From: Lingula anatina
Lineage: Eukaryota; Animalia; Brachiopoda
Assembly: GCA_051362555.1 (NCBI GenBank)
Contig: CM120640.1
Location: 22,010,001-22,074,000, forward strand
Direction of reading: 5' to 3'
Length of the DNA: 64,000 nucleotides
In this document: piece by piece, positions 1 to 64,000 of the stretch
Layout of the letters: each line of letters starts with the position of its first letter
How positions within the stretch are numbered: the first letter of the stretch is position 1
Position numbers and translations under genes: made by a program
Notes under the pieces: generated by a model
What the model was told of the DNA's origin: nothing
Seen by the model: only the letters and a program-made list of their open reading frames with translations
The model's database searches: none

Positions 1-2839
1 GCATACTTTCTAAGGATCATTGGAATAGGACGATATTTAAACAACAGGTTGGACAAGTCTGTGCCTTACCCACAGTACTGTCAACTGTGGTTCCAGAAGA
101 AAGATGGAAACACCGTGAAGGTCTACAATGAAGTGGTGCCCACTGTGGTACAAATTATGCCAGAACAGAAGTCAAAAAAGTAAGTAAATTTTCTATTTGA
201 ACATCTTAGTCCAAACTTTTATATCAATGTCAGTTTCCATTTTACACTTATAGCCAATGTAAAATGAACCAAATTTCAATGCGTGTGTTTCCAATTAAAT
301 TGTACTAAGACTCTCTACATCTATATTGGACTTTATAGTTACCTATAACATAATGAAATAACATGATTTCAGTGCATGCTTATTAGCTGAAAAAGACCAA
401 TTTACACATGATATGAGATACATAACTAAAATGCAGCACTACTAAATTATAATTAAAAATATTGCAACCCTTTATTATCATCCAGATACCCAAAAATGAG
501 GTTTTTCCTGCATCTAATTATTTCATAATCCATCTATCTTTGTGCTGATTTAAAACAATAAAAATATAAAATATTGGCATTTATATTTGTCATTGCAATG
601 TATAAGCATAGGCAACTAAAAGCTTTAAACTCAATTTAACATATGTCTATTTTGAGGTGAGATATCAATCGGTATGGGGCGTAACTTCCTCCCTGGACAA
701 GATTTTATCACGAAAATTGGCAGAGTTGACCAGAAGTGTATAAGTTACAATCTCGTGCTGTTATTTTGGTTTAAATGTTTTTGTTAAGCCTCTAATTACA
801 GATTTTCATCAAACAAAGGCTTTATTTTGCTTTATCAATGATAAAATGTGAACTAAGAATTTCAACAAAAATCAATGGCAGAGTTTAAGACTGCATTCCC
901 ACATATTTTAGATCAATCTATCTCCGTGGGAACTCACTACATTACTGTCAGCTTAGCCGGCTTAAATGTCTGTCTCCCCTACTAAAATCTGTAAGGGGGT
1001 AATTAACTTCCGTGTGCACTCAGCTGACATCAATTTAGCTTGAACCCCCAGGGAGTTAGGTTGATCCAGATGGATTGATCTAAATCTGTGGGAATGCAGT
1101 CTTAGAGTACTTAATGGTATCATTAAATTGGCGTTAAAACAGTGATCGTGCTGCATAGGTAAAAGAGAAATATGAGAAACCAATTTTTCAGTCTTTATCC
1201 CAAAATCAAAAATATGACATCACCCTTAAGTTGACATATGTGCGAATGTTAATTAATTTAGTCACTGAACACTGAAGATTTATTTATTGCCCAAAAGAAT
1301 GTATGTAAGGTAGTAAATAAGGAGTTTTGGGTGAAGGATGACAGTATCCTTAATTAATTTAGTCACTGAACACTGAAGATATATCTTTTACCCTAAAGAA
1401 TGTATGTAAGGCAGTAAATAAGAAGTTTTGGGCAAAGGGTGACAATATCCTTAAAAATCATTTTATGAAATGTTTTTTCTAATCATGTGGTAAGTATTAT
1501 ATATATAAAATATAGACCAGGCTTTGACCACAGCTAGTTCATCTGTTAAATTGCCTCCTCAGAATAATGCAATTTCCTTCCACTAACATTAATCAACTCT
1601 GTTGGCAGCAGTTTTTAGATGAGGAAATGTTAACATCACAAATATCTGGAGTGAAACAAAAAGGAAATATTAACATCACAAGTATTTGGAGTGAAACAAA
1701 AATTTAAACCTAAAACCTGTTCACAAATTATCTAATGAGTTACATGTAGTGTTCATTTTGTAGATTTTCCAAAAAATCCAACTGATGACAATACATCTGA
1801 AAATAATTTCTGTATATTTTTCAGGTACCATCCCGTTCTTTACTTATGCTATGGCCCAAAGAATTACAAACTGAAAACAGTTCCATATGCTGTGTCTCTT
1901 GTGGACAGTAAATGCAAGAAGCCACTCAATTTCCTTAAGGTTGTCAATACCAAAGAAGAAGCAAAAGGAAAAACACAACTAGATTTCGGGGTTTGTGTCA
2001 CACCATTTAATTTCAACTACAATAAAACACTGAGTTTTGTAGAAAATCTTGAAATACAGAAAATGTTTGGAGCACAACATTTCACTTTCTACAATTTCAG
2101 TCTCAGTGATAAAATGAAGCCAGTGCTGAACTCTTATGCATCAGAAGGAAACATAAGTGTCATTCCTTGGCCTCTCCCTCCACACTTAAAGGTAGACATT
2201 TGGCCTCCCAATAAAAAACATGTACCTAATATATTCTATTTTGCCCAATTGGGAGCCCTAAATGACTGCCTTTACAGGAACATGTACAGATTCAAGTACT
2301 TGCTCTTCTTGGATTTAGATGAAATTGTTGTCCCTAGAAAAGATAAAACCTGGAAAGAGATGATTGAATCAGCTGCAAAAGTCAAAGGGTTTACTAAGAA
2401 TGCAACTAGTTATATGTTCAGAAATACTTTTTTCCGATTAGACTGGGGACTGCTGAGTGATGACAGCCTTTCTGACAAGAGGATACAATTATATCACCCT
2501 TATTCCTTGCTGTCTGTCAACAGGGAGAAAAGAATATGGAATGCTGGCTCTAGATCAAAATACATGATAGTTGATGCCCAATGTGTCTCTGTGGTTGGTG
2601 TTCACCAAATATGGGGATATATAAGTGGAAAGCGTTGCTACAAACACAAATCAATGATAATGCCTATCAACATAGGACTACTTCATCACTACCGCAACTG
2701 GAAAAAGCCAGAGCAGAAAAAACATGATGCTATGATTAAAGACAACAATATCTTCAGGTTTAAAGATAGTATAATCAGTAGGATAGAAGACAGGTTCAAG
2801 AAAATAACATCACAAGGACAAATAGAATTTATCCAATGA
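1..2839 (+). CDS. Glycosyltransferase family 92 / DUF23 protein (galt-1-like beta-1,4-galactosyltransferase), 5'-partial; exons <1-179 and 1825-2839
   Basis: Frame 1 is open from base 1 to a GTAAGT donor at 180. It joins in phase at TTTTCAG|G (1825) to ORF 1892-2839. GT92-type motifs: FGVCVTP, FGAQHFTFY, QLGALNDCLYRNMYRFKYLLFLDLDEIVVP (DxD), RSKYM, LLHHYR. Confidence 0.85.
639..1241. mobile_element. Possible old non-autonomous DNA transposon with degenerate terminal inverted repeats; hosts the MITE at 886-1104
   Basis: ACATATGTC..GAGGTGAGATATC (639-666) is a degenerate inverted copy of ATGACATCACCCTTAAGTTGACATATGT (to 1241). Confidence 0.3.
886..1104. mobile_element. MITE family A (about 210-245 bp, possibly PIF/Harbinger), copy 1
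   Basis: TIRs TAAGACTGCATTCCCACA..TAGATCAATC and GATTGATCTAAATCTGTGGGAATGCAGTCTTA. Internal sequence is shared with the copies at 2890, 4946 and 24451. Confidence 0.8.
1249..1452. repeat. Tandem duplication, two units of about 101 bp
   Basis: AATTAATTTAGTCACTGAACACTGAAGAT occurs at about 1251 and 1352, and the similarity continues downstream in both units. Confidence 0.8.
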
Positions 2840-2889
2840 ATGTGAATAAAGAAACAATATTTTTATGTTATTGCCAAAACTGTAAAAAA

Positions 2890-3100
2890 CATTCCCAGAA
2901 ATTTAGATCAATCCATCTGGATCGACCTAACTCCCTGGGGGTTCACGCTAAATTGCTGTCAGCCGAGTGCACAGGACAGTTAATTACCCCCTTACAGCTT
3001 TTAGTAGGCGGGACAGACACTTAAGCTGGTTAAGCTGACACCAATCTAGTGAGACTCCCCAGGGGGATAGATCGATCTAAATATCAATGGGAATGGAACC
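2890..3100. mobile_element. MITE family A, copy 2 (inverted relative to copy 1), in the presumed GT92 3' UTR
   Basis: Ends CATTCCCAGAAATTTAGATCAATCC and GATCGATCTAAATATCAATGGGAATG. It is the reverse complement of the 886-1104 element. Confidence 0.8.
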
Positions 3101-3359
3101 TAAGTTTGAAGATAGTATGTCACACATTTTCAATGTATTGTGTTCACAGTTAAAAGTTCATGTCAATGGCGATGACAACAAAACAGGTGATGACTATATG
3201 TACAGACACAGCATGTATGTACATAAAAAAGTCTTTTTTTATTCAAATGCAATAAATGACATTGTATTAAATTCAAACACCATTTTCAACTCAAGTCTCA
3301 GAAATAAATTTATATTATCAAATTTGAAGAACCAGGAGTAAAATATTATTTCTTAAATT

Positions 3360-4351
3360 AACAAGAGCATCAGAGACGATACCGCCTCCGGATATTGTAC
3401 CACCAGCTGGGGTAAGTGCATTCAGAAAATTTGAATGGTTCAGTTCATGGTGAAAAGTAGGTCTAAAGTCAATTTCAAGGTCACAGTGAGATTGCCAGTA
3501 TATGACTTCCTATTCAAGTTCAATAGTAACAATGGGCATGTCTCTGCTAATTTTGGAGTAATTCACATTTTGTTTTCACCACTGAATATTGCGATGTTGT
3601 ACTTTTTATATAGCGCAACGCCTAAACCATATCAAAAACAAAAAAACTGACAACACCTCCAGTATTGCACTTGACAAGTTCTACAAATTGCAAAAAACAA
3701 AAGGTCTCTAGCATCTACGGTTCCAGAATTAGAGATAGTTATCAGTTTTGGAATCTAATGGCTGCTTCTCCCATGCAAAAAGCATCGATTGACCCCAAGC
3801 TCCCAAAGATGGAAGGAGTCCCTGATTGTAACCCCTCACTATAATAATGAGAGCTTAGGTCTGTGTAGTTTCTGAAAATTGGTACAAACAAATATTTTTT
3901 TTGCAGAAAATTCCCATTTTTTGAAAATTGTGGCCCGTTTGACCTTGAAATAAAGGTCGAAAGTCAAATCCAAGGGCATATATGGAATCTCCACATATGA
4001 CTTTCGGTCAGACTTCTGTAGTAATTTTCCCATAATACCTTCAGTTTAAGAGAAATAAAAATAGCATTGAATTTTCAAAAATTTTGACAAGGGTGCATTT
4101 CAACGAGTGTCACGCCCACGTCAATGCACCGGCTGAGACATAAATACCAGGGGGTTCAAGTTGAGATTATATGTGACCTAAATCCAAGAGATGGGGACAC
4201 AGGTCCTTGCGGTCTAGGAGGAGAAGAAGGGGTAATGGTAAATTGTATCCGACGACACCCTGCGGAGCCAATGAAGCCGGCGGAGCTGTAGGAGACAGGT
4301 CGGGACTAAAACCATGAGTACTGCCAGTGTACACCCTGGTGGTACTAATAA
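3360..4351 (-). mobile_element. Non-autonomous Helentron/HINE-like element, short copy with one satellite unit
   Basis: Starts AACAAGAG..GATACCGCCTCCGG..TGTACCACCAG and ends GTACTGCCAG..CTGGTGGTACTAATAA (subterminal inverted repeat plus terminal hairpin), inserted in an AA/TT site. Colinear with both ends of 15181-20732. Confidence 0.75.
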
Positions 4352-4411
4352 TACATTGTTAGCACCAATGGCTACAGCCTAGGTCAAATCCTTTTCATTG
4401 ACCACAGTCAC

Positions 4412-4461
4412 AGATCATTAAGCTCTCCTGATATTCATATATCAGGAGAGCTTAATGATCT
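4412..4461. repeat. Perfect 23-bp-arm palindrome with 4-nt loop
   Basis: AGATCATTAAGCTCTCCTGATAT-TCAT-ATATCAGGAGAGCTTAATGATCT. Confidence 0.9.
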
Positions 4462-4945
4462 CCTGATATTCATATATTCAGTAGATATAGGTCAGCATTC
4501 TATTTCACGTATAGCTACTTTTGTAATTTTCACTGCAAGTAAAACTGGGTTCCCATACCTAGATCGATCTAACAGGATCTACAGTTAGTATGATAGGGTC
4601 TGGGAACAGTCCCTTACACTCAGTAGCATTCTGTGTACTATAATAAGACAACGAGGCCACCTGTGAGAAAATATTTTAAATGAATTAAGATCCTCCTCCA
4701 CAACCCATTAGGAAAAGTAAATACTGCTGTAGGAGGAAATATTAAAAACACATCAGTCATCTACTTAAAAGTTGTGGGTGCTTCAATGGGTTGTACCAAT
4801 AATAAGTTGTAATTCTTGATAACAGAAGGATTCCACAGATATTGTGATGAGATAAATATGTTGACCTTCTACACTTTCTTGCAAGCAACTGGAAGAAACA
4901 AAGTCAATTTAAGTAATGGGTACAAAATTGCTCTGCTGTGTTTCA

Positions 4946-5158
4946 CCCCATTTCCATAGATAAGATCGACCTACTTTAGATCGACCTAACTCCCTGGGGG
5001 TTCACGCTAAATAGCTGTCAGCCGGGTGGACACTAAAGTTAAATACCCTCTTAAAGCTTGTAGTAGGCGGGACGGACATTTAAGTCGGATTATCTGAAAG
5101 TAATCTAGTGAGACTCCCCGCGGGGATAGATCGATCTAAAATCTATGGGAATAGAGCC
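4946..5158. mobile_element. MITE family A, copy 3
   Basis: AGATCGACCTAACTCCCTGGGGGTTCACGCTAAAT core, ending GATCGATCTAAAATCTATGGGAATAGAGCC. Confidence 0.75.
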
Positions 5159-6020
5159 TTTGGGGTGGTTATGTCCATCTTCTTATGCTTAGCAATAAAA
5201 ATTTCCATGATCACATTCAGAAGTTATATAACTTCCAATGTTTTTTTTAAAGTTGCCTAGATAACATTTTAGAAATTTTACAACATGCTTAGTAAAAGAC
5301 TACTAATAATTCCTTGAAAAAAATCTTATTCCTTAGCAACCTCATGCTTTTGAAGCACTGTCAAGTATGAAAACACTGATAGTAGTGTTATTATCACAAA
5401 ACTCTGACAACAGCAGCTTGTGCCCTGTTAGGATTCCCCATCATTAAATTATTGTTTCAGTACTCAGAGCCACAGCAGTTCCTGCTGAATATTCCCAGGC
5501 TATCCAATCTCCTGGATTTATACTAATCAAGAAATAAGGGTTATAAGGGATGGTGGTGGACTAATCAATCAATGGGATTCCTTTTCTCTTCCTGCCACAA
5601 TTTAACTGCCTAAAGATCAATTGAACACACTGGGAGAGTTAAATTTTCAGAAATGCAATAGTGTTGTTGCCAGGAGACTGCTGTAGAAATACCCTGTATT
5701 GATATTCAACAACAACAGTATCAGCATAATATAACACAACTTTTGTAATCTCCCAAAATGGAGGAGAGAGACAATTAACTGGTACATAGACTGAAAATGT
5801 TCATTTAATAGCACATTATATCAAACAGTGTTTCTGGAATAGTTGTACTTACCCTATTGGCTACAGAAGCATAAATGAAATGAAAATTGTCATTTCAAAC
5901 ACAAAAACATAAGTGCATAAACTTAATGAGGGACCTTTTTTTGGTTGCCATGATTATTGGGATATAATGTTGGTGTCTCAAAATGTATGCATGTGCAACA
6001 ATGGTCATAGTAATACTTAC

Positions 6021-6245
6021 CCATATTTGTAATTTCACACGTTTGTCTTGACGAAATACTGTTTTAACTTTGAAATCTATTCCCACTGTGCTGACAAATG
6101 CTGATGTGAAGGAATCATCTGCGTATCTAAAGAGAAACGAGGTCTTGCCTACACTGCTATTGCCAATGATCAGAAGCTTGAACATATAGTCGAAATTCTG
6201 GTCTGCTGCATCTTTCTGCCATTTTGAATCATTTGCAGACGCCAT
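6021..6245 (-). CDS. Rab3: Ras-related protein Rab-3, first coding exon; the remaining exons were not found and presumably lie left of the window
   Basis: Translates to [75 protein letters not shown], the Rab3 N-terminus and P-loop. Acceptor TTCTAG lies directly before the ATG and a GTAAGT donor follows W. Confidence 0.95.
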
Positions 6246-7336
6246 CTAGAAGGACAAAAAGCATATCTTAAAATAAAACATTCACCTTTTTTTCCTCAAT
6301 GAAAATAAATATTGTTGCAAGAATGGGAATCATCAAAGATAGCCCAATCTTAATTCTGCAGGATTTGGAGGAGAGTGGGGTCAGTGAAAAATGGAGTGAA
6401 TGCCATGCAACAATGTGTGAAGGCAATAGAATTTATCTATGGATGTTTTTCTAGTTGGTTTTCCTTTAAGTTCTGGCAAAATTAGGCTTTTGCAGATCAG
6501 AATGTGTTCACCATGTATTAGCAAGTTACTTCTGTATTGCTTTCTGTTTTTAAGACAACATTCTCAGCATACATTTTCTTGTTTATTATGGTGTCACACA
6601 GTCCCAATAGCCCGTTTGTTTTATTATTATTATTTTACCATCTATTTATTTATTTTTTTGCTATTTTGGATGATTTCCATTACAATCAATCACAGGCACC
6701 AAGGTAATGTTAAATATGACTTTTTGTCTTCACTATAATGCTGACAGCCCTTCTTGTATTTTTGTCCTTCCATCTGATATACTCAGGTATATTTGTGTAG
6801 TAAGTTAAATGGCATCTTTCCTTCTTCTGCACTTCACTCAGCTGCTAAAAGCATGACCAAACCACAAAAACACAGTTTGAGTAAAATTCTTTGTTCATCT
6901 CTCCCATGGCATTAGTATCATAAGACCAAGAACTTTCCAAACTTTCCGAGTATTAGTGAACTTTTTACCATGATAACTGCTCCAGCCATGCCTCTGCCAC
7001 CTGCTGTACTCCTACTATGCAATGGACGACTTCCAGTTTAAGCCATACCAATGGTATACTTGATATATATAAAATATCAAGAACTAGGGCACACAATTTC
7101 TATTCAATGATGATACTTAATGGGAGGGTTCACCAACCTATATTACCCTTAGGATGGTGTGTTGATGGACACATTACATTATTTATGATATCATGCAAAC
7201 TGAAATATAAATTGGACATTTATATGTTTCTCCTGTATATTATTAATTGTTAAATAAATAGACTTAAAAGCATGAATTTACTATTTTGATAATAAAAGCA
7301 GTAAGTTGTTGTCCAAATATTAAATCATATATGAAA

Positions 7337-7529
7337 GAGAGTAGGGAATACCTTTTGCGTTCTGCGTGATTTTCCTTTTTTTTCGAGCATGATCGTTATT
7401 TGAGCCCAATATTCTGCTTGAAACGTGATTCAGGAAATCTTGGTGATTGACCTGAATATATCTTCGTGATTGGTGATTGAGCTTCATGATTGGTGATTAA
7501 GGGGGGGGGGGGGGATATTCACTACCCTC
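7337..7529. mobile_element. Small TIR element remnant with internal CGTGAT/GGTGAT repeats
   Basis: Inverted ends GAGAGTAGGGAATA and TATTCACTACCCTC; poly-G near the right end; no clear TSD. Confidence 0.4.
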
Positions 7530-10514
7530 ATGGTCTTGTTGTAAAATGTGAATATACTGGAGTATTACTTCAGTAATAGCACAGCTGTGTTTCATGCAGC
7601 TGGCTTCATGGCAAGATATTAATATAAGTTACAGACAAAATACCTTACATTTCTAGCCACCTAATATATCAAAGTGAAAAATACTTAAACCAGAACAATA
7701 CATTGTCTTTTTTTAACCTAGATAAGACATATCTTAAATAGTTACAGCAAATTCATTTGCATTCAAGCGGTACTTGGGAATAGACATGGGATATATCTCA
7801 GCATTATTTCACATTCCATATAGAGAGTGCTTTACATATTGGTATGTATTCAATCTGAAACCAGTAGACCTCCATTGCTGATATAATACTATTAGAAAGA
7901 CACACAAGAGGTTTTGCAAAATTAGCTTATTGCAAGTGGAAATATCCTGTTGTAAAATTATTAAATACAAATGTTATATAATTTATCATGTACTTGTGCA
8001 TTTCATCTGCACTCATCACCATATGTTATCACAATGTACCCAAGAGGTGTATGATACATTTACTTTAACAAAAGAATCTACACACAGTTATATAGTATAA
8101 ATTCATGCTAGAGATAGCAGGCATTGCCTTTCTGTGAGATCAGGTATGACTATATTTTTATATATAAAGCTGCATGACTGGTTTAATTTGATGAATCACT
8201 TTAATTTCATCATTCCACTTGTGCATTATGTTCAGCAAGTTCACTTTGTTTAATATCCCATGGGAAGAACTACATTGATTTCATGGTCTCTGTTTCCTCT
8301 CTCTTTGAAACTCCTTTAAGATACAACCATGATGACTTTGCACTCATCTCAGTCTTCACCTCCCTTCCCTCAAACCCATACCCACTAACCAAGTACGAAA
8401 ATTATGTACATATTACAAACTTTCAGTGCTTCTACGGATATCAAGAAATATCAATACTACACGAATTATTATGAATGTGATATACAATTAAAATGTTACC
8501 TGTACTTAACATGGCAAAAAACATAACATTTTTCAAATATGTTTGACAAAATTAGTCTCAATCTATAAATCCCCAACACAATTTCTAATTGTGACCTGTA
8601 TATGCAATGCATGTCAATTATTCATAGAGGGATATATAGCAACATCATGGTTAGCTAGAGCTACATTTTAAAGACCCTCCTTCATTGATTCAATATATAT
8701 TTGTTCTTGGCAGCATTGATCTTCATATCCTCATGATAAGTGTACATTTAACACCACACATAGATTTTCTTTGTGCTGTCAGCAAGGGGAACACATTCGC
8801 TACACAACATACCATATGCCAGTTTTTGTGTATGAAATACTAATTATAAAATAATCCATACACCTTCTATCACACGGAACCATTGTAATCAATACAGCAG
8901 CTGTGCAATTACAAAGTCATATATTCCAGTAGTGGTCTACATGCAGTAAGAAACCTTAACAGCAAACCACAGGGGTAAAATTTCATGAAATTGACAAAGC
9001 AAGTCGTTTGATCCATATCAGTTACTTTCAAATGATCTTCTTATTCTAATGTAAAAGTAGAAAACGCTGAGAAAATAAAAAACTTTTGAAGTGCTGACAT
9101 TCGTCTTTTAATCATGCTAATATATTCAAAAATACCTACCTTGCCAACCAAACTGCTATCTATACTTTGGGCTTTCCCAGATGACTTTAAAAAACCAAAA
9201 AATTAACTTGTAATGTGTAAATTATGTCCTTCTGTGTTAGGTTTCCTGAGAGCTTCAAATGTGACTGCCTCCTGTATGGTCAAGTACACATGCAAGTATT
9301 AAGCAGTGATCAATAAACTTACCATGAATGTAGAATTTTGAAGCCAGTGGGAAAGGGAATGACGTCAATACTGATCCAGAAAACAAATGGGATGCTCCTA
9401 CACAAACGCATTCTAAAATTGCTATAGTAACCACACACATTCGATCCCATTTTTAGAACTTGGGTATTAAATGTTGCTGTACTCAGCATTAAATATAGTC
9501 TAAAATAAACAGTTCAACTTGGTAAAACTGATATTAAGTATGGTTTTGCCTAAAGTGCTTTGATTGCTGTTAACTTCCTGCTAAAAAGACCCCTTTCTTC
9601 TACTTCTTCTAATGGTAATGGACAAACTATTACTGTAGTGTGCAAACTTAAAATTTAAATTATATGCAGTATCTTTTTCATGCATTTTACTAACCTTATA
9701 AGTCATTCTTCTTTAGTACGAACTAAATGCACTTAAGTTTACAAGACTTCCAGTAATTGCTTTTTGGGTGGAAAATCAATAATATACATGTATAAGACTA
9801 TCAAACAACCAACATCAGTTCTCATACCTTTCGATAAAAGTCCTTAGTTGCTTGTGTCTCCATTCTAGTCTTAAATAGCACACATACTATCAGGCCACCA
9901 TGCATTTATTGCAAGCAATAAACACCAGCATCGTAGTAGTGTTCTGAAAAATCCTTCAATTAGTAACTGAGGAATCCAGTTCTCTGCAATGCTGTTTTGA
10001 AGAAACTAGAAGCTTAACTGAGCTCATAGTTTAACTTTCACCAACCTGATGCATGTCAGTTACTGCATTTCAAGTAGCTCAGTGGTTGGTGAATGTGTAA
10101 GAATCTAAAGACTACAACTTTCCAACCAACATGTATGATTCATAAATATCTACAAATCAATAGAAAAACAGGTCAACGTAATTTGCATAAATAATTCAGA
10201 CCCTGTAAGTGACCACAAAAAAAGGGTCATAGCACATTCACAGCTTTATCAAATTAACGAGAAAATAAACCATAACATTTTACCAGACATATACTTTGTA
10301 ACAACAAAAACATTCTGAATTCAAGTAATGTATGCTTTTTTTTAGAAATAGAGAGACGCTGGTTCAAGGAGAATCTATTACCAAAGGAGAGGCTTTTCTA
10401 ATTTTTATTTAACCCTTTACAGTTGATCAAATTTGAGAAATGGAGAAAGGGTTTAGAATCAAGAGCAAATTTTGTTACAGTATAGACCTTTTCAGGCCCA
10501 AAAAAGCTGTTCTC

Positions 10515-10551
<37 letters not shown>

Positions 10552-10577
10552 ACACACATACACACACACACACACAC
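10515..10577. repeat. Poly-C tract followed by (CA)n
   Basis: More than 30 consecutive C, then CA dinucleotide repeats. Confidence 0.9.
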
Positions 10578-10810
10578 AAGCCCGACTATTGATCTATACA
10601 TTACGGGTTTAAAATCTTTCCATTAGTTAATTATGGTAATCAACTGCACCAAGAACATGTAACTTCACATAATGGGGTCAAATTAATCATAATTTGGAGG
10701 CTATTGCTAATTCTGGCTTTTGTTCAATGTTCTGTTTGGAATATCTGATGGAATTCTACTCCATCTTAATGATATAAGATCATCAAAAAATAATCTGCAC
10801 TGTTATGTAT

Positions 10811-11071
10811 GGGGACATTCAGAATGAGAAGATCTGAGTGCTAATTGGTCCACGGCCTTAATATGGCAGTCCTACATGAAAGGAAGACTGCTTAATCCTG
10901 TAATGGTCTCCCCACCCCTTTCACACCTCCCCACGCGTCGCCCCTGCAGGGGCACAGTAGACCATCACAGAGAGACCATTAGAGGATTAAGCGGTCTTCC
11001 TTTCATGTAAGTACACCATATTTAGGCCGTGGACCAATTAGCACTCGGATCTTCTCAATCTGAATGGCCCC
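10811..11071. mobile_element. Foldback MITE with about 100-bp TIRs and a 3-bp TAT TSD (PIF/Harbinger-like)
   Basis: TAT|GGGGACATTCAGAATGAGAAGATCTGAGTGCTAATTGGTCCACGGCC..GGCCGTGGACCAATTAGCACTCGGATCTTCTCAATCTGAATGGCCCC|TAT. Confidence 0.85.
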
Positions 11072-12169
11072 TATATCTTACCAAACCAGATCAACAATAC
11101 AGTATGAAAGCAATACTTAATCTACTTTTTTATATTTTGCAACATAACCTACTAGCAGAACAGCAAAAAGATTTTTTTCTCTTTCTGTCTCAAAACTTGT
11201 ATGTCACTGATGTGTGTTTCAATATAGTACTTATATTTTAATCATAGGCTGGTTTGTCATGTGCCCTATGCTAATCACCACAAAATTATGGTCTACAGGA
11301 ATGTATTGGCAAAATCTACAATGCGACAACACTGGTTTTATTGACATTCTTGCAGGCTGTGACATGCACTACTTATGAAAGCATAATAATAATATAATTA
11401 TCCTTATATTTTCCCCCCCCCCCCAAAAAAAAAAATCTGATGGGAAAAATGATAAGGCTATCAATTTGATCATTTGATGTTAATTAGCATCTCCTAATAT
11501 AAAAAGGCCCATATTTTTAATATAAGACTTAAAAGCAGACCAAACTGCTGCCTCAATACTGGTTGTGATGTTTGACAATTACACTACCTTTTAAATTTGC
11601 AGGTATTGACAAAGTATTTACATATTTAGCTCAAGGAAAATTTGGGATAAAAAGCCATTTAATAACAATAATAATGCACAACTGCTAACTTTGTGCACTG
11701 CAATCCCAAAAGGCTGAAGTTAAGGCTTCTGATACATGTAGGTTGATCTTTTACTTCAAGGTCACCACTAGGAGCTTATAGGACACATGTATATATTTAA
11801 TTCCTTTACCTTTATGTAGTTACAACTTCTTACTTTTGAAATTGACATATTACAGTGAGTATGAGCATGAAAAGTTGTTCACTTTTATAATCCTATCTGG
11901 CGTTTGAAAATGTTCTGAAATTCATGATATATATTTAAAAAAACTCCAGTGACATGCACTTTATGATATTTTGGTCTTTTGGCTAAAGATGGCAGTCCTA
12001 CAATCCCTCCATAAGAAACCACTAGCAACTACAAAAGGTTGACTGACCACTGAAGACCACTGAAACCACAGATACAAGCTAAGAGATGCACATGGAAAAG
12101 GTTATGTGAGATATGTATATAGCTAGTACATGTACATTGTACTGCACCAGTACATGTAATACTCAAGCA

Positions 12170-12920
12170 TCTCCAACGTATTTCGTAGTTATTGTGTAGT
12201 TACATCAAATAAATTATAAATTATGAAAAATAATATATATGGAAAGTGGGATACCTGTACCATCCCGTCTTGCCTCATGCTAGTCGTGTGTACTGCTACC
12301 ACCTGTTTAAGATGGAGTTGCCAAAAACAAACGGAAGCAAAAATGTGGAGCGGTGCGGTCTTATGATAATATAACAGTTGATGCACTCTCTTGTGTCTAA
12401 ATATTCCACAAGTATTTCCGATCACAATATATTTTATAACTCGACTTCTACATGAAACTAGCGAGATGACGGTCACGGCGACTCCGTTGATTTGATTGCA
12501 AATTACAGTCGATGCCGAATCGGCGAATGTACAAATCGCCTTGATGGGAAAAGCACATCATTTAAATGATTTTGATATTTTCTTCATTGTTCCTACGACA
12601 TCAAAGAATACAAAGGACATGATGTATGCACGCATAAAAGTGAGATATTGCAAATATCATTCTTACCTTCGTTAACCTGTGCGCTCTATATTGATTTCAC
12701 AGCAGATGATCAATAATGCGAAAAAATACCCGTATGTATAGCGAATGTGCTGCCTGCAATGTGTTAGGTGTCCTAAGAACTGCGCTTACATACCGTCCCA
12801 AAGATTTTAGACCTTGTCCTCTTTGTCCACTTTTATCCAAGATAAATTAGTTTTAAGACAATTAAATGAATTATTCTGCCTGATTTATAACCAAGGCTTA
12901 TGTTTTAGACCGAACTCGAA
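12170..12920 (-). promoter_or_regulatory. CpG-retaining region; probable Rab3 promoter and non-coding first exon (candidate donor AAG|GTAAGA at 12666)
   Basis: Local CpG excess compared with the CpG-poor flanks. The Rab3 ATG exon begins at an acceptor, so an upstream UTR exon is required. Confidence 0.5.
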
Positions 12921-13014
12921 ATGAAGTAAACCAAATTTAAGATAAAAAAGTCACAATTAAATTAAATGCCCTTTTTAAATACTAGATAAATTGTACATTT
13001 TATTATATGCCTCT

Positions 13015-13805
13015 TTGCCCTTTTTGCATTCATTAAATTACATTGTGAAGAGAATATTGACAGCATCAAAAATTATTACAGACGTTAAGTGAAATAATCT
13101 TTTAATTTAAGTTGACCATCAACTTAGCATGGACATGCATGTTTGCAAACATTTTTATTAGCTGTTGCAGGGTACTTTCTTAACAGGTCAGACACCCACA
13201 TCTCCAATGTACTTATCACACATTTTTATGCATATCACTTTTGTCCTCACTCATTCATACAAATACCATACCTACCAACATTCTTAGGACTGAGGTGTAC
13301 ACATTATACAAATACATGTACATGTAGCTATAGGGCTTAATTACACAAAGCATTTTGAGCACAGTTACTGTATTTTGTGGTCAGTCGGATTTGGAATTGA
13401 AGAAAATGCATTTCCCTGTACAGACAAAATGACATACAAACTGGACTTAAGAATGTTACTCCTGTATATTGTTTATTCTTAATGCATTTTAAGGTACAAT
13501 GTCTATTTACCTTTTTTGTATTAATTAGATTACATTGTGAGGAGGAGATTGACAGCATCAAAACTATTACAGATGTTGTAAATGAAATATTTTTTAATCA
13601 CTTTAAATTGCAAGTTAACCTTCCACCTTGCATGGACATGCATCATTTGAAAACAATTTTATTTGTAAGGTGCTTTAACAGGTCAGAAACCCATATCACC
13701 AAATGACCTTTAATAAATTTTCTTGCATACCACTCTTGTCCTCACTCATACATATAAATACCATACCTGACAACATTCCTACAATCCAGGACCGAGAGGT
13801 ACATG
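13015..13805. repeat. Diverged direct duplication of about 300 bp (about 13015-13310 and 13505-13805)
   Basis: Shared blocks ATTACATTGTGA, ATTGACAGCATCAAAA, GCATGGACATGCAT, TTTAACAGGTCAGA, TTGTCCTCACTCAT and AAATACCATACCT occur in the same order about 490 bp apart. Confidence 0.8.
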
Positions 13806-14643
13806 TTATATAAATGCAGAACCTCTGTTCACATTCCAAAAGTGTTGGATGTTATCAAGGACCAGTACAAAAGGATGTTATTTCTATTAGCTTATATTAT
13901 TTACCATACCTATATATCTAGATTTCTCTCACATGGCATCTTTTTCAACATTACCCTAATAATCACTTTTCCTTTAACCTACTAGTATCAGCATGCAGCC
14001 ACCACATCACAAAGCATCCATCAGAATAATTGCACACTTACGTATAACTAGACCTCTCATTATCACTACCCAGGGTTGCTGTATTGTATATAATCTTTAT
14101 TTCTTTTTTACTGTTTGAACTGGTAAATGTTTCATGTTCTGTATTTTCACATGCTTTGCAAGCCATACATGGTGTTTATGAAAGCATTCTCTTCTTTTAC
14201 TTTATTAGGCAATGAGAGCTTTTTAAAATTTCAAAAAGTTCAATTTTTTTTTAGTTATTAATTATCCTGTGGCAGGAAACATGTCCAGAATGTAATACAT
14301 TCTTGGACAAATTGATAGTGGATTTAAAAAGTGCCACATCCCCTTCTTGATATTCTGGAATTACCAACTACTTATGTACCATGTGTTTTCTGTCAAATAG
14401 AATAGTGGAACCTTCAGGTTAGTTTTTCAGGACCACTGCCCTGAAAATGAAGACTAAAACTGTTCTCCTTCAAATATTAGATTACAGTAACTGATGTAAA
14501 TGACAACTGTAGCATTTCTTTTTCTGGATTTTCATTTTTTAAAATGTTTGTTTCCAAAACCCTGAAGTATTTGCAGTGACACTGACAAGAGCAAATATGA
14601 CAAACATGGGCTGATCATGCCATTCCAGTATACAACAATTTGT

Positions 14644-17600
14644 TCATGTCCCCATCTGCTGAAGTTTTCTCAAATCTGTCTTTTCTAGATGAACAAGTCT
14701 TGTGCAAAGTCAAGGAGGGATAACAGATATTATCATGAAATAACATTTTGTTTATAAATAGATGCAGAAAATTTACATAGCAAATGTACTGGGTATCATT
14801 CACATATGTAAGATTGAATGCTTCTTCTAAATAAGCTTCTTATTGAAATCAAAATATAGGAATGACATCAAATCATCCCTATCGTATATACATAGCTTAT
14901 CTGGGAGTTGGTTATTAGCTGAGTAAAATGTGGCCAATAGAAACAAATTTGCATGACTTTAAATTTTCTTGATATTTTGGATAACTGAACTATAATGACA
15001 GTGCTAAATGTCAAGGATACGGTTTTAGATGTTCAGCAAAGTTCTTCATTTCTTCTTGCACTTGGTCCTAAAAACATTTTTGCAAAATTTGCATTTATTA
15101 TATAGTAACGCACATTTAAACATACAAAGTCAATGTTTCTTATTTAAATTCACTTGAAATTTTTTTCTAATATCACATAAAACTAGAGGATCAGAGAGGC
15201 GATACCGCCTCCGAATATTGTACCACCAGCTGGAGTAAGCGCATTCGTATGGACCCCCCCCCCCAAAAAAAAGGGACACTATCACCAGTCTTGTGCTTGA
15301 CAAGCTTTATAAAATGCAATCAACAAGAGTTCTCAAAATATGCAAAAAAATATAACTAAAAATGGTACAATCAAGCAGATTTTCGAATTGACCTGCATTT
15401 TCCTACCATTGATCACTCATGTGATTCTCTAGACAAAAAGCCTATTGGTTTTTCTTGAAATGTGTTGTCAGTGGTGCATATATGCTGACAAAAGAGAAAA
15501 CCTAGGGGCAACACCAAGCACATCTCTCCTAGTTTTGAAGATATGAGGGGCAAGAAAATATACAAAGCTCAGTTCATGGTGAAAAAGTAGGTCAAAGGTA
15601 AATTTCAATATCATTGTATATAAATTTCTATTCAAGTTCAATAGTAACCATGGGCATTTCTTTGCCAATTTTGCAGATTTAAAAGCCAGAAAAAATGCAA
15701 AAAGCAGTTCATCATAAAAAGAAGGTCAAAGGTCAATTTCAAGGTCACAGTAAAATTACCAGTATAAAACTTCCTATTCAACTTCGATAGTAACTATGGA
15801 CCTATCTCTGCCAGTTTTGAAGATAAAAGGGAACGGACATTTGCAAAGTTCAGTTAATGGTGAAAAGTAGGTCAAAGGTCAATTTTAAGGTCATAGTAAA
15901 TTGCCTCTAATGACTTTCTATTCAAATTCAATAGTAACGATGGGCGTAGCTTTGCCAGTTTTGAAAGTATAAGCATTAAAAAAGTTGCAAAGTTCAGTTT
16001 ATGGTGTAAAGTAGGTCAAAGGTCAATTTCAAGGTCACAGTAAGATTACCAGTATAAGACTTCCTATTCAACTTCAACAGTAACTATGGACCTATCTCTG
16101 CCAGTTTTGGAGATAAAAGGGAACCAAAATTTGAAAGTTCATTTCATGATGAAAAGTAGGTCAAAGGTCAATTTCAAGGTCACACTTAGATTGCCTGGAT
16201 ATGACTTCCTATTCAAGTTCAATAGTAAGTATGGACCTATCTCAGCCAGTTTTGGTGATAAAAGGGAACGGACATTTGCAAAGTTCAGTTAATGGTGAAA
16301 AGTAGGTCAAAGGTCAATTTTAAGGTCATAGTAAATTGCCTCTAAAGACTTTCTATTCAAATTCAATAGTAACTATGGACGTATCTTTGCCAGTTTTGAA
16401 AGTATAAGCATTAAAAAAGTTGCAAAGTTCAGTTTATGGTGTTAAAGTAGGTCAAAGGTCAATTTCAAGGATACAGTAAGATTACCAGTATATGACTTCC
16501 TATTCAACTTCAATAGTAACTATGGGACTATCTCTGCCAGGTTTGGCATTAAAAGGGAAAGAAATTAGCAAAGTTCAGTTCATGATAAAAAGTAGGTCAA
16601 AGGTCAATTTCAAGGTCACACTTAGATTCCCAGACAGCCTCAGTGATCTGGCGCACGTCTGGCCCAGATCTGGCAACGTCTGGCAATGTCTGGCAAAAGG
16701 TATGGCCCACGTATGGCTTGCCACATGTGGGCCAGATGTGGCAATGTTTGGGCCAGATCTGGCCCAGACATTGCCACATCTGGCCCAGTCCACATTTGCT
16801 CATATGGCCAGATGTCGGCCCAGATCTGGCAATATCTGGCAAATGTATGGCATGCCAGATGTGGGCCAGATGTGGGCCAGATCATATTCAAATGGGCCAG
16901 ATTAGGGCCAGACATGGACCACATATGGCCCAGAATGTTTTTTTTTTCTTTTTTTTAAATTATTTTTAATTATTCAATAAGATTACTATAAAAAAGACAT
17001 ACAAGATTCAAGATTCAAGTATTTATTCTGTGCTAAAACCCTAAACAAAATTATTACACATTATATAACCTTGCTGGCAACTAACATGTAACAAATTAAG
17101 GGTCACTCCTTGTCTTTTTGTACAAAACAATGTATATTTGAAAAAAAAAACTACACTGCAAAAAGGTAAATATACAGACACTTATCTGGCAAGTGTCTGG
17201 CAAAATGTGGCATAAATGCCAGACTTTGCCAGACTTGGCCCAGATCTGGCAAGTGTCTGGCAAAATCTGGCCCAGATATTGCCAGACGTTGCCAGATCTG
17301 GGCCAGACGTGGGCCAGATTACTGAGGCTGTCTGGGTTGTCAGTATGACTTCCTATTCAAATTCAATAGTAACTATGGACCTATCTCTGCCAGTTTCACT
17401 TACATACATGTAAAGAAAACAGTTATAACAATTTTTTTTCAACACAAAGCTGCTCATCGAATCTGAATTAACACAAATTACAAAAATTGTAATTAATTAT
17501 GCATGTACATGGGGGAGGGGTTTGAGGGGGAAATATTTTTGCACACATTGTCATTTTAAAACTAATTCAAACATATCATTAATAATAATAATCACTAATG

Positions 17601-20600
17601 AATATAGTTTTGTAATGAATAAATCTTGAATAATGAATAAAAAACATTGTTTTTTTAGAAGATGGTGAGTTATAACAAAATTATAAATAACCATGCAGTA
17701 ACTGTAATTCAACTTGCATGCTGGCTACAGTACTGTACATACATGTAAATTCTGAAAAAAAAAATATGTATACTCCAGCACAGATATAGATGTACAATTA
17801 AAAGAGAATTACATGTGCACAAAAACAAACCCCAGTATCAATGCTTTTGAATTAAATCACATCATGAATCAAATCACTCAATGAATTGAACCAGTTTGCA
17901 ATGTTTGCGCTTTTTTCAAATCCATAACACTAAGAAATGATACATCTGGCTCCTTGACAAGCTTATAATTATTAATGGAATCAACAATATGGAACAAGTA
18001 ACTCTACCAAGTTAACAACAGTTCATTCAAATGTCAAGTCAAAACACAACATCCCTTCCTTTCTTGGACAGAAACGGTCCTTTCAAAACATGTTTATTGA
18101 CAGTTCAGTCTTTAAAATGTCCTTTCAAACATTTGCAGAATAGCATATGAAATCCAACTTTTATTCCTTAAACCACACTGAAAATTCTCAAAACTTATCA
18201 ACTCATATCAAATCCCATGTCCTTTCACTACTACTGGTCTCTTCCTTTACGTCACATTCAAATGTTCCCTTCACTTTTAAAGGTTTCTCAGACGTGCATG
18301 AATAATACTGTTTGTTTTCTGGTCCTCCACAAGAGCCACATTTATTTTTCTTGGATTTCAGCATTCTCCATGTATTTTCATCAATGATATTACAATATGC
18401 ACCTGAATCTGGTAATACACTGAGATTAACAACTCCTCTATTTCCTCCATGTCTTCTGTGTATATTGCATTGGTTCCCACACCAAATGTATATATGCACT
18501 CCTGGATTATCATGTTCAAATCTGTCATTTACATGAATAATAGTTTCAGTTTTGCAGACTTTTGCAAAGTGATCCAACGTTCCATGTTTTCTCAGTCAGG
18601 GAGTTTCTACTTCGTTTTTCATGTCTAAACTCGTAATGTTTAGACTGGCTTGGCTTGTCAAATGACTTCGGTTTCATCATACTCACAGTTTCTGGTGTTC
18701 CAATTTCATTCAAAGCGTTAACTGTCTTATGTATATTCATGTTTCTAACCTGTGTTTGGGAGAGTCCTGAAAATATCTTGTACACCTGTCCCTGCTGAAT
18801 ACAACATAAGCGCGCGTCTCCTCTGTCATGTATTTTTAATTTTCTATCTTTGTTCATTATTCATGCCGTCCGTTGGTTTTGAAAAGATCAATCTTTTCCG
18901 TCAGCGAAGAGGTTAAAACTGTCTAGCCATCGCGTCGAGCGTGACCCTAATGTCTCCGGACTTCTGTACGGTTCGAATTCCGTAATTTCACATTTTTCCT
19001 CCATTTTTTTCAAAGAAAGTTGGCTCACAGTTTTGCACTAGTGTTAATCCTCGTCGCCAGTGTTGATGCCTTCGAAATAAATCGCATCACGAATCAAATC
19101 ACTCAACGAATTGTATCAGTTTGATACGCTTGTGCTTTTTTCATATCCATAACTCTAAGAAACGCTACATCCGGGTCCTTGACCGGCTTAGCATAAAAAG
19201 CGGAATCTTACAACAGCGGAACGAGTAGTTCAAAAAGTTTTAGAACAGTGAATTCATTCAAATGTCAAGTCAAATAAAACAAATAACACACTTATGTTGC
19301 CAGATCTGGGCCAGACGTGGGCCAGATTACTGAGGCTGTCTGGGTTGTCAGTATGACTTCCTATTCAAATTCAATAGTAACTATGGACCTATCTCTGCCA
19401 GTTTTGGAGATAAAAGGGAACGAAATTTGCAAAGTTCAGTTAATGGTGAAAAGTAGGTCAAAGGTCAATTTAAAGGTCACAGTTAGGTTGCCAGTATATG
19501 ACTTCCTATTCAAGTTCAATAGAAAGTATGGACCTATCTCAGCCAGTTTTGGTGATAAAAGGGAACAGAAATTTGCAAAGTTCAGTTCATAGTGAAAAGT
19601 AGGTCAAAGGTCAATTTCAAGGTCACAGTTAGATTGCCAGTATGTGACTTCCTATTCAACTTTAATAGTAACTATGGACCTATCTCTGCCAGTTTTGGAG
19701 ATATAAGGGACTAAATGTTTCAGTTTTGGAGTTACAATAATGTGCCATAAATTTTCTACAGAAAAAATTAATTAAAATAAAGAAAAGGTCATTTTCGTTG
19801 AAATTCTTGAAATGGGAGGTGCTCAGAAGTTCCAGATGTTCAAATTTCATGAAATAATGTCATTTTTGACCAGAAGTTGTCTGCCTCGCCAAGCCTTATG
19901 TTTTATTTTCCCGAAGTTCAAAATTTGTTATCCATTACCGTATTGCACATTTTGCTTTCACCACCACAATGTACTTTTTGATACAGCATAACTCGAAAAC
20001 CGTATGGAATACATAAAAACGGAGACCACCTCCAGTGTTGGGCTTTACATGCTCTACAAAATGCAAAAAAGAATGGGTCTCTAGCATTAACGGTTCCCGA
20101 ATTAGAGACAGTTTTCAGTTTCGTTATATTATGGCCGTTACTCCTGGGAAAATGCAGCGGTTGACCCCAAATTCACAGAGATGAAAGATGACCCGAAGGG
20201 TAGCACCTTCCAATAATATTATAGGTTAGGTCTGTGTAGTTTCTGAATATCAGCGCAAATAATTTTTTTTTTTGAAAAAAATTTCGTTTTTTTGAAAATT
20301 TTGGCTCGTTTGACCTTGAAATAAAGGTCAAAGGTCAAATCCAAGGGCATATTTGAAATCTCCACATATGACTTTTGGATAGCCGTCTGTAGAAATTTTT
20401 CCCATAATTCCTTCCGTAGGGTAGATAATTAGCATTTAATTTTGCCATTTTTGGACAAGGGTGTATTGCAATGAGTGCCACACCTAGACCCCAGCACCGA
20501 CAAAGCCCAAATTTTACGTGGAACGAGTTGAGATTATAGGTGACCTAAATCCAAGAGATGGGTATTGAGGCCCTTACCGTCTAGGAGGAGAAGCGGTAAC

Positions 20601-21000
20601 GGTGAGATGGCGGCGGAGCCAGAGGAGCCGGCGGAGCCGCAGGAGCCGGCGGAGCCGCAGGAGCCGGCGGAACATGCGGGTCGGGACTAAAACCATGTGT
20701 ACCGCCAGCGCCTACGCTGGTGGTACAATGAATACACAATACCAAAATTTTACTATAAAAATAGGAGCATGAAGTAATTAATACTTGCAAAACATCACTG
20801 AAAAAATATTATTTCCAATGATGGATAGATTTTATTTGAACTTACCTGCCCTGACACTGTAACCACTCCTAATTCTACTAGGTATGACTTTGACAGAGCT
20901 TCCACTTTATCTGTGTCACCAGGTTGGAGCAACTATTGACCAATAAAATAGTAAGAAAATAGCTGTATAAATATTTCAGTGCTAAAAACAAAATCACTAT

Positions 21001-21036
<36 letters not shown>

Positions 21037-22327
21037 AGGAGCTATGGCTAGACTTCAACAGACCAAAAAAAAAAAACAAGCAGTACAGATTGATGACCAT
21101 AACATCCCAAGCATCATTATTTCAATCAATATTATTTTTTCCAACGGATGTAAATCTTTTTGAAGCAGAACAATGTGAGTCTATTGGATTAATTTTAACA
21201 GGAAAAGCATTATGATGTCAAACAAATACCCTGTATATCTTTGAAACAGTTATTTTCATTCTTCCTTTCCTAAAAAAATGGCCGCTTACTACAAACTCAT
21301 GATCCAACCTGAAGTTAAAAAAAATATCATAACTGGTAATTTTCTCTTACTTTGAAATATATAAGATAATATTGAATAAGTAAGTTCTCCTTAAGCAATA
21401 GACAAAATGACTACTTTAAAAAAACTTCTGATAACCTCTACATAAAGTATTTTTCACTTGCCTAAAGCCCATTTCAGTGAGGAACTGCACCAAATTATCT
21501 GAGGTACCAACATCAATGCTACTTCTCACAAGTGTATGTTTGCTTCTGTCCCCAAAATCGGGCTCACCAACATATCGCAAAAGCCTGAAAATAAAAAAGA
21601 TTATATACGATATCAGCAAATGACTTTCAAAATGTTTTTAAAATTCTGACAATAGTTGGTAAATGCTATATATATACTACCTGAAATATTAAGCCTCCAA
21701 AATAAGCTCCATTTACAAACTCTAAAAACTAGAATGATTTTTTCTGGCAACACTGTGACACTAACAAATACATGCTTTCTAGTATGTATCCTAAACAATG
21801 CATGTGACTGGTAAATGTAAAATCATTATTAAGACTGTATGTAAAAGACAGGGTATTTACCATGGTGCTTCTGGGTCATCAAGTGCCCGTCTGGCTCTGA
21901 GTTGTAACACATTATTTGCATTGGTGCCTGCAAAAAATAACTCAAAGTACTTTAAAGACATTATCCAATACTGTACAAATATTCTTTTGAAATTCAATTG
22001 TACTTCTTTTGGTTTCAGCTGTGAGATTGGACAGCATGATTGAGGAATGTTAATTTCATTGAGGCAGAAAGAGTTTGAGATCATAAAATATACCAGACTT
22101 AGAAGTACCAGGGAATTGTTAGTGAAGGCATTTTTACAACCGTTTCAGTTACCTATTGTGTAAACCATTTCATGGTCTTGGAACTTTTCAATTCCTCCAA
22201 TATTATCGCAAATGCCTCTCAATCTATGGAGAAGAATGTCTCTGGATGCATCTAATACACTGCCTTGAAGGAAATATTCTTGTAACGGGACAATCTTCTT
22301 GTTCATGGCTGCTAACATGCTTTCCAT
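14644..22327 (-). CDS. MED18: Mediator complex subunit 18, 210 aa; exons 22327-22153, 21927-21861, 21584-21462, 21308-21230, 20932-20846, 15067-15021, 14698-14644
   Basis: The spliced 633-nt frame gives QEYFLQGSV..LLHRLRGICDN..FQDHEMVY..LRARRALD..PWLLRYVGEP..LTEMGFRLDHEFVVSGHFFRKGRMKITVSKI..SYLVEL..EEMKNFAEHLKPLVHLEKTD, matching the known MED18 pattern. All exon phases are compatible. Confidence 0.93.
14699..15020 (-). other. U12-type (minor spliceosome) GT-AG intron of MED18
   Basis: 5' splice site GTATCCTT; branch point TCCTTGAC (14716-14709) about 11 nt from the AG; no polypyrimidine tract. Confidence 0.88.
15565..16628. repeat. About 145-bp satellite array (7-8 units) inside the HINE; resumes at 17339-17396 and about 19347-19710
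   Basis: The unit motif AAGTTCAGTT..GTGAAAAGTAGGTCAAAGGTCAATTTCAAGGTCACAGT..GACTTCCTATTCAA..AATAGTAACTATGGACCTATCTCTGCCAGTTTTG recurs with a period of about 145 bp. Confidence 0.9.
16629..17336. mobile_element. Non-autonomous CMC/EnSpm-like TIR element with 11-bp subterminal repeats and a 2-bp TT TSD
   Basis: TT|CCCAGACAGCCTCAGTGATCTGGC..GCCAGATTACTGAGGCTGTCTGGG|TT interrupts one satellite unit. Arrays of TGGCCCAGATC/TGGCAA motifs lie at both ends. Confidence 0.75.
17836..19288 (-). mobile_element. Internally deleted Ty3/Gypsy LTR retrotransposon relic: 5' LTR 19061-19288, PBS 19046-19059, decayed gag-protease, PPT 18052-18064, 3' LTR 17836-18051
   Basis: Two diverged direct repeats of about 220 bp. 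On the minus strand TGGCGACGAGGATT follows the 5' LTR and AGAAAGGAAGGGA precedes the 3' LTR. Frameshifted gag-like fragments (LFADGK, ALMLYSAGTGVQDIFRTL, HFAKVCK) and an aspartic protease motif (VLPDSGAYCNII) are present. Confidence 0.8.
21309..21461 (-). other. GC-AG intron of MED18
   Basis: AG|GCAAGT donor is needed to keep MGFR-LDHEF in frame. The nearby GT gives a frameshift and stop. Confidence 0.85.
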
Positions 22328-22399
22328 CTTGAATGGTCTTGCTTTCAAAAAATTGATAAAGGATTTGATGGGTGGATCCAAAGCAGGTGTCACACATAT

Positions 22400-23040
22400 A
22401 AATAATTTTTAAACAGTAAAGCAAGTATTGTAAGTACTGGGTGTAGAATGAAGTCGGGAGATAATACACTCTTCTAAGGTCTCGGTTAACCTTGCTAGGA
22501 ATCCTCGTTTTCTCCCTGGTACAGCAGAGTCACGCACATTTCAAACTAACGTGGGTGCATTTTAAGGCTTAAGTCACATAGACTAATAATGCTGTAGGCT
22601 TCTATCAACAAACACTGTTTTAAGACACTTCAGGGTTAGTAGGTTCTTCTACTGTTGTAATAATGTGTCCTACTTTCAAGCTCCTCTTGCCTAAAATGAT
22701 ATAAGAAAGCGCCGATTAAACATCTGGAGCAATTGTTAATTGTGATCACAGTTTTATCAAAAATAATTAATAAATAAATTTGTATGGTTATTTCTACATT
22801 TTTATAAATGAAATTCTAAATAACTCGATTGATTTCCAGCTATTTATATCAAAATTAAGCTTTAAGGCAAAGACTGTAATAATGGTTTGGTACAAGATTA
22901 CTGCTCCCGAGTGAAAACATTGATGATCAAAAGAGGGCGCCACGTATGACGTCACGATTAGCCAATTAGAAATTAGTATTCCAGTCACATGATATGGGAG
23001 CCGTTTGAATGTAAAGAACATTAAAACATACATTGAGGTG
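22400..23040. promoter_or_regulatory. Putative bidirectional promoter MED18/CKAP5: CRE TGACGTCA (22947-22954), CCAAT (22962-22966), E-box-like GTCACATGA, CHR-like TTTGAA (23004-23009)
   Basis: CpG-retaining interval between divergent genes with clustered motifs. Candidate CKAP5 UTR donor GAG|GTGAAC at about 23037. Confidence 0.55.
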
Positions 23041-24450
23041 AACTGGAGTTAGTTATTATTTTCTGATCACACTTGTGGCAGACTGCTATTTATAAAGGTA
23101 GGGACATTTCCAAGTATTTTATAATCTACTGAACACCTTACACCTTCATAACGTTGCTGTCTTGTGTTTATTTTATGCTTTTGCATCCTCCTGTCAGTGC
23201 TGACATTACACTGACACTGACACAATATAGACAGGGCATCTGCATAATTTCCCATCTCTGATCTTAGTTTAATGACAGTTTCACAAGAAGTACTCAGATA
23301 ATCAGAAATCAGTTATAAAATGTGTCAGTATACTTAATCAAACTATTTGCATTGCTTTGCTAATATGTCACCAAATGCTGCCTATTTAGTATGATAATTA
23401 TGAAATGACTAAGTATTAATAATGATCAGACAGTATCAATGGTTAGTGATTAATACTATCGCAGACTGTTCTGTGAACATAGTGCATATGTTTTAAGAAA
23501 GTTTAATACTTGTATGTATCACAATAAATATGCTTACTGTCAAATATGCAAAAGTTAGTATGATACTACTGGTAGTTGACTGTATTGTTTAGGACTAGGG
23601 AGCAAGAGAGCAATGGATTGATAAACATGACATGAGTGTCGTTGTTACACTGGAATGTAATTAATGGTGAAAGGAGTTCACAGATTTATTTTCATAATAC
23701 CACAGACCTCAAATTTGACTTATAGAAAGCCAAATGCTTAAGTGTGAATATAAACTGTCTGAATTTTCAAGATATCTCATTAATTTAGATAAAAATTAGA
23801 CCCTTGTTTGCCAATTTTTCAAGATATCATTTTCAAAAATGAGTCAAAAATTGCCCAACTTGATTTTTAGATCCTAAATGTTGTCAATTATAATGGTCAT
23901 ATAATAATTATAGGATCTGACCATGAACACACAGCTTTAAATTTGGTTCTAGGGTTTTCCCAAGCAGGGAAATACAGTACTAGTATGTATATAAAATGGG
24001 CAAAGTGAAGGGATTTTGGTCAACAGGAACATGTAATATGAGAAAATACAAATTGATACAATGTATCTTCTAAAACATGAGCATCAAAACTTTATATCCA
24101 ACATAGGCTTAATGGGGAAAACAGGAAGGGGATGACAAACAGATTAAAAAAAACACACACACACACATTTGAGTTGAACTAACCACAGATGAGTTATGAA
24201 GAGTGTCAGCAAAGGAGGATCAGGTTAGCCAGTTTTCTGTCTCCAGCATTCCTATTTGTATTTTTCATGTATACATGTATAATAGTAAACATGCTACAGG
24301 CAGAGAGGAAGTCATTATAACAAGGTGAACACAACACATACTTGAAACTTTGTTGTTGATTATGGGAATTGATAAGTGCAAGGATTAAATTGGATGAATC
24401 AGTTACCACAGCAAGTATTATACTTATGATAGGGTGCTAGTACATTTGTT

Positions 24451-24696
24451 AGGGACCATTCCCACAGATATTTTGACCAACCTCCCTGGCTAGTCTTACT
24501 AAATTGCTATCAATGTAACCGACTTAAATGTCTGTCGCACCTAGTAAAGCTGTTAGGGGATAATTATCTTTACCCCGAGCTGATTCGGTAGGCCTGATAG
24601 ACTTTTAAGCAGGTTAGTTGATAGCTATTTAGTGAGAATCCCCAGGGAGTTAGACCGATCCAGATGGATCGATCTAGGCATGGGATCCCAGTCTTA
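24451..24696. mobile_element. MITE family A, copy 4
   Basis: AGGGACCATTCCCACAGAT..CCCCAGGGAGTTAGACCGATCCAGATGGATCGATCTAGGCATGGGATCCCAGTCTTA. Confidence 0.7.
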
Positions 24697-24860
24697 GATA
24701 TTTTTGGTTATGATGGGGTGCTAGTGCATTTGTTAGATGTTTCTGAAAATTAAAGATTGATGTCACCTTTATTTTACCTATATTTAAAAGATGTAGGCAC
24801 AACATTCTATGAAAAAAATTATATAGTAATAGGGGTATACATTTGTACTATTGGCTATTT

Positions 24861-25063
<203 letters not shown>

Positions 25064-26158
25064 AGTTTGAACTGAAGTAAGTCTTGTGTAGCACAGGTGC
25101 AGGTATTTACTTTCTACTTCAAACTGATAACATCTCAAATATTGACACATTTCTGTGTTAATAAGGTATGGATAGTGTTTCAGATTTGATACATTACCAT
25201 GAATGTTATGTATCTGTTGAGTAATTACTGTCTACATTTATTATCAAACCATTCATCTCCTTTCGCTGACCGAATGTATGCATAGGTTTCAAGAGCATAT
25301 CTTTTAGTTTTATTCAATGATATACATTTGTAAATGTCAGTTCAAGCAAGTTGGAATGTTCCAAGATTGATGGGTTGTTGTAAGTTCCAGTGTTTTTGTG
25401 TAGCTGATGTGACTCTACCCCCTCTAGAATGGTGCAGGACTCCAGCATACAGTTAGCTGCTTTCTTCCCATCAATCACACACTGATACTGTCTACAAAGA
25501 TAATGTCACAGCCAGGGGGTCAGCAAGGGTCATCATCATTATTAGTATGAAGTATGTCTTATGGCTGAGTAGTTATTTTTCTGTGCATATGGACAGACCT
25601 CTGCATTAATTATTTGTTACGCTGGGGAAAACTACAAACACAGGGTTCAACATTTCAGCTTAAAGCCCATTAAGTGGGGTTACTTAACAGATAAAAACAA
25701 TGGCTCAGGGGTCAACTTTACATGGTGAGGAGTAGTTATTCAGTTACACGCAGAAACAATTGGATTAAAAGAATTATGACAACTGAATCATTTAATCAAA
25801 AATGGAATTGAAAAGGCATTAGTTGTTGCCATACTGTACATACAGTTGCAGTAGAGGTGTCAGTGATGAAGATGATCTAAGTGTTGGGTATGAATTCAAT
25901 TATAGTTCACTGTATTGTCTGTCAGGTCTATAGACATGTATTTAGATCTTGTCTGCCTAGGTTTCTAGGTTTCCAGCCAGATTTCTAATACTTTGAAAAA
26001 AAGAAAGTTTCGAGCAGAAAACTTAATTCAGCAGCTTTTTACTATTGAAAAAAAACATGATATTTGAATGGGCAGTTAGTATGATGGTTGTTCATTGGAG
26101 TTGGGGCTGATCTGAGCGTTTCTATTTACAGGTCCAGTAGGCAGATGCTGCAGTTAAA

Positions 26159-44304
<18,146 letters not shown>

Positions 44305-46391
44305 CATAACTTATCTTATGATATAAATGTGAAAGGCACATTTGAATAATGTCTAAAAATGTGTTAAACAAGTTGTTACTGAGGACAATAAGCTACTTTG
44401 GGGATTTTTATAAGCCTAGTATGCAGACAACAATAATATCTCTCTTTGAAGAGTACAGTAAAGAAACAAGGAATGCATATATTAAGGCAACCATGTTTGG
44501 AAGAGGAAGATTTAGAAAAAAAGGTCAGAAAAACTTTGAGTAAAAGTTTTTCAATCAAAAGATTAATATTAGTCAACCAGACTGCATTATGGAGAAGACA
44601 TCTTCAGTATTGCCAAAATTTTACAATAAATGCCAGCATTGCTTGCATATGATCACAAAAATATTTGAGAATGCTTTGATAATTAATGTAAAGCCATTAG
44701 GTTTATGTACACCAGTATCATGTAATCTTTTCATTTAATTTATGGAATTCCTTATACATATTCAGCTGTCATTAATTGATGTAGTTTGCATATGTATACT
44801 TTGTAATTGCCAAAATGCAGGGGTTACTTGCAGAACTGTATTGAAATACAGATGATTTGTATGAGATGTGCACGAGTGAGAGTGAAGACACATGTGTTGC
44901 CATTATTATTGTTATTATTATTATTATATGTATTATAATAACAATTTTTTGTTGATAGATGAATAGTGTGTATATGTATATAAACCAATATTTAACAGAT
45001 CAGAGTAATCATAAGAGCATGTTTTGATTGTATAGCTGCTCTATGCAAGGTACCTGGCACCAAGGTGGATCTGACCAAATTGTAATAAAGTCTCAAAAGA
45101 GTCATTTTTAATTTTGGTTTTCTGGTCAACCCTTCACTTAAAGGAACTACACTGCAAATCTTGCAAATATACAGGCTCCAAATGGCAAAAGAACATTGCA
45201 AGAATGTTTACAAACAAGGCAGTAAAGCTGATAAATAGGTGTGTTAGTATAAATGCCCAAACTGGTGAAAGCAGTGACCATAAAAAATGTAAATCTGAAA
45301 AAAATTTACCAAAAAAAAAAAAAAAAAAGGATTACAAAATAAAATCCTATGGGGCTGGTTTGACCAGTATTTTAGTCCTATAAATCATTTATACAAGTTT
45401 GAGAATAATTAGTAAAACTTCCTTTTATTGTGTTTGCTAACAAAAACTTGGAAAGGGCATGGAAACAACAGACAATGTCTGTCCAAAAATGAAATGCATT
45501 GTACAATCCTTATACCATTGTTACAGGAAATTTAGATAGGCACCTTCCCCTGAGGTCAACTCTTTACAAAAATGGCTACATTTTATTTTAGATTTCAGTT
45601 TAGGCTGTGTTTCTCTTATGCTGTAACAAGACTGCACTGATGCTACAGTTACAGTCTTCGGGACCATGGAAGTTCCAAGGCACTCAATTCAATAATTTCA
45701 AGTAAAACAAAAGTGTAGTTTGGCATTTATAGGGACTGAAGTGTGGGACAGTGATGGCATGGACAGACACTGATCATAATATATACAGACACATAGTGTC
45801 TTGATAAAAAAAAAACGTAAATGGTGCACTTCAGTTTTCATTAAAATTTCAATAAAAATTTATTCCACAAATTCAAAAATAAAGTTAGCATCCTCTGACT
45901 AAAACCTCTGGTTTATGTAATTTTTTAAAAATATCAAAATAGCTGAATGTTCAATTGAAAGTGGAGAATGCATGTCCATGTCAGTAATTTTGAATTTAAA
46001 AACAACTGAATCTCTGTCCAAGTTTCAACCAGTTTCATTGGTTACAGGGGTGACAATTGATATATACATAAAATTTTACAGTATATACAATTAACCATGG
46101 GACTATTTATAAAATATTCTGATGCCCTTGCCATAGTCCACAATGGTTTGGTATAAATAGTTCTATACAGTGTAATCTGTTTTCATAAACTGCTGTTAAA
46201 AAACTTGTTTCCCAGTGAAAGTTCCCAGCTTACAACCAGCTGAAAACAATCTTGTGTCCTTGGTAAATATTTCACCATTTTATGATTCGCTGGTTATAGG
46301 ATGTACAAAGGGTTGCCACTTAAAGCATGCGAGATTCTTGAAGACTAAATCTGTTCAATCGTCACTACTCTTCTTAGCAGATTTTAGTGCC

Positions 46392-49365
46392 TCATGCCTG
46401 CATCACTGCTCCGTCAATTTTACCCTTCAGTTTTATTCCTGAACCTGCAAATCCTGTGGCTCCCTAGAATGGGATGTTAACATGAAACATGAATTTCGGA
46501 CCTAAAAGTTTACTTTTGCCATAAATGGTCTGACAAAATGGTGTTTCATAATCAATATTTTGTCACCAATTAAAATAAACTTTACAAATAAACTTTTATT
46601 TAAAAAAAAACCTAACAGCCCCAATATTTGTCTTATGAAAAAATATTTCATACCAAATATAGTTAATCTTAAAGAACATTAACCCCTATGTCATCTGTGA
46701 ATTTTGCCACATCCACATTGAACATATTTCACAGTGGTACATGATAAGCCTACCCTTTGGAACTGAATGATGTCCTTTTCTTTGAGAGGTTTTCCATTGG
46801 TTGGATCAATCATGTCTTTTTTAATTATCTTCTCCACACACTCCATTGTCACAACATTACCTCTGAAACAGAATATAGACAATAAGAATATGGAACAAAA
46901 AATAACTCCAATAAAAACTGACCCAAATAGATGACCTTGAACATTTGTGTGTTGCTATTCAGACATGTGGAAAGAGCAAAACGTCATTATCAACATTTCT
47001 GGATGGCTATAATTACACTCTTTAACATGGAATTCAAAACAGACCAAATTTTTCTTGGGCTTTTTTTCTCCTGAAATGCACTATTTTAATGTATAAATTC
47101 TTCCTTTTATAAATTTTGTAAAACTGAACCCAACTCAATATTCAAACATATAAAATAAACTACTTACGAAGTTCTCAGCAAAGCACATGGCACGGAATTC
47201 CCCAGTGCATCATTGGTGACAGCACACACATAACGGGCATCTCTCTTTACTATCAGTGATCTCTTGTCATCATCATCTTTCATCAACGTGAACTTGACAG
47301 GAATCAAATCTTTGAGTTTGAGAGGCCTGCCACTCATTGGACACCTAACTTTCTCATCCTGAAAATGAATGAAGATAATGGGTAAAAGCAATTTTGTTAA
47401 CTTGGAGTTATGAATTTAAAACCATATAAGTAGTGCTTTACAGTACAGCAATTATATTTCTCAAAATACTTTTTAAACAATTAAATTTATATTATTTTAT
47501 TACATACATTTAATAATATCATGATTATTTTATTCCCCTTAATCAAGAAAAAGATTATTAAAAGAATAATGGAATTACCGGTTTCTTCAGCTCAGTTTTT
47601 GTAGCCTGTGGGGTGAGAGAGGGAATCCAAAAACTGGGCAGTTCCTTCCCTTTATCTGCTGTCATGTTAGATACACTACTGGTGCTGGGCTGGGTAGAAT
47701 CTGGAAAGAAACATATCTACCAGATATGGGTGTTGACAAAAAATTACCTTATTTTAAATTTTGTAAATAAACAAGCTAGAATAAAATATTCTTAATTTAA
47801 TACGTCTTAATTCTACACTTGTTTAAGGAAACATGAATAAAAATGCTACAGAATGCGTATCACCACATGATTACTACACCACAAATGAACAAGTCTGGTT
47901 TAAATTGCAAACCTTCTTTCATGCCAGTAGCTCTGGTACTGTCATCAAACTTCTGGACCTTATCAGAGTGTTCCTTCAGATTTGTTTCTTTTACTTCATC
48001 CTAAAAAATCCATGTAACAGTGCTTGTAAACAGGCAAGTTAAACAAACAATGAAAGAATAGATAAATTAAATGTAAAAATTACACATGCAAAATATTTGA
48101 ACAGATCATGCTTTTTTGCCCTGTTCTTCTTTGGCACAATAGTTGGATTTATTATTACCTCCTTTCCTTTCTTCTGTTTTTCAAATTGTTTCAATTTTCT
48201 TGCTATTTCTCGTTTTTGATGCAGTATGTATTCCAAAATTGCTTCCATCTGGAGATGCCCATCTGGACTGAGAATGAAAAAGAATATTTTAATTATATAA
48301 AATTAGCCAAAGTGCTAGTATCCAAATTCTGCTGAAAATATGCTGTGGATTGAAACATTAGCACAACATTACTTGAAACTCAATACATTTTAAATCTTTT
48401 AAAAAATGCCATGACTATAAAATGCTTTCTGCATGGAACCATAGGCTATTTTTAAGAATAAAAGTAATTAGAGCTAAACTTGTACAAGAATTTCTGCAAA
48501 ACATAGTTGTAATATTACACATCATGTATTACTTGGAGAATAAAGTAAAACACCTTGTTGGAAAAAAGTTTTTGCCAAAGAGCAGTTTAATTGATAGATA
48601 CCACTGGACTTGACTTACGTGATCACTGGATCTTTACAAGGTTGTAGAGTTAAGCTGCAACAATCAAAGTCCTGAAGGCAAAATAACAAGAAATGCTGAC
48701 TTAAATTTGATTTCAACTCTTTACAGGGCTTAAAACATTTATAACTAGAAAAGCACTCCGAGAGCGCAGACCTCCGCCAAGGCAGCAAAGTCTCTACCCA
48801 ATGCCATTTCACCTCTAAATTTCATTCTATAATGATTTAGTTTTTTTTTTTATTTCTGACTATTGATTGATTATTGATCTGGATCAACACCAAAAACTAA
48901 TCGTGTTCCTTGGCCCACTTCTGACAGTTCCTGAAAATTTTATCAAAATCGGTCCATAACTTTTTGAGTTATGTTGATGACAGACAGATACATGTAGACA
49001 AACAAACAAACAAGGGTGAAAACATAACCTCCTTGGTGGAGGTAATTACTATGATCATATTATAAAATGTTAATTTTAAAATATAGATAAGGTCAATGAT
49101 ATGCAAAAATAATCTTTCAGAATAACTGAAAAAAATTCTTGAAACACATTGCAGTAAAATTTGTTTTTAAATATTTCTTTATTGACTTTAGAATACTGTC
49201 AGCCTGGATTTAGTCCATGAAACTGGTATTCTGTGTTCTTACTTTCAGGGAATCTTTTCCAAATCGAACTTCATTACTTCCATATCCAGAGGCTGCTGTG
49301 TCTCTTTTCTTCTCGTGATAAGTATACACAGATCCTGCAGTACAATTCTTTGAATGGCGAGTCAT
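46392..49365 (-). CDS. NOSIP: Nitric oxide synthase-interacting protein (U-box/RING-like E3), 8 coding exons
   Basis: Spliced translation MTRHSKNCTAGSVYTYHEKRKDTAASGYGS..GKDSLK|DFDCCSLTLQPCKDPVIT|PDG..EAILEYILHQK|..LPSFWIPSLTP..KKP|DEKVRCPMSGRPLKLKDL..RYVCAVT|GNVVTMECVEKIIKKDMIDP|GATGFAGSG..VMQA-stop. Confidence 0.95.
48743..49046 (-). mobile_element. Short Helentron/HINE-like element of a second family, in a NOSIP intron
   Basis: Left end AACTAGAAAAGCACTCCGAGAGCGCAGACCTCCGCCAAGG; (ACAG)/(ACAA) microsatellite; right hairpin ACCTCCTTGGTGGAGGTAAT containing the subterminal inverted repeat. Confidence 0.75.
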
Positions 49366-49849
49366 CTTACCAGCTCTGTAATACTAAAACATACATGAAG
49401 AATAAGCAAAAACATCACTAAATTACATAAAGCTTCAAAAATATTTTCTCCATTTACTTTATTTTTGACGCGAACCTTTTGACTCTTTGAGTTTTTTTCT
49501 GGTCAAAGTTATTTACTAGTACGCCGATTTTAAATAAAATTTGTATCAAGCCCACTTACCGGTATATATAGTAGCATCATAAAATTTATAGAACTTTTTA
49601 TCTTACATTCCAAGATGCAAAGGAATATTTTACAGGTAGAAATTAATAAACTTATACACAATACTAATGTTACTGTAAGTCATCCAGTCGTTCTGGTAAT
49701 TTTAGCATTTTATAAGTAAACTATTTATATACATTATTTTAAACTAATACACACTTTTAAAAGCCTTTTTACAATCTGATGCATTAGCCACCAGTCAAGG
49801 GATGACTAGTCAAAATTCAAAGAGGCTACGAAAATTTAAGACGATTATG

Positions 49850-50260
49850 AAAAACAATAAAAGGCCTTCCAATAATCTCACCTGTACTTGCTTGCTTTCT
49901 TGATTAGGATTCAATAGTAACAACACCGGTTTGCCAAGATAAGTCTCTGTGACACAATTTTAGTTTAGAAGCATATTTCCAACTAAAAAGAATTGTAATA
50001 AATCAAATAATGTATAAAAACAATTTCTAATATGTCAATTTAATAAGTAACCAGCATATATTTGTAATTCGTTTATTGTTGCTTTTAACTTTGGCTTATC
50101 TTGGCTACAGGTGCTCGCAGTTCTATGTTATTGCTGAACACCGAATGTTTACGGTAGTCCAGGGGAAATGGCAGCCGAATAAGGTTTCGGCTTAAGTACA
50201 AGCATGTAGCTAGTAGGGTAAGAATACAACTTATATTGCTTACTTTTATGAAAAACTATA
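49850..50260. promoter_or_regulatory. Putative bidirectional promoter between NOSIP and the CH-ankyrin gene
   Basis: CpG-retaining interval between divergent genes. Candidate UTR donors lie on the minus strand (about 49881) and the plus strand (AGG|GTAAGA, about 50217). Confidence 0.45.
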
Positions 50261-50328
50261 CACAGTGGCGTTTAATTGTGTTTGCAGTGCTCTTTTACTA
50301 AATTTTTAGACTTTTTTCATCGTTCTAT

Positions 50329-50360
50329 CAAGGAGTTATAACATCTGTTATAACTCCTTG
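50329..50360. mobile_element. 32-bp palindromic P-element-like remnant with a 7-bp TSD
   Basis: GTTCTAT|CAAGGAGTTATAACA-TC-TGTTATAACTCCTTG|GTTCTAT. Confidence 0.7.
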
Positions 50361-51458
50361 GTTCTATCAACTCGTTGTAAATATGAGTTTTCAAAATTAT
50401 AATGCCAGGGACTTAAAATTTGGACACAGGTAGCCACATATGTTATTATTAATAAACTGCGTGCATTTTATGTTATCTCATATCCATATTCATATTTTAG
50501 TAAAACCATGTTTGCCAATTTTTCAGGAGATCATTTTTCAAATTACTAGTAAAATAAGCAAAAGTTGCCCAATTATACTGGGAATAGATGCACAGCATGT
50601 AATCCATGTGTTAGCACTCCTTTTAACAGTTTTTGTTGTGCTAACACAACGCACAATTTAAATTTTGGTTGTAGGATTTTCCAGCAGAGAAATATGTACC
50701 AATATGTGAAAGCAGCGTGAAGGATTTTTTGTCACATACTAGTATGTATGTGCAATATGAGGGAAAAATTCATTTTCATGCAATATCTTTCTTTTAAAGT
50801 CATTGTGTATGCTAGTTAAAAGCCTATAAGTCCTTGTTCATATCATCTATTATATACTCTTATATATATATATATATATATATTTTTGTTTATTGCCCTA
50901 CCACCCTTTCCCAACTTAAAAAGGCATAATAAAGAACCATGTCATTTAAAAAATATTGACATTGACCTAAATCATTTAATGAAAAATTGTGCAAACCATC
51001 AAATTCACATGTGGGGCAGGTCAAGCAATGTTTTTTGAGTCAAAGAAAATTGTTTTATTTTCCTCAACAAAAATTGAATTTGGCTAAAAAATCGTGTATA
51101 GAATACCCTTAAACATATCTGTCATGGCATGAGTTTTAAATTGATGAAATTAGTCGTAATAAAAAAAATGATAGGGCAAGTAATTTTTGATGAGATCAAG
51201 TAAACTCCAGCCAATGCTGCCTTCAAGCAACAAAATTAGTTAGGTTTATGCTGTTTATAGTTTTTGAGTCCGATAGATGAAAAAATTCATATCACATAAC
51301 AGTAACATTCAAGTTTTTCTTTCTTATGTATCTATTTAATATTATTAAAGGTGCTGTAGAAGGAAAATATCTGATATACTGCAGTACATGTGCTGCACTG
51401 TATTGTACTCTATGAAGATTTTATTCTCTCCAGTTAATCAGTAAAAAAAACTGTCAAG

Positions 51459-54400
51459 ATGTCTCTGAAGACTCGCATCCATGGGTTCACAGCCTGGGTG
51501 AATCTAAGGCTGAAACCATATGATATCCTAATGAACAATGTTATCATGGACTTGCTGACTGGAACAAATCTCAAACTGCTGGTTGAAAGCATGACTGGAA
51601 GAGAGATGAAAAATGTCAAAAGTTTTGATGGGTAAGTTAAAGCTACATTTAATTGTACTTTGCAAATGTATTTTCTCTCTCTCTTTACTAAGTGGTATAA
51701 GTAATATACAGTAGATGATATTGATAAACAATTCTCTTTTTTCAGGTTGACTCAGCAACAGAAAATAACACGAGCTGAATGGGTTGTCAAGGAATTAAAA
51801 GCATGGTAAGTTAAACTTGATCAATATATTGGTAAAGAGTATTGTTATCTTAGTAATCAAAAGCAGTTTTATCCATTTTGACATTATTATTATAATATTA
51901 AGCAGTACGGGATTATATGCAGAATATGAACATGGACAACAAGAACCTCCAGCTTAGAGGCAGTTAAAGACTTGCATCTTTCTTGTAACAATAGATAGAT
52001 GAATTTTAAAGCAAAATACACTTTGCATCCGTTTAAAGTTTGTTCTGTTATTACAGTAAACTAGTTCCTGAAGATGTCTATGTAGATGCCAGACTTTTTG
52101 CCATGAGAGGTGCTGATCAGGTGAGGGGATAATGGCAACATTAAATGTGTTTGATGAACAAAAAGCTTTTTTTACTACTCTAGACCATGTTTTACACTCT
52201 ATGCACAAGTTTTGTCTAAGCAAGTGGTTTTAAACTTTGATAAACTTTGTGGAAGTTTCATATGTGTGACATATGTTTTTACTGTTGAATTTCTCTGAAA
52301 TGTTAATTTAAGGACCAAAAAATTAATTTTTTTTATCTTCAGAGATATTTTAAAAGGTGTATCACTATGTAACATTGTATTCTAGGTTTTTGACTTACTC
52401 TGGCGCCTGGTCAGTCATGACATTTGGTTTGTTTGGGAGAGAGCAGAGTACCTGCAGCATGCAGAAGACCAGGTGTTGGTAGCTGTCCCTTTTAAGGTAA
52501 AAATGGATATGCTGTCAAAATTTTGTCATTTAACATTTACTTATAGCCTATTTACAGTGATTGCGAAAGAGATTGAAAACTTACCAGACATGTGGGCTGG
52601 AGCAAATTAAATTTTGGTCAGCCCACACCTTTTTTTACCGGCCCACAATAAAATAATCAAGCTGTATATTTTCACATCATTTTTGATTAATATTATTGTC
52701 TGGCATTTTAAATTGCTGCTATTTAATTTTTAGGCCAGATGTAATAGGATATTTAAAGGTTTAAGTTTAAACATCTTTCATTTTGGTTGCTTTCTGGCAT
52801 TTAAGTTTTATCTTTTTTACATCTGGGTTGCTTATCTTAATTTTTAATTTTTTAACACAAGATCATGTATCCTTTGTGAATTTTATTCCAATTTTTGACT
52901 AAAATTAAAATATAAGTCATAGTGAAGTGGAGCTTCCAACTTTTCTAACTTTTTTTAGATTTCCCCTCTTGGAAAAATGCTTGTCTGTTAGGGGTTATCC
53001 TGGGTCAAAATCTGGTCAGGCCATTTTAGCCCACTTGGTCAAAAAAGTGGGCCATTTTTTTTTAAATGTATGCCGTGAATTATTTAAAGAAAATTCATTA
53101 TATTTCAATATTTTTTATATCATTAAAAAAACAATGAAAAAGGCTTGATGCTACTACTCTGAAGTTGTAGTGTGTGGAAAAATCTTCCAAAGTAAATATA
53201 CTGTCCGAAAAATTGTACTTAATGGAAAAATCTTCAGAATTAATAATTGCACTATGCCAAATAATTGCACTACATGGAAAAGGTAGACAATTCCCATTTT
53301 TATTGTAAAATAAAGCCATTGCTCTCATAGCAGGCCCGTAGCAAGCCATTTTAAAAGGGGGGGGTCTTTTTCCATAAAAACGTCATGTACCTAGATCAAA
53401 TTTCACCAAGAGTGGACCTTTTTGTCAGCATTAGAGGCGGTTCTTTCGAACCCCCCGAACCATCCCTGGCTACGGCCCAGAGTCTGAAAAGAATTTTTAT
53501 TCAATATCTAAGCTAGTTCGTTTAAATGAATATAATGGACAGTTTTGCATCCTGACTGTGCCATTGCGGATTTTCTGCATTGAAAATGATGTTGTCCCTC
53601 ATTTTGACATATAGCGCCGCTAAAGATGCAATATTACTTAAAATATCCGTTAAAATTAGTTAAGAGCACCCCTCTAAAAAGCAAATGAATATTTCCCCTT
53701 TTCACTTATCGATTATTCAACATGCGGTCCGACGGGAGCCATACGTACTTGTTTACCCAGCACGTGTAGTTAGGTGTTCTCAGAGGTCCGCGCGTGGCCA
53801 GTCGTAAGCAGTTTGAGCGGCCTGTTGACAGAGTCTTGAGCAGTACGTTTTTTATTGACATGTAGTTGTTTCAGTTTCGATACATTTTTTGTGAAACGGG
53901 TCACATGTCAGCCCTCACACCATCGCTATGTGCACTTCGAGTGACATCATAATGTACGTAGACTTTTATTACAAAAATAGTGTTTGCTATTTGAACGCGG
54001 CAGTATGGCGTATAAGTTTTACTTGCGCCTAGTGCGTACTTGGAGCTTTACGATAAATTCAAATATGAGGCGAGGTGTCTGTTAAAAAAACCGACTTTAG
54101 TACGTCGGACATGTGGGCCGATGAGTTTGAAGGGTTTTCCAGCCCACAGAATTTTTGCCGGCATATGGCCGTGGTCCGACGGCTTTCGCAATCACTGTAT
54201 TTATTACTCAACTGATGTGAAGTAACAAGCAACATATGTGATTCAAGTGCAAGGCATACATGCAAGTATACGTGATTAGTTGTTGCTGTAAACAGTCAAC
54301 TGATAAAAATCGATTGACAAGTAAAATATGATGCTTAATTTTATTTGCAGTGGACACCTGAGCCTCCTCCTAAGAAAAGGAAGAAGACCAAAGTAAAGCA

Positions 54401-57400
54401 GTCATTATTGTCAGGATTTGGTGCAGCATCCTTGGTTCAGGAAGACCTCAATGATGATGTAAGAGATTTTTTTAAAGAAAGAAGTAGATGCAGTTCTAGA
54501 GTTACTGAATAATGCTTCTTATTTACAAAATTAAGTCAAATTTCAATTTGTTTAAGATTTTAGTTGTAATTTTCTACAAAAAGTAATTCAGTAGAAAAGA
54601 CCTTGTTTTGCCAAGAATATTCATAATCTATTGTATCTAGGCACAACAAAGAAAGCAAGTAAGTGATTATTTCCAGTAATGTTGATATTTATTTTTCATA
54701 CAGGCTCCTGATCCAAATGAATACTATGACCCCTTTCCTGGCTCAGACATCATGAAACAACTTAAACCTAAGAAGATTGATCCCAAAAACTACCCAGCAC
54801 CTGATGACTGCATACTTGAAATGGTCAATGCACATCTCAATGTGAGTGTCAAGCTTTTGATTCAAATTGCTCCCAGAAAATTATTATTTTTGATACATTG
54901 TTCCAGCCTCAATGGTTTTTCAGTTTAGAATTTTTTTATATAGTAACCTATTCAGAATTGATACAAGTTGCAGTCTATATGTTTAACAGCTTTTGCTGGC
55001 TTGATAATTTAGCATTAAAATCTTATGTCTTTTCATCTTTTCCAGATGAGTAAGGATGGGAAGAAACTGAAGTGCATAGTGAGTTGATAAATTATATTTG
55101 AATAGATGATGTCTCTGATTTTAATAGTATTGATAAAAATGGTAATCTGTCTTTGTTTGAACCTTTTTCAACTACTTCTCAGTAATACCACAGGTATGAA
55201 AATAGTTTCATTGGATCTTAGTTTTGATAGTCAGAAAGGTTTCATTTATGCTAGATCCTGAAATTTGATTTACCTGTTGACTGTTTCGTCTGTTCACTCT
55301 GACAGACTTGGTCACAACTGAATTACCTGTTCAGGTGAAGGTGAAGCAATGTAATTACCCAATATGGACAATAAAGAAGGTGAAACATCAAATGGAAATG
55401 AAAAGATCAGGAAGTAAGATATCCAAAAATAAGAAAGACCAAAAAGTGGAAAAATCCAAAGGACAGGTTACAATCCCATACGTGAAAGGAATATCAGAGA
55501 AAATCATGAATGCAATGAGGAAGGAAAACATCGGAGTATCATTCAAACCACACGCAAAACTCAGAAACTTTCTTGTACATCCAAAAGATAAGATAGAAGA
55601 CAACAAGAAGTGTGGAGTAGTATATCAAATCGGGTGTGGGAGCTGTGACAGAGTCTATGTTGGAGAGATGGGAAGAAAATTAGAAACAAGACTAGAGGAA
55701 CACAAGAAAGATGTTAAGGAAAATGTAGGTGAGGGAGTTAACACCAGATCCAAATGCTCTATGTCGACAGGAGTTCTACACAAATCTGCCATCACAGATC
55801 ATATGTCAGATAACAACCATGTGCCAAAATGGGACAATGTAAAGGTGCTAACCGGTGAAAATGACTACAGCAAACGCAAAGTTTTGGAATCGATCTGGAT
55901 AAGAAGGAAGAAACACACCATGAACAGAGATGAAGGAGCACACAAGCTGTCCCATGTGTATGACGACATTCTCAAACCCACCCTGGGGGGAGGGGGCGAG
56001 AGGGGCTAACAAGTCATCATCAAGACTGAGATAATTACCTGTTCACCTTCACCTGAACAGGTAATTCAGTTGTGACCAAGTCTGTCAGAGTGAACAGACG
56101 AAACAGTCAACAGGTAAATCAAATTTCAGGATCTAGCATAAATGAAACCTTTCTGACTATACCACAGGTAATCAGAACCTTTTGCAACCCCACAAAATTT
56201 GCTTATGAATCACTGATTATCAGAAATTTTGGTCACACTTTAGTATTCTTATTAATTATTTGATAACCTTTAGGTGGAAGGTCAGTCAGTTACAAATAAA
56301 ATTACTAAGTCTCATTTGACCTTTGGCTAAATATCAATCAACCAACATTTTGAGTTTTTCATTGATCTTGTACATGCCATCATACTACATGGGATGGATG
56401 ATATAAAAATTACAAAAGTTCAGATATTTCTGGGCTGACAATCAAGTAAATATTTTAATAACAAATAAAAGAACTTCCACATGTCTTCAACTACTTCTCC
56501 CTTTTTATTCATTCACTCTCTTTATGTAAGTATAACTAAAAGCTATATGATGTATATCTTCAGAGTGTGGATGACCTCATGGACAGCCGTGTTCTTTGTG
56601 CACTGGTCAACTCTTTTGTACAGGATACATTTACACCAGAAGTTTTGCTCAATGACAGGTAAATTAATATTAATCTTTAGTTGATGTATATTTTCACATT
56701 ACAGAAAAAATTGTAGCTATTATTATCTTGCTTTCAAAGAAGTGTTTTGTTAGATAAGTTTATTTCAGTTACTCACTCCAACATTTTATATATCATTTAC
56801 GTTTATTTTATTTGTAAAGGTGGACTATGAACTTGTGCTTACGGACAGCAGAAAAGATGTTTTATACTGAAACTCCCTTTGATTCTGAAGACTTAGCTGA
56901 GGTGGGTATTTTCTAACAAATTTTCTTCAGGGTATTATTACAAAGAAAGCACTATTTCATTTTTTTACTGAAATGATAATAGGTGAAAATGAAGCAGTAG
57001 ATGCACGTAAAATATTTGTAACGTGACAGGAAACTTAAAATGATTTTAGAAAGTAGTTTACATCCTTCCACTAACAGTTTTCATGTTTTTTAGGGAGATC
57101 CTATGGCTGTGTGTGCCTATTTTGCATTCTTCTTCATGGTTGGCTACAAATTCAGGCAGGCCAAGGCAGTTGTCAACAGAATAGTAAGGACACTTTTTTC
57201 TCTCTGTTATAACACTGTACTACAGTTTATATACACTTATATCTAGCCATTTGAAATCAGTTACTAAAGAGTATTTATACATGTAAATATATCTTATATA
57301 AAAACTGGACCATATTTAGATTTTATATAGATTAATTCAAAGTTTAAGATGCCCTGAGAAATCCATATTCAGTGTCCCATTTGTTAGAGAATCACTTTTC

Positions 57401-60400
57401 TCACTTTTAGAGTTTACAAATGGTCTTTTCAGAGACTTTTTTTTGTTACTATATCATAGATTAATTGTAATTGTGTCAACTCAATTTACAGGAGTGGCTG
57501 CATCGACTTATTCGTGAAAACAATCATGAAATGGATGAACTGGCCACTGTGGCTACCAACATACAGGAACTGAGGAGGAAGAAAGATCTGAAACAGAAAT
57601 TACAGATGTACAATGATGGTAAGATTTTATTTTTGAATCAATTGTCAAACCTTCAAATTAATTTCTTTTAATAAAGATATTTTATTACTTGTAAGGGAGG
57701 TGTTTACTTCTGTGTTCTCTCTATGTATCTGAAATGGCTCTCTTGAATATGTTATTGTGTGACCCAGTAGCAATGTCTTAGTAACTGTCAATGCTCAGTG
57801 CTTGGTACACGTATAGAAATATGTTATGGTAGATTTACATTTCTATTGACTGGGCTTGTACATGTCCATTGCACATCTCCCAGTATATAATGCATACATT
57901 TTTCTGCAGAAATTGGAAGGATTCAAGACATGTTTGATCTAGAGTACTGCAGAAAATGGCTTGATCATGCCATAAAGGTTCAGAAAGAGGTACGTATTTT
58001 CATTCATTTATTATTTGCCATCATCATTAACTATGTCATATATGAACAATGATAAACTATTTTCTATAGCAAAACATAAATTAAAAAAAGTATTTACAAA
58101 CAAGGAAGAAGACATATATTAACAAAAGCAAAAAAAAAGTTGAAAGTGATTTACCTGCATAAATACAGTGCAAAATACTTTTAATTTCAGACTCACAAGC
58201 TGATCTGGACCAAAATGAAGGAAAAATTTGAAACTTTGCCAGTTCCAAGAAACATTTCTATCAATGACCTTTGCTTGTCATTGTCTATCAATTTGGTAAG
58301 ATTATCAAATTGATTGTGCTGTTTTGAAAACCCTAAATTTGTTATTATTTCTCAATTTCTCAATTTTGTACAATGTTTGAGCACAGTGTTTATGCTAATT
58401 GGATAGATATGCAAATCTTTAACATGAAAACAATAGAGCAACATGGTAACATAGGGCTATGTATAGTGTAAGCCTTTAAGTGTATCGATTAGATTGTTAT
58501 TAATTTTGATAATTTCAGAGCCTGACTTTTGGCAGTGCATTTTATCTCAGTAACAACAAAGAACAAGTAAATGAGCTGAGAAAGATGATTTTAAGGAACA
58601 AAGAGACAGGAGAATACATTGAAGATTTCACTGCCAAGAATAAAGGTCAGTTTGAATTATATTTTATTGAAATTCTGAAATAAAGATATTTTGTTGTATG
58701 ATTATTTTCATTATTGTTTTAAATATTGTGTAATTATTGTATTTTGGGGTGGTGTTTAAAATTGGATTTTCCTTTTTTCAGAGCCAATTCGAAAGATACT
58801 CAGACTTCATGCATATGAAACAGTAGAAGTGAATCCAGAAAAATATCCACAATATGATGTAAGTGATTTTTTAATAGTTTGAACAAAGCTTACAAAAATT
58901 CAATGGTCACCAGTTCAAGCAGTACTAAGACAGGTATCATGACAATTTTTCCATACTGAAAATACTGAAAATATTAAACATCCTGAAAATGACAATGAGA
59001 TGTTACTTTTACAGTAGAAGTGACTTGGGAAGCAGAATATATACTACCTGTACATCACATATCAGCACATGTATTGATGATTTTTCAGATTTTCTTTGAA
59101 AGTCCATCAAGGAACAAAAGACTGGAGGCAGGCACTGAGTTTTTGTATCAGATTTTCCCAGGGACATTTGAACAGTGGCACAAACAAATGTTTAGGGCCA
59201 TCAAGGAAAATGAAGTGGATTCTGTGAAAAAGATGGTGTTATTCTTCAGGAATACTCCTTCATTTATCAATGCAAGAGAGAAAACTACAGGCAACACTGC
59301 ACTTCATATAGCTGCCAGATTTGGGCAATATGTGAGTTGTGTATTAAACAGGGACAATCTGTTATATATTCATTTACATTATGCAAGGTGGGCTTTAGAG
59401 GGACAGGGGAAGTGGTCGCCTTACTGTAGTCTCAAATACAAGATATACCTTTTAAAAAATAAATGCTCTTTGGGTCAATGTTGTTTCAACTTATGCAATA
59501 TAGAATTTGAAATCATAAATATGCCTAAATGTGTATAGTGATCACTTGTTTGGTTTTTGAGAATTTTAATCATTACTAAAATTCTGAAAACCAAATAAGT
59601 GATCACTATATATTCAGGCATGTGAAAGTTAGAAAACTGTTAAAAAATCAATATTTGAATAGATCTTTACTTCATACAGATTTTATTATAATCTACAGTT
59701 ATTTGGATTGCCTTGAAGGACATAAATTAAACAATTGTGTTACATTACTTTGCTAAAGAAATTGACATTTGGATGATTTATATGTCATATAAATCTTTCT
59801 TCGTTCTAGGAAATAGTGCAGTTTTTGCTGGAAAGCAATGCTAATATAGATGCCAGAAATGCTTACAAGTACACACCATTGTTCTCTGCTTTGGAGGGTG
59901 TACACAGGAGGGTGGGGCACGTAAGTATTGCTAGATGTTTTCAGTTGCATTGCTTAAAAAATGTAATAAAAATCAATAAACTTATTAATCAGGACCTTTG
60001 AAGTAAATGTTAAACTAAGATGTATTTATATGGCTTTTGCTGTTTAACATCATTTCACAGCTATTCTTTAAATTCTTGATAAATTCATGCAAAATTTGTG
60101 TGCACTTAATACATTGGCACATTTGTCATTCTAGCTACTTGTTGAATGTGGCTGTGATGTTAACAAGAGGAGCATTAAAGGTCTGACTGCCTTTGAAACT
60201 GTGAAAAATGACGAGTTGAAAGATTATCTCATAGGTAAGAACTTTTTTGTTTGTGGTGTACTTGACTCTCCAGATGTTTTATTTGTCAAGATATACTTTT
60301 GTCACAGGTGAAATTCTGATTTTCACAGAGCATAAGGCACCAATTCACAAACAGAATGTACTGAAGTAAAAAAAATATCCATTCCAGAGGCATATGAGCA

Positions 60401-63400
60401 CTACTCTGATGTAGTTCCTAAGATAATGGCAGGTGACCTGGAGGTTCTGGAGGAAGTTGTCAAAGATCACATCACTGGAGTCAGGCAACTGAACAGTCTA
60501 CGCAGCAGGTGAGATACAGGGTGTCCACATGGCACAGGTCATATGCCCCATATGCAGTTTTATAATGCATTCTCTTTTTTCCTAAATCTGAAATCCAGGA
60601 AACAATTGTTGAATTCACCAATTAATTTACAGCTGCATCAGGCAGCTGTTTGTAATGGTACTCAGTACAGTACCTGTAGTGAAGACTGCAGACCCTTTTA
60701 TTATTATTATTAATATTATTTTTTAACTCTATTTACAGGTGTGTCAATGGTAGCACCCTGATTCACACAGCAGCTTACTTTGGTGCAGTATCTATAGTAA
60801 AGACCTTGCTCACCTTGAGAATGGATGTGGACCTTAGAGACTACAAAGGAGCCACACCACTTCACAGGTCACAGAATGTAGAGACAATGGAGGTCAGTTT
60901 CCTCTGAACAGTTTTAGGTCAAACTGTGGAAACCCCAAAATTATACATTTAGATAACTTGTATCAAAAAGAGTTAATAAAGATATGCTGGGATTGCCAAT
61001 GGTTTGGAAAAAAAGTTCAACTGGGCATTTGCAAAATTTTAATATTGAAATTTTAAATGTTTAATTTTAGAATTGAAATTTTAGTTTTGATGGAAACTTG
61101 AAAAGAGCATAAGGTAGGTGCAATAATATTACTGTAAAATCTCTGTGTATTTCCAGGTTCTGCTAGAGGCAGGAGCTTCAGTGAATGCAGAGGATCTGGA
61201 AGGTAACACACCTCTTCATGTGAAATGCTATGGAGAGACTGGCAAGGAGACACAGCTTGGGTGTATAGAGCTGCTATGTCAGAGTGGGAGTAAACTGGTG
61301 TCTAGAAACAATAGGGTAGGGATCCCATTTATAACTCTGCAAAGGTTTGAAAGTGATGGTTGTTTTTAAATGTGGTTTCAACATTGTCAGTGAAGATTTT
61401 ATAAAATAATTTTATCTGATATTAGAAAATTCTCCTACAAACCAAATATGGATTAAGTTTCAATTTAGAATTGTTCAAATTGCCTTGACTTTAATTTCAT
61501 TTTAGAAAAATAATTTTAACATATATCAAAAGATTATTTGTAAAATCTGCATGAAAGTGATAAACATATCTGAAATTCTGCAGGGTTTGATGCCAATCCA
61601 CTGCTGTGCCATGCAGGGAAGAATTGATGCCATTCAGTTGCTGCTGGCAGCAGACAAGAAAGAAGAAATCAAGAAAGATCTCTCCAAAGAGGACCCAAAA
61701 CTTCCACCCAGCTTGCCACACCTAGCAGTGGCCAATGACTGCATGGAGTGTGCTGAATGGTAAAGTGTTACTATGATTTAACTCCAAAGTTTTCATTAAT
61801 TTTTATCACAATATAAAAAATGCACATAATTCATGAAAATGGATTAGAATTCAAAAAAGATACTTATCTTTGTCTGAGATCAGTGGTAAAAAAATCAACG
61901 ATCTATTTTACAGGTTGATTGAAAATGGATTTGAATTTAAAGAAGGAGAGCCAGACTTGCTAGTACAAAGAATTCTGGCTGAACAAGTGAAAGTGTGAGT
62001 AGAATTAGGAATTTTAAAATCCGATTACATTTTGATGTCATTCACTTTGTAGGATAAAGTATGTACTTAACAAGTCATCAATGTATTACGAGAAAGTGTA
62101 ATATTTACTGACAGATTTTGATCATTATATTAAAACTTAATTGGAAATGAAATTTATTGTAAATATATAAGCATTGATATCCTTTGTTTTAATTTTTTTC
62201 CAGTATTCAACAAGGAGAAGCTATTAAGTTTTTATTAGATCATGGAGCCTCAGCCAATCCAGTCTATCCTGGGGGAAACACGTAAGTTAAATGTTGATAC
62301 TTTCCACATTTTGTGACAAATACAACTTAATATCTCTACTGAAATCAGTGTGCACCCCTTCAGAGAGGTTGTTATATGTGAATATCAAATTTGAAGTTGT
62401 TCATTTGACTAAGAGAATGCTGGCCTTGGTTTGATATTTGAATATCTTTTTCCGTTCAATTTCAGTGCCCTGCACTATGCTGCCAGTATGAGTCACTCCA
62501 CAGAGATCCTGGAGTTGCTAATGGGTTATGGTGCCGAGGTGGATGCCCCTAACGAGGACCAAGCCACGCCTTTGTTCTTCTCCACTCAGTGCAACAACCA
62601 GAGTGCAGCCAGTGTGCTCATTGAAAATGGAGCTAACTACCGGTGGAAAAATGCTCAAGGTACAGTGTTCAGTTATCACTTGAGAAAAAAGTGCAATTCT
62701 TATGGTTTGCCTTAATAGATTGTCTTTAACTGCAAAAAGGAATTAATACCTTGGCTGCAAAACGGTTATCATATTAAATCTGAAATATATGTCACTTTTA
62801 TTATACATTTTTGCAGGACTGACAGCTTTTGATTGCATCCTGGACTTTGATGATTGGGTTGAGTGTGGCTACTTCAATGATGAGATAAGAGCTAGACTCA
62901 AAGGTAAATGATTAAAGTTAAACATTTAAATGCTATCAGTTTCCAATACCCCACACACAACATAATTCATATGCTTAGCTTGTTAACCTTGTCCAAGTCT
63001 ATCAGCATGAAATCAGCCAATTGAATTTTTTTTACATGTGTAATTATACCGTTTTTTAATCCAGATAAAATATTTCCATCACATTTTAGTCAGTGCAATT
63101 TTGAAAAAATGATTTTACCAAAAGGAAAAAAAGATAAATTAATCTAACCATAATATGGATTTCTTTTCTACTTGTAGCTTACAGTTTAAAACACACCAGA
63201 GATCTCATCCGTGCAATCAGCAAAAAGGTAAAGCATTCCGGTCCTATACGCCAACCACCACGCACTCCTGACCTCACGCGGCAGGCTTCCAACCTGAGTG
63301 GGCAAACACTGCTCCCTATCAGCAGAGGTTCCAATGCCCTTTGGTCAGCCAAGACCAGTGCATCTGCCACTACCCCGGCTGCCTCCCCGCGCCAGATTAC

Positions 63401-63494
63401 CTCCCAGCTCTCTCTGAGAAGCCAGTCCTCACCAGGTCTGCTGCCTCCTCTGAAGTCTGCAGGTTCAGCTGCTGTGAAGTCTGCAGGGTCCTGA
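51459..63494 (+). CDS. Uncharacterised protein with two N-terminal calponin-homology-like domains, a probable coiled coil and about 10 ankyrin repeats; about 27 coding exons
   Basis: CH1-like FTAWVNLRL..DLLTGTNLKLLVESM..VFDLLWRLV and CH2-like DDLMDSRVLCALVNSF..NLCLRTAEKMF..FDSEDL..DPMAVCAYF. Ankyrin motifs GNTALHIAARFG, YTPLFSA, GSTLIHTAAYFG, GATPLH, GNTPLH, GLMPIHCCAMQG, ALHYAA, QATPLF. Exons have GT-AG boundaries and were in phase wherever checked. Confidence 0.85.
53331..53480. mobile_element. Decayed hAT-like MITE
   Basis: Inverted ends CAGGCCCGTAGC and GCTACGGCCCAG, with GGGGGG/CCCCCC subterminal runs. Confidence 0.55.
53533..54330. other. CpG-rich intronic segment (young repeat or unmethylated regulatory island)
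   Basis: Many CpG dinucleotides, in contrast to the CpG-poor gene body; no convincing ORF. Confidence 0.45.
55276..55318 (-). ncRNA. Second copy of the hammerhead-like motif, in the inverted pseudo-LTR
   Basis: Exact reverse complement of 56069-56111. Confidence 0.55.
56069..56111 (+). ncRNA. Putative minimal type I hammerhead ribozyme variant in the Penelope pseudo-LTR
   Basis: GTT-GTGACCA-A-GTCTGT[CAGAGTGA]ACAGAC-GAAA-CA-GTC-AAC: stem I, swapped core, stem II, GAAA, minimal stem III and a GUC cleavage triplet. Confidence 0.6.
59521..59621. repeat. Imperfect intronic hairpin with about 48-bp arms
   Basis: ATGCCTAAATGTGTATAGTGATCACTTGTTTGGTTTTTGAGAATTTTA pairs with TAAAATTCTGAAAACCAAATAAGTGATCACTATATATTCAGGCAT. 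Confidence 0.8.
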
Positions 63495-64000
63495 TGATAT
63501 TCTGCGTGTGTTTTAGATAGAAGACTATAAGCAGCAAACAGTCCTACAAAATGCTGATGGGATCAAAGCAGAAAAGAAGTTGATTGCCTCATTTCTGTCT
63601 TGAAAAAAATTTGGACCTCTGTGAAATTGTTGCTCAGAGATCAGTACGAATTGAAAAGATCAATGTCATTATGAATGGATATTACAGTACAGGGGCTGTA
63701 CATGTATTTTATACCAAGACTATCAAGATTAACTATTTATAAGTATTTATATTTTTCAGTAGTTTTGCTGCTTGAAGTTGGCATTGCATGCACAATTTTA
63801 TTTACAACATATTGAATATTTTGACCATTTACTTATTCTGTGCCTTTTACAGTGAATGCCGATTGTGATATGCAACTTTTATGTCAAATTCATTGAACTG
63901 TTTTAGAATCATTTATTGTAAACATTACCCAGTAATGGCTCTGCGATATTGCAGGTTTTGTATACTATACCTTTCTTATAATATCTATTGTATATCTGCA

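What the first reader, a model, noticed from the sequence alone, without database searches (positions are those of the whole stretch)
56069..56111. Hammerhead-like ribozyme with a compensatory G3-C8 core swap in a young Penelope pseudo-LTR
Seen: the 3' pseudo-LTR folds into stem I (GUU/AAC), core GUGACCA instead of canonical CUGAnGA, a 6-bp stem II (GUCUGU/ACAGAC), GAAA, a minimal quasi-palindromic stem III (ACAGU) and a GUC triplet at 56106-56108. Established: Penelope-like elements carry minimal, often dimeric type I hammerheads in their pseudo-LTRs, and core positions 3 and 8 form a Watson-Crick pair. Inference: both positions are exchanged (C3-G8 to G3-C8), which looks like covariation rather than decay. 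This would be a rare natural variant missed by CUGAnGA pattern searches.
Basis: partly seen in the sequence, partly recalled or inferred. Interest (0 to 1): 0.8.

Follow-up and report, generated by a model that had tools for sequence, protein, structure and literature searches.

The report
Swapped-core hammerhead in Penelope retroelement
A young, abundant jumping-gene family in this animal genome carries a small 'hammerhead' RNA motif in which two paired core letters have traded places, a swap also seen in two other related families; it likely still cuts itself weakly, but cutting is untested.

Summary
The motif is real and lies in the 3' pseudo-LTR of a young, 5'-truncated Penelope-like element: GIY-YIG fragment, perfect 119-nt inverted copy, 30-nt tail, 12-bp target duplication. 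G3 and C8 are nearly fixed in the family (alternatives under 0.3% of contig depth in run X1), so this is not decay of one copy, but that uniformity does not show selection. Across related elements the 3:8 pair covaries (C-G 51, G-C 21, U-A 6 of 88 rows), and G3-C8 occurs in two further families; one origin is not rejected. Laboratory C3G/G8C double mutants, including one in a Penelope hammerhead, cleave partially. Cleavage here is unshown: three RNA runs gave no pile-up of ends, the predicted fold disfavours stem I, and G3 may mispair with C17. I found no natural G3-C8 in print, but the key 2017 survey was unavailable. This scan noted such swaps before on other DNA (17 unchecked notes, at least 6 genomes). 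Verdict: new variant of a known kind, moderate interest.

The parts
55185..55196 (+). Left copy of a 12-bp target-site duplication
   Evidence: Identical to 56159-56170; occurs only twice in the window
55197..55226 (-). 30-nt Penelope-type tail present only at the inverted end
   Evidence: Its reverse complement continues the pseudo-LTR end and resembles the loose ends behind 56160 in other copies; 30-40 bp tails are described in PMC8557442 and PMC11167929
55227..55345 (-). Inverted 119-nt copy of the pseudo-LTR, with the second motif copy at 55276-55318
   Evidence: 100% complementary to 56042-56160; motif match
55347..56009 (+). 5'-truncated ORF: linker end and GIY-YIG endonuclease of a Penelope-like element
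   Evidence: Stop-free 220 aa with a GIY-YIG-type motif at residue 90; 197 homologues at E<=1e-10, several with PF01541; no Pfam hit for the fragment itself
56025..56070 (+). Strong upstream hairpin whose base overlaps the stem I 5' strand
   Evidence: Predicted fold, z -3.2 for 56025-56125; pair probability 1.0
56069..56071 (+). Stem I, 5' strand (3 bp with 56109-56111)
   Evidence: Sequence; predicted probability only 0.00-0.17
56072..56078 (+). Core GUGACCA with G3 (56072) and C8 (56077)
   Evidence: Sequence; G3>C 139 of 52,247 and C8>T 120 of 61,305 contig depth in run X1
56079..56079 (+). Extra unpaired A between positions 9 and 10.1
   Evidence: Sequence; one extra nucleotide here in all 15 rows of alignment A2; described in PMC4209133
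56080..56099 (+). Stem II (6 bp, G10.1-C11.1 closing pair) and loop
   Evidence: Pair probability 0.98-1.0 for five pairs and about 0.6 for the sixth
56100..56108 (+). GAAA, minimal quasi-palindromic stem III (56103-56107) and GUC triplet; predicted cut between 56108 and 56109
   Evidence: Sequence; cut site inferred from the NUH rule (PMC8495972); no RNA end pile-up seen
56109..56111 (+). Stem I, 3' strand
   Evidence: Sequence
56112..56119 (+). Splice-donor-like site 5 nt after the predicted cut (GT at 56114-56115)
   Evidence: Sequence; 26 RNA reads of run X12 leave the element behind 56113 into mixed sequence; use as a donor is inferred
56159..56170 (+). Right copy of the 12-bp target-site duplication

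Best explanation
This is the minimal type I hammerhead motif of a Penelope-like retroelement's pseudo-LTR, with its 3:8 core pair swapped to G3-C8 throughout the family, and it likely still cuts the element's RNA weakly after 56108 when two copies pair up or the element's protein assists. Shown: the anatomy, the element context, near-fixation of G3 and C8 in the family, and covariation of the 3:8 pair across related families. Inferred: stem III forms between two motif copies of a tandem transcript; G3 pairs with C8 and places the 2'-OH of nucleotide 8 as in the canonical core; cutting trims the element RNA from a longer transcript. This particular copy is probably silent, because a read-through RNA would fold its two inverted pseudo-LTRs into a 119-bp duplex.
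For: Every other core letter is canonical and the extra A plus G10.1-C11.1 match the published minimal form. In run X1 (276 contigs laid) only 7 places of the 141-nt stretch vary at 4% or more, none between 56037 and 56124. In 80 loci of related elements a descriptor with free positions 3 and 8 gave 41 hits, 34 Watson-Crick (C-G 20, G-C 10, U-A 4), against about 3 hits per shuffled set. A covariance model found 91 matches; of 88 distinct rows the 3:8 pair was C-G 51, G-C 21, U-A 6, wobble 4, unpaired 6. G3-C8 occurs in two other families with different stems (the L009 family and the single copy L058). Trees need 2-3 changes for G-C. In the anole Penelope hammerhead, single C3G or G8C abolish cleavage, the double mutant partly restores it, and cleavage needs the element protein (PMC11167929, passages).
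Against: No cleavage evidence: 137, 40 and 399 reads in three RNA runs show no place where many molecules begin or end; only 10, 0 and 1 reads are 99% alike or more, and 81-91% run on into unlike sequence, i.e. mostly decayed copies in host transcripts. ViennaRNA gives stem I a probability of 0.17 or less, pairs the core with the cut site in the best fold, and scores the active-like dimer at -11.7 against -29.1 kcal/mol for the best dimer. G3-C8 is reported to be less active with C17 than with G17 (PMC3884650, 'data not shown'); this family has C17, whereas the L009 family has GUU or GUA. Uniformity among young copies reflects the source element, not selection. A single origin of G3-C8 is not rejected (p-AU 0.27 and 0.34). 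The model and alignment A2 were built from rows I picked with paired 3:8. Cleavage was not needed for insertion in vitro in the anole element.
Confidence: 0.6

Rival explanations
1. The fold and the 3:8 pair are kept, but this family's motif no longer cuts at a meaningful rate; it persists as a protein-binding, splicing or folding element, or as a passenger of the pseudo-LTR.
For: G3 with C17 is the less active context. The upstream hairpin takes the stem I strand in predicted folds. No RNA ends pile up. Cleavage mutants still insert in vitro. Naiad elements multiply without canonical hammerheads (PMC8557442, passages). A donor-like GT follows the cut site in many families.
Against: Both letters changed together, and across families changes at 3 and 8 keep Watson-Crick pairing; that pair belongs to the catalytically active fold (PMC3884650). 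The double mutant cleaves partly.
Confidence: 0.33
2. Two unrelated decay mutations in an old hammerhead happen to restore complementarity, or the motif is a chance match.
For: Low folding z-score, no Rfam match; decayed unpaired copies exist (6 of 88 rows; C3 reads without a listed G8 change in run X12).
Against: Near-fixation in a young high-copy family, 5 hits in 300 shuffles, expected position after the GIY-YIG ORF, and G3-C8 in two other families.
Confidence: 0.04

Closest known systems
Minimal type I hammerheads of metazoan Penelope-like elements (Cervera and de la Pena 2014, PMC4209133; parts 1-2 of 4 read)
   Same: Position in the pseudo-LTR, long stem II, extra nucleotide between 9 and 10.1, G10.1-C11.1, short stem I, palindromic minimal stem III, opposite-strand pairs about 100-700 bp apart, many solo copies.
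   Different: The only 3:8 covariation named in the parts read is U3-A8; here it is G3-C8. No activity measured here.
Engineered C3G/G8C double mutant of the anole Poseidon hammerhead (PMC11167929, passages)
   Same: Same G3-C8 pair in a Penelope-type hammerhead.
   Different: That is a laboratory rescue mutant with partial activity; this one is the natural, nearly fixed state of a family.
Natural core variants of Perreault et al. 2011 (PMC3088659, passages)
   Same: Natural compensatory change at the 3:8 pair.
   Different: The passages seen report U3-A8; the terms G3-C8 and G3C8 occur 0 times in the main text.
Penelope-associated dimeric hammerhead variants of Lunse, Weinberg and Breaker 2017 (seen only as a reference and via review PMC6765202)
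   Same: Diminished stem III and cleavage as dimers, according to the review.
   Different: Could not be read, so whether it already lists G3-C8 is unknown.

Membership tests
Penelope-like element (EN+) | C-terminal GIY-YIG endonuclease | tested here: met
   Motif at residue 90; homologues carry PF01541; the fragment itself has no Pfam hit
Penelope-like element (EN+) | Telomerase-like reverse transcriptase upstream in the same ORF | not testable with these tools
   The copy is 5'-truncated at 55346 and no genome is held
Penelope-like element (EN+) | Pseudo-LTR in direct or inverted repeat, with optional 30-40 bp tail | tested here: met
   119-nt inverted copy and 30-nt tail
Minimal type I hammerhead of Penelope-like elements | U4-G5-A6, A9, GAAA and a UH cut site | tested here: met
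   Sequence
Minimal type I hammerhead of Penelope-like elements | Watson-Crick pair between positions 3 and 8 | tested here: met
   G3-C8 is complementary and covaries across families; the canonical letters C3-G8 are not present
Minimal type I hammerhead of Penelope-like elements | Extra nucleotide between 9 and 10.1, G10.1-C11.1, long stem II | tested here: met
   A56079; 6-bp stem II with high pair probability
Minimal type I hammerhead of Penelope-like elements | Palindromic minimal stem III able to pair between two copies | tested here: inconclusive
   4 of 5 positions self-complementary, but the active-like dimer is not the favoured predicted fold
Minimal type I hammerhead of Penelope-like elements | Stem I closing the motif | tested here: inconclusive
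   3 bp possible; predicted probability 0.17 or less; stem I covaries across families (where it was required by the descriptor)
Hammerhead ribozyme (catalytic class) | Site-specific self-cleavage | not testable with these tools
   Needs an assay; ordinary RNA-seq showed no end pile-up, as also reported for the active anole motif

The most novel reading that the evidence does not exclude
Penelope-like elements have repeatedly and independently evolved active G3-C8 hammerheads, and this family pairs G3-C8 with C17 and an overlapping upstream hairpin as a built-in brake, so that the RNA is cut only in a dimer or when the element's own protein remodels it.
Probability: 0.2. Interest if true: 0.6.

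Novelty: new variant of a known kind. Interest (0 to 1): 0.38.

Why it matters
If it cuts, it gives natural support for the catalytic 3:8 pair in its least expected orientation and shows that CUGAnGA-anchored surveys (such as the descriptors in PMC8557442) miss whole element families. If it does not cut, it argues that Penelope hammerheads are kept for their shape rather than for cleavage. Sister families with C-G, G-C and U-A pairs and different cut triplets form a ready natural series for testing what these motifs do.

Tried and rejected
No genome is held, so copies could not be collected one by one; family variation comes from contig lays, whose tables hide 457 and 43 rows. Rfam: no hammerhead match. 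No RNA holder was listed; three raw RNA runs of the same species label showed no end pile-up, which cannot exclude cleavage. Related-locus scans of viral and prokaryotic genome collections found no relative (12 and 20 pattern matches, none confirmed). DNA pattern scans of viral contigs for the minimal form: of 121 G3-C8 loci 4 had stem II of 4 bp or more and 2 near-identical ones also stem I; of 120 C3-G8 loci 9 and 0; read as chance, and both scans were partial. The L058 row in the tree was a frameshifted match and its long branch an artefact; it was dropped and replaced by its in-frame 101-aa piece. Independent origin of G3-C8: favoured by the trees but not established. The idea that the upstream hairpin's 5' arm pairs with the strand behind the cut was rejected (probability 0.002 or less). 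An avoidance of C17 by G3 families does not hold generally: the window family and probably L058 have C17. Papers not held: Lunse 2017 and two others asked for by recalled ids. One of three supplement files of PMC4209133 was not searched, and figures are not held.

Full report
Observation. The motif is at the stated coordinates: stem I strands 56069-56071 and 56109-56111, core GUGACCA 56072-56078, stem II 56080-56085/56094-56099, GAAA, a five-base quasi-palindrome 56103-56107 and a GUC triplet. A second, identical copy lies on the minus strand. A descriptor allowing any Watson-Crick 3:8 pair found only these two copies in the window and 5 hits in 300 dinucleotide shuffles (thresholds set after seeing the motif). 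Rfam gave no hammerhead match and the 43-mer is not unusually stable.

Context. The motif lies 60 nt behind a stop-free 220-aa ORF fragment with a GIY-YIG-type motif. It has 197 homologues among 269 candidates, the named ones from marine invertebrates. The insertion runs from 55197 to about 56160: a 30-nt tail and a perfect 119-nt inverted pseudo-LTR copy on the left, the ORF fragment, the 3' pseudo-LTR, and a 12-bp direct repeat on both sides. Inverted truncated copies and 30-40 bp tails are described for Penelope-like elements (PMC8557442 and PMC11167929, passages). Exon-like stretches on both sides (weak calponin-homology hit, E 0.063, below cut-off) suggest that it sits in sense in a host intron; this is inference. 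A read-through RNA would pair the two arms (-221.7 kcal/mol), which would likely mask the motif in this copy.

The family. No genome is held, so I laid contigs of four DNA runs and then one DNA and three RNA runs on 56025-56165. Summed contig depth in X1 is about 69,000 over 56076-56108, about 600-6,000 over the ORF and 46-185 in the flank, which points to a high-copy pseudo-LTR end, of the order of a thousand copies; the tool warns that this is no copy number. In X1 only 7 places vary at 4% or more, all outside 56037-56124. G3>C has 139 of 52,247 depth and C8>T 120 of 61,305; a C8>G row is not among the 40 shown (43 hidden). So both swapped letters were in the source element. Loop positions are nearly as uniform, so this shows youth and not selection, and stem II covariation within the family cannot be judged.

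Related families. An alignment of the fragment with 34 of the homologues retrieved 80 loci, the best of 480 confirmed in a partial metagenome scan. A descriptor with positions 3 and 8 free gave 41 hits: C-G 20, G-C 10, U-A 4 and 7 unpaired or wobble, against about 3 hits per shuffled set. I aligned 15 rows picked as family representatives with paired 3:8, leaving out decayed copies, built a model and found 91 matches. Of 88 distinct rows the pair was C-G 51, G-C 21, U-A 6, wobble 4, unpaired 6 (the alignment leans towards the model). Of 76 matches with an intact core, 21 were G-C: 2 in the window, 18 in the L009 family and 1 in L058. Grouping by eye into 17 families (10 C-G, 4 U-A, 3 G-C; one U-G family left out) gives a matching probability of 1.5e-6 if families were independent, which they are not. 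Endonuclease trees need 2 changes for G-C without L058 and 3 with it, and place the L009 family beside a C-G family (97/96, 93/89), but the test of one clade did not reject joining the window with the L009 family (p-AU 0.27 and 0.34). Repeated origin is therefore likely but not shown.

Mechanism. The 3:8 pair belongs to the active hammerhead fold (PMC3884650, passages). G8C alone is strongly damaging and C3G partly rescues it (PMC8495972, passage); the same holds in the anole Penelope motif, which also needs the element protein and whose cleavage was not needed for insertion in vitro (PMC11167929). Metazoan minimal motifs cut poorly and only as dimers or with an extended stem III (PMC4209133; review PMC6765202). 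Here the one-pair monomer stem III costs about 7 kcal/mol, stem II is stable, stem I is weak and overlaps an upstream hairpin, and the active-like dimer is not the best predicted dimer. G3 could also mispair with C17, a context reported as less active (data not shown in that paper); the L009 family has GUU or GUA instead. I conclude that weak, assisted cleavage is the most likely state (0.6) and loss of meaningful cleavage a serious rival (0.33).

RNA. 137, 40 and 399 reads were laid from about 12.4, 9.5 and 11.1 million read; most are diverged copies running into unlike sequence, some with broken cores (in X18, G56100>A in 168 of 284 reads and C56077>T in 142 of 258). No place with many starts or ends was listed. 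This neither supports nor excludes cleavage; none was seen for the active anole motif either.

Novelty. Six paper searches and the passages read show natural U3-A8 (PMC3088659, PMC4209133) and engineered G3-C8, but no natural G3-C8. The largest survey of these motifs (Lunse et al. 2017) was not held, figures are not held, and one supplement of PMC4209133 was not searched, so the claim is soft. Earlier notes of this scan report swapped cores on other DNA (17 findings in at least 6 genomes hold the search words, 8 shown, some of them U3-A8); they are unchecked and I do not count them as support. Verdict: a real, naturally compensated core variant of a known motif in a known element, activity untested; interest 0.38.

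Noticed in passing
window 56112-56119; L003, L007, L009, L037, L043, L053 just behind the motif: A splice-donor-like GT follows the predicted cut by a few bases in many families. In RNA run X12, 26 reads leave the element behind 56113 into mixed sequence, which may be donor use in host transcripts.
   Followed up: partly
window 56025-56070: A strong hairpin directly upstream whose 3' arm nearly repeats the sequence behind the cut site (56054-56068 versus 56107-56121). In all four DNA runs 4-6 contigs begin at 56068, the hairpin base, which could be a reverse-transcription stop.
   Followed up: partly
L020:2056-2111, L021:895-944, L064:2142-2191 and L064:1253-1305: Motifs with C at core position 4 instead of U, two of them with U3-A8; could be another core variant or decay.
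   Followed up: no
window 54704-54841, about 55049-55079, 56567-56659, 58999-59538, 62413-62715: Exon-like stretches of plus-strand host genes: a weak calponin-homology hit and ankyrin repeats.
   Followed up: partly
window 56159-56330: In runs X1, X3 and X7 a contig with several differences appears to begin at the right target duplication; it may be an empty-site allele, i.e. a polymorphic insertion.
   Followed up: no
window 50327-50366: A near-perfect 40-nt palindromic hairpin (weak Rfam match, E 0.038, far below the gathering score).
   Followed up: no
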